From assembly GCA_963812015.1 (NCBI GenBank), contig CAWETI010000002.1, positions 512,001 through 576,000 on the forward strand: a stretch of 64,000 bases of DNA. Reading direction: 5' to 3'. How positions within the stretch are numbered: the stretch's first letter is position 1; each line of letters starts with the position of its first letter. This stretch comes from an uncultured delta proteobacterium (GTDB lineage: Bacteria > Desulfobacterota > Desulfobaccia > Desulfobaccales > 0-14-0-80-60-11). This document shows positions 1 to 64,000 of this stretch, piece after piece. The position numbers and the translations under genes were made by a program. The notes below the pieces were generated by a model. That model saw only the letters and a program-made list of their open reading frames with translations. It was not told the origin of the DNA and did no database searches.

Positions 1-170
1 GGCATCGCCCTTAATCCTCTTCCGCCCTAGAAGAATCCGCCGTGGCCCCTCCTGCCACCGCCCGCCGTCTCGACCCCGCCCGGGTTTATTAGTGTGAAAT
101 TTGATCCGTCCCGGCCATGGCCGGGGCCTGTAGCGCTATCAGGGCAGTAATTTCGCTCAAGGGAATTTAC

Positions 171-1730
171 ATGACCATATGGTATTTTTTTGTAGAGATT
201 CTTCTGGTGGGCCTCGGCTTCGTGGCTGGCTTTTTCTACCGCAAGTATGTGATGGACAGCCACCAGCAGTCTTTGGAGGCGCTGGGCAAGAAGATCCTGG
301 ATGAAGCCCGCAAGGATGGCGAGAGCATCAGGAAGGAGGCTAAACTCCAGGCCAAAGACCAGCTCTTGCAGATGAAGACGGACTTCGAAAAAGAAACTCA
401 CGAGCGGCGCCACGAACTCAACCAGCTGGAGCGCCGCCTTCTCCAGAAAGAGGAAAACCTGGAGAAGAAAGGGGCTCTGGTGGACGAACGGGACACCGAG
501 CTGATCAAGAAGCACAAACTGGCAGCCAAACTGGAAGAGGACCTCAAGGCCCAGGCGGAACGGTACCAGCAATTGGTGACGGAACAGAATACCCGCCTGG
601 AGCACCTGGCCGGCATGAGCGCCCAGGAGGCCAAAGACCATCTCCTCCATTCCATGGAGCGGGAAATCCGGGCCGACGCCGCCCGCCTGGTGAAGCGCAT
701 CGAGACCGAAGCCAAGGAGCACGCCGACCGCAAGGCCAAAGAGATTATCGGGCTGGCCATCAAACGCTATGCTTCGGACTATGTGGCCGAGCAGACCGTC
801 TCGGTGGTGGCCTTGCCCAACGAAGAGATGAAAGGGCGCATCATCGGCCGGGAAGGCCGAAACATCCGCGCCCTGGAAGCCGCCACCGGAGTGGACATCA
901 TTATCGACGACACCCCGGAAGCGGTCATCTTGAGCGCCTTCAACCCGGTGCGCCGGGAGGTGGCCCGGCGGAGCCTGGAACGCCTCATCTCCGACGGCCG
1001 CATCCATCCCGGACGCATCGAAGAGATCGTGGAGAAGGTCACCCAGGAACTGGAGGTGAATATCCGGGAGGCGGGGGAGGAAGCCGCCTTTGACGCCGGG
1101 GTGCACGGGCTCCACCCGGAGTTGGTCAAGCTCCTGGGCAAGCTGAAGTTCCGCACCAGCTACGCCCAAAACGTCTTGCAACATTCGGTGGAAGTCTGCT
1201 ACCTCTGCGGCATTATGGCCGCCGAACTGGGTCTCAACGTCAAGCACGCCAAGCGGGCCGGATTGCTCCATGACATCGGCAAGGCCGTGGACCAGGAGGC
1301 CGAGGGCGTCCATGCCCTCATCGGCGCTGATCTGGCCAAACGCCACGGCGAGTCTCCCAAGGTGGTGCATGCCATCGCCGCGCACCACGAAGACGTCCAG
1401 CCTGAGAACATCCTGGCGGTCCTGGTGCAGGCGGCCGACACCCTCTCGGGGGCCCGGCCGGGGGCCCGGCGGGAGATGCTGGAGACCTACGTCAAACGCC
1501 TGGAAGACCTGGAAAGGGTGGCCCTGTCGTTCGGCGGCATCAGCAAAACCTACGCCATCCAGGCCGGCCGGGAGATCCGCCTCATCGTGGAAAGCGAGAA
1601 GGTCAACGACGAAGAAGCGGCCCTGCTCAGCCGGGAGGTGGCCAAGAAGATCGAACAGGACCTCACCTATCCCGGGCAGATCAAGGTCACCGTCATCCGG
1701 GAGACCCGGTCGGTGGAATACGCCCGCTGA
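171..1730 (+). CDS. rny: Ribonuclease Y
   Basis: N-terminal TM helix, coiled coil, KH domain (KGRIIGREGRNIR), HD domain (LLHDIGK). Start moved to ATG 171 after AAGGGA. Confidence 0.96.
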   Translation: MTIWYFFVEILLVGLGFVAGFFYRKYVMDSHQQSLEALGKKILDEARKDGESIRKEAKLQAKDQLLQMKTDFEKETHERRHELNQLERRLLQKEENLEKKGALVDERDTELIKKHKLAAKLEEDLKAQAERYQQLVTEQNTRLEHLAGMSAQEAKDHLLHSMEREIRADAARLVKRIETEAKEHADRKAKEIIGLAIKRYASDYVAEQTVSVVALPNEEMKGRIIGREGRNIRALEAATGVDIIIDDTPEAVILSAFNPVRREVARRSLERLISDGRIHPGRIEEIVEKVTQELEVNIREAGEEAAFDAGVHGLHPELVKLLGKLKFRTSYAQNVLQHSVEVCYLCGIMAAELGLNVKHAKRAGLLHDIGKAVDQEAEGVHALIGADLAKRHGESPKVVHAIAAHHEDVQPENILAVLVQAADTLSGARPGARREMLETYVKRLEDLERVALSFGGISKTYAIQAGREIRLIVESEKVNDEEAALLSREVAKKIEQDLTYPGQIKVTVIRETRSVEYAR

Positions 1731-1744
1731 GGCCCGGTGAATCC

Positions 1745-2527
1745 ATGAATATCTTGTTCATCGGCGATATCGTGGGGGCCCCGGGACGGCGGGTGATGGA
1801 AGAACTCTTGCCCCGGGCGGTGGATCACTATTGCATCGATTTGGTGGTGGCCAACGGTGAAAACGCCTCCGGCGGCCTCGGCATCACCCCCCAGGTGGCC
1901 GACCAGTTCCTGAGCCAGGGGGTGGACGTCCTCACCAGCGGCAACCACATCTGGAAACACAAAGAGATTCTTCCCTATCTGGAGGACACCGACCGCCTGC
2001 TGCGCCCGGCCAATTACCCCCCGGGGGCTCCCGGGCGGGGGCTGGTCACGGTGGAGACCGCCGCCGGCGAGCCTGTGGCCATCATCAATCTGGAAGGCCG
2101 GGTCTTCATGAACGCCATTGAGTGCCCCTTCCGCACGGTGGATCGGCTCCTGGAAACCCTGTCCCCGGAAGTGAAGGTCATCCTGGTGGACATGCACGCC
2201 GAGGCCACCAGCGAGAAGCAGGCCATGGGCTGGCACCTGGACGGCCGGGTGAGCGCCATGGTGGGGACCCACACCCACGTCCAGACCGCCGACGAGCGCA
2301 TCCTGCCGGGGGGCACCGGTTATATCAGCGACATCGGCATGACGGGCCCGGTGGATTCGGTCATCGGTATGAAGCGGGAGATCATCCTGGAGCGCTTCCT
2401 GACCCAGCGGCCCCACCCCTTTAAAGTGGCCACCCAGAACATGCAACTTCAGGGCGTGGTGCTGAAAATCGACGCTCAGGGCCGCTGTCAGGAAGTCATC
2501 CGGGTGCAAATGCCGCTAAAATCCTGA
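1745..2527 (+). CDS. ymdB: YmdB-family metallophosphoesterase
   Basis: GDIVG, NGEN, GNH, HAEATSEK and GTHTH motifs; usual position after rny. Confidence 0.92.
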   Translation: MNILFIGDIVGAPGRRVMEELLPRAVDHYCIDLVVANGENASGGLGITPQVADQFLSQGVDVLTSGNHIWKHKEILPYLEDTDRLLRPANYPPGAPGRGLVTVETAAGEPVAIINLEGRVFMNAIECPFRTVDRLLETLSPEVKVILVDMHAEATSEKQAMGWHLDGRVSAMVGTHTHVQTADERILPGGTGYISDIGMTGPVDSVIGMKREIILERFLTQRPHPFKVATQNMQLQGVVLKIDAQGRCQEVIRVQMPLKS

Positions 2528-2535
2528 AACCCGGC

Positions 2536-2754
2536 ATGGGCCACACCTTCCAAGTATTCCAGGCCGTCCTGGCCTTCACCTTCATGGTCTTGCGGTGCGT
2601 TTTCCTGTAAAATCGGGGAGTCATCCGGGAGGAACCCGGCTCGGTCTTTGGGCAGTTGTTGACCGAGGTGGCCTTGCCGGTGGTGATCTTTGCCAAGTCG
2701 GCCACCAGCCCATGGGATCTTGCGAACCTGGCCGACACCGTGCAGGGGAGATGA
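2536..2754 (+). pseudogene. N-terminal remnant of a probable AEC-family transporter
   Basis: Reads MGHTFQVFQAVLAFTFMVLRCVFL*NRGVIREEPGSVFGQLLTEVALPVVIFAK with in-frame TAA at 2608-2610, then loses similarity. Confidence 0.5.
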
Positions 2755-2798
2755 TTACGGCTCGCTTCGCCGTCGTCATGGCGTTGTCTTGAGGCTTA

Positions 2799-3035
2799 AT
2801 GGGGTCGGGGGGCGGCATCCTGGGAGGGCTGGGAGGCGCCGGCGAGACCCAGGTGCTCCGGACCATCACCGACGACCTCACCCGCCATGACCTGAAGAAC
2901 CGGCCCATCAAGCCCGGGGAGCTGGCCTACGGCCGCATCCTCTTTCCCGGGGAGGCAGGCCAACCCCAGTCCCTCAGGCTGCAACTGCAAGACCAGGCCA
3001 CCGGCCAGGTGTACACCCTGAACCTGAATTTTTAA
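2799..3035 (+). pseudogene. C-terminal fragment of a hypothetical glycine-zipper, lipoprotein-like protein
   Basis: GC3-rich coding-like codons. Begins inside a glycine-zipper segment (GGGILGGLGG) with no signal peptide or clear RBS. Confidence 0.45.
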
Positions 3036-3211
3036 GTTTTGAGCCGGGTTCAGACAGACCTTGAGAGCCAAAGACCTGCCGGTCCCGGCCCCGGCGTCCG
3101 CTGAGAGGGGGGAAGGCGAAATCGGCATGTTTTTCCATTGATAAACCTGCCCTGCTGGTTTAAATAATAACGATACCCCGTTTTATGAAATAACCGAAAA
3201 AAGGACCTCCC

Positions 3212-4372
3212 ATGAAAATTCACGAATATCAAGCCAAAGATTTGCTGAAGCAATTTAACGTGCCGGTGCCCCAGGGCAACGTGGCCACGACCTCCCGGGA
3301 AGCCCGGCAGGTGGCGGAAGAATTGTCCGAAGGCCCCTTTGTGGTCAAGGCCCAGATTCACGCCGGGGGCCGGGGCAAGGGCGGGGGCATCAAGGTCGCG
3401 GCCACCTTTGAGGAAGTGGAGGGGGTGGCCGACCAGATCCTGGGCATGACCCTGGTCACGCCCCAGACGGGCCCCGAAGGCAAGGTGGTCAACAAGGTCC
3501 TGGTAGAGCAGGCCCAGGACATCGCCCAGGAACTTTACCTGGGGATGGTAGTGGACCGGGCCTCGGGCCGGCCGGTGATCATGATGAGCGCCGAGGGCGG
3601 CATGGAGATCGAGGAAGTGGCGGCCCGGACCCCTTCGCTGATCTTCAAGGAGGCGGTGGACCCGGCCACGGGCTGCATGGCCTACCAGGCCCGGAACCTG
3701 GCCTTTGGGATTGGGCTGAGCCCCACCCTGATCCGCCCGGCCACGAGTTTCATCGAGAATCTCTATCGCATGTTCACCAGCCTGGACTGCTCCCTGGCGG
3801 AGATCAACCCCCTGGTGGTCACCAAGGGCGGGGCCATGCTGGCCCTGGACGCCAAGCTCAACCTGGATGACAACGCCATGTTCCGGCACCACGACCTGGC
3901 GGCCATGGAAGACCCGGACGAAATGGACCCCCTGGAGCATGAAGCCCGGAAGCACCACCTCAACTACATTCGCCTCACCGGGAATGTGGGGGCCATGGTG
4001 AACGGGGCCGGTCTGGCCATGGCCACCATGGACCTGATCAAGGCCGCCGGGGCCGAACCCGCCAACTTTTTGGACGTGGGCGGCGGGGCCTCGGCCGAAA
4101 TGGTGGCCAACGGCTTCCGGATCATCCTGGGAGACCCCAACGTTAAAGGGGTGCTCATCAACATTTTCGGTGGCATCCTCCGGTGCGACGTTTTGGCCAA
4201 CGGGGTGGTGGAGGCGGTGAAACAGGTGCAGGTCAAGGTGCCCATCATCGTGCGCTTGGAAGGCACCAACGTGGAGCAGGGCCGGGAGATCCTGGACAAA
4301 TCCGGCCTCACCTTCACCGTGGCCACCGATATGCTGGACGCCGCCAAGAAAGTGGCGGCGCTGGTCGGGTAA
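3212..4372 (+). CDS. sucC: Succinyl-CoA ligase (ADP-forming) beta subunit
   Basis: MKIHEYQAK, KAQIHAGGRGKGGG, NGAGLAMATMD, NFLDVGGGA, NIFGGI. Confidence 0.97.
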   Translation: MKIHEYQAKDLLKQFNVPVPQGNVATTSREARQVAEELSEGPFVVKAQIHAGGRGKGGGIKVAATFEEVEGVADQILGMTLVTPQTGPEGKVVNKVLVEQAQDIAQELYLGMVVDRASGRPVIMMSAEGGMEIEEVAARTPSLIFKEAVDPATGCMAYQARNLAFGIGLSPTLIRPATSFIENLYRMFTSLDCSLAEINPLVVTKGGAMLALDAKLNLDDNAMFRHHDLAAMEDPDEMDPLEHEARKHHLNYIRLTGNVGAMVNGAGLAMATMDLIKAAGAEPANFLDVGGGASAEMVANGFRIILGDPNVKGVLINIFGGILRCDVLANGVVEAVKQVQVKVPIIVRLEGTNVEQGREILDKSGLTFTVATDMLDAAKKVAALVG

Positions 4373-4532
4373 GCCACCCGGCCGGGATGGGGATGCCGGT
4401 TCATCTTGCGGGGCGGCACTACCGGGAATCTGGTAAAATTTGTTCGCACCGGGATAACATTTAAGCCCTCGCCACGGTCTTATTAGGCAGAAATCCCCCC
4501 TGAGGGGGAAACGCCGGAAGAGAGGTTTGACG

Positions 4533-5009
4533 ATGATCAAGAAACTGAGCATGATGGTGGCCGCTTTGGGTGTGTTGGCCTTCCTCACGGCCCCGCCGTC
4601 CGGGGCCCAGCAGCAGGCCCCCCCGGCGGCAGTCCCGGGGCAGCCGGCCGCCCGGCAAGCGGCCAGGCTTTACAATCCCCAGACTGTGGAGATCCTGGCG
4701 GGAAGAGTGGTGGCCATCAACCGCCTTGCCCCCAAGAAGGCCGGCCGGCCCGTGCGAGTGACGATGGTCCTCCAGACCGACCAGGGAGCCGTTAAGGTCC
4801 ACCTGGGGCCCGCCGACTTTATCGACCAACAGATGATACTGGCCGTAGGCGACCAGGTGGAGGTCAAAGGCGTGCGGATCACCCGCCCCCGTGTAACCAT
4901 GTTTATTGCCGGCGAGGTGAAAAAGGGCGACCAGGTTTTGAAGCTCCGGGACGACGCCACCGGGCGGCCCTTGTGGTTTAAGGGGAAAAATCCTGGCGGG
5001 GCCATGTGA
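4533..5009 (+). CDS. Exported OB-fold-like hypothetical protein
   Basis: Signal peptide (ending PSGA/QQ), YNPQTVE, VHLGP and LRDxxGRPLW motifs; RBS GAGAGG. Confidence 0.75.
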   Translation: MIKKLSMMVAALGVLAFLTAPPSGAQQQAPPAAVPGQPAARQAARLYNPQTVEILAGRVVAINRLAPKKAGRPVRVTMVLQTDQGAVKVHLGPADFIDQQMILAVGDQVEVKGVRITRPRVTMFIAGEVKKGDQVLKLRDDATGRPLWFKGKNPGGAM

Positions 5010-5099
5010 TCCCGGGCCAGGCCGTAAAGTATGAGTTGGGGCAGGCATGGCGCCTGCCCCGTATATTTTCCGCTGCTGACCCCTGGCCCAGGAGGCCTG

Positions 5100-5525
5100 G
5101 TGAAGATCTATAAATTATCCCGGTCGATCCTAATTTTTATTTATGGCCTCTTGGGCTTTGTCTCGCTCATTGGGGTAATCATAATTTTCCAGGGCTTCAG
5201 GGGCGGCCTCACCCTGGGCCCGGCCCAACCTTTTTTCCTCCTCTGGCTGGGGGTGCTGGCCTGGGTCTGGTTTAGCTATGCAAGAATCCCGTTGACCATC
5301 ACCTGGCGGGATGAGGGGGTCCTGGAGTTCAAGAGCCTCATTGCCACCACGCAGGTGCCGGTGGAGGACGTCATCGCCATCAAAGCCACGCCCCTGAGCT
5401 GGGGCTTTATCAAGATAACCTACCAGGGGGGCAGCCTCAGGCTATTGTGCCAGATCACCGGCCTTTATGAACTGATCGGCGCCGTGAAGGCCAAAAACCC
5501 TCGGGTGGAGATCGTGGGGTGCTGA
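5100..5525 (+). CDS. Hypothetical two-TM membrane protein with small beta-rich C-terminal domain
   Basis: GGAGG at 5091 before GTG 5100; two hydrophobic segments. Confidence 0.7.
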   Translation: MKIYKLSRSILIFIYGLLGFVSLIGVIIIFQGFRGGLTLGPAQPFFLLWLGVLAWVWFSYARIPLTITWRDEGVLEFKSLIATTQVPVEDVIAIKATPLSWGFIKITYQGGSLRLLCQITGLYELIGAVKAKNPRVEIVGC

Positions 5526-5882
5526 GAATTTTGAGCTATCAGCAGTCAGCTTTCAGCCAAACCACCGATCATCGGAAGACCACCTCCAGATAAGGCAGGC
5601 CCCGCCCATCATTTCTTCCTTTCCTTTAAGGGATTTAGCCGCAATTTTCAGCCTTTCTGGCACTGGTCCCCCCGGGCATGGTTAATATTGACCCTTGGGG
5701 GCCATTACCGTTTCTAGATAAAAATTGACCAAGTTTGGGAGATATGCGAAACTCAAAAAACCGCCTGGTTTAGGCCGCAACGGGCACAGGCCGGGCCGGT
5801 GAGAATTATTTCCCGTTATTGCTGATAACCTGAAACGAGGGTTTCCGGTTATAACGAAATTCACGTTAATGAAAGGTGACGT

Positions 5883-6752
5883 ATGAGCGTTCTGGTAAAT
5901 AACGATACCCGGTTAGTGGTGCAAGGGATTACCGGCAAGGAGGGCTCTTTCCATGCCCGGGCCTGCGCCGAATACGGCACCAAGCTGGTGGCCGGGGTGA
6001 CCCCGGGCAAAGGCGGCCAGAAGATGGACGAGGTGCCGGTGTTCAACACCGTGGCCCAGGCAGTGAAAGACACGGGGGCCAATACCTCCATGATCTTCGT
6101 GCCCCCGGCCTTTGCCGCCGACGCCATCCTGGAGTCCGCCGCGGCGGGCATCAAGGTGGCGGTGTGCATCACCGAGGGCATCCCCACCCTGGATATGGTG
6201 CGGGTGATGGCCGCCCTGAGGGGTACGGACTGCCGCCTCATCGGCCCCAACTGCCCGGGGATCATCTCGCCGGGCCAGGCCAAGGTGGGGATTATGCCCG
6301 GCCACATCCACCGGCCGGGGCCCATGGGCCTGGTGTCCCGCAGCGGCACGTTGACCTATGAAGCGGTGCATCAACTCACCCTGCTGGGGATCGGCCAGAG
6401 CACCTGCGTGGGCATCGGCGGCGACCCCATTATCGGCACCACCTTCATCGACATGCTGCAACTGTTCGAGGCCGACCCCCAGACCGAGGGCATCGTGCTC
6501 ATCGGCGAGATCGGCGGCACCGCGGAAGAAGAGGCGGCCTCTTTCATCTCCCGGTACGTGTCGAAACCGGTGGTGAGTTTCATTGCCGGCCAGACCGCAC
6601 CTCCGGGCAAACGCATGGGCCATGCCGGGGCCATTATCTCCGGCGGCAGCGGCAAGGCCTCCGACAAAATGGCTGCCCTCACCAGCGTCGGGGTGACCGT
6701 GGTGGCCAATATCGGCGACCTGGGACAGGCGGTCAAGAGAGTGATGAGATAG
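5883..6752 (+). CDS. sucD: Succinyl-CoA ligase alpha subunit
   Basis: [24 protein letters not shown] and the phospho-His motif RMGHAGA. Confidence 0.97.
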
Positions 6753-6764
6753 CGCGACTGAACC

Positions 6765-7331
6765 ATGAAGATCCTGCTCCACATCTGCTGTGCCCCCTGT
6801 GCGATCTATCCGGTAGAATCTCTGAAGATTTTGGGGCATCAGGTGCGGGGCTTTTTCTTTAATCCCAATATTCATCCGTACCAGGAGTTTGCCCGCCGGA
6901 TTGCCACCCTGGAGGACTATGCGGCCAAAACCAAGCTGCCCATCATCTGGGACCGCAGTTATCAGTTGGAAGATTTTTTGCGGAATATTGTTTTCCGGGA
7001 GCAGGAACGGTGCCGGTTCTGCTACTACCTGAGGCTCAAGGCCACGGCCCGGGTGGCCAAGGCCGGCAAGTTCGACGCCTTCACCTCCACCCTCCTCTAC
7101 AGTAAATTCCAGAACCATGAGGTGATCCGGGAGTTGGGGGAACAGGTGGTGCAGGAGGTGGGCGTGCCGTTTTATTACCTGGACTTTCGCAAAGGGTGGT
7201 CTTCAGGCAGGGCGAAGGCCAATAAGATGGGCCTCTACAAGCAGCAATACTGCGGCTGCATCTTCAGTGAACGGGACCGCTTCGAGCCTCGCGCCCAGGC
7301 CAGTCAGGGTGAAGGACTGGCCAAGCGGTAA
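6765..7331 (+). CDS. queH: Epoxyqueuosine reductase QueH
   Basis: LLHICCAPC, NPNIHP, RCxxCY, YxQxYCGC. Confidence 0.92.
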   Translation: MKILLHICCAPCAIYPVESLKILGHQVRGFFFNPNIHPYQEFARRIATLEDYAAKTKLPIIWDRSYQLEDFLRNIVFREQERCRFCYYLRLKATARVAKAGKFDAFTSTLLYSKFQNHEVIRELGEQVVQEVGVPFYYLDFRKGWSSGRAKANKMGLYKQQYCGCIFSERDRFEPRAQASQGEGLAKR

Positions 7332-7472
7332 ATCCGGGAGGGGGGCATCCCACCCGCCTGCAGCTTAAGGCCAGGCCGCCGCGATCTACCGTCAGGGCAG
7401 GGGGCAAGGGGCGAAAGGCCAGGGGCTGCAAAAAGACTAAGGAATAACCGGGTTTATTTCGATAAGATTACT

Positions 7473-7877
7473 ATGATGACTTCGTGGCTGACGCTGAGCA
7501 ACCGTCAGGAAAATCTCAAGCTGTTACTGGATTATATCAGGAAGTGGGCCGAGGAGCGGGGTTTATCGCCGAATCGCCGGCTCAGCCTGGAGAAGGCGGC
7601 CGAGGAAATCTTTCGCCACCTGGTGACCCATGCCTATCGGCCCGATCAGCCCGGCTCCATCGCGGTTTCCCTGGAGGAAAGGGGACCCCGGTTGCGCCTG
7701 ATGTTCGAAGACGACGCCGCCCCCCACAATCCCAGCGGCCTTACCGGCCTCCCGGCGCCGGACGGGTCTGCCCCGGCCAGTTGTTCCCTCTACAACGGGC
7801 TGCAACAACTGGCCGAAAGTCTGGTCTATTACCGCACCGCGGACCGCAAGAATCGAATGGCGGTCTTTCTGGCCTAA
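7473..7877 (+). CDS. RsbW-like anti-sigma factor / HATPase_c-like protein with degenerate motifs
   Basis: EEIFRHLVTHAY and FEDDAAPHNP match the RsbW layout, but N-box and G-box residues are altered. Confidence 0.7.
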   Translation: MMTSWLTLSNRQENLKLLLDYIRKWAEERGLSPNRRLSLEKAAEEIFRHLVTHAYRPDQPGSIAVSLEERGPRLRLMFEDDAAPHNPSGLTGLPAPDGSAPASCSLYNGLQQLAESLVYYRTADRKNRMAVFLA

Positions 7878-7984
7878 GGGATGCAATGCGGGGCAGGCCG
7901 GCGTCCGGGTGGAGGCGGGATCGCGTCCGACCTGGACGCTGTAGGGGCCGGGGGATTCCCCAGCCCTCACCCCCCCGGTTCTGA

Positions 7985-8401
7985 TCAACGGGCGTATTGC
8001 TGGGCCTTGCGGAAGGCCTCTTGGGCTTCCTGCTCCTTGCCCCGCTGCTTGAGAAATTCTCCCAGAAAATTCCAGCCTTCGGCGTAGTCGGGCTTCAGGG
8101 CCACGGCCTTGCGCAGTTCGGCTTCCGCCTCGGAATAGTTACCGATCCGGGCCAGGGCGCTGCCCAGCAAACTGTGCACCTCGGCCCAGTCCGGCCGCAT
8201 GCCCAGCGCCTGGCGGAAGGATTTTACGGCTTCGGTATCCTGGCCTTCTCCCGCCAGAAGGAGCCCGGATTTGAGATAATCCTGGGCGGCCCGCTCATTC
8301 GCGGCTTTAACCTTGTCGGAGCCGCTGTCGGCGAACACCTGGGCGCCGGCGCCCAGGGCCAGGGCAATCATTACCAGCACTATAACCATCCATCGCTTCA
8401 T
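7985..8401 (-). CDS. Exported tetratricopeptide-repeat protein
   Basis: Signal peptide MKRWMVIVLVMIALALGAGAQVFA followed by about 3 TPRs. Confidence 0.85.
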   Translation of the reverse strand: MKRWMVIVLVMIALALGAGAQVFADSGSDKVKAANERAAQDYLKSGLLLAGEGQDTEAVKSFRQALGMRPDWAEVHSLLGSALARIGNYSEAEAELRKAVALKPDYAEGWNFLGEFLKQRGKEQEAQEAFRKAQQYAR

Positions 8402-8550
8402 AGATTTTCCTCCATGGGTAAGGTAAAAACTCCAGAAAATTTCGGTTGAGGGGAGGGCCGGAGCGAGCGCCCCGGACGCCGCCCTTGAAGCTTCAGGGCG
8501 CCGAGTTCTCATACCATGTTGCTCTCATAGAAGTAAGAAAAACGTCTTCC

Positions 8551-8611
8551 TGTAGGGGCGCACCTGTGTATGCGCACTCGATCAGGGCGGACACATGGGT
8601 CCGCCCCTACA
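8551..8611. repeat. GTAG-type REP doublet
   Basis: TGTAGGGGCG...CGCCCCTACA inverted ends enclosing two internal palindromes. Confidence 0.8.
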
Positions 8612-8672
8612 AAACAATATTACCTGTATGAGCGCAACTTGGCATCAGGCCAGACCCCGGCGCCATTGGGCC

Positions 8673-9410
8673 TCAGGCCAGTGGTCCCACGGCTGCCAGA
8701 TACAGGGGCACCTCTTGGGATTTGTCCACGCCGACAATGCTCTCCACTTCCTCGTCGAAGAAGGCCCCCACCGGGCAGACCCCCAGTCCCAGGGCCGTGG
8801 CGGCCAGCATCAGATTCTGGCAGATGTGGCCGGCATCCAGGAACAGGTAGCGCACGGCCCGCTCCCGGTATTTCCACCGGGCCCGGTTCAACACCCCGGT
8901 CCAGATAAACACCGCCCCCGCTTCACTCAGGAAGCTCTGGGCCAGTCCGGCCTGGACCAGGGGCTGGCGAAAATCGCCGGCGGCCACCAATTCCAGGGCA
9001 AAATCCAGGACCTGGAAATGCCAGATACCCGGGGCCACCCCCTCGACCCGGTGCACCGCCAGGTAGGTCTCCACCGGATACAGTGCCCCGGCGGAGGGTG
9101 AGGCCCGGAAATGATACCCGCCCATGGAGCCGGTGATCCCCTGGGTGGCCCAGAGCAGGGCGGCCAGTTCCGCCTGGGTCAGGGGCCGGTCCAGATAGTC
9201 GCGCCGGGAACGGCGCCCGGCCAGGCAGGCCCACAGGTCGGCCCCCCGGCGGCCGGACTCCGGCGCCAGGCCGAGGCGCTGGGCCGCGTCGGGATATTCT
9301 TTATAGAGGGGCGCCCGGGGATAAGCCAGGGACCTTTCTCCCAGGGTGCGCCGCTGATAGCGGGTCTCCTCGAGGTAACGGCGGGCAATCCCCGTTTCCG
9401 GCTGATTCAT
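8673..9410 (-). CDS. SagB/ThcOx-family nitroreductase-like dehydrogenase
   Basis: RRSRRDY, RASPSAGALYPVE, DAGHICQN, CPVGAF. Confidence 0.9.
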   Translation of the reverse strand: MNQPETGIARRYLEETRYQRRTLGERSLAYPRAPLYKEYPDAAQRLGLAPESGRRGADLWACLAGRRSRRDYLDRPLTQAELAALLWATQGITGSMGGYHFRASPSAGALYPVETYLAVHRVEGVAPGIWHFQVLDFALELVAAGDFRQPLVQAGLAQSFLSEAGAVFIWTGVLNRARWKYRERAVRYLFLDAGHICQNLMLAATALGLGVCPVGAFFDEEVESIVGVDKSQEVPLYLAAVGPLA

Positions 9411-10210
9411 GCCGATCCCCCCTTACCTCGTTCTTCCCGACGGGGGCGGTTTCTTTCGTAGATGATCTTCAGGCCCTTCAGGGTCAGGTAATCGTCCACC
9501 GCATCGATGCTCCGGCTTTCCGAAGCGATGAGGCAGGCCAGGCCGCCGGTGGCGATCACCCAGGTCTTGGTTCCCAGGGCCTCCTTGATGCGGCCGACAA
9601 TGCCGTCCACCAGGCCGGCATAGCCGAAAATAATCCCGGCGTTCATGCTGCTGATGGTGTCTTTGGCGATGATGCTCTTGGGCTTGGCGAAGATTTCCAC
9701 CCGGGGCAGCTTGGAGGCCTTGAGGAAGAGGGCCTCACAGGAGATCATCACTCCCGGGGCGATGACCCCGCCCAGATACTCTCCCTGGCGGGACACCACG
9801 TCAAAGGTGGTGGCGGTGCCGAAATCCACCACCACAACCGCGCCGTGGACCTGCTCAAAAGCGGCCACCGCGTTGACGATGCGGTCAGCCCCCACTTCCC
9901 GGGGGTTGTCATAATGGATCGGCATGCCGGTCTTGATCCCGGGACCCACCCACAAGGGGTGGACCTGCAAGTAACGCTGGGCAAACCCGTCCAGGGTATT
10001 GTTCATGGGAGGGACCACGCAGGAAATTATCAAGTCGGTGCCCGGTTCCAGGGTCATGCCCTGGGCCTGAAAGAGATTGCGCAGCAGGATGCCATACTCG
10101 TCCACGGTGGCTTCTTTTTCGGTTCGGATCCGCCAGTGGCTCACGATCTGGTCATCCTGATAGACCCCGATCACCGTATTGGTATTCCCCACATCCATCA
10201 CCAGCAGCAT
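9407..10210 (-). CDS. coaX: Type III pantothenate kinase
   Basis: DVGNTN, GADR, DFGTATT, ATGG. Confidence 0.95.
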   Translation of the reverse strand: MLLVMDVGNTNTVIGVYQDDQIVSHWRIRTEKEATVDEYGILLRNLFQAQGMTLEPGTDLIISCVVPPMNNTLDGFAQRYLQVHPLWVGPGIKTGMPIHYDNPREVGADRIVNAVAAFEQVHGAVVVVDFGTATTFDVVSRQGEYLGGVIAPGVMISCEALFLKASKLPRVEIFAKPKSIIAKDTISSMNAGIIFGYAGLVDGIVGRIKEALGTKTWVIATGGLACLIASESRSIDAVDDYLTLKGLKIIYERNRPRREERGKGGSA

Positions 10211-10225
10211 GGGCGCGTCCCCCTC

Positions 10226-11584
10226 TCAGCTCAACATAGTCCGGAGCCCCTGGGCCAAATCCTGGGCCACCTGATGGATCAACTGCTCATCCTCACCTTC
10301 GGTCATGATGCGCAATTTGGGCTCCGTTCCGGAGTAGCGCACCAGCAGCCTGCCTTTGGCCCCCAGGCGTTTTTCGGCCTCCTGAATGGCATGGCGGGCC
10401 TGGGGCAGGGTCTTCAGGTCTTTTCTCTCCTTGACCATGACATTGATGAGGGTCTGGGGGCATTTCTGGACAAAGGCGGCCAGTTCGGCCAGGGGCCTTT
10501 CTTTGCGCAGCATCACGGCCAGCAGCCTGAGAGCCGTGAGTATGCCGTCCCCCGTGGTGGTGTGGTTCAGGAACACCACGTGGCCGGACTGCTCCCCCCC
10601 GAGATTATAGCCGCCTTTGAGCATGGCTTCCACCACGTAGCGGTCACCCACGGGGGTCCGGAGAAGGCGAATCCCCCTGGCTTTCAAAGCCAGCTCCAGC
10701 CCCAGGTTAGACATGACGGTGCCCACCACGGTCTTGCGCCGCAACTTTTCCCGCTCCATCAGATCCAGGGCGCAGATCCCCAGGATGTGGTCGCCGTCCA
10801 CGATTGCGCCCCGATGATCCACCATGATGACGCGGTCGCCATCCCCGTCAAAGGCGATGCCCAGATCGGCCCCGTGGCGTTTTACCAGGGTGGCCATGGT
10901 CTCGGGATGGGTGGCGCCGCACTTATGGTTGATGTTCCTGCCGTTGGGCCTTACCCCCATGGGGATCACCTCGGCCCCCAACTCGGTGAAGATCTCCGGG
11001 GCAATCCGGTAGGTGGCCCCGTGGGCGCAGTCCACCACGATCTGCAATCCATCCAGCTCCATTTCCTTGGGAAAGGTGGATTTCAGAAACGAGATATAGC
11101 GGCCCCGGGCATCGTCGATGCGAAAGGCCTGGCCCACCTCGGTGGCGGTGGGACAGGCCCCCTCCACCTCCGGTTGGGTCATGAGGTCCTCGATGCGGGC
11201 CTCCAACTCGTCGGGGAGCTTGAAGCCGTTGGCGGAAAAAAACTTGATGCCGTTGTCCTGGTAAGGGTTGTGGGAGGCGGAAATGACCACCCCGGCGTCG
11301 GCCCGCATGGAGGAAGTGATATAGGCGATGCCGGGAGTAGGAAACGGTCCGAGCAGCAAGACATCCACCCCCATGGAGCAGATGCCCGCCACCGTGGCGT
11401 ATTCCAAAAGATAGCCCGAAATCCGGGTGTCTTTGCCCACGACGATGCGGTGCCGCCCCGTCCCGAACTTGATGACGTAGGCCAGGGCCCTTCCTAATTG
11501 CAGGGCCACTTCGGCGGTCATGGGATAGACATTGGCCACCCCCCGCACGCCGTCGGTGCCGAAAAGTTTACGTGTCTCCGTCAT
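10226..11584 (-). CDS. glmM: Phosphoglucosamine mutase
   Basis: [34 protein letters not shown]. Start set at MTETRK. Confidence 0.96.
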
Positions 11585-11723
11585 GCTTGGGTTGCTCCAG
11601 TTAACGCAGCTTGAGAGCGTCTTACTTGATTCGTCATTTTTTACCACAATTTACGGCAAATAACACTATCCGCGCCCCTTCTCAGGCTAACCGGGCCGTT
11701 ACGCCGGTAAACTCCAGGGCCCC

Positions 11724-11927
11724 TCAGTCCGCCTCCTCCCAGTGGATGCACTGGGCCGGACACTGGTCAATGGCCAGCTGGATCTGGTCTTCCGGGGCGC
11801 CCTTGGGGTTAATGACTTCGGAATGCCCTAAAGACTCATTGAGGCGGAAAACCCCGGGGCAGACCGCCTCGCAGTTGCCGCAGGCGATGCACGCGTCGGT
11901 ATCGATCACCGGAACCTGGTTTGCCAT
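11724..11927 (-). CDS. Single-cluster ferredoxin
   Basis: CIACGNC...CP plus distal CP; RBS AAAGGA. Confidence 0.9.
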   Translation of the reverse strand: MANQVPVIDTDACIACGNCEAVCPGVFRLNESLGHSEVINPKGAPEDQIQLAIDQCPAQCIHWEEAD

Positions 11928-11976
11928 GGTAAATCCTTTCTTGATTGGATGACAATGACCTTTTCGGCAGTGGAGG

Positions 11977-12297
11977 TTAGATAGGCGGCGCGATGGTGAC
12001 CAGGAGGCGCAAATCGGTTCTGGCCCTCAACCCATGGGGTTCAGCGATGTCTGAGATCACCACATCTCCCGGTTTGGCCGGAAAGGAGGCGCCATCCTTG
12101 CCCAGAAACTCCCCTTCCCCTTCGATGATCACCAAACTCAACTGACCTTCGATGTCATGGGCATGCACCGGCAATTCCTGGCCGGCTTTGAAGTTGAAGT
12201 TGATGATTTTAAAGTAGGGAGAGTCGTGCACCAGTAATTTTTTTAAGGCCTTGTCGCTAAACTCCCCGGCTTCAAAGAGGTTGATCTTTTTCATCAT
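11977..12297 (-). CDS. Cupin-domain protein
   Basis: PVHAH...EGEG...EPHG cupin motifs. Confidence 0.85.
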   Translation of the reverse strand: MMKKINLFEAGEFSDKALKKLLVHDSPYFKIINFNFKAGQELPVHAHDIEGQLSLVIIEGEGEFLGKDGASFPAKPGDVVISDIAEPHGLRARTDLRLLVTIAPPI

Positions 12298-12324
12298 GAC
12301 TCCTGGCTCATCGGTAGCCCCGGG

Positions 12325-12531
12325 TTAGGCCGGCTCGTCGGCCCAGTGGATACACTGGACCGGGCAGGCGTCCATGGCCTCCTGGATCTTGTCATCCGGC
12401 GCTCCCGAGGGGTTCATCACCTGGGCGAATCCCAGGGTCTCGTTCACCGAAAAGACCTCAGGGCATAGTTCCTCACAGGTCCCGCAGGCGATGCATTCGT
12501 CTTCCACGACGTAAGGGACGTGGTCTGCCAA
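12325..12531 (-). CDS. Single-cluster ferredoxin (TTG start)
   Basis: CIACGTC...CP plus distal CP; strong RBS GGAGG; paralog of 11724-11927. Confidence 0.9.
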   Translation of the reverse strand: MADHVPYVVEDECIACGTCEELCPEVFSVNETLGFAQVMNPSGAPDDKIQEAMDACPVQCIHWADEPA

Positions 12532-12587
12532 CTTTTTTTATCCTCCCCTTCTCGCGCTCCTTCACCAGGAAAGGAGCATGATGATGA

Positions 12588-15302
12588 TCAACCGGTGGCG
12601 GCCGCGGCACTGCAGGCCGGCCGCAACTCGGCTCCCTGGAGGGCCATCTCGACCCGATAGGTCCCGCCCTCGATATCTTTCCGCAGAGTAAAGCCCAGGC
12701 GCTTCACCATCTCCAACATCGGCTGATTCTGGGCCAGGACATCGCCCTGGAGGCGCTTCACCCCCTGCTCCCGGGCGATTTCGGTGATCCGCTCCACCAG
12801 TTTGGGGCCCAGCCCCTTGCCCTGCCAGGGGTCCGCCACGATCACCGCGAATTCCGCCATGGACCGGTCCGTCGTCATCACCATGCGGCTCACCCCCATC
12901 ATGATTTCCGGACCTGGCGGCTGGCCGATGGCCATCAAGCCGAGTTCCCGGTCGTAATCGTTCTGGGTGAAGCGGATGAGCATTTCATGGGTCCACTTTT
13001 TGATCAGCTTGAAGTAACGGAAAAAAATGGTCTCTTCCGAACATTTGCCGAGAAAATCGGATACCAGGGGTTCGTCTTCCGGTTTCATGGGACGCAGCAG
13101 CACCGGAGTGCCGTCCCGGAGCATCCAATGGCTTTCGTACTGGTTGGGATAGGGGGCGATGATGAGGTGGCGGGGCGGCGGGACGTCAGTGGGGTTGACG
13201 ATGAGGCGGGCGTCCACCGCCACAAACCGGCCATTAACGACTAACAGGGGGTTGATGTCCAGCTCCACGATCTCCGGGAAATCCGTGACCAGTTGGGAAA
13301 TACGCACCAAAATCTCCGCCAGCATATCCAGGTCGGCGGGGGGGGCGTTGCGATAGCCCCGGAGCACCTGGGACACCCGGGTTTTTTCAATCAACCGCCG
13401 GGCCAGGAGGAAGTTCAAGGGGGGCAGGTCCACGGCCGAGTCCTCGATCACCTCGGTGAAGACCCCGCCGGCCCCGAAGAGGATAAGGGGACCGAAATCC
13501 GGGTCCCGTTTGCTGCCGATGATCAGTTCGCAGGTGGGTTTCGGTTCCTGGGTCTGGACCGTGACCCCTAAGATGGTGGCGTCGGGCCTGGAGGCCCGGA
13601 CCGCCGTGACGATCTCTGCGTAGGCCGCCGCCACCTCCCGCTCGTTCTGGAGATTGAAGCGCACCCCGTTGACGTCGGACTTGTGGCTGACCTCCGGGGA
13701 ATTTATCTTCAGCGCCACGGGAAAGCCCATGACCTGGGCCACCTTGGCGGCATCGGCGCCGGAAGACGCCGCCACCGTGGGGTTTACCGGGATGCCGTAG
13801 GCGCTCAAAATAGCCTTGGATTCCAGTTCCGTCAAAATTCCCCCCTGGCGCTCCAGGCACTGGGAGAGAAAAGTCCTGGCCTGCCGGGTATTCACGCTCA
13901 CGTCTTGGGTCAACCGGGGCGGGGTTTCCTGCAAGAGCTGCAGGTGCCGGGAGTAGAAATACATTTCCATGAAGGTGTCCACCGCCTGCTCTGGGGTCTC
14001 AAAGGTGGGGATGCCGGCATCATTGAGGATCTGGCGCCCGTCTTCCACGTCGGCGCCCCCCATCCACACCGCGAACACCGGCCGCCCCTTGGCGCGGATC
14101 TCCGGCGCCAGGGCCTGGGCCACCTCGGTGGGGTCGATCATAACCTGGGGGGACAATATGATCACCAGACCCGAGAGTTCCGGGGCCGCCATGGCCACCT
14201 GCACCGCCTTCAGGTAACGTTCCGGCGAGGCGTCGCCCTGGATGTCGATGGGATTGCCCCGGCTCCAATAGGGCGGCAGGAATTCATCCAATTTTTTAAG
14301 GGTCTCCGGGGACAGGGTCGCCGGTTCCAGGTTCCAACGCCCCAGGGCATCCACCGCCATGACTCCCGGGCCGCCGGCGTTGCTGATGATGCCCAGGTTC
14401 CCGCCGGTGGGGCGCTTCACCTTCCCCAGGGCTTCGGCGCAATCGAAGAGCTGGCTGATGGTGTCCACCCGGATGATCCCGGCCCGCCGGAAGGCGGCGG
14501 AGTAAGCCCGGTCCGACCCGGCCATGGCCCCAGTGTGGGAGGCCGCCGCCTGGGCCCCGGCCTGGCTGCGTCCGGCCTTAATGACGATGATGGGTTTGAC
14601 CCGGGACACGGAGCGGGCCGCGCTCATAAATTTACGGTGCTGGGTCAGGTTCTCCATGTAAATAACGATGCTCTTGGCCCGTTCCTCATTGCCCAGGTAA
14701 TCGATCAGGTCGCCGAAATCTATATCGGCCATGGACCCCACGCTGATGAAGTGGCTGAAGCCGATCTTCTTGGGGATGGCCCATCCCAGGATGGATCTGC
14801 ACAGGGCGCCGCTCTGGGAGATGAAGGCCAGGTTGCCCGGTTGGGCGCAGAGGGGCGCAAAACTGGCGTGTAACTTGGAGGACGGGCAGAGGAGGCCCAT
14901 ACAATTGGGCCCCAGATAGCGTATGCCTGCTTTGGTGGCCTCTTCTTTGATGGCGGCTTCGATCTCTTTGCCCGGCGGCCCCGCCTCTTTGCCGCCGGCG
15001 GAGATGATGATGGCGGCGCCTATCCCGGCCTGGCCGCACTCCCGCATGGCGCTGGGCACGTCCTTGATGGGAATGGCAATGATGGCCAGATCGATGGGCT
15101 CCTTGACTTCGGTGACCAGGGGATAAGCGCGCAGCCCCTGGATTTCCTGGTACTTGCGGTTAACCGCATAAATCTGGCCCGGAAAGCCGTCCCGGAGGAG
15201 ATTGCGCACCAGGGCCTCGCCGATAGTCTTTTCCTTCTCGCTGGCCCCGATCACCGCCACCGATTCCGGTTTAAAAAATGGATCCAGGGTAGACTTGCGC
15301 AT
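12588..15302 (-). CDS. Bifunctional NDP-forming acyl-CoA ligase / GNAT acetyltransferase (Pat-like)
   Basis: CoA-binding domain (GPNCMG, SQSGA), SHTGA, ATP-grasp (HKSDV, ELDINP), C-terminal GNAT (WQGKGLG). Confidence 0.92.
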   Translation of the reverse strand: MRKSTLDPFFKPESVAVIGASEKEKTIGEALVRNLLRDGFPGQIYAVNRKYQEIQGLRAYPLVTEVKEPIDLAIIAIPIKDVPSAMRECGQAGIGAAIIISAGGKEAGPPGKEIEAAIKEEATKAGIRYLGPNCMGLLCPSSKLHASFAPLCAQPGNLAFISQSGALCRSILGWAIPKKIGFSHFISVGSMADIDFGDLIDYLGNEERAKSIVIYMENLTQHRKFMSAARSVSRVKPIIVIKAGRSQAGAQAAASHTGAMAGSDRAYSAAFRRAGIIRVDTISQLFDCAEALGKVKRPTGGNLGIISNAGGPGVMAVDALGRWNLEPATLSPETLKKLDEFLPPYWSRGNPIDIQGDASPERYLKAVQVAMAAPELSGLVIILSPQVMIDPTEVAQALAPEIRAKGRPVFAVWMGGADVEDGRQILNDAGIPTFETPEQAVDTFMEMYFYSRHLQLLQETPPRLTQDVSVNTRQARTFLSQCLERQGGILTELESKAILSAYGIPVNPTVAASSGADAAKVAQVMGFPVALKINSPEVSHKSDVNGVRFNLQNEREVAAAYAEIVTAVRASRPDATILGVTVQTQEPKPTCELIIGSKRDPDFGPLILFGAGGVFTEVIEDSAVDLPPLNFLLARRLIEKTRVSQVLRGYRNAPPADLDMLAEILVRISQLVTDFPEIVELDINPLLVVNGRFVAVDARLIVNPTDVPPPRHLIIAPYPNQYESHWMLRDGTPVLLRPMKPEDEPLVSDFLGKCSEETIFFRYFKLIKKWTHEMLIRFTQNDYDRELGLMAIGQPPGPEIMMGVSRMVMTTDRSMAEFAVIVADPWQGKGLGPKLVERITEIAREQGVKRLQGDVLAQNQPMLEMVKRLGFTLRKDIEGGTYRVEMALQGAELRPACSAAAATG

Positions 15303-15306
15303 GGCC

Positions 15307-16065
15307 TTATCCTTTGTCGGTTAAAATAGTCAATGGCAGGGTTCGCTGCCGCCCAGGGCAGGGGTGTCCGTCACCGTAAAAGACCGTTACTTGGTGGCGC
15401 CGGGAGCCGGTCCGCCCCCGGCCATACCGGGATAGGGCCGGGGAAACCCGGTGAGGCAGGGTCTCCCAGTCCTCCCGGGCCCCGGTGGCGCCGCCGCCGG
15501 CTTCACCAATGATGATAAGATAATGCAGAAATGGCGTTTGGCAAAGGGGCGCCACGGATTGTCCCGGCGGGGGCCAGGCATAGAGCCCCACTTGCGGCCG
15601 GAATTCACGGAGGGCGGCCAGGGCGTCGCCCCGCTCAACCCCGGGATAGATCGGCAGGCCCGAGACGAACTCGCCCTCCCCCCGGTCCACGGCCCGGAAG
15701 GCGATGCCGGCGGCGGCGCACCAGGGGGCCAGGGCGGCGGTGAGGTAGCCCCGGCCGGCCCCGACCTCCAGGAACCGGGTCACCCGTAAGCGTTTGAGGT
15801 AACGCATCAGGATCGCGACCCACTCCCGGGACGGGAAGAAATAGACCCCGGTGGCCCAGGACAGGGCCATGAGCCAGGCCGCTTCGTCCGGGACCCCGGC
15901 GGTGAGCTCCTGCCAGCGGGCCTCCGGGAGGAGGTGGTCCAGGGGGCCTGCCCCCGGGTCCGGCAGGTGCACCAGGCCCCGGGCAAACTGCTCGAACGTC
16001 TGGTGTTCCCGAAAGCTTAGGCCGGATTGCCCGGTGTTCTGCCCACGCAAACCCATGGTCTCCAC
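15307..16065 (-). CDS. Hypothetical SAM-dependent methyltransferase-like protein
   Basis: LEVGAGRG motif I and YAWPP; ends 4 bp before the acyl-CoA ligase start. Confidence 0.65.
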   Translation of the reverse strand: METMGLRGQNTGQSGLSFREHQTFEQFARGLVHLPDPGAGPLDHLLPEARWQELTAGVPDEAAWLMALSWATGVYFFPSREWVAILMRYLKRLRVTRFLEVGAGRGYLTAALAPWCAAAGIAFRAVDRGEGEFVSGLPIYPGVERGDALAALREFRPQVGLYAWPPPGQSVAPLCQTPFLHYLIIIGEAGGGATGAREDWETLPHRVSPALSRYGRGRTGSRRHQVTVFYGDGHPCPGRQRTLPLTILTDKG

Positions 16066-16313
16066 CTCAGACTAGATCGCAATCGAACCAGCGGCACAGA
16101 CTAAGGCCTGCGGCTGCAAAAAACAACCTTTTGATTACACCTCGATTTAAGACCTCGGAACCATCAGAATCAACCCCCGCCGCCGGTGGCGGGCCGGGAC
16201 GGCTCCATGGGCCCTGTAACCATAATATATTACCCCGGCGCAGCGTTTTCGCCCACTGAATATCCATCGCCGGTCGGGTATTGGCCTGAAAATAATGGGG
16301 AGCCAGGGACTGC

Positions 16314-16393
16314 CTAACAAAATGCTAACCATGCAGGCGCGTAAATAAAGGGCCAGCCGCTTTTCACTTGAAGTTTCTAACATTTTAGCAATA
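16314..16393 (+). promoter_or_regulatory. Putative Pho-box-like direct repeats upstream of pstS
   Basis: CTAACA (16314) and CTAACC (16325); CTAACA (16377) and GCAATA (16388). Both pairs have 11-bp spacing. Confidence 0.45.
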
Positions 16394-16458
16394 ATAGGAA
16401 TGATCCTGCCAAATGATTTCTAGGGTTAGATTCTAACTGAACATCACCTAGCGAAACC

Positions 16459-17397
16459 ATGCCGCATCCCGCTCAGGCACCGACAGAACCTCAGGGCTCC
16501 AGCCCTGCCAAAACCTTGAAGGGTTACGGGGCCGCCGCGGGCCCCGGGGGTCACGCGGCTTCGGGGCCTTGTGGCCGACGCCGGTGGAGGGGACCGGCCC
16601 GGATTGCGGCCCTCCTCATTATTCTACTGGGCATCATCCTGGGGGGCGGGGGCTGCAACTCCTCCCAGACCACCGGCCGCCCCTTGTGCATCGCCGGGTC
16701 CACCTCGGTGCAGCCCTTCGCGGAAAAATTGGCGGAGATCTACATGCAGCGGCACCCCGGGGCCCGCATCGATGTGCAGGGCGGCGGTTCCAGTGCCGGC
16801 ATCTATGCCGCCACCCATGGGGCCGCGGACCTGGGGGCTTCGTCCCGGGAGCTGTTGGGCGAGGAAAGAAAACTCACAGAGATCCCCATCGCCTTTGACG
16901 GCATTGCGGTCATCGTCCACCCCAGCAATCCCCTGACTAATATCACCCTGGCGGAGATCCGCGCCATCTTCAGCGGGGCCGTGAATAATTGGCGCGCCCT
17001 GGGATTGCCGCCCCATGGCATCGACCTGATCACCCGGGAAGAGGGCTCCGGCACCCGGGAGGCCTTCGAACACCTGGTCATGGGCAAACAGGAGATCACC
17101 CCCGCCGCCCTGGTCCAGGACTCCAACGGTTCGGTGCGGGAGATTGTCGCCGGCGACCCCCATTCCCTGGGCTACATCTCGGCCGGCCTGGTGGACCATC
17201 GGGTCAAGGCGTTGGCCATCGACGGCGTCCTCCCCACCCGGGAAAACATCAAAACCCATGCCTATAAACTGGTGCGCCGCTTCCTGCTGGTGGCTCGGCT
17301 GGCGCCGGCGGGTTCGTGCCAGGCCTTCGTGGATTTCGTCCTGGGCCCCAATGGCCAGAAGATCCTCGAATCCGAAGGCCTGGTGGGGGTGGATTGA
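16459..17397 (+). CDS. pstS: Phosphate ABC transporter substrate-binding lipoprotein (start uncertain)
   Basis: Lipobox-like GGGC, AGSTSV, GGGSSAG, REEGSGTR; heads the pst operon. Confidence 0.9.
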   Translation: MPHPAQAPTEPQGSSPAKTLKGYGAAAGPGGHAASGPCGRRRWRGPARIAALLIILLGIILGGGGCNSSQTTGRPLCIAGSTSVQPFAEKLAEIYMQRHPGARIDVQGGGSSAGIYAATHGAADLGASSRELLGEERKLTEIPIAFDGIAVIVHPSNPLTNITLAEIRAIFSGAVNNWRALGLPPHGIDLITREEGSGTREAFEHLVMGKQEITPAALVQDSNGSVREIVAGDPHSLGYISAGLVDHRVKALAIDGVLPTRENIKTHAYKLVRRFLLVARLAPAGSCQAFVDFVLGPNGQKILESEGLVGVD

Positions 17398-18236
17398 TGC
17401 ACCGGGAGAAATTCATCGAACGCGTCCTCCTGCTCCTGGCCCTGTCTTCCATCGGCTCTCTGGCCCTCATCACCATCTTCATCTTCCTGGAGGGTTTCCC
17501 CCTCATCCTCTCCGTGGGGCTGAAAAACTTCATTTTGTCAAGCCACTGGGCCCCCACCAAGGGCCACTTCGGCATCCTGGCCATGATCATCTCCTCGGTC
17601 CTGGTCACCCTGGGGGCCATGGTCATCGGGGTGCCCCTGGGCCTGTCCTGCGCCATTGTACTGGCGGAGTTTTCCCCCAAGCGCCTCAAGATGGTGTTGA
17701 AGCCCACCCTGGAACTTTTGGCCGGCATTCCTTCGGTGGTGTATGGTTTTCTGGGGGTCATCTTCCTGGTGCCCCTCATTCGCAACTACCTGGGCGGCCC
17801 CGGGCTGTCGCTGCTGGCCGCGTCCATCATCCTGGGCATCATGATTCTCCCCACGATTATCAGCATCTCCATCGACGCCCTCACCGCGGTCCCGGACCTC
17901 TACCGGGACGGCTCCCTGGCCCTGGGGGCCACCCGGTGGCAGACGGTGAGCCGGGTGGTGCTGCCCGCGGCCTCCTCCGGGATCATCACCGCCATCATTC
18001 TGGGGATGGGCCGGGCCATCGGTGAGACCATGGCGGTGATCATGGTAGCCGGCAACGCCCTCCAGATCCCCACTTCCGTTCTGGACCCGGTGCGCACTCT
18101 GACCAGCAATATCGCCCTGGAGCTGGGCTACGCCGCCGGCCGGCACCGGGAGGCCCTGTTCGCCACCGGCATCGTGTTGTTCGTCATCATCATGATCCTG
18201 AATCTGAGCGCCACCCTCATCACCCGGCGGCGGTAG
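17397..18236 (+). CDS. pstC: Phosphate ABC transporter permease PstC
   Basis: ELLAGIPSVVYG, GRAIGETMAV; TGATG overlap with pstS. Confidence 0.95.
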   Translation: MHREKFIERVLLLLALSSIGSLALITIFIFLEGFPLILSVGLKNFILSSHWAPTKGHFGILAMIISSVLVTLGAMVIGVPLGLSCAIVLAEFSPKRLKMVLKPTLELLAGIPSVVYGFLGVIFLVPLIRNYLGGPGLSLLAASIILGIMILPTIISISIDALTAVPDLYRDGSLALGATRWQTVSRVVLPAASSGIITAIILGMGRAIGETMAVIMVAGNALQIPTSVLDPVRTLTSNIALELGYAAGRHREALFATGIVLFVIIMILNLSATLITRRR

Positions 18237-18338
18237 GGAGGACGGTTCCCAGTTTTTGGTTTTCGGCAAAAGCAGATGGAATCTCAATGAGTGAGATATT
18301 TGATTCGCAGTAGATAAAAGGCAAAATGGTATAAGTTC

Positions 18339-19175
18339 GTGCGACTCGATCCCCAACTCACCCAGCGCCTGGTCAAAGCCCTGCTCTGGACCTTTACCGG
18401 CTTCACCCTGCTGATCCTGGTCTTTATCATCGTGGACATTTCCGTGAAGGGGCTACCCCAGGTCACCGCGGGGTTCCTCCTCCATGACTCCACGGATATG
18501 GGACGGGCCGGCGGCATCTTCCCCACCATCGTGGCCACCGCCTACATCACCGCCCTGGCCATCCTCCTGGCCTCGCCTTTGGGGGTGGGGACTGCCATTT
18601 ACCTCACGGAGTATACCCGGGAAGGCTGGGCCACCCGGATCATCCGCTTCGGGTCCGAATGTCTGGCGGGGGTGCCCTCCATTATCCTGGGGCTCTTCGG
18701 CTTCGTCCTGTTTGTCATGAAGCTGGGCTTCGGCTGGTCGGTGCTATCCGGGGGCCTGTCCCTGGCCATCATGGTGCTGCCCATCATCATCCGCACGTCT
18801 GAAGAGGCCATCAAGTCCGTGCCCCAGGATTACCGCACCGCCTGTTATTCCCTGGGGATGAGCCAGTGGCAGACCGTCACCCGCATCGTGCTCCCCAGCG
18901 CCCTGCCGGGGATCACTACCGGCATCATGCTCAGCATCGGCCGGTCCCTGGGGGAGACCGCGGTGCTGCTGTTCACCGCCGGGGCGGCGCTCCGCACTCC
19001 CGTGTCCCTCTTTGACTCCGGCCGCACCATGGCGGTGCACTTTTACATACTGGCCCGGGAAGGCATCTCCATGCCCAACGCCTACGGCACGGCCGCAGTC
19101 CTGGTGATCTCCATCCTGGTGATCAACGTGGGGGCGTATACCCTGATGCAGCGGCTGATGCGGCGCTACTCTTGA
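18339..19175 (+). CDS. pstA: Phosphate ABC transporter permease PstA
   Basis: YLTEY, LAGVPSI, EEAIKSVP, GETAVLLFT. Confidence 0.95.
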   Translation: MRLDPQLTQRLVKALLWTFTGFTLLILVFIIVDISVKGLPQVTAGFLLHDSTDMGRAGGIFPTIVATAYITALAILLASPLGVGTAIYLTEYTREGWATRIIRFGSECLAGVPSIILGLFGFVLFVMKLGFGWSVLSGGLSLAIMVLPIIIRTSEEAIKSVPQDYRTACYSLGMSQWQTVTRIVLPSALPGITTGIMLSIGRSLGETAVLLFTAGAALRTPVSLFDSGRTMAVHFYILAREGISMPNAYGTAAVLVISILVINVGAYTLMQRLMRRYS

Positions 19176-19196
19176 GGTCGGACGGATTATAGGTTC

Positions 19197-19964
19197 ATGA
19201 CCGAAGAATCCCAAGACAAAATCCGGATTGAGGACCTGTCCTTCTTCTACGGGGCTTTTCAGGCCCTGGACCGGGTCACTCTGGCCATCCAGCCGCACGA
19301 GGTCTTCGGTCTTATGGGTCCGTCGAAGAGCGGCAAGAGCACCCTGCTCCGGGTGTTGAACCGTATGTGCGATCTTTTGGTCGGGGTCCGGATGACGGGT
19401 GGGGTCTGGCTGGACGGGGAAGATATCCTGGCCCCGGACTGTGACGTGGTAGGATTGCGTCGGCGGGTGGGGTTGGTGCTCAGCCGGCCGACGCCCCTGC
19501 CCCGCTCCATTTACGAAAATCTGGCCCTGGCCCCCCGCCTGGCCGGGCAGAAGAGCCGGGGGGAATTGGACAACCTGGTGGAGGCCAGCCTCAAGGCGGC
19601 CCAGTTGTGGGATGAAGTCAAGGACCGCCTCCGGGATTCGGCCCTGAAACTCTCCGGCGGCCAGCAGCAGCGCCTCTGCCTGGCGCGCACCCTGGCCATG
19701 GAGCCCGAAGTCATCCTGTTGGATGAGCCCACCAGCGGTTTGGACCCCATTTCCACCGCCAAAATCGAGGAGACCTTGCTCCTGCTGAAAAATGATTATA
19801 CTATCGTCCTGGTGAGCAACAACACCAAGCAGATCGCCCGGGCCACCGATCGGGTGGCCTTCCTGTTGATGAGCCGGATCATCGAGATCGGGGATACCAA
19901 CCGGGTTTTTACCGTCCCCGCCGACCGACGCACCGATGACTATATCTCAGGCCGCTTCGGATAA
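19197..19964 (+). CDS. pstB: Phosphate ABC transporter ATP-binding subunit 1 (degenerate Q- and H-loops)
   Basis: [28 protein letters not shown]-terminal YISGRFG. Confidence 0.9.
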
Positions 19965-19968
19965 TCCG

Positions 19969-20745
19969 ATGAAAGGGGACTCGGTTCCGGCCCCGGAGAT
20001 CATTGTGATCCGGGATCTCAATCTCTTTTACGGCTCTTTTCAGGCCCTGAAGGAAGTCAACGCGGCCTTTGCCCGGCAGACCATCACGGCCCTGATCGGG
20101 CCCTCGGGCTGCGGCAAATCCACCCTGCTCCGCACCCTCAACCGAATGAACGATCTCATCGAGGGGGTGCGGATCGAAGGCGAAGTCATCATTGACGGCC
20201 AGGATATTTTCGGCCCCGATGTCGTCCTCACCCAACTGCGCAAAAAGGTGGGCATGGTCTTCCAGCGTCCCAATCCTTTTCCCCTGTCCATCTTCGACAA
20301 CGTGGTCTTCGGCCCCCGCCTCCATGGTCAGCCCGGGAAAGCCGAGCTGGGGGAGATCCTGGAGCGCTCCCTCACCGCGGTGCAGATGTGGGACGAAGTC
20401 AAGGACCGCCTGAAAGTATCGGCCCTGGAACTTACGGAAGAGCAGCAGCAGCGCCTGTGCATCGCCCGGGTGTTGGCGGTGGAATCCGAGATCCTGCTGA
20501 TGGACGAGCCCTGCTCGGCCCTGGACCCCGTGGCCACCCTGCGCATCGAAGAGCTGATGCGGGAGTTGGCCAAGGACTACACCATTATCATTGTCACCCA
20601 CAACATGCAGCAGGCGGCCCGGGCCTCGGACACCTCCGGCTTCATGTACCTGGGGGAACTCATCGAAATCGGCCCCACAGGCGAGATCTTCACCCGGCCC
20701 CAGGACTCCCGGACGGAGGACTACATTACCGGGAAGTATGGGTGA
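19969..20745 (+). CDS. pstB: Phosphate ABC transporter ATP-binding subunit 2 (degenerate signature)
   Basis: [44 protein letters not shown]. Confidence 0.92.
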
Positions 20746-20792
20746 TATAATAAATTTAAGCAATCGTGCGTATGACACCCCCTACAAAAACT

Positions 20793-20858
20793 TATGGGGG
20801 TGGGGGGAGGGGTTTGGGGAAGGGGCAGGGGCCGTCGGTCCCTGGCCCCCTCCCCAAA
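20793..20858 (+). repeat. G-rich hairpin repeat, copy A
   Basis: TATGGGGGTGGGGGGAGGGG leader plus TTTGGGGAAGGGGCAGGG...CCCTGGCCCCCTCCCCAAA hairpin; similar to 27114-27188 and 28144-28209. Confidence 0.7.
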
Positions 20859-20861
20859 TTA

Positions 20862-21740
20862 TCATCTCGGATTCAAATACTCCAGCACCCGGGCGATGGC
20901 GCTGACGTCCTCGTCGCCCCAGCCCTGGGCCACCCCGGTGCGATAGAGGTGGAGGAGGGTGTGGGCCGCGGGCACCGGCGCCCCCAGCTCGAAGGCCGTG
21001 TCCACCACGAACTTGGCGTCCTTGGTCATGTGCTTCAAGGGGAAGGCCGTAGGATAGGTGTTATTTTGCAAATTGGCGGCCTTCATCTGGAACATGCCGC
21101 AGTTCAGGGGGCCGGAGAACACCGTGTCCAGCATGGCCTCCAGGGAAAGCCCGCCTAACTTACCGAAGTTCAGGACCTCGGCAAAACCTTCCATCATCAG
21201 GCCCAACAGCAGGTTGATGAACATCTTCATCATGGAACCCTGACCGGCCACCCCGCAGTAAACCACCTTTTTGCCCATAGCCAGGAGCACGGGGGAAAGC
21301 TCCTCCACCTTATCCTGGGGGCCGCCGGCCAGGATCAGGAGGGCGCCGTCCTCGGCGGGCTTCTTGGTGCCGGACACCGGGGCGTCGATGAAGGTGACGC
21401 CGGTGGGTTCCAGCTCCCGGGCCAGATCCCGGGTGCAGCGGGGGGAGACGGAACTCATGTTGATGAAGACCTTGCTGTGGTTGAAGGCCCCGCCGGCCCC
21501 GTCCGGCCCCCAGAGGAGATCGCTGAGGGCCTCGGGCCCGGTGACCATGGCGATGACGACGTCCGCGGCCTTGGCCAAGGCCTTGGGGCTGGAAGCCAGG
21601 CCGGCCCCTTGCTTCACCAGGGGCGCGGCCTTCTCGGGGCTGCGGTTGTAAACCATAACGGGGTAGCCGGCCTTCAGGAGATTGGCGGCCATGGGGGTCC
21701 CCATGATGCCCAAACCCATGAATCCTATCTTTGGTTTCAT
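20862..21740 (-). CDS. NAD(P)-dependent oxidoreductase, beta-hydroxyacid dehydrogenase family
   Basis: IGFMGLGIMG, DAPVSG, catalytic K in GSMMK, FPLKHMTKD. Confidence 0.92.
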   Translation of the reverse strand: MKPKIGFMGLGIMGTPMAANLLKAGYPVMVYNRSPEKAAPLVKQGAGLASSPKALAKAADVVIAMVTGPEALSDLLWGPDGAGGAFNHSKVFINMSSVSPRCTRDLARELEPTGVTFIDAPVSGTKKPAEDGALLILAGGPQDKVEELSPVLLAMGKKVVYCGVAGQGSMMKMFINLLLGLMMEGFAEVLNFGKLGGLSLEAMLDTVFSGPLNCGMFQMKAANLQNNTYPTAFPLKHMTKDAKFVVDTAFELGAPVPAAHTLLHLYRTGVAQGWGDEDVSAIARVLEYLNPR

Positions 21741-21761
21741 TGTGCTGTCCTCCATGAAAAA

Positions 21762-21789
21762 TTCAAGGTTCAAGGTTCAAAGTTCAAAG
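21762..21789. repeat. Tandem heptamer repeat (TTCAARG x4)
   Basis: ttcaagg ttcaagg ttcaaag ttcaaag. Confidence 0.75.
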
Positions 21790-21937
21790 TCAAGACCAAG
21801 GCCAAGTATGAACTTTTTAGGTTTTTCGATGAGCCACAGGCCCCATGAAGGACTGCTTCCGGCACCATCTGGATTTTCTGGCCTGAATGATTAATGTTAT
21901 CAAAAAAAATTTCATTACGGGAGAAAGGTGGTCAGCC

Positions 21938-22405
21938 ATGGCAAGACTTACTCCCGGGGAGGCAGCCCCGGAGTTTCAGTTGCTGGATCAGCACGGTAAG
22001 ACGGTAAGCCTGGCGGATTGGCGCGGCGGCAAGCTGCTGATCTACTTCTACCCCCGGGCCGATACCCCGGGGTGCACCCGGCAGGCGTGCAGCATCAGGG
22101 ACGCCCGGAAGGACTTACAAGACCTGGGCCTGGCGGTGGTGGGGATCAGCCCCGATCAGCCGGCCAAACAGCAGAAGTTCAATGCCAAGCACCATCTTTC
22201 CTTCCCCCTCCTGGCGGACCCGGACCACCGGGTGGCGGAGGCCTACGGCGCCTGGGGCGAAAAGACCCTGTATGGGAAAAAAACCCTGGGGATCATCCGC
22301 TCGTCGGTTTGAATCGACGCGGCGGGTAAGGTTATCCAGGCCTGGTACGGGGTCAAGCCGGAAGACACGGTCCCCAAGGCCGAAAAGGCGTTGCGCGGCG
22401 GCTGA
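21938..22405 (+). pseudogene. bcp: Peroxiredoxin Bcp/PrxQ interrupted by in-frame TGA at 22310-22312
   Basis: YFYPRADTPGCTRQAC; the frame continues after TGA as IDAAGKVIQAWYGVKPEDTVPKA, the normal Bcp C-terminus. Confidence 0.8.
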
Positions 22406-22413
22406 GTGGAAGT

Positions 22414-22434
22414 GGTGCGCAGTGCGCACCCTAC
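22414..22434 (-). repeat. GTAG REP, 21-bp class
   Basis: Minus strand GTAGGGTGCGCACTGCGCACC; same length and layout as the REPs flanking the RAYT. Confidence 0.85.
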
Positions 22435-22471
22435 GCGGCTTGATCGGACATGATTATTTCCGACGGTATTT

Positions 22472-22503
22472 AACCGAAAACCGAAAACAGAAAACCGAAA
22501 ACC
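22472..22503. repeat. Tandem heptamer repeat (AACCGAA-like, about 4.5 units)
   Basis: aaccgaa aaccgaa aacagaa aaccgaa aacc. Confidence 0.75.
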
Positions 22504-22508
22504 CTCTT

Positions 22509-23672
22509 CTACGCCGGCTTGGCCCAGATGCCGGGGATGGCCGTGCCGCAAAAAGCGCAGTTGCCGTCCTTGAGGCTGATTTCGCCGATCTTGTAGCCCT
22601 GGCGGGCGATGATCATTTTTCGGCAGTTATGGCAGAAAGTATTTTCGGCCTCGTGGCCGGGGATATTGCCGAGGTAGACATACTGGAGGCCCGCTTTCAG
22701 GGCCAGGTCCCGGGCCCGCTCCAAGGTGCTCACCGGGGTGGGATAATGATTGAGCATCTTGTAGAGGGGATAAAACCGGGAGAAATGCAGCGGCGTCAGG
22801 GGGCCCAGTTCATCCTTGATCCAGGCGCACATGCGGCTGAGTTGGTCCGGGGCATCGTTGAACTGGGGGATGATGAGGTTGACGATTTCCAGGTGGACCT
22901 TATGGCGGCGCAGGATTTTCAGGGTGTTGAGCACCGGTTCTAGCTCGCCCCCCACCAGATCACGGTAGAATTTGGCGTCAAAGGCCTTGAGATCGATGCA
23001 GGCGGCGTCCAGGAGCCCGGCCAGTTCTTCCAGGGGTGGGCCATTGACGTAGCCCGCCGAATGGCAGACGTTCAGGATGCCCGCGGCTTTGGCCAGGCGG
23101 CCCACATCCCGCATATACTCGTAAAAGATGATGGGCTCCACATAGGTGTGGGCAATGGAGGGGCAGCCGTTATCCCGGGCCGCGGCCACCACTTTGGCCG
23201 GGGGCAGATCGAAGTTGTAGGTCTTTTCCGGACGGGTCTGGGAGATTTCCCAATTCTGGCAGAACTTGCAGTGCAGGTTGCAGCCGGCGGTGGCGATGGA
23301 AAAGGAGGAAGTGCCGGGGAGGACGTGGAACAAGGGCTTTTTTTCGATGGGGTCCAGGTGGACGGCGCAAGGGTTGCCGTACACCAGACTGTAATATTTG
23401 CCCTCCCGGTTCTCCCGGACGCCGCATTCCCCCCGGTCTCCGGGCATGACCTCGCAGTTCCTGGGGCAGAGCTGGCACTGCACCAGGCCCTGGTCCATTT
23501 GGCGGTAGAAGGCGGCCGGATGCGGCGCGATGAAGCCGTACTGCATCCTCTGGGCGCGGACCGGCGCCGGCCGGAGGGGAAGGGACAAGAGCGCCAGGGC
23601 CCCGGCGCTGCTCCGGATAAACGTCCGGCGGCTGCACCGCCAGTCACCTAAACCTTGCAACCCGGACTTCAT
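22509..23672 (-). CDS. amrS: AmmeMemoRadiSam-system radical SAM enzyme with twin-arginine-like leader
   Basis: CQLCPRNC...CGVR, DPIEKKPLFH, CNLHCKFC, PLHFSRFYP, YVYLGN. Confidence 0.9.
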   Translation of the reverse strand: MKSGLQGLGDWRCSRRTFIRSSAGALALLSLPLRPAPVRAQRMQYGFIAPHPAAFYRQMDQGLVQCQLCPRNCEVMPGDRGECGVRENREGKYYSLVYGNPCAVHLDPIEKKPLFHVLPGTSSFSIATAGCNLHCKFCQNWEISQTRPEKTYNFDLPPAKVVAAARDNGCPSIAHTYVEPIIFYEYMRDVGRLAKAAGILNVCHSAGYVNGPPLEELAGLLDAACIDLKAFDAKFYRDLVGGELEPVLNTLKILRRHKVHLEIVNLIIPQFNDAPDQLSRMCAWIKDELGPLTPLHFSRFYPLYKMLNHYPTPVSTLERARDLALKAGLQYVYLGNIPGHEAENTFCHNCRKMIIARQGYKIGEISLKDGNCAFCGTAIPGIWAKPA

Positions 23673-23812
23673 TTGGCGTTGCCTGCCATGACCTGAGTGT
23701 CGGTTACGACGTGAACGGCTGCGGCGCCTTAGTGGATGGCATCAGGCCTGAGGCTGGGGCGGCCTAAACCTCGCACCACTAAGGCTGGATGCGGTCGGAG
23801 CGGTTGGGTCGA

Positions 23813-24097
23813 TCAGTCACCGTTGATGCGATTGCGCAGCACGCCGGAAGTTTTAAAGACCACTACCTTGCGGGCCCGGAGGATAAGGTTCTCCTTGGTT
23901 TGGGGGTTGCGTCCCCGGCGGGCGTTTTTTTGCCTGACCGAGAATTTTCCAAAGCCGCTGATGAGCAGGTCGTCTCCCTGGGCCAGGGACTCCTTCATAA
24001 TATCCAGGACCCGTTCCACCGTCGAACGTGATTCTTGCTTGCTCAAACCCACCTGCGTCTGTAAGCGGCTGATCAATTTTTCCTTGGTGAGGGCCAT
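23813..24097 (-). CDS. ihfA: Integration host factor alpha subunit
   Basis: MALTK, ISGFGKF, GRNPQT, RKVVVFK. Confidence 0.88.
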   Translation of the reverse strand: MALTKEKLISRLQTQVGLSKQESRSTVERVLDIMKESLAQGDDLLISGFGKFSVRQKNARRGRNPQTKENLILRARKVVVFKTSGVLRNRINGD

Positions 24098-24185
24098 AAC
24101 CTGATCTCCTCCGGCTATCCCGGTGAAATTACTTAATTAATTATGAAGGAAATCCGAGAGGTGTCAAGGTTTTTTTTCTCAAGGC

Positions 24186-25073
24186 CTAGACGGGGGAGGC
24201 GGCGCGCTTGATTTTGACCGGTTTACGCGGTGGCCGGCGGATGCCAAAATCCAGGGCGCTGAAGTGGCAGGCGTCCACGCAGCGCAGGCACATGATGCAC
24301 TCCCGGCTGTCGAATTCCTGGTTGGGCACGACCCCGGTGGGACACTTGCGGGCGCAGGCCCCGCATTCCACGCAGTTGCCTTCGATGAACTCTAACTGCA
24401 CCAGGCTTATCCGGCTGAAGAGGCTGTAAAAGGCGCCCAGGGGGCAGATGGTCCGGCAAAAAAACCGGCTGATGAGCACGGCCGCGACGAGGATGAGGAT
24501 GAGGATGGCGAGCTTGTTCCAGAAGAAAAAGGTCACGGTGGCCCACAAGCCGGGTTTCAGCAAGAGGAGGGGCATGGCCCCCTCCAGGGTGCCGGCGGGA
24601 CAGATGAGCTTGCAGAACCAGGGGTGCCCCAACCCGGAGCTATCCACAAAAAAGACGGGCATGGCCACCACCAGCACCCCCAGCACCGCGTACTTCACCC
24701 AGCGCAGGGGTTTCCACAAGAAAAACTTCCGGGTGGGGATCTTGTGAAGCAGATCCTGGATGAACCCGAAAGGGCAGATCCAGCCGCAGGTCAACCGACC
24801 CACCACGGTGCCGATAAAGCCTACATAACCCAAGACGATGGCGCCAGTCAGGGGGAATCCCCCCGTATTGAACCGCAGGCTGGCCATGAAATTCTGGAAG
24901 GCCCCCACCGGACAGGATAGCAGAGCCCCGGGGCAGGAATAGCAGTTAAGGCCGGGATGACACACCGCCTTCAACGGCCCCTGATAGATAACCGAGCCGC
25001 CGAAGGGGAACAGCAGGTAAGCGTTAGTCCCAAAGGCGACCAGGGTCTGGACCAACCACCTGAGGCGGTTCAT
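24186..25073 (-). CDS. Membrane-bound 4Fe-4S binding protein (NapH/MauN/YccM-like)
   Basis: CYSCP, CGWICP, CKLICP, CRTICP and two C-terminal CxxCxxCxxxC motifs; several TM helices; ATG overlaps the upstream peptide stop (TGATG). Confidence 0.9.
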   Translation of the reverse strand: MNRLRWLVQTLVAFGTNAYLLFPFGGSVIYQGPLKAVCHPGLNCYSCPGALLSCPVGAFQNFMASLRFNTGGFPLTGAIVLGYVGFIGTVVGRLTCGWICPFGFIQDLLHKIPTRKFFLWKPLRWVKYAVLGVLVVAMPVFFVDSSGLGHPWFCKLICPAGTLEGAMPLLLLKPGLWATVTFFFWNKLAILILILVAAVLISRFFCRTICPLGAFYSLFSRISLVQLEFIEGNCVECGACARKCPTGVVPNQEFDSRECIMCLRCVDACHFSALDFGIRRPPRKPVKIKRAASPV

Positions 25074-25204
25074 CAACCGACTCCGATGCAAGACAGGCAG
25101 ATGGTAGTGCCCAGGTTGAGTAGATAGGTCAGGTCACCGGTGTTAACCCCCAGGATGAATAAGGCGGTAAAGAGAATGATAAGCCAAAAGGATTTCTTCG
25201 GCAT
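25073..25204 (-). CDS. 43-aa CxxC membrane microprotein (CD1871A-like family), Cys form
   Basis: RBS GGAGG; MPKKSFWLIILFTALFILGVNTGDLTYLLNLGTTICLSCIGVG; stop overlaps the 4Fe-4S gene start. Confidence 0.88.
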   Translation of the reverse strand: MPKKSFWLIILFTALFILGVNTGDLTYLLNLGTTICLSCIGVG

Positions 25205-25323
25205 AAACAACCTCCCAGTGGAAATGGCCCCTGATAAATCGCCGCGCCGCCGAAGGGAAACAGGACTTTGGCGTTGGCACCCAACGCCATCAGGGGTTGG
25301 ATGAGTGACCAGAGCCTGGCCAT
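25129..25323 (-). pseudogene. Truncated duplicate of the 4Fe-4S gene 5' end; frame runs on into the Cys-peptide gene
   Basis: MARLWSLIQPLMALGANAKVLFPFGGAAIYQGP vs MNRLRWLVQTLVAFGTNAYLLFPFGGSVIYQGP, 21/33 identical by manual count. Similarity ends at about 25225. Confidence 0.8.
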
Positions 25324-25337
25324 CACCCCACCCCGAT
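25289..25337 (-). promoter_or_regulatory. Putative bacterial SECIS hairpin
   Basis: mRNA AUCGGGGUGGGGUGAUGGCCAG-GCU-CUGGUCACUCAUCCAACCCCUGAU folds as a long stem. It starts 10 nt after the UGA and has a G-led apical loop about 32 nt downstream. Confidence 0.7.
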
Positions 25338-25454
25338 ACAGGATAGTCAGATAGTGTTTCCCAGATTCATCAGGTATCCTAATTCACCACTGTTGACCCC
25401 GATAACAAATAAGATGGTGAAGATGATGATGAGCCACAAGGCCTTTTTGGGCAT
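25323..25454 (-). CDS. 43-aa UxxC selenoprotein microprotein (Sec paralog of 25073-25204)
   Basis: RBS GGAGG; MPKKALWLIIIFTILFVIGVNSGELGYLMNLGNTI-U-LSCIGVG. TGA at 25347-25349 aligns with the first Cys of the paralog. Confidence 0.85.
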
Positions 25455-25584
25455 GTTCCTACCTCCCGCCGGTTCAGGTTCACCATGGCAGGGTGATTGA
25501 TCGATCCCCTCATCTAGAGCTAATCACTATTATATCCATGGCCAAGCTTCCGGGGAAAAAATTTTTCCGGGTGAAGACAATTTC

Positions 25585-25614
25585 TTGACAAATCCATATA
25601 TATTAATATATATG
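25585..25614 (+). promoter_or_regulatory. Sigma-70 promoter overlapped by a 20-bp perfect palindrome (probable ArsR operator)
   Basis: TTGACA at 25585-25590; CATATATATTAATATATATG at 25595-25614 covers the -10 region. Confidence 0.7.
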
Positions 25615-25620
25615 AATATT

Positions 25621-25920
25621 ATGGAAGATGAATATTTGAAGGAATGGTTGGAGAGAGCGGCCCGATGCCTCAAGGTGCTGGCCCACCCCACCCGCCTGTT
25701 GATCATCCATCTCCTGGGCGATGGCGAGCTATCGGTGCAGGAGCTGGAAAAGGCGGTGGGGGTCAGCCAATCCAGCGTGTCCCAGCACCTGGGCCTGCTC
25801 AGGGACAAGGAGATCCTGGAATCCCGGCGGGTGGCCCAGCAGGTGTTCTACCGGCTGCGGGATCCCCGAGTGCTGCAACTGACGGCCCTTACCCGGGAGC
25901 TGTTCTGCAAGGTAGGCTGA
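25621..25920 (+). CDS. ArsR/SmtB-family regulator, BigR/SqrR-like Cys pair
   Basis: ARCLKVLAHPTRL, SQSSVSQHL, C-terminal LFC; possibly leaderless. Confidence 0.88.
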   Translation: MEDEYLKEWLERAARCLKVLAHPTRLLIIHLLGDGELSVQELEKAVGVSQSSVSQHLGLLRDKEILESRRVAQQVFYRLRDPRVLQLTALTRELFCKVG

Positions 25921-26014
25921 GGCGAGGGCCGCGGCGCCGGGCAGGTTACACGGGGAACACTTTCCTGAAATTCCGCTGAGTGAATTTCAGGATAATCTTA
26001 AGGAGAAAACCATT

Positions 26015-26464
26015 ATGTCTGCCGCACCGCAAAAAGATAAGGCCGCGTTTATCTGCTCGAGAGACACGTTGGACGGCGCCTATCCGCCGCTTATTCTGGG
26101 CATCAATGCCGCCCGGGCCGGCATGGAATCCAAGGTGTTTTTCACCTTTATGGGCATCAACCTGGCCTGCAAAGGTGGCATTGAAAAGGCCAGGTTTATT
26201 CCGCCCGGAGTCATGGGGGCGGTGCCGGGGATGTCCGCAATTGCCACCGGCATGATGAAGAAGAAGATCGACAAGGCCCACATCCCCTCCCTGCCGGAAC
26301 TGATGGAGATGGCTCAACTGGAAGGCGTGGAGTTGATCGTCTGCAAGATGACCATCGATATGATGGAATTAAATGAAGACGACCTGGTGGAGGGTTCCGT
26401 GGTGTGGACGGCCGAGGAGTTTATCAAATTCGCTAAAGACTGCAAGATCTGCTTGTTTATCTAA
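26015..26464 (+). CDS. DsrE2/DrsH-like sulfur-carrier protein
   Basis: FFTFMGIN, IPSLPELMEMA, IVCKMTIDMM, C-terminal LFI. Confidence 0.88.
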   Translation: MSAAPQKDKAAFICSRDTLDGAYPPLILGINAARAGMESKVFFTFMGINLACKGGIEKARFIPPGVMGAVPGMSAIATGMMKKKIDKAHIPSLPELMEMAQLEGVELIVCKMTIDMMELNEDDLVEGSVVWTAEEFIKFAKDCKICLFI

Positions 26465-26587
26465 GAGAACGCTCTGAGGTCAGGGCACCCCGGAGGGGAG
26501 ATTGAGGGGAGGGCGGGAAACATGGTAAAAAATTGCTCGGCCCGCCCCACGATGCCTGCTGTAGAGTTCTCAAGTCAGGAGGCGCGC

Positions 26588-27109
26588 ATGGGCAAGGCGG
26601 CGTTAATCGTGGCGGACATGCTCAATGATTTTCTGGACCCCCAGGGAGCCCTGTATGTGGGGCCCCAGGCCCGGGAGATCATCCCCTTTGTGGCGCAGAA
26701 GATCGCCGAGTTCCGGGCGCAGGAAGGGGTGGTGATCTTTGTCTGCGACGCCCACGCCCCCGATGACCGGGAATTCAGATACTTCCCGGCCCACGCGGTC
26801 AAGGGGAGCTGGGGGGGCGAAATCATCCCCGAGCTGACTCCTGGACCCGGCGACCACCGGGTGGAAAAGACCCGGTACAGCGCCTTTGCTCACACCAACC
26901 TGGAGGCTATTCTCCAACGGGAGCGGGTGGAGGCGGTGCACGTGGTGGGGGTGATGACCTCCATCTGCGTCATGGAGACGGTCAAGGAACTCTTCGACCG
27001 GGATCTACCGGCCCTGGTGTACCAACAAGGGGTGGCGGACTCGGACCCCGAGGCCCACGCCTTTGCCCTGAAACAGATGCCGCGGGTCTTTGGCGCGAAG
27101 GTGGTGTAG
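26588..27109 (+). CDS. Isochorismatase-family cysteine hydrolase (nicotinamidase-like)
   Basis: DMLNDF, DAH, PAHA, KTRYSAF, TSICV. Confidence 0.9.
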   Translation: MGKAALIVADMLNDFLDPQGALYVGPQAREIIPFVAQKIAEFRAQEGVVIFVCDAHAPDDREFRYFPAHAVKGSWGGEIIPELTPGPGDHRVEKTRYSAFAHTNLEAILQRERVEAVHVVGVMTSICVMETVKELFDRDLPALVYQQGVADSDPEAHAFALKQMPRVFGAKVV

Positions 27110-27113
27110 AGTT

Positions 27114-27188
27114 CTGAGGGAGGGGGCCAGGGGCTTTTTTGTAAGTGCCCCTGCCCCCCTCCCTCAGGCTCCCTCCCCCAACCCCATA
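27114..27188 (-). repeat. G-rich hairpin repeat, copy B
   Basis: Minus strand TATGGGGTTGGGGGAGGGAG...CTGAGGGAGGGGGGCAGGGGC...GCCCCTGGCCCCCTCCCTCAG, between convergent genes. Confidence 0.7.
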
Positions 27189-27276
27189 CAGGGGGAGGGC
27201 GGGGGAATTTTTCGTATTTTTCGTAAGGGCTTCCCCCGGGCCTCCCTTCAAGAAAGTTTTACCGCCGGATCACTTC

Positions 27277-28017
27277 TTACTGGATTTCCGGGGTGGCGAA
27301 GGGGTCAAACGGGTTGGTGCGCAGGGCCAGGGAGAAGAGATAGGGGTAGCGGGTCTTAAGATGGGCCATGTAGGCCAGCCACTCTTTGATGAGCAGGACA
27401 TAGCCCCGCTGCACGTCCCCCGCCAGATGCTCCCCATCGGATGGGGTCAAGTGGTGCAGGTCGGTGCGCTGGGCCAGTTCCTCCGTCAGGTGGAAGACCG
27501 CCAGGAGCAGGCTGGAAAAGGAGTCGTGTTCCAGCAGGTTGGGGTTTTCCAGGAGGCGCAGGAGGAAGTCCCGCTTCTGGAGCAGAAAATCTCGTAAGGA
27601 TTCTAAATTCCCTTCCTTGAGTTCGATACCAAAATCGTTTTCCGCCAGGCCCTGGCTGAAACCGGCAAAATCCGGGGCGGTCCAGTGGCTGATATGGGCC
27701 ACCTGCTGCTGAAAGTCCGGCAAATGCCGGTCGTAGGCCGATAGGGTTTTTAATAGCGCCCCCCCTACCTCGCTGAAAAAGGCGCCGATGACCATGTTGA
27801 GCTTGGCGAGCTTGGCGAGCCTGGCCCGCTGCCCCAGGAGCTGGTTGAGGATGATGGTCACCAACAGGACGGAGATGGGCAGGAACCCCAACTGGGCCAG
27901 GAACAGGCGCAGCATGTAATTGACGTCCTTAAAGATCAGGTAGTTGAGGCCATAAAGCCCTGCCGAGGCGGCGACGAGAGCCAGGGCCAGTTGGATTTTC
28001 CAGGTGAGGAATTTCAT
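27277..28017 (-). CDS. Conserved-looking hypothetical membrane protein
   Basis: Two N-terminal TM helices; KLNMVIGAFFSEVG, LLENPNLLEH, YPYLFSLAxRTNPF motifs; RBS GAGG. Confidence 0.85.
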   Translation of the reverse strand: MKFLTWKIQLALALVAASAGLYGLNYLIFKDVNYMLRLFLAQLGFLPISVLLVTIILNQLLGQRARLAKLAKLNMVIGAFFSEVGGALLKTLSAYDRHLPDFQQQVAHISHWTAPDFAGFSQGLAENDFGIELKEGNLESLRDFLLQKRDFLLRLLENPNLLEHDSFSSLLLAVFHLTEELAQRTDLHHLTPSDGEHLAGDVQRGYVLLIKEWLAYMAHLKTRYPYLFSLALRTNPFDPFATPEIQ

Positions 28018-28143
28018 GGTAACCTCAGAGTAGGTTCTTGTCCCATTTTTTATACCCCTGTCTTATCCGGCTGAGTCGAGCCAGGATTAAAAGAGGCAGG
28101 TTTTCTGAATTTAAGCACGGGCGGGACGCCGGTGCCACCATTT

Positions 28144-28209
28144 TAAGGGATTGGGGGAGGGGTCTTAGGGGAGGGGGTAAGGGCGTCTGCCCTTAGCCCC
28201 CTCCCCTAA
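28144..28209 (+). repeat. G-rich hairpin repeat, copy C
   Basis: GGGATTGGGGGAGGGG leader plus TTAGGGGAGGGGGTAAGGG...CCCTTAGCCCCCTCCCCTAA; contains the stop codon of the radical SAM gene. Confidence 0.7.
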
Positions 28210-29963
28210 AAAGTCTTTTCACCTTCTTCTTCCCCACAGACTCCGCACTTCCTGCACACCCGGGGCCGGCAGGGCGGGGTATCCTTGCCCTCCAGGGCCC
28301 GCTGGTATTCCTCCCAGAGGTAATCTTTCTTGAGGCCGTGATCGATGAAGTCCCAAGGGAAGAGTTCGTCCGGGCGCCGCTCCCGCAGGGTGAAAAAGTC
28401 CGGGTTGATGGGGCTCTCCCTGAAAGCCCGGCTCCAGCCGCGCTCATGCGCGGCCAGAAGGATATCGGCCACCCGGCGGTCCCCCCGGGCCAGCAAGGCC
28501 TGGACGTAGGCCCACTTGGGCAGATCGGTGTGGACCCGCACCGCCTTGACCCCGTGGAACTCCCGGGCCACCAGTTTCAGGCGCTTTTTTAACTCAGCCA
28601 CTTCCGTAAACGGCACCCACTGAAAGGGGGTGAAGGGCTTGGGCACGAAGGACGAGATACTCAGGGTGATGAGGCCTAGGCGCTTTTTGCCCTGGCTGGC
28701 CTTGATGACCGTATGTTCCAGGTATTTCACCAGGCGGGGGATTTCGGCCACGTCGTCCACGGTCTCGGTGGGCAGGCCCACCATGAAGTAGAGGCGGAGC
28801 TGGGGGATGCCGGCGCGGCTTACGTCCAGCGCGGCCCGGGCCAGGTCGTCCCGGGTGAGGCCCTTGTTCAGGACGCGGCGCAGGCGGTCGCTGCCGGCCT
28901 CCGGGGCCAGGGCGACGCTGCGCACGCCTCCCTGGGCCAGGAGTTGGAAGAGTTCGGCGTCGGCGGAATCGGCCCTCAGGGAGCTGATGCCCATAGTCCC
29001 GCCGGCGGCCAGGATTTTCCGGCAGAGGTCCTTGACCCCGGGATGGTCGCTCACCGCGGCGCCCACCAGGCCGATCTTGCGCCGGTCCATGACGGCCTGG
29101 GCTATCTGCGCCCACAACTCTTCCACAGGGCGCTCCCGGGGCGGGCGGTAAACAAACCCGGCGGCGCAGAAGCGGCAGCCCCGGGAGCAACCCCGGCCGG
29201 TCTCCACCAGGAACATCTCGCCCCACTCGCTCTGGGGGGCCAGGAGATGGCTGTGGGTAGGGTAGAGGGCCAACTCCGGCAGGTGGGGGGAGGTAACCCG
29301 GTGGGGGTAGCCGGGAGCTGCCTCAAAGGCTTCCAGGGCGCCGTCGGGGTGGTAGCGGGGAGTGTACCCCCCGGGGACGTAAGCGCCGGGGACGGTGCGG
29401 GCCAGGTCCTGGAGCAGGGCGGCCCGGTCCGGGGCCGGGGAGCCGGCGGCCAGGAACTCGAAGAAGGGGATTGCGCCGGCCTCGCCCTCCCCCAGGAAGA
29501 AGGAGTCCACGAAAGGAGCCAGGGGTTCAGGGTTGAGGAAGGTGGCCACCCCGCCGGCCAGGACCAGGGGGGCTTCGGGGCCCCGGTGGGCGGCGAGCAA
29601 GGGGAGGCCGGCCCCGGCCAGGAGGTCCAAGACGTAAGGATAGTCGGCCTCAAAGGAGATGGAGAAGGCCACCGCGGCAAAATCCGTCAGGGGCCGCTGG
29701 GACTCCAGGGTGAGGATGGGGGCGCCGGTGCGGCGGTGCTCGTCCCACTCCTCCGGGGAGGGCAAAAAGGCCCGTTCGCAGGCGAACCCGGGGTGGGCGT
29801 TGAGCAGATGATAGATGGCTTGGAAGCCCAGGTTGCCCATGGCCACGGGGTAGACCTGGGGGTAGACCAGGGCGACGGGAAAGCGGGCGCCCCACTCCCG
29901 CACTACCGCGCCCTGTTCTTGGGCCAGGAGTTGTTGCAAGCGAGCTTTGATTTTGGCGGACAT
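28206..29963 (-). CDS. B12-binding-domain-like radical SAM protein
   Basis: YPxxYxxAMGNLG, RGCSRGCRFC, APEAGS, YFMVGLPTET, FVPKPFTPFQW, C-terminal CxxxxCxxCGVC. Confidence 0.9.
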   Translation of the reverse strand: MSAKIKARLQQLLAQEQGAVVREWGARFPVALVYPQVYPVAMGNLGFQAIYHLLNAHPGFACERAFLPSPEEWDEHRRTGAPILTLESQRPLTDFAAVAFSISFEADYPYVLDLLAGAGLPLLAAHRGPEAPLVLAGGVATFLNPEPLAPFVDSFFLGEGEAGAIPFFEFLAAGSPAPDRAALLQDLARTVPGAYVPGGYTPRYHPDGALEAFEAAPGYPHRVTSPHLPELALYPTHSHLLAPQSEWGEMFLVETGRGCSRGCRFCAAGFVYRPPRERPVEELWAQIAQAVMDRRKIGLVGAAVSDHPGVKDLCRKILAAGGTMGISSLRADSADAELFQLLAQGGVRSVALAPEAGSDRLRRVLNKGLTRDDLARAALDVSRAGIPQLRLYFMVGLPTETVDDVAEIPRLVKYLEHTVIKASQGKKRLGLITLSISSFVPKPFTPFQWVPFTEVAELKKRLKLVAREFHGVKAVRVHTDLPKWAYVQALLARGDRRVADILLAAHERGWSRAFRESPINPDFFTLRERRPDELFPWDFIDHGLKKDYLWEEYQRALEGKDTPPCRPRVCRKCGVCGEEEGEKTF

Positions 29964-29991
29964 GGGAGTCGGGTTAGAGAGGTGAGGATAT

Positions 29992-30062
29992 GGCGGGCAG
30001 TGCCCGCCCTACATGACCTTTCAGATGAAAAAGGCGGGATGCGCTTCGCTTTCCCGCCCTAC
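29992..30062 (-). repeat. Two tandem GTAG REPs
   Basis: GGCGGGCAGTGCCCGCCCTAC (29992-30012, exact reverse complement of 35657-35677) and GGCGGGATGCGCTTCGCTTTCCCGCCCTAC (30033-30062). Confidence 0.85.
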
Positions 30063-30199
30063 GGGCTCATTCTGAAGTTTATAATGTTGCCATTCTAATT
30101 CCCATTTTTTTATAAGATTATCATCTATCATTGAGTTATTCCATATCAATTAAGATTCATAAGGACATTTTAATATCTTTAGCGCCCAAATTATTGATC

Positions 30200-30370
30200 T
30201 CATAATTTGAACAAAACAAATAAATAAGGAAACCAAATTTTAATGAACCATGGCATATTGTCCATTACATCTCTGGCCCAATGAATTTTTGAAAAAACTA
30301 TTCCAATGATAATACATCCCCAAAAAATAAGTAACTCTCGGGCAACTATTCTTTTGTGTAAACGAACCAT
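30200..30370 (-). CDS. AT-rich small hydrophobic ORF, possibly frameshifted
   Basis: MVRLHKRIVARELLIFWGCIIIGIVFSKIHWARDVMDNMPWFIKIWFPYLFVLFKL; another frame continues VQIMRSIIWALKILKMSL. Confidence 0.4.
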   Translation of the reverse strand: MVRLHKRIVARELLIFWGCIIIGIVFSKIHWARDVMDNMPWFIKIWFPYLFVLFKL

Positions 30371-30403
30371 TATATATTCTTAAATCTAAGCAATTATTTT
30401 CTG

Positions 30404-30481
30404 GTTCCCAAGCTCCAGCTTGGGAACGAGGGTTATAAGCCCCCCTGAAAAAAGGCGGGGCGTGATAATTCACGCCCCTAC
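30404..30481. repeat. Palindrome GTTCCCAAGCTCCAGCTTGGGAAC plus GTAG REP GGGGCGTGATAATTCACGCCCCTAC
   Basis: Inverted repeats read directly; followed by heptamer repeats cctaaaa/cccagaa (30481-30511). Confidence 0.75.
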
Positions 30482-30515
30482 CTAAAACCCAGAACCTAAA
30501 ACCCAGAACCCGTCT

Positions 30516-31715
30516 TCAATCCGCCTTCCTGAGGAAGGGCGGGGTGTCCAGTTCGTTTTCCTCGTATTGCAGGTCGGGGTGGACGATGAATTTCTTGGCG
30601 GCCACCACCCCCAGGGGTTTTTTGACGCCATTTTTGGCGGCTTCGGCCCCTCGGGCGACGGGCGGTTCCGGCGCTCGCGCAAAGGTGGGGATTTCCAGGT
30701 CCTCCGGCTGGGTGCCCGTAGCTGCGGCCTGGGACCAGGCGGCCCGTTCGGCTTCGCCCCGCTTGCCGATGCCGGTGGCGATGACCGTGACCCGGATCTC
30801 TTCCACCAGGCTCTCGTCCCAGACCAGGCCCCATTTGATGATGGCCTCTTCGTGGGCTTCTTCCTGGACGATGCCGCAGATCTCCTTCAGTTCTTCCATG
30901 GAGATGTCAGGGGCGGAGGTGATGTTGATGAGGATGCCCCGGGCGCCGCGAATGGAAATATCTTCCAGGAGGGGACTGGAGATGGCCTTGTGAGCGGCGT
31001 CGGCGGCCCGGTTGCCGCCGTTGGCGATGCCGGTGCCCATGAGGGCCATGCCCCGCTCTTTCATCACCGTGCGCACGTCGGCAAAATCCACGTTGATAAA
31101 TCCGGGCACCATGATGAGGTCGGAAATCCCCCGCACGGCAAAGCCCAGGACTTCATTGGCCATGCCAAAGACATCCTTGATCCGGGAGTTCTTGGAACTC
31201 AGGGAGAAGAGACGGTCGTTGGGGATGGTGATGATGGTATCCACCACCTTGCGCAGCTCCTCGATGCCGTTGTCGGCGAGGCGACGCTTCATCTTGCCTT
31301 CGAATTCGAAGGGTTTGCTCACCACGGCCACGGTGAGGGCCCCCAGGTCCCGGCTGAGTTCGGCCACCACCGGGGCCCCGCCGGTACCGGTGCCGCCGCC
31401 CATGCCCGCGGCAATGAAGACCATGTCGGCCCCCTGGAGGACCTGCTTGAGGTGCTCGGCTTCTTCCAGGGCGGCGTTCCGACCCACCTCGGGATCGCCG
31501 CCGGCCCCCAACCCCCGGGTCACATTGGGACCCAACTGGATCTTGACCGGGGCCATACTCCGCTCCAGGGCCTGGGCGTCGGTGTTGGCGGCGATGAAAT
31601 CCACTCCCACCATCTGGGAGGAGATCATATCATTAATGGCATTGCCGCCGGCCCCTCCTATTCCTAACACCTTGATCTTAGCCGACAATTCGTTGGGGAC
31701 TAATTGTATCTTCAT
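30516..31715 (-). CDS. ftsZ: Cell division protein FtsZ
   Basis: GGGTGTG tubulin signature, NVDFAD, C-terminal LDTPPFLR. Confidence 0.98.
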   Translation of the reverse strand: MKIQLVPNELSAKIKVLGIGGAGGNAINDMISSQMVGVDFIAANTDAQALERSMAPVKIQLGPNVTRGLGAGGDPEVGRNAALEEAEHLKQVLQGADMVFIAAGMGGGTGTGGAPVVAELSRDLGALTVAVVSKPFEFEGKMKRRLADNGIEELRKVVDTIITIPNDRLFSLSSKNSRIKDVFGMANEVLGFAVRGISDLIMVPGFINVDFADVRTVMKERGMALMGTGIANGGNRAADAAHKAISSPLLEDISIRGARGILINITSAPDISMEELKEICGIVQEEAHEEAIIKWGLVWDESLVEEIRVTVIATGIGKRGEAERAAWSQAAATGTQPEDLEIPTFARAPEPPVARGAEAAKNGVKKPLGVVAAKKFIVHPDLQYEENELDTPPFLRKAD

Positions 31716-31755
31716 AAGGGACCCCCTTGGGACCATCATAGCACGTTTCAATCAT

Positions 31756-33006
31756 TCATACCACTTCGCGAAACCATTTTTTGAGCTTGGACAAGAAGCC
31801 GCCGGAGGAGCGTGACGAGGGCCAGCGGCCGCCGCCGGACCAGCGGTCGGGGGCGCGCTGGGCCTTTTGCTGGGCCCGGTAACCGTACAGCGCCAATCCC
31901 ACCCCGGTGGCGTAGGACGGGTCGTGGATCACATCGATGAGGCCGCTGACCCCCATGGGATAGCCGATGCGGGTGTGCATGTTAAAGGTTTCGCCGGCCA
32001 ACTCCGCCAGACCGTCCACCAGGGCCGTGCCGCCCACCAGCACCGCGCCGGAGTGGAGGGGATGGGTGAACCGGGCCCGCTGCACCTCTTTGCCCAGCAG
32101 GTTCAAAATTTCCGCCACCCGCATGTGGATGATCTCCGCCAGGCGGCTGCGGGGCATGCTCTGGGTCTCCCGGCCGGTGAGGCCCGCCACTTCGATGAGT
32201 TCATCCGGGTCCGAGAGGGCGTTGAGACAAGCGCCGTATTGTTTCTTCAGTTCTTCGGCATGGTTCAGTGAAGTGGGCAGTCCCACGGCAATGTCGTTGG
32301 TCAGGTTGTTGCCCCCCACCGGCAGGACGAAGTTGTGCCGGAGGGCGTTTTCGGCAAAGATGGCCAGGTTCGTGACGCCGCCGCCGAAGTCGACCAGGGC
32401 CACGCCCATTTCCTTCTCTTCGTCGGTGAGGACCGCCTCCCCGGCGGCCAGGCTTTGGAGGGCGATGCCGTTCACTTCCAGGCCGGCCCGATTGGCGCAC
32501 TTGAGAATATTATTGAGGGAGGTCACGGCCCCGGTGACGATGTGGACCTTGCACTCCAGGCGCACCCCGTTGATGCCCACCGGGTCCTTGATGCCGTCTT
32601 GCCCGTCGATCAAAAAGTCCTGGACCAGGGTATGGATTACCTCCCGGTCGGAGGGGATGGCCACGGTGCGGGCGGTCTCGATGACCCGCTCCATGTCGGC
32701 CGGGGTCACCTCCCGGTCCTTGATGGCGATGATGCCCTGGCTGTTGATGACCTTGGTCTGGCCGCCGCCGACCCCGGCGTAAACCGAACGGATTTCACAG
32801 CCGGCCATGGTTTCGGCTTCCTCCACGGCGCGGCGGATAGCCCTCACGGTGTTTTCAATATTTACCACCACCCCTTTGCGCAATCCACCGGCGGTGGGCG
32901 ACGAACCCAGTCCCACGATATCCAACTGCTGGTCCCGCACTTCGCCCACCACGGCGCAAATCTTGGTGGTGCCGATGTCCAAACCGACGATGAGGTCTTG
33001 AGGCAC
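31756..33006 (-). CDS. ftsA: Cell division protein FtsA
   Basis: GLDIGTTKI, DFGGG, C-terminal amphipathic helix LSKLKKWF. Confidence 0.97.
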   Translation of the reverse strand: MPQDLIVGLDIGTTKICAVVGEVRDQQLDIVGLGSSPTAGGLRKGVVVNIENTVRAIRRAVEEAETMAGCEIRSVYAGVGGGQTKVINSQGIIAIKDREVTPADMERVIETARTVAIPSDREVIHTLVQDFLIDGQDGIKDPVGINGVRLECKVHIVTGAVTSLNNILKCANRAGLEVNGIALQSLAAGEAVLTDEEKEMGVALVDFGGGVTNLAIFAENALRHNFVLPVGGNNLTNDIAVGLPTSLNHAEELKKQYGACLNALSDPDELIEVAGLTGRETQSMPRSRLAEIIHMRVAEILNLLGKEVQRARFTHPLHSGAVLVGGTALVDGLAELAGETFNMHTRIGYPMGVSGLIDVIHDPSYATGVGLALYGYRAQQKAQRAPDRWSGGGRWPSSRSSGGFLSKLKKWFREVV

Positions 33007-33015
33007 AGTTCTATC

Positions 33016-33921
33016 CTATGGGTTAGCTTCCATCCCCTTCAGGGTAACCAGCGCCCGACGGGGATAGTTGAGGTTGATACGCCCAGTCTTGGCCACTAAT
33101 CCCTTTTGCACTAATACGGGCCATAATTGCGCGAATTTCTGCAATTTTTCCGAATAGTCTTTGAAGCCGACGTCCAGGGCGACCCCCACGCCGTTGGCAT
33201 AGAGGGTGAAGCCCTGTTCCAGGTCCGCGTGAATCTCGGAGATATTCTCCAGATTAAGAGGCGGCGGCATTTTCTTCAGCACTTCCATCAAGTTGAAGGC
33301 CTGGGCCACCACCTCGGGCAAATCACCGGCCCCATGCCGGAACTGCTCCGGCGTCAAGCCCGTGATAACGGGAAAATTATGAGGATCACCGGGAGACAGG
33401 GGTTTAAAGATCATCCCCTGGCGATCCATATAGAGCAACTCTTCGCCGATCTGGGCCAGGGCCACCGGGTCCCGCTCCTGAATCTTCAGGTGGAGGCTGT
33501 GAGGCCACTTCCTGGACACTTCGGCCTTGGCGATCCAGGGATGGGTCATCAGGGCCCGCTCCACCTGGCCGGGCCGGATGGCCAGAAGGTTGACGCCGGG
33601 TCCCAGCCTGGCCTGTTGGAGCAGGACGCTGGGGGACAGACGCTTGGTCCCCTCAATCTCGATATTGTTGATATCTTTAATGCAAAACGCGGAACAGGTC
33701 AAGAGTTGATGGTAGAGCACCACCAAACCCAGACAGAGACCCGCCAGGGTCAACAACCCGAAGACCCAGGCCACGCCCCGGAGCCAGCTTTTCCGGGACT
33801 CTCCCTTGAAACGATTGCGGCGATAACTGTTCTGGGAGCGCCCTCGGGGGAGGAGCCGGGTCTTGCGCACCGGGCGCTGGGGTACGAGACGGGAGGGCCG
33901 TTGCTCGGTGCTTTTCTTCAT
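33016..33921 (-). CDS. ftsQ: Cell division protein FtsQ/DivIB
   Basis: Basic N-tail, one TM helix, POTRA domain (PWI...RKWP...IQER); position in the dcw cluster. Confidence 0.9.
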   Translation of the reverse strand: MKKSTEQRPSRLVPQRPVRKTRLLPRGRSQNSYRRNRFKGESRKSWLRGVAWVFGLLTLAGLCLGLVVLYHQLLTCSAFCIKDINNIEIEGTKRLSPSVLLQQARLGPGVNLLAIRPGQVERALMTHPWIAKAEVSRKWPHSLHLKIQERDPVALAQIGEELLYMDRQGMIFKPLSPGDPHNFPVITGLTPEQFRHGAGDLPEVVAQAFNLMEVLKKMPPPLNLENISEIHADLEQGFTLYANGVGVALDVGFKDYSEKLQKFAQLWPVLVQKGLVAKTGRINLNYPRRALVTLKGMEANP

Positions 33922-35321
33922 GGGCGCCCCGTGTCTAGCCCCGCCGCCTGGCTTTGCAGGCGGGCCAGCAGCTCTTCGCCGGTCTTCCAGATATCCCCGG
34001 CCCCCAGGGTGAGAACCATGTCACCGGCATTGAGGTGATTAAAAATATAATCGGCCTTTGAGCCGTTTTCTTCAATAAAATGAACTCCGGGGTGGCCGGT
34101 GCGACGGACGCCCTCATAGACGGACCGGCCGGAGAGACCATTGGGGCGGCTTTCGCCGGCGCCGTAGATCTCGGTGATGAAGACCACCCCGGCCTCAGCG
34201 AAGACGGGAAAAAATTCCGGCAGCAGGGCCCGGGTGCGGCTGTAGCGGTGGGGCTGGAAGGCCACCACCAGGCGGCGGTGGGGAAAGGCCTGGGCCAGGC
34301 CGGTTAAGGTGGAGCGGATTTCGGTGGGGTGATGGCCGTAATCATCCACCACCAGGATGCCCCGGGCTTCCCCCTTGACCTGGCAGCGGCGGTGGATCTG
34401 GCCCAGGTCCCGGAGGCCCTGCTGCCAGGCCGGGAACTCCAGGCCCAACAGATGGCCCACGGCGCAGGCGGCCATGGCGTTGAGGACGTAATGGGACCCG
34501 GCCAGGGGCACGGTGACGGTCCCCAGGGCCTGCCCCCGGCGCCAGAGGCGGAAGCGGTAGCCCAAACCCTGGGGGGAAAGATCGGTGGCGTAGAAATCGG
34601 CCGTACCCGGCTTCAGGCTGTAAGTAAGCATCTCGTGGGGGCAGCCTTTGAGGACCGGGGCCAGGTGGGGGTCGTCGGCCCAGGCCACCAGCCGGGCGCC
34701 CGGGGGCAGGCCCGCCAGATACCCGGCAAAGGTCTCCTGGATGTGGGCCAGGTCCCGGTAGTGGTCCAGGTGTTCTTTATCCAGGTTGGTGATGATGCTG
34801 ATCTGGGGGGCCAGATACGTAAAGGAGCCGTCGGACTCGTCGGCTTCGGCCACGAAGTAGTCGCCCCGGCCCAGGATGGCGTTGGACCCCAGGCAGTCCC
34901 ACAGGGCCCCCACCACCACGGTGGGGTCGAGGTAGCCGGCCCGGAGCACCGCCGCGGTCATGGCGGTGGTGGAGGTCTTGCCGTGGGCCCCCGTGACCGC
35001 CACCTGAAAATGGTTTTGCATCAGGGCGGCTAACATTTCGCCCCGCCGGAGCACCTTTAAGCCTCGGGCCCGGGCCGCGGCGAGTTCCGGGTTGTCCTCT
35101 TTCACCGCGGTAGAGTGGACCACCACGTCGGCGTCGCCCAGGTTTTCGGCCTGGTGGCCTAAATGGACGCGCACCCCCAGGGTTTGAAGGCGCTGGGTGA
35201 TGGCGCCCTCGGCCAGATCCGAGCCGCTCACCCGGTAGCCCTGGCGCACCAACAGCTCCGCCAGGCCGCTCATGCCGATGCCGCCGACGCCGATGAAGTG
35301 GTAGGTGGTGATATTAGTCAT
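33918..35321 (-). CDS. murC: UDP-N-acetylmuramate--L-alanine ligase
   Basis: HFIGVGGIGMSG, GAHGKTST, EADESD, DDYGHHPTE, FQPHRYSRT. Confidence 0.97.
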   Translation of the reverse strand: MTNITTYHFIGVGGIGMSGLAELLVRQGYRVSGSDLAEGAITQRLQTLGVRVHLGHQAENLGDADVVVHSTAVKEDNPELAAARARGLKVLRRGEMLAALMQNHFQVAVTGAHGKTSTTAMTAAVLRAGYLDPTVVVGALWDCLGSNAILGRGDYFVAEADESDGSFTYLAPQISIITNLDKEHLDHYRDLAHIQETFAGYLAGLPPGARLVAWADDPHLAPVLKGCPHEMLTYSLKPGTADFYATDLSPQGLGYRFRLWRRGQALGTVTVPLAGSHYVLNAMAACAVGHLLGLEFPAWQQGLRDLGQIHRRCQVKGEARGILVVDDYGHHPTEIRSTLTGLAQAFPHRRLVVAFQPHRYSRTRALLPEFFPVFAEAGVVFITEIYGAGESRPNGLSGRSVYEGVRRTGHPGVHFIEENGSKADYIFNHLNAGDMVLTLGAGDIWKTGEELLARLQSQAAGLDTGRP

Positions 35322-35370
35322 ATTAAGGAATTATGGTGGGCAGTGCCCACCCTACATATTTTTATATTTC

Positions 35371-35607
35371 TCAAACAACATTACTTTCAGGTAAGCCGCG
35401 GTCATTGTCATCATTATCCCAACCGCACTTGGTGCAATTAAACAAGTTGTTTAATGAAGCTCCTCCACAACGGGGGCATCGACCCTTCTTGATGCAATCA
35501 TCACAATCAGAAATATATGGAGGACGATCCTGCTTTTTGAATCTCCCCCACCCTTCACAGGATTTACAATAGTTTGGGTATGTTTTTTCGTATTCGGCGC
35601 GATCCAT
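35371..35607 (-). CDS. 78-aa Cys-rich zinc-finger-like hypothetical protein
   Basis: RBS GAGGA; four CxxC pairs (CKSC, CDDC, CPRC, CTKC). Confidence 0.7.
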   Translation of the reverse strand: MDRAEYEKTYPNYCKSCEGWGRFKKQDRPPYISDCDDCIKKGRCPRCGGASLNNLFNCTKCGWDNDDNDRGLPESNVV

Positions 35608-35683
35608 GATCTTATCCTCTGCCTCATATTCTGACTTTATATAATCAATGTAACATGTAGGGCGGGCACTGCCCGCCATTTTT

Positions 35684-36187
35684 TTATTCACCAAAAATAT
35701 CATTCGAATCAAAACAAACTCCTTCACCCCAATTTGCCGGATATAACCCTTCCTCTAAGTAACGATGAAAGGTGGAAGAAGGCCAATCTTTGGGACTCTC
35801 GACCAACCCATGTTTCACCGGATTATAATGGATATAATCAAGGTGTGTTTGCAAATCCCGGTCGTCACGGATAAGATGCTCCCAAAAACGGTTTTGCCAG
35901 ACCGGCGTGGTTGGACGGCTCAATGCCTTGGTAAATTTTGCCTTGATTAGCCCCCAGCGTTTGGAAAAGTCGGCGTCTCCTTCAGGAAGCGTCCATATAC
36001 AGTGGAGATGTTCCGGTAATAATACCCAGGCGTCGATGTTAAACGGATAGGTTGATTGCACCTCCATAATGGCCTTTTTTAAAATCAATCGATTATTAAT
36101 CTCGTAGAAAAGTTTCCTGCGCCGATGCGTCACCACCGTAAAGAAGAAGGTCCCTCCTGGTTGTTGTGCTCTTTTATAACGAGGCAT
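35684..36187 (-). CDS. rayT: REP-associated tyrosine transposase (HuH/Y1)
   Basis: GGTFFFTVVT, LPEHLHCIWTLP, WQNRFWEHLIRD, YIHYNPVKHG; flanked by inverted REPs. Confidence 0.93.
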   Translation of the reverse strand: MPRYKRAQQPGGTFFFTVVTHRRRKLFYEINNRLILKKAIMEVQSTYPFNIDAWVLLPEHLHCIWTLPEGDADFSKRWGLIKAKFTKALSRPTTPVWQNRFWEHLIRDDRDLQTHLDYIHYNPVKHGLVESPKDWPSSTFHRYLEEGLYPANWGEGVCFDSNDIFGE

Positions 36188-36247
36188 GTTCGCATATCAA
36201 GGTAAATGCCGGCGGGCAATGCCCGCCCTACATTAATGATCCCAAAA

Positions 36248-37339
36248 TTAGTCGGATCGGATCAACTCCAAACACCCCTCTACAATCTCTTTCGCCGCAT
36301 CGGGCCGGGCCAGTTTGCGGCTGGATGCTTCCATATTAGCCAGGGGTTCGGGATCGGTGAGAAACTGGTTTATCTTACCAGCGAAAGCTTCTCCGGTAAA
36401 ATCTTTATTTAAGATTATCTCGGCGGCCCCAGCCGCGGCCAGGAACCGGGCGTTGAACTCCTGGTGGTTGTTAGCCGCGAAGGGGTAGGGCACCAGGATG
36501 GCGGCCCGGCCCACCGCGGTGAGTTCCGCCAGAGTGGAGGCCCCGGCCCGGCAGACCAGGAGGTGGGCCCGGCGCATCCAGGCGGCCACCTCCGGGGTGA
36601 ATGCCGCCACTTCCGCCGAGAAACCGTGCGCCCGGTAGCCCCCGGCCACCGTCTCCCGGTCGGCTTCGCCGGTGAGGTGGAGAAAGGCCAGACGGTCTTT
36701 ACAACCCGCCAGCCCCGGCAGCCCCGCCAGCACCCCCATATTGAGGTGGTGGGCCCCCTGGCTGCCGCCGGTGATCATCACCGTGAAGGGCGAGTCGGCC
36801 CTGGGCTCCCCGGGCTCAAAAAACTCCGGCCGGATGGGATTGCCGGTCCAGAGGCAGCGCCCCGGAGGGAAAAAATCCTGGCTGGCGGGAAAGGATACGA
36901 AGATCTTCCGGGCCAGCCGGGACAAATAGCGGTTGGTGGCCCCGGGGATAGCGTTTTGTTCGTGGAGCGCCAGGGGAATACCCAGGAGCCAGGCCGCCAC
37001 CCCCGCGGGACCGGAGGAATGGCCGCCCATGCCCAGGACCAGGTGGGGATTGAGGGCTTGCAGCCGGGACCGGGCCGCCAGCACGGCTCCCGGCACCCCC
37101 AGGAGGGTGCGGATGCGGCTCAAGAGCCCCTCACCCTTGAGGGCCCGGGCGGAGACGGCCTCCCAGGCAAAGCCGTAGCGCTCCAGGATCTGGGTGGTGA
37201 CCGCCTTGGGGGTGGTGAGGAAGGTGACCGTCGCCCGGTGGCACTCCTGGAATTCCCGGGCCACGGCAATGCCGGGGAACAGGTGCCCGCCGGTGCCGCC
37301 CGCGGCGATTACCACCCTGAGCTCTCTGGGGCCCTCCAT
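36248..37339 (-). CDS. murG: Lipid II GlcNAc transferase MurG
   Basis: GGTGGH, HEQN, GNPIR, GGSQGA, RAGAST, HQEFNA. Confidence 0.97.
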   Translation of the reverse strand: MEGPRELRVVIAAGGTGGHLFPGIAVAREFQECHRATVTFLTTPKAVTTQILERYGFAWEAVSARALKGEGLLSRIRTLLGVPGAVLAARSRLQALNPHLVLGMGGHSSGPAGVAAWLLGIPLALHEQNAIPGATNRYLSRLARKIFVSFPASQDFFPPGRCLWTGNPIRPEFFEPGEPRADSPFTVMITGGSQGAHHLNMGVLAGLPGLAGCKDRLAFLHLTGEADRETVAGGYRAHGFSAEVAAFTPEVAAWMRRAHLLVCRAGASTLAELTAVGRAAILVPYPFAANNHQEFNARFLAAAGAAEIILNKDFTGEAFAGKINQFLTDPEPLANMEASSRKLARPDAAKEIVEGCLELIRSD

Positions 37340-37489
37340 TCTCCCCCCCCGATGGCCATCGGCCCCTCCCTGGGCCAATGCTATGAATGGCTTACCTCAA
37401 CCTAAATCCCCGGTTTTGCGGCCGCGGTGGCCGGAATCATCATGGGAAACTTATCCCGGCAGGGCGCCGGGCGTTCCGCCCTCGTCCGG

Positions 37490-38662
37490 TTATTTTTCTC
37501 CCTCCACCGGCGGTTTGGGCGCTTTGGGCGAAGCCCCCTGGGGAAACTTGACCTGGCTGCTGATATTCAACAGGATGCCCACGGCCAGTAAATTGACCAG
37601 CAGCCCCGAACCCCCGTAGCTGAGGAAGGGCAGGGACAGCCCCTTGGTGGGGAGGATGCCGCTCACCACCCCCATGTTGATGAGGGCCGGCAGGCCGATC
37701 ATGAGGGTGAGCCCCAAGGCCAGATACGAGCCGAAGCTGTCCGGGGCCTTAAGGCTCAGGCGAATGCCCCGGCAGATCAAGATGGTAAACAGGGCCAGCA
37801 CCAGCAGAACCCCCAAAAAGCCCAGTTCTTCGCTGAAGATGGCCAGGATGAAATCAGTGTGGCAGTCAGGCAGGTAAAAGAGTTTGGCCCGGCTCTGGCC
37901 GAGTCCCAGGCCCGACAGCCCCCCGGAGCCGATGGCGAGCAAGGCCTGCTTGAGCTGGTAGCCCACGTCCTGGCCGTGCTTCCAGGGGTCCAGGAACGAC
38001 AGGATGCGGGCGAACTTTTTGGGGTCCCGGAGCACCATCAAAATGCCCAGGGGGATGACGGCGGCCATGGCCAGGAGGATGTGCGTGACCCGGGTGCCGC
38101 CCACAAAGAGCATGGTGAAGACGATGGCCCCCAGGGTGACGGAGGTGCCGAAATCCGGTTCCTTGAGGATCAGGGCGATAAAGAGGCCGGCCATCAGCAT
38201 GTGGGGCAAAAAGCCGATGGCGAAATACTTCATTTTCTCCTGCTTCCGGGCCAGGGAATAGGCCATGAACAAGACCATGGCCAGCTTGGCGAACTCCGAG
38301 GGCTGGAGGGTCAGGGGCCCCAGGCGCAGCCAGCGGGCCGCGCCCCGGACCTTGCCGCCGATGCCCGGGACAAAGACCAGAACCAGGGTGAGGAGGGAAA
38401 GCACCAGGATGTGGTAAATCCAGCGCTTGTAACGGTGATAGTTGATGCTGCGCCCCAGGAAGAGGGCCCCCACGCCCAGGAAGGCGTAGATCCCCTGGCG
38501 CTTGACGAAGTAGTAGGCGTCGCTGTACTCGGACTGGGCCATGAGGGTGCTGGAGGTGAAAATCATGGCCATTCCCAGGGCCAGCAAAGAGTAGGCGGTG
38601 ATCTGGAGAGTCTGGTCGTAATGGACCGAGGCCATTGCCGGAGCGGCAGCTTCATGCTTCAT
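37490..38662 (-). CDS. ftsW: SEDS peptidoglycan polymerase FtsW
   Basis: GAARW, QPSEFAK, HTDFI, LPFLSYGGS. Confidence 0.96.
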   Translation of the reverse strand: MKHEAAAPAMASVHYDQTLQITAYSLLALGMAMIFTSSTLMAQSEYSDAYYFVKRQGIYAFLGVGALFLGRSINYHRYKRWIYHILVLSLLTLVLVFVPGIGGKVRGAARWLRLGPLTLQPSEFAKLAMVLFMAYSLARKQEKMKYFAIGFLPHMLMAGLFIALILKEPDFGTSVTLGAIVFTMLFVGGTRVTHILLAMAAVIPLGILMVLRDPKKFARILSFLDPWKHGQDVGYQLKQALLAIGSGGLSGLGLGQSRAKLFYLPDCHTDFILAIFSEELGFLGVLLVLALFTILICRGIRLSLKAPDSFGSYLALGLTLMIGLPALINMGVVSGILPTKGLSLPFLSYGGSGLLVNLLAVGILLNISSQVKFPQGASPKAPKPPVEGEK

Positions 38663-40004
38663 ACGAGAGCTCCCTTACCTGTTTTTGAAAGGTTTGCCCA
38701 CGGTGAACGTAATCTTTGTACATATCAAAGCTGGCGCAGCCGGGAGACAGGAGCACCACCTCCCCGGGGCGGGCCAGGTCCCAGGCCCGAGCCACCGCCG
38801 CGGCCATGTCGTCGGCCAGGTAGGCCGGAGTGAGCCCCCCCCACACCCGGGCCAGGTGCTCCCGGGTTTCCCCGATCAGGACCAGGGCCTTGACCCGGGT
38901 CCGAATGAGGTCGTTCAAGAGGGAGAAGTCGCTGTCCTTGTCCCGGCCGCCGGCAATGAGGACCACCGGCCGGTCAAAGTGGGCCAGGGAGCAGGCTACC
39001 GCGCCCACGTTGGTGCCTTTGGAGTCATCGTAGAAGGAAACCCCCCGGCGGTCGGCCACCCATTCCAGGCGGTGAGGCAGGCCGCCAAAATTCGCCAGCA
39101 CTTCCCGGCAGGCCCCGGGGTCGGCCCCCGCATCCAGGGCCAGGAGCAGGGCCGCCATGATGTTCTCCAGGTTGTGCCTACCTTTTAGCCGGATGTGCTC
39201 CAGGGGAAAAGTTGCTTCCCGGCTGTCGGCCAGCCTCACCTGGATGGCGGCGTGGTGCAGCCAGGCCCCGGTGGTGAGGGGCCGGGCGGCGGAAAAGTAA
39301 TAGACCCGGCTCTCGCCCCGGCCAAGGGCCGCCACCGCGGGGTCGTCGGCGTTGAGGACCTGAAGATCGCCCGGCTCCTGGCAGCGGAACAGGCCGGCCT
39401 TGGAAGCGAGATAGGCGTCGAAGCCGGGGTAGCGGTCCAGGTGGTCCTGGGTGACGTTCAAGAGCGCCGCAGCCTGGGGATGGAAGTGGGGAGCGGTGTC
39501 CAACTGGAAGCTGCTCACCTCCAGCACCAGGCAATCCGCCTCATCCTGCCGGGACAGAAGCGAAACCACGGGGGTGCCGATATTGCCGCCCACCAGGGGT
39601 TTTTGCCCCGAGGCGGTGAGCAACTCCCCCAGCAGGGTGGTGGTGGTGGTCTTGCCATTGGTGCCGCTCACCGCGATGAGTCGCCGACGGATGTAGGGGC
39701 CGGCTACTTCGAGTTCGCCCACCACCGGCACGCCCGCGGCCCGGGCCGCCATGAGCCAGGGGAGTTCCGGGGGCACCCCGGGGGAGAGGACGATGGCATC
39801 GTATCCCTGCCAATCAGGTTGGGCCACGCCCAGGGCCTCCGTCACCCCCAGACTGTGGATGTCCCGGCGGGCCTCGGCCAGGGCCGAAGGATCGGCCTGG
39901 TCGGTGACCGTCACCTTCGCCCCGTGTTCCACCAGAAAACGGCACAGGGCCACGCCGGTCCGGGCCAGACCCACTACCAAAATTTTCTGATTAAGTAAGT
40001 CCAT
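38652..40004 (-). CDS. murD: UDP-MurNAc-L-Ala--D-glutamate ligase
   Basis: SPGVP, GTNGKTTTT, EVSSFQL, DHLDRY, DSKGTN, SPGCASFD. Confidence 0.97.
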   Translation of the reverse strand: MDLLNQKILVVGLARTGVALCRFLVEHGAKVTVTDQADPSALAEARRDIHSLGVTEALGVAQPDWQGYDAIVLSPGVPPELPWLMAARAAGVPVVGELEVAGPYIRRRLIAVSGTNGKTTTTTLLGELLTASGQKPLVGGNIGTPVVSLLSRQDEADCLVLEVSSFQLDTAPHFHPQAAALLNVTQDHLDRYPGFDAYLASKAGLFRCQEPGDLQVLNADDPAVAALGRGESRVYYFSAARPLTTGAWLHHAAIQVRLADSREATFPLEHIRLKGRHNLENIMAALLLALDAGADPGACREVLANFGGLPHRLEWVADRRGVSFYDDSKGTNVGAVACSLAHFDRPVVLIAGGRDKDSDFSLLNDLIRTRVKALVLIGETREHLARVWGGLTPAYLADDMAAAVARAWDLARPGEVVLLSPGCASFDMYKDYVHRGQTFQKQVRELSYEA

Positions 40005-40025
40005 TGATCATATAAGCCACAAAGA

Positions 40026-40130
40026 TGTTTGGGACTTTGGGGGGCAAAAGGCGAAAAGGAGTTAACAGGATCACCGAATCCAGGCTTTTGTTTTTCCTTT
40101 TCCCCTTTTCTCCTTTTGCGCTTTTCCCCC
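40026..40130. repeat. Imperfect inverted repeat built from roughly 8-mer purine/pyrimidine units
   Basis: GGGGGCAAAAGGCGAAAAGGAG ... TTTTCCTTTTCCCCTTTTCTCCTTTTGCGCTTTTCCCCC between mraY and murD. Confidence 0.45.
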
Positions 40131-40176
40131 AAGGGCCAAGAAACCATCGAACTCGTTGAACCTAAATGACTTTGCG

Positions 40177-41256
40177 CTATCTCAGTTTAAGGGCGCTTAA
40201 TGACACCAATCCCAAAATAATGGCGATGATCCAGAAGCGCACGATGACCTTGGGTTCGGGCCAGCCCTTCAGTTCAAAATGATGGTGCAGCGGCGCCATG
40301 CGAAAGATGCGCTTGCCGTTGGAGACTTTAAAAAAGCCCACCTGGAGGATGACGGACAGGGCTTCCACCACGAAAATGCCGCCCACGAGGGCCAGGAGGA
40401 TTTCCTGCTTAGTGGCCAGGGCCACGGTGCCCAGGACGCCGCCCAGGGCCAGGGCGCCCACGTCCCCCATAAACACCTGGGCCGGGTAGGCGTTAAACCA
40501 GAGAAAACCCACCCCGGCGCCCATAAGGGCCCCCAGATAGATGGAGAGTTCCCCCACGCCCCGGACATAGGGGATTTGCAGATAAGCGGCGATCTTGATA
40601 TTGCCCGCCAGGTAGCAAAAAATCATGTAGAAGGCGGCGGCGATAGTTACCGGGCCGATGGCCAGGCCGTCCAGGCCGTCGGTGAGGTTCACCGCGTTGG
40701 CGGTGCCCACAATAACAAAGACCGCGAAGGGGATGAACAGGATGCCCAGGTCCGGCTGGACCTGCTTGAAAAAGGGGATCGTCAGAGTGGTGTCAAACCC
40801 GGGGTTGACGTAGAACCAGATGGCCGGCACCAGGGCCACGATGATTTGGCTCACCAGCTTGGCCCGCCCGCTCAAGCCCTGGTTGTGTTTCTTGATGACC
40901 TTGAGATAGTCGTCATAAAAGCCGATAAGGCCGAAACCCAGGGTCACCAGAACCAGAAGCCAGATGTAGGGATTGTTCAACTCGGCCCACAAGACGGTGG
41001 CGGTCAGGGTGGCGAAAATGATCATCAGCCCGCCCATGGTGGGCGTGCCGTTCTTGGCGAAGTGGGACTTGGGGCCTTCTTCCCGGACGGTCTGGCCGAT
41101 TTGCAGCGCCTTGAGCTTGCGAATAAACCAGGACCCAACCACCATGGAGATGATCAGGGCCGTGAGGATGGCGAAGATGGTCCGGAAGGTAATGTACCGG
41201 AAGACATTAAACCCGCCGAAAACCGTTTTTAATGGATAGAGAAGATGATAGAGCAC
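40177..41256 (-). CDS. mraY: Phospho-N-acetylmuramoyl-pentapeptide transferase
   Basis: [35 protein letters not shown]. Confidence 0.98.
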
Positions 41257-41347
41257 CTAAGCCATTCTCCCTTAAAAATCCTTTTAAGTCCACTGAGGCA
41301 ACGAAACCGGGTTTTCCCGGCACGCCCAAGGGCCAAACCCGGCCACC

Positions 41348-42781
41348 TTACCGGGAAGGCGCCTCCTCCAACCGGTCAATGAGCCCTTCCATGTGCATGC
41401 TCCGGGAGCCTTTCACCAGGAGCCAGTCCCCGGGGACCAGGAGTTCCTGTAAAATCCGGGCGGCGTCAATCCGGCGCTCCACCGGAAAGATGCGGTTCGG
41501 GGCGAGGCCCGCTTCCCGGGCGCCTTCGGCCACCTCCTGGCGAAAACTGCCATAAAACACCAACAGGTCCAAGCCCAGGCGGCCGGCCAGCCGACCCAGC
41601 TCCCGGTGGTCGGACGCGGCCCCAACGCCCAACTCCAGCATGTCCCCCAGGGCCGCGGCGGCCCGGCCGTGGTCCTTGAGTTCCATCAGGGTCCCCAGCG
41701 CCATGGCCATGGAGCCGGGATTGGCGTTGTAGCAATCATTGATGAGGTGCACCCCGGAGTCCAGGGTGATGACCTGGGAGCGCCGATGAATGGCGCGAAA
41801 CTGTTCCAGGGCGGCGGCGGTCTCTCCGGGGGCCAGCCCCAGACAGAGGCCCACGGCGGTGGCGGCCAGGGCATTATAGAGCATGTGCAGCCCCGGGGCG
41901 GGGAGGCTCAGGGGCCAAACCTGGCCCTCATAGGAGAGGCTGGCGGTCTGGCCGTCCCGTCCCTGGGTCTGCCTATCCTTCGCCCGGAGGCGGGCCGCGG
42001 CGTTGAGGCCGAAACCCAGCTTAGGGCCGCGGAAATCCTGGGCCAGGCGGGCCACCCAGGGGTCATCGGCATTGTAAATCAGGCGGGCGCCATGATCCAG
42101 GGCCCGGATCAGCTCCCCCTTGGCCCGGGCCACCCCGGCGATATCCCCCACGCCTTCGGTGTGGGCCGGATGGACGTTGGTGAGCACGCCGATGGTGGGT
42201 GAGGCGATCCGGGTGAGGCGGTGGATTTCGCCAAAGGCGTTCATGCCCATCTCCACCACCGCGGCTTCGTGGGTCCCCTCCAACCCCAGGAGGGTGAGGG
42301 GCATGCCGATGAGGTTGTTGAGGTTCAGCCGGTTTTTCAAGACCCGGAAGGCCGGCGAAAGCGCCGCGGCGATCATCTCCTTGGTGGTGGTCTTGCCGCA
42401 ACTGCCGGTGATGCCCACCACCGGCACCGAAAAGCGGGCCCGCCAGGCCTGGGCCAGATCCCCCAGGGCGGTCAGGGCGTCCCGCACCGCGATGACGGTC
42501 ACTTCGGCGGGGACTGTAGGGGCGGGTTTTAAACCCGCCCCTACACCGGCAGGCCTCAATATTCTTTTCTCAACTAAAACCCCCCGGACGCCCCGGCGCA
42601 GGGCGGCGGGGATGAATTCATGGCCGTCGTGGCGCTCCCCGGTGAGGGGGATGAACAGCTCCCCGGTCTGGCAGGTGCGGGAGTCGGTGCTGATGCCGCA
42701 AAAGGCGTTCCAGGCCCCCGATTGCACCAGGGCGCCGCCGGTGGCGGCCAGAATCTCCGGGGTGGTAAAGGTGGCCCGCAT
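41348..42781 (-). CDS. murF: UDP-MurNAc-tripeptide--D-Ala-D-Ala ligase, with in-frame REP insertion
   Basis: TDSR, GSCGKTTTKE, NDCYNANP, GDMLELG, KGSR. Confidence 0.96.
   Translation of the reverse strand: MRATFTTPEILAATGGALVQSGAWNAFCGISTDSRTCQTGELFIPLTGERHDGHEFIPAALRRGVRGVLVEKRILRPAGVGAGLKPAPTVPAEVTVIAVRDALTALGDLAQAWRARFSVPVVGITGSCGKTTTKEMIAAALSPAFRVLKNRLNLNNLIGMPLTLLGLEGTHEAAVVEMGMNAFGEIHRLTRIASPTIGVLTNVHPAHTEGVGDIAGVARAKGELIRALDHGARLIYNADDPWVARLAQDFRGPKLGFGLNAAARLRAKDRQTQGRDGQTASLSYEGQVWPLSLPAPGLHMLYNALAATAVGLCLGLAPGETAAALEQFRAIHRRSQVITLDSGVHLINDCYNANPGSMAMALGTLMELKDHGRAAAALGDMLELGVGAASDHRELGRLAGRLGLDLLVFYGSFRQEVAEGAREAGLAPNRIFPVERRIDAARILQELLVPGDWLLVKGSRSMHMEGLIDRLEEAPSR
42515..42545. 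repeat. GTAG palindrome inside the murF coding sequence
   Basis: TGTAGGGGCGGGTTT-T-AAACCCGCCCCTACA, a 15-1-15 perfect inverted repeat. Confidence 0.9.
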
Positions 42782-44307
42782 CAGCCGTGGTACTCCTTGA
42801 GGGCCCGCGCCACTTCCTCTCGATCGTCGAAGTGGCGGCGCTCGGCGCCCCAGATCTGATAGTTTTCATGGCCCTTGCCGGCCACCAGCACGGCCTCGCC
42901 GGGGCGGGCCAGGGACACGGCCAGGCGGATGGCCTCCCGGCGATCGGGGACCACCAGGTAGCCCGCCTCGCCTCTTTGGGCCTCGGCCGCGGTGAGGCGG
43001 GGCAGACCGCTGGTCTCCAAGCCGGGCTCGATCTCCCGGATAATGGCCAGGGGGTCTTCGGTGCGGGGATTGTCGCTGGTAACGATAACCAGTTGGGACT
43101 TCTCCGCCGCCACCTGACCCATGAGAGGCCGCTTGGTGCGGTCCCGGTCGCCGCCACAGCCGAACACCGTGATCAGCCGGGAAAAATTAAGGGTCTCTAA
43201 GGCCGCCAGGGCCTGGGTGATGGCCGCCGGGGTGTGGGCATAATCCACGAACACCCCGGGACCCTCGGGGGGGGCGAAGCGCTCCAGGCGGCCCGGCACG
43301 CCGGGCAGGGAGGCGATGCCCCGGGCCACCGCCTCCGGGTCGATCCCCAGGCCCAGTGCGGTGGCGGCGGCCGCCAGGATATTGGCCAGGTTGAAGGGCC
43401 CCACCAGGCGAGAGGTGATCTTAACTTCCCCTGCGGGCGTGGTCAGGGTGGCCTCCAGGCCGTCATGGCGGAAATGCACGGTGCGGGGCCGGACCTGGCT
43501 GTCCGGATGGACGCCATAGGTGAGCACCGGCACTGGGACGGCATCTTTAAGATCAAGTCCCCGGGGGTCGTCCAGATTGAGAACTGACAGCCCCCGGGAG
43601 CCGCAGCCGTTGGCCAGGATTTCCAAAAAGAGCCGGGCTTTGGCGGCAAAATACTCGTCCAGGTTCCGGTGGTAGTCCAGGTGATCCTGGGAGAGGTTGG
43701 TGAAGACGCCGGCGTCGAAGGCGGCGCAATCCACCCGCCTTAAATCCAGGGCATGGGAGGAAACCTCCAAGAAGACGTGGGTGACGCCCCGGGTGCGCAT
43801 CTCCCGGAGGAGGCGCTGGAGGTCCAGGGACTCGGGGGTGGTCACCGGGGCCGGCCAGGTCTGATCACCCACCCGGTAATTCACCGTGCCCACCACCCCC
43901 ACCCGGTAGCCGGCGGCGCCCAGGATGGCTTCCAAAAGATAGGTGGTGCTGGTCTTGCCGTTGGTGCCGGTAATCCCCACCAGGGTCAGCTCCCGGCTGG
44001 GATGGTCATAAAAGGCGGCGCTGATATGGGCCAGGGCCAGCCGGGCCTGTTCCACCCGGACGACCGTAACCCCCGGGGGCGGGGCCAACTCCTGCTCGGT
44101 GACCACCACCCGGGCCCCCTGGGCCAGAGACGCGTCCAGATAGAGGTGGCCGTCGGTGCGGCAGCCTTGCAAAGCCACGAAGAGCCCGCCGGGGACGACC
44201 TCGCCGGAATGGTAGGCCACGCCGGTCACCGGCACGTCAACCTCGCCCAGCACCTGGCAGCCGGCCAGCCCGTCAAGGAGCTCTCTCAATGTCTTGGGGG
44301 TCACCAT
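42781..44307 (-). CDS. murE: UDP-MurNAc-dipeptide--meso-DAP ligase
   Basis: GTNGKTS, EVSSH, DYAHTP, GCGGDRD, DAP-specific DNPR, AGKGHE. Confidence 0.97.
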   Translation of the reverse strand: MVTPKTLRELLDGLAGCQVLGEVDVPVTGVAYHSGEVVPGGLFVALQGCRTDGHLYLDASLAQGARVVVTEQELAPPPGVTVVRVEQARLALAHISAAFYDHPSRELTLVGITGTNGKTSTTYLLEAILGAAGYRVGVVGTVNYRVGDQTWPAPVTTPESLDLQRLLREMRTRGVTHVFLEVSSHALDLRRVDCAAFDAGVFTNLSQDHLDYHRNLDEYFAAKARLFLEILANGCGSRGLSVLNLDDPRGLDLKDAVPVPVLTYGVHPDSQVRPRTVHFRHDGLEATLTTPAGEVKITSRLVGPFNLANILAAAATALGLGIDPEAVARGIASLPGVPGRLERFAPPEGPGVFVDYAHTPAAITQALAALETLNFSRLITVFGCGGDRDRTKRPLMGQVAAEKSQLVIVTSDNPRTEDPLAIIREIEPGLETSGLPRLTAAEAQRGEAGYLVVPDRREAIRLAVSLARPGEAVLVAGKGHENYQIWGAERRHFDDREEVARALKEYHG

Positions 44308-44632
44308 ATCTCGCGTCACCGGGATGTTCCACCTGACCCATCGGGATTATGCATAACAGCAGCAAAGGCTTTGCTTACTGCGTTTGGGGAGTCTTTCCCC
44401 CTCTCCCCGCCTCTGAGGACGATGCCGGGCTGGGAATAAACTCAGAAAATTAACCTTGAATAATTACGGAACCGGATTGATTATCAATCAGCAAAGAAGG
44501 GCAGGCACAGAGGCCTACCCTTGTCATTGCCGTCAAGTTGTGACTGGCGCCCGCTCGCTATCAAGACTCACCGCCTGATTCATTAATAGTATAAAAACTC
44601 ATGAAACTTGGCAAGGACCAATGCCGGCCCGT

Positions 44633-46675
44633 TCAGGCGCCGGACTTGAATTTGACCACGCAGGTGGCGCCGGGGGTGATGGTGGTCCCGGGCGCCGGCT
44701 CTTGGCTGACGGCCATGCCGCTGCCTTCGAAGCGGCAGTGCAGGCCCGAAGGATTCAACAGATTGAGAACCTGGCGGATGGTGTACCCCCGCAGATCAGG
44801 CATGACGGTCAGAGGCCCCTGGGAAATCTCCGGTTTGGCGGGAGTAACCTTGACCTCCGGGTTGGTGGCGGCGATGGCCGGGGTGGACAGGAGGCTCGCC
44901 AGTACCGGCTCGTTTTTGTCTTTGGGAGGTTCCTTGGGATAATAGCCCAAAACCCGCAGGGATTGGGCGGCGATCTCCCGGAAGATGGGGGCCGCCACTA
45001 CCCCCCCGAAGATGGCCCCTTTGGGTTCGTCCACGACGACCGAGATGGCCAGGACTGGATTTTCGGCCGGGATCAGGCCGATGAACAGGGCGTTAAATTT
45101 GCTGTGGGAATAGGCCCGGCCGATCAATTTCTGGGCGGTGCCGGTCTTGCCGGCCACCGTGAACCCGGGCGGCGCCGCTTCCTTGGCGGTGCCGCCGGTT
45201 TGGGTCACCGTCTCCATGATCGCCAGCATCTGGCTGGCGGTTTGCTGGGAGAGGACCCGCCGGATCGGGTTAGGTGGATACTCTTTAACTATTTCCCCCT
45301 GGGGACTGACGACCTCCTTGACCAGATGGGGCTCCATAAGCACGCCGCCGTTGCCCATGGCCGCCAGGGCCATGGTCATTTGGAGCAGCGTCACCGACAC
45401 GCCCTGGCCGAACGCCACGGTGGTCCGGTCGATGAGGGAGCGGGTATGGAGCAGGTTTTTCACCAATCCGGCAGTCTCCCCGGGAAAAAGGATATCGGTG
45501 CGGCGGCCGTAGCCAAAGTCACGGAGATAGTGATCCAGGCGCTTCGGGCCCACCTTGGCGGCGATTTTGGCGGCGCCGATGTTGCTAGATTTCTGAATGA
45601 CCTGCTGCACCGTCAGGGTGCCATAAGGATGGACATCGTGAATCACCTCTGTGGCTCCCAGGTGCCAGACGCCGTTTTCGCAATGTAACTTATCCGTGGG
45701 CTTGACCACCTGGGCGTCCAGGGCGGCGGCGGCCACGAAGATTTTGAAGGTGGACCCCGGCTCCAGGCAATCGGTCACTATGCGGTTGCGCCGGCCCGAT
45801 TCCGGGCATTGGGCATAACGGTTGGGATCCATGGACGGGGTCTGGGCCATGGCCAGGATTTCCCCGGTTTGGGGCCGCATCACCAGGGCCAGGCCCCCGG
45901 CGGCATGGTATTTTTCCACCCCACTGGCCAGTTCCTTTTCGGCGATATACTGAAGGGTGCGGTCCAGGGTGAGGACCACGTTGTTGCCCATGACCTCGGG
46001 ATCCCAGGCCTTTTCCCCGGAGACGACGATGTGGCCCTTGGCGTCGGTCATATTAAAGCACTTCTTGGGCTTGCCGTAGAGCTGGTTATCAAACTGGATT
46101 TCCAGGCCTTCCAGACCCTGACCATCGATGTTGCAGAACCCCAGGATCTGGCCGGCCAGGGTCATCTGGGGATAGTAGCGCTTGGCCTCGGGGACCAGGT
46201 AAATGGCGTCCAGGTCGGTGCGGCCGGTGATCTTGGCCGCCCGGGCCTGGTTTTCTTCAGCGGCCGCCCAGGCCCGGAACGCCTCTTCGCGCTCGGGGGT
46301 GAGATGGCGTTTCACAAAGATAAAGGGACGGGGCCGAGTGAGGAACTCTTTCAAGTCCCGGGGGTTAAACCCCAAGATGGGGGCGAGTTCCCGGGTCAGG
46401 CGGGTGGCTTGCTTGATCTGGCTGGGATGGGCCACCACGGAGGCGACCCGGGTGCTGACGGCCAGTTCGGTGCCGTTGCGGTCCAGGATCATGCCCCGTA
46501 CCGGCAGGATGGGGCAGAATTTCTGGACCTCCCGGGTGGCTTCTTCCCGGAGTTCCGGACCCCGAATGGCCTGGAGGTAAAAAAACCTGCCGCAGACCCA
46601 CAGGCCGAAGGCGAACAGCGCCAGGGCCACCAGGCCGATGCGCAGCCGGACCCATTTGCCGACCGCAGGATTCAC
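44633..46675 (-). CDS. ftsI: Penicillin-binding protein FtsI with C-terminal PASTA domain
   Basis: RGxILDRNG, EPGSTFK, SSN, KTGTAQ. Confidence 0.95.
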   Translation of the reverse strand: MNPAVGKWVRLRIGLVALALFAFGLWVCGRFFYLQAIRGPELREEATREVQKFCPILPVRGMILDRNGTELAVSTRVASVVAHPSQIKQATRLTRELAPILGFNPRDLKEFLTRPRPFIFVKRHLTPEREEAFRAWAAAEENQARAAKITGRTDLDAIYLVPEAKRYYPQMTLAGQILGFCNIDGQGLEGLEIQFDNQLYGKPKKCFNMTDAKGHIVVSGEKAWDPEVMGNNVVLTLDRTLQYIAEKELASGVEKYHAAGGLALVMRPQTGEILAMAQTPSMDPNRYAQCPESGRRNRIVTDCLEPGSTFKIFVAAAALDAQVVKPTDKLHCENGVWHLGATEVIHDVHPYGTLTVQQVIQKSSNIGAAKIAAKVGPKRLDHYLRDFGYGRRTDILFPGETAGLVKNLLHTRSLIDRTTVAFGQGVSVTLLQMTMALAAMGNGGVLMEPHLVKEVVSPQGEIVKEYPPNPIRRVLSQQTASQMLAIMETVTQTGGTAKEAAPPGFTVAGKTGTAQKLIGRAYSHSKFNALFIGLIPAENPVLAISVVVDEPKGAIFGGVVAAPIFREIAAQSLRVLGYYPKEPPKDKNEPVLASLLSTPAIAATNPEVKVTPAKPEISQGPLTVMPDLRGYTIRQVLNLLNPSGLHCRFEGSGMAVSQEPAPGTTITPGATCVVKFKSGA

Positions 46676-47022
46676 GGGAGATTCACGACCTGGGTGGGCT
46701 GGGGAGCCCCCATGTCATACTCGGCTGCCAGTTGCTCCAAACGGTGGATGGAGGTGAGGCAGGCCAGTTCAATCCGGAGCTTGCGGTTCAGATCCAGATG
46801 CTGCTTCTGCGTCTCCTGGGACTGGGCAATCTGGTAGCTCTGGGTGATGTACTGCAAGTCGGCCCAGGCCAGGAACAGGGAGGTGAAGAAGACCCCGGCA
46901 GTAGCCAGGACCACCACGGTCACCACGATTTTGCTCCAGCGCCAGGGGCGGCCGACCTTGCGGTTCTTGGAAATGAACACCTGCCCGGCGGCAGCCAATC
47001 GGAGGGTCAGATTGTTAGGCAT
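46672..47022 (-). CDS. ftsL: Cell division protein FtsL
   Basis: One TM helix plus leucine zipper, between rsmH and ftsI. Confidence 0.8.
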   Translation of the reverse strand: MPNNLTLRLAAAGQVFISKNRKVGRPWRWSKIVVTVVVLATAGVFFTSLFLAWADLQYITQSYQIAQSQETQKQHLDLNRKLRIELACLTSIHRLEQLAAEYDMGAPQPTQVVNLP

Positions 47023-47947
47023 CCCCCATACCTCCACAGTTAGTGGCCGTTTTCTCGGCAATACGCAGCTTGGCACTCCGGGCCCGGGGATTGGCGGCGA
47101 CTTCGGCCGGGGTCGGGGTGAGAGGTTTGCGGGTGAGGCGCACCATCACTCCGGCCCGCTCCCAGGCCATCAGGCGATGTTTGACCAGCCGGTCTTCCAG
47201 GGAGTGGTAGGAGATGACCACCAGGCGCCCCCCGGGCTCCAGCCAGGCTGGGGCGTGCTCCAGAAAAGTGGTCAGCTCTGCCAACTCCAGGTTCACGGCA
47301 ATCCGTAAGGCCTGGAAGACCCGGGTAGCTGGATGCAGTCTCCCCCTGCTTCCCCCGGGTCCCAGGGCCTGTTCTATGACTTTGACTAACTGCCGGGTAG
47401 TGTGGAAGGGATGCCGGCGCCGATCCTGCACCACCTGGCGGGCGATGCGCCGGGCTCGGGGCTCCTCGCCATATTCCCGGAAAATCCTTTCCAACTCTGC
47501 CTGGGGGGCGCGGTTTAACAACATGGCCGCGGTGGGCTGCGGCCCCTCAGGGTTAAAGCGCATGTCCAGAGGCTCATCCCCCTGGAAGGAGAAGCCCCGT
47601 TGAGATCCTTGCAACTGGAAAGTCGACAGGCCCAGGTCCAGCAGAATCCCCGCAACCCCGGGGAGCCGGGCCGATTCCAGCAGTTCCCCCAATTGGGCGT
47701 AAGAACGATGAAACAGGTGAAACTTGGAGGCGTGGTGAGCCAGCCGGGCGGCGGCCACCTGTAGGGCGTTTGGGTCCCGATCCAGGCCCCAGAGCTCCCC
47801 CTCCGGGCCGCTGTGGTCCAGAATGGCCGCGGCATGCCCCCCCTCACCCACGGTGCCATCCACATACAGGCGGCCGGACCGGCAGTTCAGGCCCACCAAC
47901 ACCTCCCCCACCATCACCGGAGCATGAACCGGATTGTGGTCTGTGAT
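47015..47947 (-). CDS. rsmH: 16S rRNA m4C1402 methyltransferase (start uncertain: ATC 47947, ATT 47959 or GTG 47917)
   Basis: HAPVM, DGTVGEGGH, LDLGLS, RGFSF, PLDMR, HPATRVFQALRI, HSLEDR, NPRARSAKLR. Confidence 0.95.
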   Translation of the reverse strand: MTDHNPVHAPVMVGEVLVGLNCRSGRLYVDGTVGEGGHAAAILDHSGPEGELWGLDRDPNALQVAAARLAHHASKFHLFHRSYAQLGELLESARLPGVAGILLDLGLSTFQLQGSQRGFSFQGDEPLDMRFNPEGPQPTAAMLLNRAPQAELERIFREYGEEPRARRIARQVVQDRRRHPFHTTRQLVKVIEQALGPGGSRGRLHPATRVFQALRIAVNLELAELTTFLEHAPAWLEPGGRLVVISYHSLEDRLVKHRLMAWERAGVMVRLTRKPLTPTPAEVAANPRARSAKLRIAEKTATNCGGMGDA

Positions 47948-48381
47948 TAGATTAGCAATTCGTGCAACATCCCTTCATCGATGGATTCTTCCAACTCTTT
48001 ACGATGGGACTCAAAGGTGGCGCGGTCCCAAATTTCAAAGCAACGGATGGCCCCCACCAGGCAGACTTCCCGGCTGAGGCTGGCATAATCCCTCAGGTTG
48101 GGGGGCACCAGGATGCGGCCCTGGCGATCCAGGACGCATTCCTCGACCCCGGAAATCAGGAACCGCTGGAATGCCCTCAGGTCTTTGCGAAAGAGGGGCT
48201 GCTCGGCAAATTTGGCCTCGATTTTGCTCCATTCGGTTTGTGGGAAGGCCAGGACGTAACCGCCGAAATTAGTGAGGATGATCTGACGATCCTTGCGGTC
48301 CTTAAGGATCTCGCGGTAGCGGGACGGGATGCTGACCCGACCTTTGTTATCCATAGTATGGAAGTAGCTACCGGTGAACAT
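47947..48381 (-). CDS. mraZ: Transcriptional regulator MraZ
   Basis: DNKGRVSIP and DRQGRILVP repeats, FEIWD. Confidence 0.96.
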   Translation of the reverse strand: MFTGSYFHTMDNKGRVSIPSRYREILKDRKDRQIILTNFGGYVLAFPQTEWSKIEAKFAEQPLFRKDLRAFQRFLISGVEECVLDRQGRILVPPNLRDYASLSREVCLVGAIRCFEIWDRATFESHRKELEESIDEGMLHELLI

Positions 48382-48459
48382 ATTCCCCCATTAATCCCCA
48401 CTCTATTCCACTTTTTCCCACATGGAGCTAAAATACGCCTTCCCTTAGGGCGATGTCAA
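48382..48459 (-). promoter_or_regulatory. dcw promoter with MraZ-binding direct repeats
   Basis: Minus strand TTGACA (48459-48454), 18 bp, TATTTT; then GTGGG/GTGGA/GTGGG/ATGGG at a 10-bp period before the ATG. Confidence 0.8.
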
Positions 48460-48765
48460 GAAAAATAATCACAAAAAAAGCACTCCATCCCCGGGAAAAA
48501 TCTCCTGTGGGCCGCGTATTTTATAGGAGGGCGTGGGAAGGGGGATCGTGGACCCCTGTTTCAGGGATGCGGAGCCGGGCGCGGTGGCGCCGGCAATTAC
48601 GGAAGAGGTTGGCCTAATTGAATAGATTAGATAATAATATCAATGAGATATATAAATAAGTGGGAGGGTGGCCCAGGTTCACCCAGGCGGGGAGTGGACT
48701 GCGAAGTCACGGCTGGGGGCTGTCTTAAGAGCCCCGATGTGCTTGGGCATTTTTCCGGAGTTCTG

Positions 48766-49221
48766 TTAAAGGGTCGGCTCCAGACTGTCCAGATAGCTTT
48801 GCAAAATGAGGACCGCGGCCAGTTGATCCACCACCTGGCGCCGGCGTCGGCGGCTGACGTCCGCCTGAATCAGCAGCCGTTCGGCCGCCACGGTGGTGAG
48901 GCGTTCATCCCAAAAGATGACCTCTCCTCCCAGGGCCTCGCCCAGGGCCCCGGCGAACTCCTCGATTTCCGGGGCCGCGGCCCCCGGCTGACCGTTCATG
49001 TGGCGGGGCAGGCCCACCACAATCTGTTGCACGTTATAGTCTCGAGCCACCTGAAGGAGGTGGTCCAGGTCCGCCTCCCGGCCCCGGCGGACCCAAACTT
49101 CCAGCCCCTGGGCCGTGATTCCCAAAGGGTCGCTCACCGCCAGGCCGATGCGCTTAGCGCCCATATCCAGACCGAGAATGCGTCTGGCCTCGCGCTTGGG
49201 GAAAGACTGATCGGTTTCCAT
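48766..49221 (-). CDS. ruvX: YqgF/RuvX pre-16S rRNA nuclease
   Basis: LGLDMGAKRIGLAVSD, VVGLP, WDERLTT, DQLAAVLILQ. Confidence 0.95.
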   Translation of the reverse strand: METDQSFPKREARRILGLDMGAKRIGLAVSDPLGITAQGLEVWVRRGREADLDHLLQVARDYNVQQIVVGLPRHMNGQPGAAAPEIEEFAGALGEALGGEVIFWDERLTTVAAERLLIQADVSRRRRRQVVDQLAAVLILQSYLDSLEPTL

Positions 49222-49261
49222 AATAAGGTCTCAGACATCACTCATGCGTTGGATTGATGAC

Positions 49262-50512
49262 TCAGCCGCGCCCCGTCTCGGAGGCATGGTAGCCTGCCAT
49301 GATCCCCACCTGCACGTGAAAGAGCCAGTTGACCGGGGGGATGAGGAGGGAATCGTAGCTCAGGGAGTGGATAGCGAAGCCGAGCACAATGAGCACCCGG
49401 TACCACCCCAGGGTGGAGGATTCCGGTGAAGACCTCAATTTTCGACAATATCTTATTACAATGCCAATGACCAGGCCAAAATATAAGAGGGTCATCAACC
49501 CCCCCATCTCCACCAGGGCGGTAAGCGCCATATTATCGAAGGTGTGGATGCTGGCGACCACTTGAGGGAAATTATGGAGCGCCTGATCATGGAGTCGGTA
49601 ACCGGATAGATAGCGATTCTGGGTAAAAGAACGCAAGCCGATTCCCATGATCGGGCGGGTTTCCCAGATGTGCAGGGCAAAATTATATAACTCCAGGCGA
49701 TGCAGGATGCTCACATCATGAGGAATTTTCGGGTCCAGGCGGGCCACCTGGCGCCTGGCTTCCAGAGGCAGGATCAGGGCAATAGCCAAAAGCCCGGCTA
49801 AGATAAGGTAGCGGTGTCGACGGCCGTGGTAAATCATCCACCCCACCAGCATGGCGGCCAGGGCCAGCCAGGTCCCCCGCTTGTGGGTAAGAAAAATCAG
49901 GATAACGCCCGACAGGACCAACAGCCAGCCAAGGAGCTTGGTGGGGGAATGTTGCCCGAGGATCAGGCGCACCGGGCCGGAAGACAGGAGGAGTATCACG
50001 GTTCCCAAGGGGATCGGATGCGCGGTAAAGGTCTGGAAGATCCCCGGGCCATGGTTGCCTTGGACCAGATAAACGATAATTTCCACCAGGACAATAACGG
50101 CCAGAGCGCCGGCACAGGACCAGTCGAAGATTTGGCGTCGGCGTTGATCCGTTAATAATAACATCGAAGTCCATAGGGCGAATATCCCGGTAAGCAGAAA
50201 GCTGCGCATGGGAGATATGGAGTTGGCTAGGGAATCGCTGAAATACGTGTTGAGCACCCCGAGAATTAATATCGAGACTATCAGGATGATTTCCAGGCGA
50301 TGTTCTCTAGTGGTAACCACCTGCCAGGAATAAACCAACCATAACATCAGCCAGGGGAATAAATAAATAATGACTTTAGTCAAGCGACTAAAATAGTTGC
50401 CCAATACATTGGGGGACCATAAGAAGATAATGTAAGCTCCGGAGCCAAGTAGGCAATAAAGGGCGAGTTGATTGAGGCGAGTGGGAGTGATGATACCTGA
50501 AAAATATTTCAT
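49262..50512 (-). CDS. O-antigen ligase family protein
   Basis: About 11-12 TM helices; LTHKRG, RLELY...PIMGIG, DNxxL...VEMG; C-terminal H. Confidence 0.8.
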   Translation of the reverse strand: MKYFSGIITPTRLNQLALYCLLGSGAYIIFLWSPNVLGNYFSRLTKVIIYLFPWLMLWLVYSWQVVTTREHRLEIILIVSILILGVLNTYFSDSLANSISPMRSFLLTGIFALWTSMLLLTDQRRRQIFDWSCAGALAVIVLVEIIVYLVQGNHGPGIFQTFTAHPIPLGTVILLLSSGPVRLILGQHSPTKLLGWLLVLSGVILIFLTHKRGTWLALAAMLVGWMIYHGRRHRYLILAGLLAIALILPLEARRQVARLDPKIPHDVSILHRLELYNFALHIWETRPIMGIGLRSFTQNRYLSGYRLHDQALHNFPQVVASIHTFDNMALTALVEMGGLMTLLYFGLVIGIVIRYCRKLRSSPESSTLGWYRVLIVLGFAIHSLSYDSLLIPPVNWLFHVQVGIMAGYHASETGRG

Positions 50513-50612
50513 AACCTTCTTAAACTATACTGTAATTGCTGCTCAGTATGAATAACGTATCATTTTGATAAGTTAAAAATAATCCGCTCGGCCGGTTTAC
50601 CATAATTCCCCT

Positions 50613-51236
50613 TTATTCATTGACTTGAGTCTCCCGCACCAATTTATTTAACTGGTCCGATAATTCATCCAGCCTGTCGTGGTATGCCTGCCAGCATGCC
50701 CGGTTCTCCTGGACTCGCTGCAACGTTTGGTCGATCTCCGACTTAGCTGGCGATGCTGCGCCGATATCCGCCCCTTGCAGCTCTAAAGACCGCTGCAGGG
50801 ATTTTAGCTGTGTGTCTATCAGGGGCAGCTTTCTGGCCACATACACCCGGGCTTTTTTGGCCGTCTGGAGCGTGGATTGCCAGGGTAACTCCGGCGTGAG
50901 CCGGACACTGGCGGCAGCCTGGGATGACGGTGAGAGGGATAATTTCCGCCCCGGTGGTGCCGCCGGAAGCTGGGCTCGATTTTCCCGCAGCGTTTTCAGT
51001 TTGTCAATTTCAGCCCGGAAAGATGTAAGCTCCTTTTTTACCTTTAAGCATTCCCCTTCGATCAAATGAAGCTTTTGTTCCTGGTATCGGCCGGGGAAGA
51101 AAAAGTTTTGCACTTCATAAACTTGGGACAACCCCAGGACAAAGACCAGGAGAAGCCCCATGGCGAGCAGCGCTTTCCCGCATCGAGAGCGATTAAGGTG
51201 TATGCCGGGCTGGTGGATTTTTTCCATTTTTTTCAT
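50613..51236 (-). CDS. Hypothetical membrane-anchored coiled-coil protein
   Basis: One hydrophobic helix followed by heptad-rich segments. Confidence 0.6.
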   Translation of the reverse strand: MKKMEKIHQPGIHLNRSRCGKALLAMGLLLVFVLGLSQVYEVQNFFFPGRYQEQKLHLIEGECLKVKKELTSFRAEIDKLKTLRENRAQLPAAPPGRKLSLSPSSQAAASVRLTPELPWQSTLQTAKKARVYVARKLPLIDTQLKSLQRSLELQGADIGAASPAKSEIDQTLQRVQENRACWQAYHDRLDELSDQLNKLVRETQVNE

Positions 51237-52815
51237 AAACGACCAATGGCGCTAATAATTCCATGGGAGGAATAAAGCGGTGATACAGAGGGTCGGGTTG
51301 ATTGCCGAAAACCTCGTCTTGGCCCGGCAGGATCACCGGCCGATAATCGTTCCCCTGCGAGAGGAGTTGCCTGATCAGTATCTCGGGTTCATTGAGGTCA
51401 TAATGGCGATTCCAGCGAGTGTCCCAACGCAGGACCATCCAGTCCGGGGGCCAGGTGAGGAGGGTTTGCCCTTCAAGACCCCCTAAGACCTTGAAGGAAG
51501 TATAAAACTGCAGGGGGAGATCACCGTAAGTCGTCAAAATAGTATCTCCCGGCTGAGCGTGAGTCTGAAAGAACTGAATAAGGTTTGCATTCACATCCGG
51601 ATAGGGCGAGCTCAATTCGGTGAGGTAAAGTTTTAAGGGGAAGTTGGGATAGATAAGCATATGCGGGTCATTGTGAATCGGGCGGTTTATCAGCCCCAAC
51701 CAACCCATGGGCAGCACGCAGAGCCAGTTGGTACCCAGCAGGAAAACCGCCAGGAGGGCGCCGGAAAATTTGTGATAGCGCCAGGCCCGGCAAACGATCC
51801 ACCCCAGGACTATGGCGCACAAAGGATAAAGGTGAACCAAATAGCGAAATTCACCCTGGGGGGCGGGAGTCAAAATCAAGATGTTGCCGAGCATCACCAA
51901 GCCCAGGAACAAGATATATCTTTCTTGAGGGGCTTCCGAAAGGCCTGAGCGGCTCCAGAGCATCCGTCCCCATCGCCACGCCAGGTATAAGGCCAGTGGC
52001 AGGGGGAACATAAATTGAAAAAAATCACCAAAATAGGTTACCAGATTAGCATGAATTGCCCCCAAGCTCACCATCGTGGCCTGCTGCTGGAGGCGAAACA
52101 AAAAACACCCCGGGAAAATGATGATTCCCGTGCCGATGATCAGTTTTAAGCTTCTGGCCAACGGCATGTCGGCGTGGTAAAGCAAAACCGCGGCCAGAAA
52201 AGCGGGACCGGTAAAACTGAGGAAGAGGAGATAATTCGTATAGAACAATAATCCCAAGGAGCAACACAATAAGAGAGCCGGCCCCGTTTTGGCTTGCCAG
52301 TCTGCCTTAAAGGCATAAAGACTCAGCAGGGTGAATAAAGCCCCCAAGCTGTAATAGCGGCATTGGCGGGCATACAGGAGAAAGGGCACGGAACAGGTTA
52401 ACAGGGCCGCGGCCACCCAGGCCCAGGCGCGGTCGCCAAAATTATGGCGCACCAACCGATAGACCAGGAAAATACACGCCAGGCCCAGCACCGCAAAGGG
52501 GAGACGGCCGGCGTAGGTGGTGAGACCGCCCAGGCGAAACGCGGCCGCGGCCACATAAATTTGCAGCCAGGGGGACCAGCGCCATAAAAAGTTTTCGTCA
52601 AACTCGTGCCCCTGTTCCTGGGAGATGATATTGGTCCCGTCATACGCCTGGGGCACGCCATATTTTAAGACATTTTTGGCCAAGCCGGCGGTCTCGGCTT
52701 CATCCTGCCAGAAAGGCCGGTGGTCCAGGTGAAACAGCAGGAGAAAGGCCCCCAGGGCCAAAATCAGGATGAGGGGGTAATATGATTGATACACCCGGTT
52801 GGAGGACTCAGCCAT
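51193..52815 (-). CDS. GT-C fold glycosyltransferase (ArnT/PMT-like)
   Basis: FWQDEAE acidic motif after TM1, GRLPFA, ARQCRYY, many TM helices. Confidence 0.85.
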   Translation of the reverse strand: MAESSNRVYQSYYPLILILALGAFLLLFHLDHRPFWQDEAETAGLAKNVLKYGVPQAYDGTNIISQEQGHEFDENFLWRWSPWLQIYVAAAAFRLGGLTTYAGRLPFAVLGLACIFLVYRLVRHNFGDRAWAWVAAALLTCSVPFLLYARQCRYYSLGALFTLLSLYAFKADWQAKTGPALLLCCSLGLLFYTNYLLFLSFTGPAFLAAVLLYHADMPLARSLKLIIGTGIIIFPGCFLFRLQQQATMVSLGAIHANLVTYFGDFFQFMFPLPLALYLAWRWGRMLWSRSGLSEAPQERYILFLGLVMLGNILILTPAPQGEFRYLVHLYPLCAIVLGWIVCRAWRYHKFSGALLAVFLLGTNWLCVLPMGWLGLINRPIHNDPHMLIYPNFPLKLYLTELSSPYPDVNANLIQFFQTHAQPGDTILTTYGDLPLQFYTSFKVLGGLEGQTLLTWPPDWMVLRWDTRWNRHYDLNEPEILIRQLLSQGNDYRPVILPGQDEVFGNQPDPLYHRFIPPMELLAPLVVYEKNGKNPPARHTP

Positions 52816-52973
52816 AACTTTTATCTTGGGGGGTACCAGGGAGGCGGTCTTTACACTAGGCGCATAAAGAACGGGTGCTGAAGCAAGACCGCTTCATCTT
52901 AAGTCATTCCCCGTGAGATTTCCACTTTTTTTAAAGAACCAGGCAAGCATTGGCCCGGCTTTGCTTGGCTGCG

Positions 52974-53381
52974 CTATTTGGACAACAGCCAGGCGGCCGC
53001 CAACGCCAGGGCGAGGCCGGCCAGATGGCGCAGGGTCAAGGCCTCCTGGAGGAAAATCCGGCTCAAGACCACGGCGACAGCCGGATAGAGGGCCGTGAGG
53101 GGCACCACCAGCGTGGCCGGGCCCCGGGCCAGGGCTTCGTAGAAAAAGAGCAGGGCCACGGCCATGGCAATACCGGAACCCAAAGCGGCCCCGACTCCCC
53201 AGGGTTGCCAGGCAACCGCCCCCAACCCCCCCACCAGGATATAGACCGCCACGAGCAGGTGCCCGGAAATGGCCAAGAGATAGACCACCTGGGAGGGCAG
53301 GTGCTGGGAGGCCACCTTGCCCAAAAAGGCCCACACGCCCCACAGTCCCAAAGCCACTAAGGAAAAGCCCAGCCAGTTCAT
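52974..53381 (-). CDS. EamA/DMT-family transporter (single repeat)
   Basis: WGVW, VVPLTALYP, FLQE; 5 TM helices; RBS GAGGA. Confidence 0.88.
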   Translation of the reverse strand: MNWLGFSLVALGLWGVWAFLGKVASQHLPSQVVYLLAISGHLLVAVYILVGGLGAVAWQPWGVGAALGSGIAMAVALLFFYEALARGPATLVVPLTALYPAVAVVLSRIFLQEALTLRHLAGLALALAAAWLLSK

Positions 53382-53512
53382 ATCCTCGCCCCCGGTCTTG
53401 CCAGCTAACGGTCTTTCATCTAATATACGAAAGTACGCCACGGTACAAGGATCAACTGCTTTTTGCCCCGATTCCGCCTCCACAGGAGCGCAGCCCCCGG
53501 CACGGGTGGACC

Positions 53513-54694
53513 ATGACCTGTCCTTCGGCCAGTCGCGAGATCGTCATCATCGGCGCCGGCCCGGCCGGGGCCACCCTGGCTTACGCCCTGCTTCAGGGGG
53601 GGGTGAAGCCCCTGGTCCTCGATCAGGCGGCTTTTCCCCGGGTCAAAGTCTGTGCCGGGGGCCTGACGGTCAAAGCCCTCAAGTTCCTGCCTCCGGATCT
53701 GGGCGCAATCCTGGAAAATGAGATCCGCCGGGTGCATTTGAGCTTCAACCTGGACGGCGCCTTCACCAAAGCCTCGCCTCAGGTTCTGCTCTATACCGTG
53801 GCGCGGCAACGGTTCGACGCCTTCCTGATGGAACGGGTGCGGCAAGCCGGGGGGGACTTCGGGGACGGGGAACGGGTCGAGCACATAACTCCGGGACCGG
53901 GAGACTTCTCCACCATTGTCACCTCCAGGCGGCTGATTAAGGCTCGGGTGGTGGTGGGAGCCGACGGCGCCCGGAGCCTGGTGGCGAGATGCAGCGGCTT
54001 GCAGCCGGTGGAGTTCTGGCACCTGGGGCTCCAGGTGGAAATCCCCCGGCAGCTGGTAAAAACCATCGACCCGGAGTTTTCCCGGACGATCTTTTTGGAC
54101 CTGGGCACCATGGCCGACGGCTATGGCTGGGGCTTTCCCCGGGGCGAGACCCTGGTCATCGGGGTGGGGGGCCCAATCCACCAGGGGCGGCAGCTCAAGC
54201 GGTATCATGCCCGTCTGCTGTCTCGCCTGGGCCTGGGGGACCAGGCCTTCCCCCTGGCGGCCCACCTCATCCCCCACCGGGTGACCCCCCGGCCAATCAT
54301 GAGGGGCCGGGTCCTCCTGGTGGGGGACGCCGCCGGCCTGGCGGATTACTGGACCGGGGAAGGGATCTTTTCGGCTTTACAAAGCGCCGACCTGGCGGCC
54401 CGGCAGATCCTCAGGTTTTTCCGGGGGGAGGCGGGGGCGCTCCCCGAATACCAGGCCAGGGTAGACCGGGAGATAACCCCGGGGCTGAGGGCCTCCTACC
54501 AATTTTCCAAGCTCTGCAACTACCTGGGCTCACTGGCCTTCAGATGCCTGGAGCACTATGATTATCCCTGGGAAGCATTCTGCCGCGTCATGCGGGGCGA
54601 CCGCTCCCTGTTGGAGGTCAAAAAAGGCTTCCGACCGGATATCTTAATCCGCAAACTCCTGGTAAAATCAGCTAGAAACCGAACGATCACCTGA
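53513..54694 (+). CDS. Geranylgeranyl-reductase-family flavoprotein
   Basis: GAGPAG, FPRVKVCAGG, GADG, GYGWGFP, GDAAG...TGEGI. Confidence 0.9.
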   Translation: MTCPSASREIVIIGAGPAGATLAYALLQGGVKPLVLDQAAFPRVKVCAGGLTVKALKFLPPDLGAILENEIRRVHLSFNLDGAFTKASPQVLLYTVARQRFDAFLMERVRQAGGDFGDGERVEHITPGPGDFSTIVTSRRLIKARVVVGADGARSLVARCSGLQPVEFWHLGLQVEIPRQLVKTIDPEFSRTIFLDLGTMADGYGWGFPRGETLVIGVGGPIHQGRQLKRYHARLLSRLGLGDQAFPLAAHLIPHRVTPRPIMRGRVLLVGDAAGLADYWTGEGIFSALQSADLAARQILRFFRGEAGALPEYQARVDREITPGLRASYQFSKLCNYLGSLAFRCLEHYDYPWEAFCRVMRGDRSLLEVKKGFRPDILIRKLLVKSARNRTIT

Positions 54695-54706
54695 AGAAAG
54701 GCAGCT

Positions 54707-55393
54707 ATGGCAGATATCATCGGGCACCGGGGAGCCCCGGCCTATGAGCCGGAAAACACCCTGCGCTCGTTCAGGCGAGCCCTGGCCATGGGAGTGGCCG
54801 CCGTGGAGTTGGACGTCCAGCTCACCAAAGATGGCCGGCTGGCCGTAATCCACGACGAGACCCTGGACCGGACCACCAACGGCAAAGGGCTGGTCAAGAA
54901 TTGCACCCTGGCGGAAATGCAGCGCCTCGATGCCGGCCGGGGAGAGCCGATCCCTTCTCTGGAAGAAGTCTTTGACCTGGTGCAGGGCAAAGCCCGCCTG
55001 ATGGTGGAATTGAAACAAACCGAGGCGGCCCCGGCCCTGCTGGAGTTTTTTCGCCAGCACCAGGCCTTCGACGCCGCCCGCGTCATCTCCTTCTGGCACC
55101 CGGCCGTCAAAGCCCTCAAGGAACAAGAGCCGCGCCTCGACACCGGCGTCCTCATGGTGGGATGCCCGGCGGACCCGGTGGGCCTGGCCCAAGCCGCCCG
55201 GGCCGACACCCTGGTCCTGAATTATCGTTACGTCAACCGGGAACTGGTGGACGCCGCCTGCCGGCAGGATATTAAGGTCATCGTCTGGAATATCGACGAT
55301 CCAGGCATCCTGAAGCCCTACCTGGCCATGAACCTGTACGCCATTTGCACCAACCGGCCCCAAGAGATTATCAATTATGTGAACAGTCATTGA
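54707..55393 (+). CDS. Glycerophosphodiester phosphodiesterase
   Basis: GHRG, PENT, ELDVQLTKD, HDETLDRTT. Confidence 0.93.
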   Translation: MADIIGHRGAPAYEPENTLRSFRRALAMGVAAVELDVQLTKDGRLAVIHDETLDRTTNGKGLVKNCTLAEMQRLDAGRGEPIPSLEEVFDLVQGKARLMVELKQTEAAPALLEFFRQHQAFDAARVISFWHPAVKALKEQEPRLDTGVLMVGCPADPVGLAQAARADTLVLNYRYVNRELVDAACRQDIKVIVWNIDDPGILKPYLAMNLYAICTNRPQEIINYVNSH

Positions 55394-55442
55394 AAAAGTC
55401 GGCGGGGCGAGCCTCCGGGCCCGCCATTGCAAACGAAAAATT

Positions 55443-58130
55443 ATGGAAGCAACCCCACAAACCTTGACCGGCCAATTCGCGGTGGTGTTTCGGGAGGCTG
55501 CCGATGCAGTGGCCCTCAATTACCGGGAAGGGGACACGATACGGGAGTACTCCTACGGCCAACTTTACCGGCGCAGCCTGGTTGTGGCCGGGTGGCTTCA
55601 GGCCCAAGGGGTGGAAAGGGGGGAGCGGGTGGCCATTCTCCTGGAGAACCGGCCCCAGTGGCCCCTGAGCTATTTCGGCGCGCTGTTGGCGGGTGCGGTG
55701 GCAGTCCCCCTGGATCCGGCCTCTCGCTGGGACCATATTCATTACGCCCTGGATCAGACCCGGGCCAAGATCATCTTCACCTTTCCCAAGGCCCCCCTCC
55801 CCCAGTTGCAGCAGCTGCCGTTCCTGGAAAAGGTCGTGGTGGTGGGCGAAACTGGAGAATCAGGCAGTAAAATCATCAAGTTCGCCGAAGTCTTGCAATC
55901 ATCCGGGAGTGAGGCAAGTCTTCCCGGGATGCGCCCCGAGGACCTGGCCTCCATCATCTATACCTCCGGCACCACCGGGATTCCCAAAGGGGTGATGCTC
56001 ACGCACCGGAATTTTTATGCCAATTACCGGGGAATCCTTAAATTAAACGTCATCCGGCCGGATGACAATTTTCTCTCCATCCTCCCCTTGCACCATGCTT
56101 TTCCTTTTACTGCCACGCTACTGCTGCCCCTTTTTTCCCGGGTGAAAATCACCTATCTGGATACCTTGAAGGCCGAAGCCATCTTAAAGTGCATCAAAGA
56201 GCAGAAGATCACCATCCTGGTGGTCACCCCCCAGGTTCTCCAGCATTTTTATCAAGGGATGCAGCGGCAGTTGGAGCTCATCCCCTGGCCATGGCGGCCT
56301 CTGCTCCTGGCCTATCTCAATCTTTCCTGGCGGTTGTCCGAATTTCTGGGAGTAAATCCCGCCAGGCCCCTCCTCCAGAAATTCCGCAGTGTCCTGGGGG
56401 AGCAGTTTCGCTTTTTTGTCAGTGGTGGGGCAAAACTGCCCGAGTCCCTGGGGGAGAATCTGGCCCGGTTGGGATTTACGGTGCTGGAAGGCTACGGCCT
56501 CACGGAGACCGCGCCGGTGGTTTCCTTCAATCCTCCGGAAGCCCCCCGCTTGGGGTCTGCGGGTCGGTGTCTTCCGGGGGTGGAAGTCATGATTCTCCAC
56601 CCGGACGCGACCGGCGTCGGCGAGGTCCTCATCCGGGGCGACAACCTCATGGCCGGGTATTTCCAAAATGAGGCCGCCACCCGGGAAGCCCTCGAAGACG
56701 GTTGGTTCCACAGCGGCGATCTGGGTTATTTCGACCGGGACGGTTACCTTTACATCCAGGGACGGATCAAGGATATTATCGTCCTCGCCTCAGGCAAGAA
56801 AGTATCCGCCGAGGAGGTGGGCCAGCACTACCTGAAGGCTCCTTCCCTCAAAGAGATTTTCGTAACCGCCGACGACCGCGCCGAAAAGCTGGCCGCATTG
56901 GTGGTGCCGGATCTGGATTTTTTCCGGAAAACCGGGGAAACGGATATTTATGACAAGGTGAAGTGGGACCTGGAGATGCTGTCTCAAGACCTGGAGCCCT
57001 ATGAGCGGGTGCGGGATGTTGTCCTGATCAACGAAGAGCTGCCCAAGACTCGTTTAGGAAAGGTCAAGATCCACGAGGCCCAGCGCCTCTACCGGGAGCG
57101 GGCCGGCCGACGGTACGACCGGAGAAAGCCGGCCGTGGAAGAAGGGTTGTCTCCGGTGGGCGAGACCGTGGTGGCGGTTTTGGCCCGCCAGCTTGGGGAC
57201 GTCCGCATCTTCCTGGACGACCATTTGGCGTTGGATTTGGGTCTGGATTCTCTGGGGCTGGTGGAACTGCTGGCAGCCCTGGAAAGTCAGTTCAACCTCA
57301 AGATCCGGGACGAAGACTTTACCGGAATTTTCACGGTCAGAGAGCTCATCGGCCTTATCGAAGCGAAAAATCCTGAAGCAGCAAAGGAGCCTGAAGAAGA
57401 AATGGCGGCTTGGAGCAGCATGCTGATGACCGATCCGCGTCCGGACTTGCTCCGGCGCCTCGGTATGGAAGGAGGGTTCACAGCCCGGATGGCCACCCAG
57501 GGGCTGGCGTCGGCATTAGGTTCCTGGTTTAAATGGATGTTCGACCTCAAGGTGTATGGCCGGGAGAGGCTAACGGACCAGGGGTATATCCTCTGCTCCA
57601 ACCACGCCAGCTTTTTGGATGGCTTCATCTTGGCTTATGCGGTCCCCGGCCCCCTGCGCCACCGCCTGTTTTCCCTGGGATACAGCGGGTATTTCGACGT
57701 GCCGGTGCTTCGAGACCTCCTCAAACTTATTCGGGTAATCCCGGTAGACTCAGCCCGGAATGTGGTGGCGGCCATGCAGGTGTCGTCGTATATTCTCAGG
57801 AATGGCCGGCTCCTGTCCATCTTCCCCGAAGGCTTCCGAACCCCCTCCGGGGAGGTGGGCCAATTTAAGAAGGGCGTAGCCATCCTGGCCAAGGAACTGG
57901 AGGTGAAGCTGGTCCCGGTTTATATTCAAGGCTCCTATGAAGCCTGGCCGCCGGGGGCAACCCTGCCCCGCCCCCGTCCCATCCAAGTGATTTTCGGGCG
58001 GGAGCATGCCTGGAAGGAGCTTAAAGACCGGGGCCTGGAGGTTGCCCCGGACGCGGCGGACTATGACGCCATCCGACTGGGCCTGCGGGAGGAAGTATTG
58101 AGGCTTAAAGAGGTCTTAGGGGGAAAATAG
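55443..58130 (+). CDS. Fused acyl-AMP/CoA ligase, acyl carrier and PlsC-like acyltransferase
   Basis: YTSGTTGIPKG and GYGLTE (adenylation), DLGLDSL (phosphopantetheine site), NHASFLD and FPEG (acyltransferase). Confidence 0.92.
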   Translation: MEATPQTLTGQFAVVFREAADAVALNYREGDTIREYSYGQLYRRSLVVAGWLQAQGVERGERVAILLENRPQWPLSYFGALLAGAVAVPLDPASRWDHIHYALDQTRAKIIFTFPKAPLPQLQQLPFLEKVVVVGETGESGSKIIKFAEVLQSSGSEASLPGMRPEDLASIIYTSGTTGIPKGVMLTHRNFYANYRGILKLNVIRPDDNFLSILPLHHAFPFTATLLLPLFSRVKITYLDTLKAEAILKCIKEQKITILVVTPQVLQHFYQGMQRQLELIPWPWRPLLLAYLNLSWRLSEFLGVNPARPLLQKFRSVLGEQFRFFVSGGAKLPESLGENLARLGFTVLEGYGLTETAPVVSFNPPEAPRLGSAGRCLPGVEVMILHPDATGVGEVLIRGDNLMAGYFQNEAATREALEDGWFHSGDLGYFDRDGYLYIQGRIKDIIVLASGKKVSAEEVGQHYLKAPSLKEIFVTADDRAEKLAALVVPDLDFFRKTGETDIYDKVKWDLEMLSQDLEPYERVRDVVLINEELPKTRLGKVKIHEAQRLYRERAGRRYDRRKPAVEEGLSPVGETVVAVLARQLGDVRIFLDDHLALDLGLDSLGLVELLAALESQFNLKIRDEDFTGIFTVRELIGLIEAKNPEAAKEPEEEMAAWSSMLMTDPRPDLLRRLGMEGGFTARMATQGLASALGSWFKWMFDLKVYGRERLTDQGYILCSNHASFLDGFILAYAVPGPLRHRLFSLGYSGYFDVPVLRDLLKLIRVIPVDSARNVVAAMQVSSYILRNGRLLSIFPEGFRTPSGEVGQFKKGVAILAKELEVKLVPVYIQGSYEAWPPGATLPRPRPIQVIFGREHAWKELKDRGLEVAPDAADYDAIRLGLREEVLRLKEVLGGK

Positions 58131-58229
58131 GTTCCATATCGGCAGACTTGAGATAGAATTATTGAGGCAAGGGCCGGGGCGGGTGCCCCTGGCTCTTTCC
58201 CCACGACAATCCTCCCGAAGGGATTAACC

Positions 58230-60149
58230 ATGGCAAAAACGATAGTTGAGCAAGTGATGGCGGCGCATCTGGTGTCCGGGGAGTTGGCCCCCGGGGCCGA
58301 AGTGGCGCTCAAGATTGACCACACCTTGACCCAGGATGCCACCGGCACGTTGGCCTATCTGGAGTTCGAGGCCATGGGGGTGGAGAGGGCCCGGCCCGAG
58401 GTGGCGGTGAGTTATGTGGACCACAACCTGCCCCAGACGGATTTTCGCAACGCCGACGACCACCGGTTTCTGAGGACGGTGGCGGCCCGCTACGGCCTCT
58501 ATTTTTCGCCGCCGGGCAACGGCATCAGCCACCAGGTGCACCTGGAGCGGTTCAGCGCTCCGGGTAAGACCTTGCTGGGGTCCGACAGCCACACGCCCAC
58601 GGCCGGGGGCGCCGGGATGCTGGCCTTTGGGGCCGGGGGTCTGGACGTGGCCCTGGCGTTGGCCGGGCAGCCCTTCTATCTGGTCATGCCCGAGATCCTG
58701 GGGGTTCGCCTGACGGGACGGTTCCGGCCCTGGGTGTCGGCCAAGGACGTCATCCTGGAGTTGCTGCGCCGCCTGACGGTCAAAGGGGGGCGGGGCAAGA
58801 TCCTGGAATTCTTCGGCCCGGCCCTGCGCTATCTCAGCGTACCCGAACGGGCGGCCATCACTAACATGGGGGCGGAACTGGGGGCCACCACCTCCATCTT
58901 CCCGGCGGATGCCCAGACCCATAAGTTCCTGAAAATGCAGGGGCGGGAGGTGGATTTTCGGCCCCTCGAGGCCCAGGGGCGCCCGGATTACGCCGAAGTG
59001 CAGGAGGTGAACCTGGATACGCTGGTGTCCCTCACGGCCCAGCCCAGTTCCCCGGACCGGGTGGCGCCGGTCAAAGACCTGGCGGGCACCCCGGTGGAAC
59101 AGGTGCTCATCGGCTCCTGCGCCAACTCGTCTTTTCGGGATTTAATGATCGCCTCCCGGGCCTTGCGGGGCCGGCGGGTGCATCCCCGGGTGAGCCTGGA
59201 GATCAACCCGGGGTCCCGGCAGGTCCTGGAAAACCTCATCCTGGCCGGGGGCCTGCTGCCGCTTCTGGAAGCCGGGGCCCGGGTGATGCCGCCGGGCTGT
59301 TGGGGGTGCATCGGCATGGGCCAGGCCCCGCCCACCGAGGCCGTGAGCGTGCGCACCTTTCCCCGGAACTTCCCGGGGCGGAGCGGCACCAAGGACGACC
59401 GGGTGTATCTGGCCAGCCCCGAAACCGCGGTGGCCGCGGCCATCTTCGGGGAACTGCGGGACCCCCGGGACCTGGGGAATTACCCCCGGGTAGGCGGGCC
59501 CCGGCTTTTTGTGGCGAACGGGAGCAACATCATCCCGCCGCCGCCCAAAGGGGAGGCCGGGGAAGTGATCCGGGGCCCCAACATCGTGCCCTTTCCCCAC
59601 CTGACGCCCCTGGCCGAGACCTGGCGTGGAGAAGTGTGGCTCAAAGTGGGGGATAATGTCACCACCGACGATATCATGCCGGCGGGCAGCCAGATTCTGC
59701 CGTTGCGCAGCAACCTGCCGGCCATCAGCCAGTACGCCTTCACCCGCCTGGACCCGGAATTTCCCCAGCGGGTGGCGGGCCGGGGGGAAGGCGCGGTGGT
59801 GGGCGGGGAGAACTACGGCCAGGGGTCGTCCCGGGAGCACGCCGCCCTGGCGCCCCGGTACCTGGGGGTGAGGGTCAAACTGGTGAAAAGCTTTGCCCGC
59901 ATCCACCTGGCCAACCTGATCAATTTCGGCATTTTGCCCCTGACCTTTGAGAATCCCGGGGATTACGATCTCCTGGCCCAGGGGCAAACCCTGGAATTGC
60001 CCGGGGTGCGCCAGCGGCTTTTGGACGGGGCGGAACGCCTGCCCCTGAAGGTGGGTGGTAAAGAAATCTGGGTGCGGGTGGACCTGTCGGCGCGGCAGCG
60101 CCGCCTCCTGGCGGTGGGCGGGGCGTTGAATCTGGCCAGAGAGGCGTAG
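58230..60149 (+). CDS. Aconitate hydratase (short, about 640-aa type)
   Basis: TQDATG, DHN, DSHT, GSCAN, CxGCIG, RNFPGR, YGQGSSREHA. Confidence 0.92.
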   Translation: MAKTIVEQVMAAHLVSGELAPGAEVALKIDHTLTQDATGTLAYLEFEAMGVERARPEVAVSYVDHNLPQTDFRNADDHRFLRTVAARYGLYFSPPGNGISHQVHLERFSAPGKTLLGSDSHTPTAGGAGMLAFGAGGLDVALALAGQPFYLVMPEILGVRLTGRFRPWVSAKDVILELLRRLTVKGGRGKILEFFGPALRYLSVPERAAITNMGAELGATTSIFPADAQTHKFLKMQGREVDFRPLEAQGRPDYAEVQEVNLDTLVSLTAQPSSPDRVAPVKDLAGTPVEQVLIGSCANSSFRDLMIASRALRGRRVHPRVSLEINPGSRQVLENLILAGGLLPLLEAGARVMPPGCWGCIGMGQAPPTEAVSVRTFPRNFPGRSGTKDDRVYLASPETAVAAAIFGELRDPRDLGNYPRVGGPRLFVANGSNIIPPPPKGEAGEVIRGPNIVPFPHLTPLAETWRGEVWLKVGDNVTTDDIMPAGSQILPLRSNLPAISQYAFTRLDPEFPQRVAGRGEGAVVGGENYGQGSSREHAALAPRYLGVRVKLVKSFARIHLANLINFGILPLTFENPGDYDLLAQGQTLELPGVRQRLLDGAERLPLKVGGKEIWVRVDLSARQRRLLAVGGALNLAREA

Positions 60150-60160
60150 GGTAGGGCCGC

Positions 60161-60210
60161 GTAGGGGCGACTCGGCGGGTCGCCCCTCCTCCCCTCCCAG
60201 CCCCCCATAA
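60161..60210. repeat. GTAG REP adjoining a partial G-rich repeat
   Basis: GTAGGGGCGACTCGGCGGGTCGCCCCT followed by CCTCCCCTCCCAGCCCCCCATA. Confidence 0.65.
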
Positions 60211-60273
60211 AGTGCGAGAGGGGCTGTCGAGCGCCGACTATCTCCCATTGACCCCGTTGAGAGAGGTAAGGTT

Positions 60274-60900
60274 ATGGGCATCTTAAGGTCTTGGTTTAAA
60301 TCAAAACCACCCCCCGAGGAGCCGACCTACGAGATTGTCGAACGGCGCCTGTCCATCGACGAGCGCCATTACCAGGTGCGGATCATCAAGGCAGGGCGGG
60401 AATTCTTTGCCGAGGACCTCTTCCAGACGGCGAAAAAACCCGTGGATCTTAATTTCAGCAGGTTTTTTCCGCTCAATGAACACCCGCCGAAACCGCATTT
60501 CGCTCCCTCCTTGCAGGAGGCGGTGGATTGGTTCACCGGCCGGAAACTCCCCAAAGACGGCTATAACAACATTTGGTGGGGAGACCAGGCTATCTATGAG
60601 TGTGGCCTCTGCCAGGGCAGGCGGGCCGTGCCTTTACGGATTACCAAGGTGGAGCGCCTGGCGGTGGATAGGGCGATTCCCACGCACCTGGAAATCGTCG
60701 GCTGGCGGGTGGTGGAGGTGGAATCGGAGTTGACGGGCAAGGGGATACCCTCCCGGAGATTAGTGCAGCTTAAGCTTAAACCGATAATCATATGGCATCA
60801 GGCGCCCAACCACTACCTGTGCCGGAGTTGCGCCCAGAAGTTGACGGACGCGGGACGGCCGCCGGACCCAGCCGAATATTTTATCTTTGAGACGGAGTAA
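60274..60900 (+). CDS. Hypothetical protein with two distant CxxC pairs
   Basis: 208-aa ORF with RBS-like GAGG/TAAGG; CGLC and CRSC. Confidence 0.7.
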   Translation: MGILRSWFKSKPPPEEPTYEIVERRLSIDERHYQVRIIKAGREFFAEDLFQTAKKPVDLNFSRFFPLNEHPPKPHFAPSLQEAVDWFTGRKLPKDGYNNIWWGDQAIYECGLCQGRRAVPLRITKVERLAVDRAIPTHLEIVGWRVVEVESELTGKGIPSRRLVQLKLKPIIIWHQAPNHYLCRSCAQKLTDAGRPPDPAEYFIFETE

Positions 60901-61042
60901 AGGTTGGGCCAGGGGGGACCAGAGGCTATCCCCAAAAATCCGGATGGCGGGGCGGCTGCCTCTGACCGCCACCCTTAAAATTGCCTGAATCGACGGTATG
61001 AGTAGTCGTGGCGGTAATCAGGGGGCCAGGGTCTCAAGGAAT

Positions 61043-61081
61043 CGAAGGGGATCATTGGGGCAAACCCCGTGATCCCCTTCG
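61043..61081. terminator. Hairpin between convergent genes, possible terminator
   Basis: CGAAGGGGATCA-TT-GGGG-CAAA-CCCC-G-TGATCCCCTTCG; no clear U-tract. Confidence 0.4.
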
Positions 61082-61125
61082 GGCTTAAGGCACTTAAGGA
61101 AAAAGATCAGGACTAACGGTGAAGC

Positions 61126-61614
61126 TTAACCTACTCCGGGCACCGTGAAATAGACTTCTTTCAATAGAGGCGGCTTGAATTCTAAGGTCCTGAACAACAA
61201 TACCGGGACGGTGGCGTGGGAGGCGACTTTGTCTGCCACGCCGCCCATGTACCAGGCCACTTCGCCGGCGCCGTGCGTCCCTAAAACGATAAGGTCATAG
61301 CCTTTGTCTTGGGCAAAAGCGATGATTTCCCGAGCCGGCACCCCATCCTGGCAGGCCCAGTCGGCGTCCAGGCCCTGGTCCTTCAGGTCGTTGCCGGCCT
61401 TGGCCAGGAAGGTGTCGCAGAATTTCTGCTCTTGGGCTGCTTCCGCTTTGATGGTGCCAGGGGTGCCTTCCCCGGCGAAAGCGCCGACGCCGCTGTAGCA
61501 GGCGTGGAAAAGGGTTACCTTGGCCTTGAAGGTTTTGGCCAGTTCCACTACTTTGGGGAGAACTTTCGCCGCAATTTCCGAGCCATCCAGAGGAACCAAC
61601 ATCTTTTTAAACAT
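61126..61614 (-). CDS. Universal stress protein
   Basis: KKMLVPLDGS, DLIVLGTHG, GGVADKV...VPVLL; RBS AGGAGG. Confidence 0.92.
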   Translation of the reverse strand: MFKKMLVPLDGSEIAAKVLPKVVELAKTFKAKVTLFHACYSGVGAFAGEGTPGTIKAEAAQEQKFCDTFLAKAGNDLKDQGLDADWACQDGVPAREIIAFAQDKGYDLIVLGTHGAGEVAWYMGGVADKVASHATVPVLLFRTLEFKPPLLKEVYFTVPGVG

Positions 61615-61732
61615 GACCGCCCTCCTGATTAAGGTGAACCGGGTCCGCCGACCAATCGCCTGACAGCCCATGCTCCTTATTTCTCAAGGTAAGACAGTTT
61701 TGTAAGGTTGTCAACTGAGCTAGTGGAAATCT

Positions 61733-62758
61733 TTACCTATTTTCATTATCGGGGTCTGGTTCCCGGTCCGGTTCGGGGTCTTCGGGGGCGTGAGGGCCGC
61801 CTTTGTAAAGATCGCGCTGCAACACCCGGTGATAACTGGTGAAATCGCCTGCCCCGGTGTCACCTTCCAGATGTTGACTCATCATTTTCAGCTTGGCGTC
61901 CAGGTCATCCAGGAAATTTACCAGCAGGGCCTCCCGGGTCTTGGGGGGGATGGGAGAGCCGAACTCCAGGGAGCCGTGGTGGGATAAGATGATGTGTTCC
62001 AACTGCAGGAGCACGGTGGGGTCGGGGAACTCCAGGGCCTGGGCTTCGGAGCGCACCAGGTCCCAGCCCAGGACGATGTGGCCCAGGAGCCGGCCCGGCA
62101 CGGTGGCTTCCGGGGCCGTGGGATTGGCCAGTTCTTTGACTTTGCCCAGGTCGTGGAGGATGGCCCCGGCCAGGACCAGGTCCCGGTTCAGTTCGGGATA
62201 GATATTGAGGGAGGCCAGGGCGTGGCGGGCCACGAACCAGGTGTGCTCCAGGAGACCGCCCAGATAGGGGTGGTGATAGAGGCGGGCGGCGGGGCAGACC
62301 AGGAACTCGTCTCGGTAACGGTCCAAGAGCTTGAGGACCAACTGCTGGAGGGGGGGGCTGATCTGGCTTTCGGCCAGGTGCCACAGCTCCTGCCACAAAG
62401 CTTGGCGGTCGTAGGGGGTGGCCTGGAAGAGCAGTTCCGGGTCATACTCCTTAAGGTCCCGGCCCAGCTCCCGGAGGGCGTCTACGGTATTGATATAACC
62501 GATATTGAGCTGCAATTCGCCCTTGTAGGACTCAACCTGGGCCTGGACTGCCACATGATCCCCCGGGGCGAAGGGGCCGGGGCATTTGGCCAGCACTTTG
62601 TTCCAGACCCGGGCCACCACGGCGCCGCTTTTGTCCCCCAAAACCAGGGAGAGGTAGGGTTTACCGGACTTGTCGGTGCGGCTCTCCGCCTGGCGCACCA
62701 AGAAATATTGCTGCACCGCGGCCCCTTCCTTCAGGTGAGAAATTAGCTCATGGGGCAT
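61733..62758 (-). CDS. yhaM: YhaM-family 3'-5' exoribonuclease (OB fold plus HD)
   Basis: GKPYL...DKSG OB fold; HHPYLGGLLEH, LHDLGK, GHI, SHHG, DDLDAK. Confidence 0.9.
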   Translation of the reverse strand: MPHELISHLKEGAAVQQYFLVRQAESRTDKSGKPYLSLVLGDKSGAVVARVWNKVLAKCPGPFAPGDHVAVQAQVESYKGELQLNIGYINTVDALRELGRDLKEYDPELLFQATPYDRQALWQELWHLAESQISPPLQQLVLKLLDRYRDEFLVCPAARLYHHPYLGGLLEHTWFVARHALASLNIYPELNRDLVLAGAILHDLGKVKELANPTAPEATVPGRLLGHIVLGWDLVRSEAQALEFPDPTVLLQLEHIILSHHGSLEFGSPIPPKTREALLVNFLDDLDAKLKMMSQHLEGDTGAGDFTSYHRVLQRDLYKGGPHAPEDPEPDREPDPDNENR

Positions 62759-62880
62759 GACTCGGGCCTCTGAGGGTGAGATGGTGAGATGGGGGTATGA
62801 TACTCTCAAGGCCGGAAGGGGTCAAGGAGAGGTTTTGGCGGTTTTTTAAAGATATGGAAGAGATTTGGTGCAGATAATCG

Positions 62881-63008
62881 TTGACATTCGCCTGAAGATA
62901 ATTATCTTAAAATCTCTAAGAATTTCCCGGAACAATGCCGACATGAAAAAAAAAGCGCCATGGGTGATTAACTTTTTTTCTTGACATCGGTCTAATTAAG
63001 GGTAAACT
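62881..63008 (+). promoter_or_regulatory. Two tandem sigma-70-type promoters upstream of the sigma factor gene
   Basis: TTGACA(62881)-16 bp-TATCTT and TTGACA(62981)-16 bp-TAAACT. Confidence 0.55.
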
Positions 63009-63059
63009 AACCTCTTTAAACTTTTGATGAGTTGGGGTAGCAATACAGGACAAAAATCC

Positions 63060-64000
63060 ATGGAAAAAGATTACCTGAAGAAATTTATCGAATTGGGCGG
63101 CAATGAGTTTTTGGCCTACGACAAGTTCAATCTCTCCGACGAGGAGCGGGAATCCCTGCGCGCCCCGTTTGATGGACCGGCAGACGAGGATCTGGACGTC
63201 TCCGAGCATCTGGATGCGACGGGCTACGGCCCTATAGCGGAAGAGGGGGTTGACGAGGAGCTGGAAGAACCCATCGAAGCCGACGAGATCCCTGAACACG
63301 AGGGCTTGGTGGCCGCCTACTTCCGTGAGATGCTGCGATATTCCATCCTGTCCCCGGAAGAGGAGAGGACTTTAGGGCGCATTATCAAAGAAGGGCAGGA
63401 TGCCATCCTGGATCTGGTGTCCATCGCCCAATCCGACCTGGAGGAAGTCCATTATCTCCAGAAGAAAATCCAGCAATGGTTCCAGGCCCCGGACAAGAGC
63501 GCCCAGGGGAAGGAAAAGCTCTTTAAGGTGATCCACCAGAGGCTCTCCCAGGTGCAGAAACACCATCCGGAAGCCACTGAGGTCAAGGATCTGGCCCAGA
63601 ACATCAGGGTGACGGAAGATGAGGTCAATCAGGCCCGGGACCAGATGATCAAAGCCAACCTGCGCCTGGTGGTGAGCATCGCCAAGAAGTATCTCCACCG
63701 GGGCCTGACCTTCTCGGATCTGATCCAGGAAGGCAACCTGGGTTTGATGAAAGCGGTGACTCGCTATGACTACACTACCGGTTACCGCCTCAGCACCTTT
63801 GCTTCCTGGTGGATCCGGCAGACCATAACCCGGGCCATTTACGACAAGACCCGGACTATCCGGATCCCGGTGCACCTGCAGGAGATCCGGAACCGGTGCT
63901 ACCGGGCCTTCTATGATCTGCTCAAGGAACTGGGCCGGGACCCGAGCCTGAAAGAGATTGCCGAACGCTCAGGGGTGGCCGAGGAAAAGATCCTCCTGGT
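63060..64000 (+). CDS. RpoD/RpoS-like sigma-70 factor, 3' end outside the window
   Basis: Not in the ORF track because there is no stop in the window. Manual translation gives ANLRLVVSIAKKY, DLIQEGNLGLMKAV, STFASWWIRQTITRAI and RTIRIPVH. Confidence 0.93.
   Translation, partial: MEKDYLKKFIELGGNEFLAYDKFNLSDEERESLRAPFDGPADEDLDVSEHLDATGYGPIAEEGVDEELEEPIEADEIPEHEGLVAAYFREMLRYSILSPEEERTLGRIIKEGQDAILDLVSIAQSDLEEVHYLQKKIQQWFQAPDKSAQGKEKLFKVIHQRLSQVQKHHPEATEVKDLAQNIRVTEDEVNQARDQMIKANLRLVVSIAKKYLHRGLTFSDLIQEGNLGLMKAVTRYDYTTGYRLSTFASWWIRQTITRAIYDKTRTIRIPVHLQEIRNRCYRAFYDLLKELGRDPSLKEIAERSGVAEEKILL

Follow-up and report, generated by a model that had tools for sequence, protein, structure and literature searches.

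Expression of the selenocysteine machinery of E. coli is reportedly controlled from the leader of selAB, where, as described by Thanbichler and Boeck in 2002, a SECIS-like hairpin is bound by SelB and represses the genes for that machinery. The elements that direct selenocysteine (Sec) insertion at UGA in bacteria have been modeled as hairpins with a loop of 3-9 nt, a stem of 4-16 bp, a stability of -7.5 kcal/mol or lower and a UGA-to-loop spacing of 16-37 nt, the loop carrying a G in one of its first two positions that is mostly followed by G or U (PMC13188914), and elsewhere as stems of 6-8 bp with the loop G about 20 nt from the UGA (PMC4605307). A canonical SECIS accompanies 87.4% of catalogued bacterial selenoprotein genes, leaving about one in eight without (PMC13326102). 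The element lies past the stop codon, at the normal short spacing, in the C-terminal selenoprotein SaoC (10.1101/2022.07.06.499078) and in an engineered 3'-UTR version for thioredoxin reductase (PMC10778597). Pairs of Sec and Cys paralogs, and remnant SECIS elements after a Sec-to-Cys change, have also been described (PMC1794560).

The locus analyzed here lies in a 64,000-nt stretch of DNA from an uncultured delta proteobacterium, the whole of which is referred to as the window. On the minus strand, a gene for a Sec-form peptide and a truncated 4Fe-4S gene (the stub) precede a Cys-form copy of the peptide gene and an intact 4Fe-4S gene. The features are as follows.

25323..25454, minus strand: Sec-form small membrane peptide of 43 aa, CD1871A-like, with a UxxC-IGVG end (translated ORF and homologs)
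25347..25349, minus strand: in-frame UGA, codon 36, in the UxxC motif and aligned with an invariant Cys (peptide alignment)
25289..25337, minus strand: HP1, a long imperfect hairpin enclosing the stop/start overlap, loop at 25315-25313; proposed bridge (folding and conservation)
25270..25288, minus strand: HP2, an 8-bp hairpin immediately 3' of HP1, loop G-GUG-C; proposed SelB-binding site (folding and conservation)
25129..25323, minus strand: stub frame of 64 codons, homologous to the 4Fe-4S gene over 25323-25225 only; frame unconserved
25364..25374, minus strand: 5' arm of P0, a tentative outer helix, in peptide codons 28-31 (pairing across tandem loci)
25230..25240, minus strand: tentative 3' arm of P0, in stub codons 29-33; its end coincides with the end of stub homology
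25211..25216, minus strand: ribosome-binding site (RBS) of the Cys copy (present in 20/20 tandem loci)
25073..25204, minus strand: Cys-form peptide of 43 aa with CxxC; its stop overlaps the 4Fe-4S start (TGATG)
24186..25073, minus strand: NapH/MauN-like membrane 4Fe-4S protein of 295 aa, Fer4_5 plus C-terminal 2x4Fe-4S
25612..25920, plus strand: divergent ArsR/SmtB-family regulator, context gene (same neighbor in several relatives)
26015..26464, plus strand: DsrE2-like sulfur carrier, context gene

The stop of the Sec peptide overlaps the stub ATG as TGATG at 25325-25321 (minus strand), HP1 begins 9 nt 3' of the UGA, and the Cys-form peptide follows 250 nt downstream of the Sec-form one. A preliminary description had proposed a tandem duplication in which the stub is homologous over 33 codons and has an ATG inside a stem, overlapping the Sec stop, and all of these elements were found; stub codons 1-33 show 64% identity to the start of the 4Fe-4S gene. 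The stub frame in the window also runs, as had been described, across the Cys-copy RBS and closes 76 nt inside the Cys gene. Both the SECIS-like stem at 25289-25337 and a second hairpin of 9 bp fold as proposed, the latter spanning 25289-25269, with an unconserved ninth pair that uses the last base of HP1. The segment 25349-25262 folds at -44.6 kcal/mol (z -4.17), and none of 200 shuffled sequences was equally stable. An Rfam scan of the region returned two chance-level matches only, and a covariance model of the stubs, scanned against the host genome, matched only the two copies of this locus.

The peptide is present in 36 of 41 relatives; within the order, 75 of 83 genomes have it. In a genome collection, at least 119 stretches matched a pattern for the Sec-form C-terminus, and a lineage-specific pattern matched 39 in metagenomes. 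Among the matches listed, 77 window-type loci were picked by peptide sequence alone, 50 of them distinct over 85 nt; one was dropped as too short, leaving 49, of which 20 are tandem, 28 single-copy and 1 frameshifted. Named records of these loci, among the matches listed, belong to Desulfobaccales, Syntrophobacterales or a delta proteobacterium; the loci are kin, so that the counts given for them overstate their independence. For other lineages, 97 pattern matches among those listed were reduced by 11 that are not peptide-like and 2 duplicates to a set of 84 from many phyla. Sec and Cys forms were compared order-wide in 78 loci from genomes of the order (26 Sec, 52 Cys).

The Sec-form peptide is predicted to be a selenoprotein: its UGA aligns with a conserved Cys, and homology continues past the UGA. 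C36, C39, G41 and G43 are invariant across 48 Cys forms, and the host genome encodes selA, selB, selD and tRNA-Sec. It might be objected that the UGA is a plain stop, that the first unit is a pseudogene or that the repeat is an assembly artifact, as translation past the UGA is predicted from sequence and contigs, among them RNA-run contigs that cover parts of the region, are uninformative on expression. However, the UGA stands at the invariant Cys in 84 distinct other-lineage loci among the matches listed, 78 of which have a canonical SECIS; the codons after the UGA are conserved; the Sec machinery is in the genome; and the Sec copies are more similar to one another than the Cys copies are (mean identity 85% versus 68% in the 19 tandem loci with a whole Sec peptide). 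An artifact at the duplication junction, a concern of the preliminary description itself, can be set aside, since this junction is crossed by contigs from two other studies (25158-25623 with 14 differences and 25104-25444 with 4 differences), and the layout recurs in 20 distinct loci. We give this objection, in any of its three forms, almost no credence.

Against the CD1871A model NF040920, the two peptides score 21.1 and 17.8 bits, under the curated cut-off of 32, and a relative in the same order scores 32.0. Judging from the matches to NF040920, the features of that family, a small hydrophobic protein with a CxxC-IG[VI]G end encoded 5' of a 4Fe-4S gene, are all found here, and the order of peptide and 4Fe-4S gene is retained across phyla. 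Pfam gave no match for peptide or stub, a protein search returned 25 close Cys-form relatives annotated as hypothetical or left nameless, and no solved structure was found for the membrane portion of the 4Fe-4S protein. A predicted complex of peptide and 4Fe-4S protein scored 0.37, versus 0.00 for the best of 3 controls, on a scale where 116 of 157 solved complexes attain the complex mark, against 2 of 215 mismatches, scores as low as 0.37 being those of 18 of the 157 and of both mismatches; its runs agree in at least 94% of contacts, with partner pLDDT of at least 67. The model weakly suggests that the peptide may pair with the 4Fe-4S protein.

An isochorismatase-family gene also lies upstream, forming an ArsR/DsrE2/isochorismatase block at 25612-27109 (plus strand), and an IHF/HU gene (23813-24097, minus strand) lies downstream of the operon; all four genes recur beside the operon in close relatives. 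The ArsR and DsrE2 neighbors suggest that the operon may serve a membrane thiol/sulfur redox relay. Farther away, a peroxiredoxin/BCP-like gene (21938-22405, plus strand) has an in-frame TGA at 22310-22312. Its reading as Sec was rejected: the TGA falls at a non-Cys position, where three relatives have Phe-Leu, and the frames of 14 relatives are open, which points to a strain-specific lesion or an assembly error.

The two hairpins differ in how they have been conserved. Across the 20 stubs, 3-5% of cells depart from the consensus in HP2, 46% in the HP1 loop and 32% in the 19 columns after HP2. Stem pairing, which the preliminary description had asked relatives to share, is retained in the tandem loci, with 99.4% of HP2 cells paired (wobble changes included) and, for HP1, 99% of cells in the inner and 90% in the outer stem. 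One HP2 pair is changed on both sides in 4 sequences, and the covariation score was reached by 0 of 500 shuffles; this score comes from that one two-sided pair, possibly from one or two events, in a structure derived from the same sequences. HP2 did not originate with the stub. The proposal that no second hairpin exists in the full-length gene holds for the window only, as all 28 single-copy Sec loci have HP2 within the intact 4Fe-4S gene, a position at which synonymous codon choice yields an HP2-type stem 1-2% of the time. At one such start (L016, genome G003), an in-frame duplication of about 23 codons has left HP2 in the diverged first copy, and the second copy is normal. No terminator match, U run or promoter-like site was found at HP2, and its function as a terminator or internal promoter was ruled out.

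HP2 also follows the UGA. Order-wide, a distal hairpin with a G[G/U] loop occurs in 26/26 Sec versus 2/52 Cys loci (the exceptions being G006 and G467). In genus g16, which has both forms and in which selA was detected in 14 of 15 genomes, HP2 is found in 9/9 Sec versus 0/7 Cys loci; HP1 persists in the Cys loci there, with a median of -18.3 versus -21.0 kcal/mol in the Sec loci. One Cys locus (G444) has an HP1 sequence identical to that of its Sec sisters and differs at two HP2 bases. On a tree of the 4Fe-4S gene built from the region beyond the hairpins (52 rows; G010 was left out as too short), UGA and HP2 each change 5 times in the single-copy loci. Well-supported branches hold 4 independent Sec/Cys pairs, of which 3 are concordant and 0 opposite (p 0.25).

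Measured against the published rules, HP2 has the stem, energy and loop of a SECIS: 7-8 bp, a loop of 3-5 nt, -12.2 kcal/mol in the window (-9.3 in the weakest of the 49 loci), and a loop that fits the rule for the G and its neighbor in 49/49 loci. Its loop lies 58-66 nt from the UGA (66 in the window), outside the range of 16-37 nt, and we therefore class HP2 as an element that may work like a SECIS rather than as a canonical one. HP1 has the canonical spacing, with its loop 28-31 nt from the UGA in the 49 loci (30-31 in the window), and a variable loop of 34 types, with a G at the conserved position in 31/49. HP1 may be an ordinary SECIS, if a long one, to which SelB binds, with HP2 as an accessory (a pause, stabilizer or enhancer) needed only where there is a UGA; the stub would still be a structure-carrying relic. 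HP1 itself passes the canonical SECIS test in the window and in 11/20 tandem loci, which counts against HP2 as the SECIS, as do the two Cys loci that retain HP2; in the single-copy window-type loci, the same test is passed in 2/28, and it is HP2 rather than HP1 that tracks Sec. The G[G/U] motif in the HP1 loop shows the same split (11/20 tandem versus 2/28 single-copy loci), and the HP1 loop of tandem loci, freed from coding, may be drifting toward, or may already be, a second SelB site. We regard HP1 as the sole SelB site as doubtful, though with a real chance of being right.

A binding site for some factor other than SelB, such as an RNase processing site, an mRNA protection element or a target of another RNA-binding protein, would offer another account of HP2, in which the hairpin, once ribosomes have halted at the UGA, shields or splits the transcript. 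Any such anti-decay device would likewise track the UGA, and loci of another, Deferrimicrobium-like family have a canonical SECIS plus a hairpin at HP2's place with a different loop, so that hairpins may arise at this place for some other reason. Yet this account leaves 26/28 single-copy Sec loci without a canonical SECIS, and HP2 is conserved in loop sequence as well as stem, in a form that fits the SECIS rule, with no terminator-like U run. We consider it improbable.

Elsewhere, the canonical element is common. Among the matches listed, the other-lineage loci show a canonical hairpin in 78/84, mostly at 18 nt and across the stop codon, with a stop/start overlap in 0/84 and a distal hairpin in 3/84. 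In the host genome, the best SECIS loop lies 22-24 nt from the UGA in 9 of 12 candidate selenoprotein genes examined. A further candidate readthrough UGA, on contig G000:C3 near 239560 (minus strand), has coding signal on both sides and is followed by LAEC; it has no canonical hairpin and a long stem after the UGA, and may be a non-canonical case or a plain stop.

A third helix, P0, tentatively encloses the UGA and both hairpins. In the tandem loci, 91.8% of its cells are paired and one pair shows a two-sided change; the median duplex is -14 kcal/mol in the 20 tandem loci, and P0 is weak or absent in the g16 Sec loci. An enclosing helix suggested by RNAalifold, which paired the UGA region with the end of the stub, was rejected, as it showed no two-sided change and had a better partner upstream of the UGA, namely P0.

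The preliminary description had favored a selenium switch, in which Sec insertion lets ribosomes reinitiate on the stub and so block access to the Cys copy, restricting production of the Cys backup to selenium-free conditions. The geometry exists in the window and in 4 other loci of the 20, and the stub ATG and the CxxC of the Cys copy are each retained in 17/20. Conservation of the overlap among relatives had been set beforehand as the test of this model, and an out-of-frame overlap of RBS and ATG occurs in only 5/20 tandem loci; the other 15 lack it, and stub ends scatter. The stub frame ends 33-84 nt short of the Cys gene in 10/20, continues in frame into the Cys peptide as a fusion in 1/20 (L216) and, in a close relative (L207, 1/20), has its stop overlapping the Cys ATG, a geometry that would couple Cys translation to the stub instead of occluding it. 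Within the genus of the window, the out-of-frame overlap is found here only among 7 tandem genomes. A net indel is present in 14/20 stubs, and the end at +76 in 3 of the 4 indel-free stubs still open marks it as the undecayed default of the stub. The stub ATG sits in a stem and has been lost in 3/20 loci with the stem retained by compensation.

The RBS and ATG of the Cys copy and its overlap with the 4Fe-4S start are retained in 20/20 tandem loci, in agreement with the earlier remark that the intact 4Fe-4S gene looks coupled to the Cys copy, which is awkward for a switch as every one of these loci has its 4Fe-4S gene dependent on the Cys ORF. The Cys peptide keeps CxxC in 17 loci, has lost a Cys in 3 and its tail in 1. 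An RNA-structure switch acting on the Cys RBS was also ruled out: with a ribosome modeled at the UGA, the stop or the stub, there was no consistent change in RBS access, median access was 0.07-0.14 in all four modeled ribosome positions, and trimming of the downstream gene lowered access by more than 0.2 in 4/20 loci and raised it in 3/20. With scattered stub ends and no consistent RBS effect, the occlusion model is unsupported, and we judge the switch to be very improbable; a side effect of reinitiation specific to the window may occur.

The simpler reading offered at the time, that the stub survives because the SECIS needs it, comes closer. Very probably, the stub is what remains of a duplicated 4Fe-4S gene, a 5' end in decay that has been retained as RNA and not as a reading frame; that reading had assigned the signal to HP1, whereas it is HP2 that tracks Sec. 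In the explanation that we prefer, the stub would carry the recoding signal of the upstream selenopeptide. HP1, starting about 9 nt after the UGA, would loop out about 49 nt, and HP2, stacked behind it, would reach the mRNA entrance of the ribosome and be bound by SelB. With 9 nt between the UGA and HP1 and no gap between the two hairpins, a collapsed HP1 would place the HP2 loop at about 17 nt plus the width of a helix, close to the spacing of about 20 nt in PMC4605307. That HP1 brings HP2 about as near to the decoding site as a SECIS normally lies, and that SelB binds there, seems somewhat likelier than the contrary.

The same arrangement may explain why this lineage departs from the others. 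A peptide stop that overlaps the next start leaves no room for the short across-stop hairpin of other phyla. In single-copy loci, the signal and codons 1-20 of the 4Fe-4S protein would have to occupy the same sequence, and the 4Fe-4S gene would be coupled to a peptide that is completed only upon Sec insertion. The tandem form would split these roles, with the RNA left to the stub and the Cys ORF running into a 4Fe-4S gene free of the constraint; at an HP2 position, this gene encodes Phe instead of Leu in 16/20 loci. The Cys copy has its own RBS and stop/start overlap, and we infer from this that the 4Fe-4S gene is translated without selenium; the Cys copy would then serve, if nothing more, as a coupling leader through which the 4Fe-4S gene escapes its need for selenium, and its product would be a passive, more loosely constrained backup. 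Taken as a whole, with a structure-bearing relic stub, HP1 as bridge, HP2 as SelB site and a selenium-free, Cys-led 4Fe-4S gene, this explanation has in our estimate a little better than an even chance.

Two origins are conceivable for the tandem layout: a duplication followed by reversion, or a Sec unit inserted upstream of a Cys operon. Single-copy loci of genus g1 nest weakly among the tandem ones on the 4Fe-4S gene tree. Locus L232 appears to be a recombinant of the two layouts: its Cys peptide is of the tandem type, and the hairpins on either side of it, in the stub and at the start of the 4Fe-4S gene, are of the single-copy type.

In conclusion, the evidence tips slightly toward a natural bacterial SECIS that acts from 58-66 nt. 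SelB would bind a hairpin inside the next gene, with a spacer helix looping out the stop/start overlap; the arrangement would stem from a stop/start coupling that excludes the canonical hairpin, the coupled 4Fe-4S gene would be selenium-dependent in single-copy operons, and the tandem form would be an escape. If this is true, a spacer helix plus a distal hairpin would define a testable class for some of the genes without a canonical SECIS, SECIS searches would be run differently, and the SelB site of engineered genes could be put outside the coding region. A ready-made mutant pair is available in the sister loci with a common HP1 and with differences at the UGA and in HP2. The peptide itself would be a widespread small selenoprotein, and it is absent from the current 119-family table of PMC13188914, a comparison that covered the table proper. 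A literature search, mostly outside subscription journals, gave no match for CD1871A, and the literature searched, partly as titles and the starts of abstracts, offered no precedent for a bridged or distal bacterial SECIS with SelB.

Among known systems, the CD1871A family NF040920 with its NapH/MauN-like neighbor is the same kind of small hydrophobic CxxC-IG[VI]G peptide encoded 5' of a Fer4_5 membrane protein; the window peptides differ in scoring below its cut-off. The comparison was made by the family's name line, and occasional Sec members may therefore already be familiar to its curators. Control of selAB in E. coli likewise links selenium to translation through a SECIS-like hairpin away from a decoded UGA; the element there is in a leader, whereas here the hairpin follows a conserved UGA and has no conserved regulated target. 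The Sec/Cys pairs of PMC1794560 resemble G006, a Cys locus with both hairpins kept, and G104 and G341, each with a Sec and a separate Cys copy; they differ from the present case, in which both forms stand in tandem in one operon with a stub between. In those two distant genomes (L070/L071 in G104, L072/L073 in G341), a Sec copy with a canonical SECIS precedes the 4Fe-4S gene and the Cys copy lies elsewhere. In comparison to the bacterial SECIS model of PMC13188914, HP2 is alike in its stem and in its loop of G then G or U, and in being present with UGA and lost with Cys, but it lies beyond the stop, inside the next gene, and behind a longer hairpin. The SECIS elements of SaoC and thioredoxin reductase are likewise past the stop, as is the short canonical hairpin that other phyla have for this peptide family; their spacing is short, whereas HP2 lies about three times farther from its UGA and would need the intervening helix.

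Follow-up and report, generated by a model that had tools for sequence, protein, structure and literature searches.

A probable selenocysteine form of a small CD1871A-like membrane peptide, with a candidate distal SECIS, encoded beside a NapH-like iron-sulfur protein in Desulfobaccales

The window, by which we mean the entire 64,000-nucleotide stretch of DNA analysed here, comes from an uncultured bacterium of the order Desulfobaccales. Its minus strand carries two copies of a gene for a 43-amino-acid CD1871A-like membrane peptide, upstream of a gene for a membrane 4Fe-4S protein. The first copy (25454 to 25323) encodes one N-terminal hydrophobic helix (residues ~5-23) and contains an in-frame TGA at codon 36 (25349-25347), giving a C-terminal U36-L-S-C39 motif if UGA is decoded as selenocysteine (Sec). 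The second copy, its Cys twin (25204 to 25073), instead encodes C36-L-S-C39, has its own GGAGG (25211-25215), and ends in a stop codon that overlaps the start codon of the partner gene (24186-25073), whose product is a membrane 4Fe-4S protein of 295 aa that resembles NapH/MauN and has 18 conserved Cys. Separating the two copies are 120 nt that duplicate, in truncated form, the 5′ end (the first ~33 codons) of the 4Fe-4S gene lying downstream. The locus is therefore a tandem in which a peptide and the 5′ end of its partner are followed by a peptide and a whole partner. The remnant (25217-25323) holds H2 and the 3′ arm of H1, two hairpins of this strand. H1 (25289-25337) covers the last peptide codons, the stop codon, and the overlapping AUG. 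H2 (25270-25288), a candidate SelB-binding SECIS, has an 8-bp stem and a G-GUG-C loop 66 nt past the UGA.

On the plus strand, a BigR-like ArsR/SmtB regulator gene (25585-25920; below cut-off), a DsrE2-like gene (26015-26464), and a further ORF (26522-27109) together form a group (25585-27109) that is divergent from the peptide operon. The divergent ArsR motif is found in most loci of the genus, and the ArsR and DsrE2 neighbors suggest sulfur-stress control that is possibly responsive to persulfide. Elsewhere on the minus strand, 22509-23672 encodes a radical SAM enzyme of the AmmeMemoRadiSam kind, scoring over cut-off, whose N terminus gives a weak match to a TAT signal (E 0.034).

A sequence-only reading of the window had proposed that two related ORFs lie here, with the TGA of one opposite a Cys of the other and with a GGAGG before the TGA ORF. 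Direct comparison of the two minus-strand ORFs confirms each of these points. The copies are identical at 31/43 amino acids and 91/132 nucleotides, the TGA aligns with the TGC for the first Cys of the twin, and the GGAGG (25462-25466) lies 7 nt upstream of the TGA ORF. A search with tblastn found no third copy in the genome. The seven residues past the TGA are the same in both copies, even though six of the seven codons differ synonymously. The same reading took this pattern as a sign of selection past the TGA. The pattern itself stands, but alone it does not exclude a recent nonsense mutation, which is excluded because the TGA copy is conserved across genomes. Contigs from two DNA runs of other studies (X4 record 28, 24883-25513; X2 record 22, 25158-25623) span the tandem, and no change at 25347-25349 appears among the 40 contig differences listed, with 487 further differences existing. 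Contigs from an RNA library (X16 record 13) span the peptide region (25266-25860); these come from relatives and may represent DNA.

Several lines of evidence support Sec insertion at codon 36. The genome carries selA, selB, selD, and tRNA-Sec, all above curated cut-offs, and its selD gene itself contains one TGA. We surveyed 69 genomes of the family and found a match to the peptide in 63. Within the genus of the window, 18 genomes were searched and TGA occupies codon 36 in 16 of the 17 that match (G006 has TGC, and G017 has no match). In a second genus, g16, TGA is present in 8 of 14 genomes, and a stop codon at this position occurs in 0 of the 32 matching genomes from 12 other genera of the family. 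Thus, both the machinery and the alternation of TGA with TGY at codon 36, two of the genomic checks suggested with the sequence-only reading, are borne out, as is its proposal of Sec read-through. The 26 TGA copies in 24 family genomes are related sequences rather than independent observations. Moreover, although selA is found in 23 of these 24 genomes, the single miss being a genome that is 56% complete, its presence does not discriminate because the gene is nearly universal in the family (64/69).

Selection also extends past the UGA. Pooled Nei-Gojobori estimates of dN/dS are 0.056 for codons 37-43 in all 26 family TGA copies and 0.128 for the 16 Sec copies of the genus. In nine genomes of the genus, the peptide gene is present only as the TGA copy, which overlaps the beginning of an intact partner gene. 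Four features of bacterial selenoproteins, namely the machinery, a conserved UGA opposite Cys, selection past the UGA, and a conserved 3′ RNA structure, are present. On these comparative grounds, TGA36 almost certainly encodes Sec, and the ORF would be a genuine selenoprotein, a UxxC version of the CD1871A-like peptides.

The earlier assignment to a CD1871A-like family is upheld by size, motif, and gene position, with scores that fall below the family cut-off. Like the CD1871A CXXC proteins of model NF040920, both copies are small hydrophobic peptides with an N-terminal hydrophobic helix, a C-L-x-C-I-G-[IV]-G end that conforms to the pattern CxxC-I-G-x-G, and a gene located directly before that for the same 4Fe-4S protein. 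They differ in that the first Cys is replaced by Sec in one copy, whereas the library name of NF040920 makes no mention of Sec. Against a cut-off of 32 bits, the Sec copy scores 17.9 bits (E 0.0021) and the Cys twin 21.3 bits (E 0.00018). A homologue from the same order reaches 32 bits, and therefore the two copies are best described as divergent relatives rather than scored members of NF040920. When 12 Sec forms of other lineages were compared with this model, 11 gave weak matches and one exceeded the cut-off. No Pfam family was found for either peptide, NF045695 and the other listed models gave no match among the 13 Sec-form peptides scanned, and the ESM Atlas returned only clusters named 'hypothetical protein'.

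Public collections do hold Sec forms, but as truncated products. Of ten that were looked up, eight are present and end at the UGA, as in the Clostridium tepidiprofundi member (RefSeq WP_278319537.1, 36 aa). None of the 120 homologues listed has a U residue; search tools convert U to C. The CD1871A-like family is absent from the table of 119 selenoprotein families in a 2026 review (PMC13188914), which includes the families of Haft & Tolstoy 2025. The available portion of bioRxiv 10.1101/2022.07.06.499078 likewise has no CD1871, and the supplements of PMC12013277 contain no matching motif. Literature searches found no paper on CD1871A, and no title retrieved for CD1871 concerned selenoproteins. 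In the PMC13188914 table, TsoA ('LULAxC') and further selenoproteins named by Haft are similarly small, contain UGA, and are missed by gene callers, but the motif spacing of TsoA differs from that of the Sec peptide. The Cys family has already been named, and its Sec counterpart is apparently both uncatalogued and widespread.

The extent of this family beyond Desulfobaccales was examined in two ways. NF040920 matches occur in 78 of 401 genomes of the phylum, and five weak matches from two other families carry TGA at the same Cys (selA in 5/5 of these genomes, tRNA-Sec in 4/5). A pattern scan of GTDB genomes gave at least 120 matches at no fewer than 119 loci, with family peptides called by a hydrophobic ORF or by a partner motif in the flank (motif in 72). 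Among the 120 matches listed, 92 are family peptides with TGA and 28 are chance matches. Of the 92 listed peptides, 14 are of the Desulfobaccales-family type (three of these records being titled Desulfobaccales) and 78 lie outside that family. Labels on the latter come from at least 14 phyla, and 36 are unlabelled. Sec machinery was checked for five outside-family TGA genomes. L193 and other weak cases may lack Sec.

In all 78 of the listed outside-family peptides, the best G-loop hairpin lies 17-18 nt past the UGA, across the stop codon. Such a proximal hairpin reaches -5 kcal/mol or lower in 68 of these 78; among the other listed matches it does so in one of the 28 chance cases and in none of the 14 of family type. 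The Sec copies of the Desulfobaccales family thus lack the proximal SECIS used by the outside-family peptides. In an unrooted tree of the partner gene (74 rows), they are nested in Cys-only clades, far from a large Sec clade. Because the Sec-linked partner rows do not form one clade in this tree (a single clade is rejected by the AU test, p 1e-46), the most parsimonious reading is that the Desulfobaccales-family lineage gained Sec separately from the other Sec clade.

What, then, might direct Sec insertion in this lineage? The sequence-only reading noted a long hairpin immediately after the TGA. A hairpin does begin 9 nt past the UGA, but there are two rather than one. An 85-nt stretch from the UGA folds as adjacent hairpins with an energy of -43.2 kcal/mol (z -4.39; 0/200 shuffles), compared with -28 kcal/mol (z -0.74) for the equivalent region of the twin. 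H1 is ~49 nt long, with a conserved stem and a variable loop. H2 is fully paired (8/8) in 26/26 TGA copies of the family versus 2/24 Cys copies (G006 and G467), a count restricted to the family since rows from other families lack an anchor. Its loop has the form G-G[U/G]N-C with a near-invariant G. Among 39 further metagenome copies, 36 have H2 paired 8/8 with a G[U/G][A/G] loop, two keep a 7-8 bp H2 whose loop is altered, and one is incomplete. Over 46 copies, which are related sequences from which the structure itself was drawn, H1 and H2 together have 96.3% of cells paired and five pairs changed on both sides (0/500 shuffles reach this), and H2 alone has 99.7% of cells paired and two pairs changed on both sides.

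The published bSECIS model calls for a loop of 3-9 nt with G in its first two positions, a stem of 4-16 bp, an energy of -7.5 kcal/mol or lower, and a loop 16-37 nt from the UGA (PMC13188914; the spacing likewise in PMC10778597). At least 78 loci of other lineages use a textbook element at 17-18 nt. H2 conforms to the loop, stem, G, and energy rules in 26/26 copies (-10.3 to -12.2 kcal/mol). It departs from the consensus in that its loop lies 59-67 nt from the UGA across copies, outside the canonical range, inside the next gene or its remnant, and beyond an intervening hairpin of ~49 nt. In the available text on BSepDB (PMC13326102), 87.4% of entries have a canonical SECIS and the rest are suggested to use uncharacterised features. 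Our literature search on SECIS spacing and coupling revealed no looped-out bacterial SECIS, judging by titles and the starts of abstracts. H2 was also considered as a transcription terminator, and it is not among the three terminator-like sites in 24000-25700.

It is reasonably likely that H2 is the SelB-binding site, and probably the long hairpin H1 is not. We propose that H1 would loop out its ~49 nt so that H2 is placed directly beside the base of H1, roughly 10 nt past the UGA, and could be bound there by SelB. Under this scheme, this lineage would have acquired Sec independently, with a SECIS built from the coding sequence of the next gene.

A different arrangement, in which the peptide is a real selenoprotein with an ordinary SECIS and SelB binds the apical loop of H1 at 29-31 nt from the UGA, would leave H2 to be kept for mRNA stability, ribosome pausing, or stacking support. 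H1 of this genome does satisfy the published constraints by itself (loop AGGCUCU at 29 nt, -7.7 kcal/mol). Furthermore, at the 16 other Sec-like codons checked in the genome, the G-loop hairpins lie mostly 17-26 nt away, and therefore SelB here uses normal geometry. However, while a G is present at position 1 or 2 of the H1 loop in 18/26 and 23/36 copies, the loop is without it in the remaining 8/26 and 13/36. In the seven tandem remnants, which are non-coding, the H1 loop is also the least conserved part, with a pairwise identity of 0.43 versus 0.89 for H2 and 0.58 for the region beyond H2. Finally, the Cys copies of g16 keep H1 but break H2 (6/8 paired), whereas three TGA copies nested among them have H2 paired 8/8; the H1 energy of the Cys copy G444 (-24.7) is the same as that of the TGA copy G440. 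We therefore regard the use of H1 by SelB as a serious but rather unlikely explanation.

The partner protein offers clues to function. Like NapH/MauN (TIGR02163), it contains a pair of CxxxCP motifs and ends in a 2x[4Fe-4S] domain, but it has six extra Cys on its outer face and scores only 75.6 bits against a cut-off of 213. Hydropathy, charge, and a structure model (pLDDT 82) together suggest that C38, C44, C47, C54, C154, and C158 are outside, that C96, C100, C206, and C210 are inside, and that the 2x[4Fe-4S] domain with its eight Cys is cytoplasmic. The UxxC of the peptide is likewise predicted to be on the outer face. Fold searches with the partner model and a sequence search of solved structures matched only the ferredoxin domain, a result by which the unmatched membrane part does not count as a new fold. 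A predicted complex of the peptide, the Fe-S protein, and four 4Fe-4S ligands scored 0.28 against a mark of 0.32, and is evidence neither way. When 8000 candidates were scored, no fusion of peptide and partner was found among 12 longer homologues. Longer forms of the family do exist as membrane proteins of 140-275 aa that have a CD1871A-like CxxCIGxG tail and are without an Fe-S domain (P0128-P0133).

Genes upstream of the peptide were surveyed at 94 chosen loci, eight of which have no upstream ORF. The resulting 86 ORFs include 15 redoxins, six CcsA proteins, six multiheme cytochromes, eight proteins with TPR only, and 14 Thiamine_BP proteins. The last of these (PF01910; L039-L063, 14 loci) lie upstream in many Cys-form loci. 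Nearly all of the redoxin and CcsA neighbors belong to the other Sec clade, and none were found upstream in the scanned loci of the Desulfobaccales family. Seven of nine inspected upstream redoxins themselves have TGA-xx-C. These TlpA-like redoxins precede the Sec peptide at L119, L138, L146, L154, L165, L170, and L174, and thus two-selenoprotein operons occur in KSB1, LCP-89, Zixibacteria, and unlabelled genomes.

DsbD and CcdA are transmembrane relays that pass cytoplasmic electrons to periplasmic proteins. There is about an even chance that the peptide is the redox arm of a comparable relay that is fed by ferredoxin and reduces thiols. The NapH-like Fe-S protein in the membrane would have the peptide as a small subunit. 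Ferredoxin-type clusters on the cytoplasmic side might send electrons through the membrane to the outer-face thiols of the partner, and the selenol/thiol pair of the peptide might then hand them to periplasmic thioredoxin-like proteins of the TlpA/ResA type. The presumed transfer to TlpA/ResA and the redoxin and CcsA neighbors resemble the DsbD/CcdA systems. In contrast with those systems, a NapH-like Fe-S membrane protein is paired here with a separate 43-aa U/CxxC peptide in an unrelated architecture, and the relay would be fed by ferredoxin-type clusters instead of thioredoxin. Weighing against the relay, the genome has two separate DsbD-type genes of its own, and the scanned upstream genes of the Desulfobaccales family include no redoxin or CcsA. 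The earlier suggestion of a membrane-anchored selenol/thiol partner for the 4Fe-4S protein is supported as a reading, with the physical partnership and redox role being what we infer.

The same residues could have another use. Rather than forming a redox-cycling pair, U36 and C39 might bind an Fe-S cluster that the peptide shares with its partner. In MvhD/VhuD, Sec serves as an Fe-S ligand. The six outer-face Cys of the partner and the two peptide residues make eight, enough for two clusters of a transmembrane wire. This count, the near-invariance of the residues, and the strict stop/start coupling of the peptide and partner genes in both Cys and Sec forms are all in keeping with a ligand role. 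However, at position 154 of the partner, Ser is found in 39 Sec-linked and two Cys-linked loci and Cys in 30 Sec-linked and 55 Cys-linked loci (redundant rows, confounded by clade). A Ser that occurs mainly in Sec-linked loci sits more easily with a dispensable resolving thiol than with a fixed ligand. The thioredoxin-like neighbors also point to dithiol chemistry. On balance, we consider a ligand role doubtful, and favor a redox-cycling pair.

The tandem occurs in seven genomes of the genus. The remnant is in frame here, but its frame is broken in six of the seven. On the peptide tree, the six twins that were included group as a single clade (100/99). Within the genus, the tandem appears to be the ancestral state because, in the partner tree, the single-copy genomes are a clade nested among tandem ones (99/96), and because the partner gene of G003 (L013) has an in-frame duplicated N-terminal segment, a collapse scar of a lost Cys twin. 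The tandem may have arisen by local duplication or by import of a Sec cassette. The neighboring Cys twin pointed out earlier does exist, but the tandem to which it belongs is specific to this lineage, and the twin is under weaker constraint than the Sec copy (dN/dS 0.275 versus 0.148 in a gap-free alignment from five tandem genomes). The CxxC has been lost in G001 and C39 in G016, and the twin has diverged in G002; nevertheless, the decayed twins keep their ribosome-binding site and stop/start overlap.

Perhaps the Cys twin serves as a selenium-independent peptide that keeps the partner translated through this overlap. If the SECIS lies inside the partner gene, then the duplication behind the Cys twin would have had to take part of the partner along, and the remnant would have been kept as a SECIS, only as an RNA structure. 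That the TGA copy is instead a dead duplicate, made by a TGC-to-TGA nonsense mutation beside a decayed 4Fe-4S piece, is suggested by its tandem position with a visibly decayed gene remnant and by the single change required, but this is highly improbable and largely refuted by the nine genus genomes with a sole TGA copy directly before an intact partner, by the greater constraint on the TGA copy in tandems, and by the same TGA with a classical SECIS in at least 78 loci of other lineages.

Considering all of the evidence, we favor the combined explanation that the peptide is a real selenoprotein, that its SECIS is H2, derived from the partner gene and brought into position by H1 looping, and that it is a subunit of an Fe-S redox relay, to which we assign a probability of roughly 60%. 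A fuller version is somewhat short of even odds. It holds jointly that a bacterial SECIS 59-67 nt away is looped out and evolved de novo from partner codons, that partner translation is selenium-dependent in single-copy relatives, that the family is uncatalogued, extends to at least 14 named phyla, and has its first-described member here, and that the relay is ferredoxin-fed and disulfide-reducing.

If these proposals are correct, then a widespread selenoprotein family is added whose members sit in public collections ending at the UGA, and a bacterial SECIS can work 59-67 nt from its UGA when an intervening hairpin loops out the distance. H1 and H2 would offer a concrete, short, and mutable candidate for a non-canonical SECIS class, with natural Cys/Sec switches as controls. 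The locus would also show a new Sec site recruiting its SECIS from a neighboring gene, and a pseudogene fragment kept for RNA structure alone. Because this SECIS would have evolved from the codons of the partner gene, translation of the Fe-S partner in single-copy relatives would depend on selenium. In addition, the peptide provides a way into the study of the Fe-S partner, an uncharacterised membrane protein that anaerobes commonly carry; no solved structure matched its membrane part.

The genome as a whole appears to be rich in selenoproteins, with at least 16 other Sec-like codons on contigs C2 and C3. By motif readings, except for SelD, which is a library match, these are HdrA-like (three), MvhD-like (four), MvhA-like, Fe-S oxidoreductase (two), thioredoxin-like (two), rhodanese (two), FdhA-like, and SelD. 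The rhodanese-like domain has two in-frame TGAs five codons apart (C3:238907 and 238892, minus strand) and lies directly upstream of a DsbD_TM match (C3:238071-238706), an arrangement that resembles the rhodanese/DsbD 'UxxxxU' TsoB entry in the PMC13188914 table.
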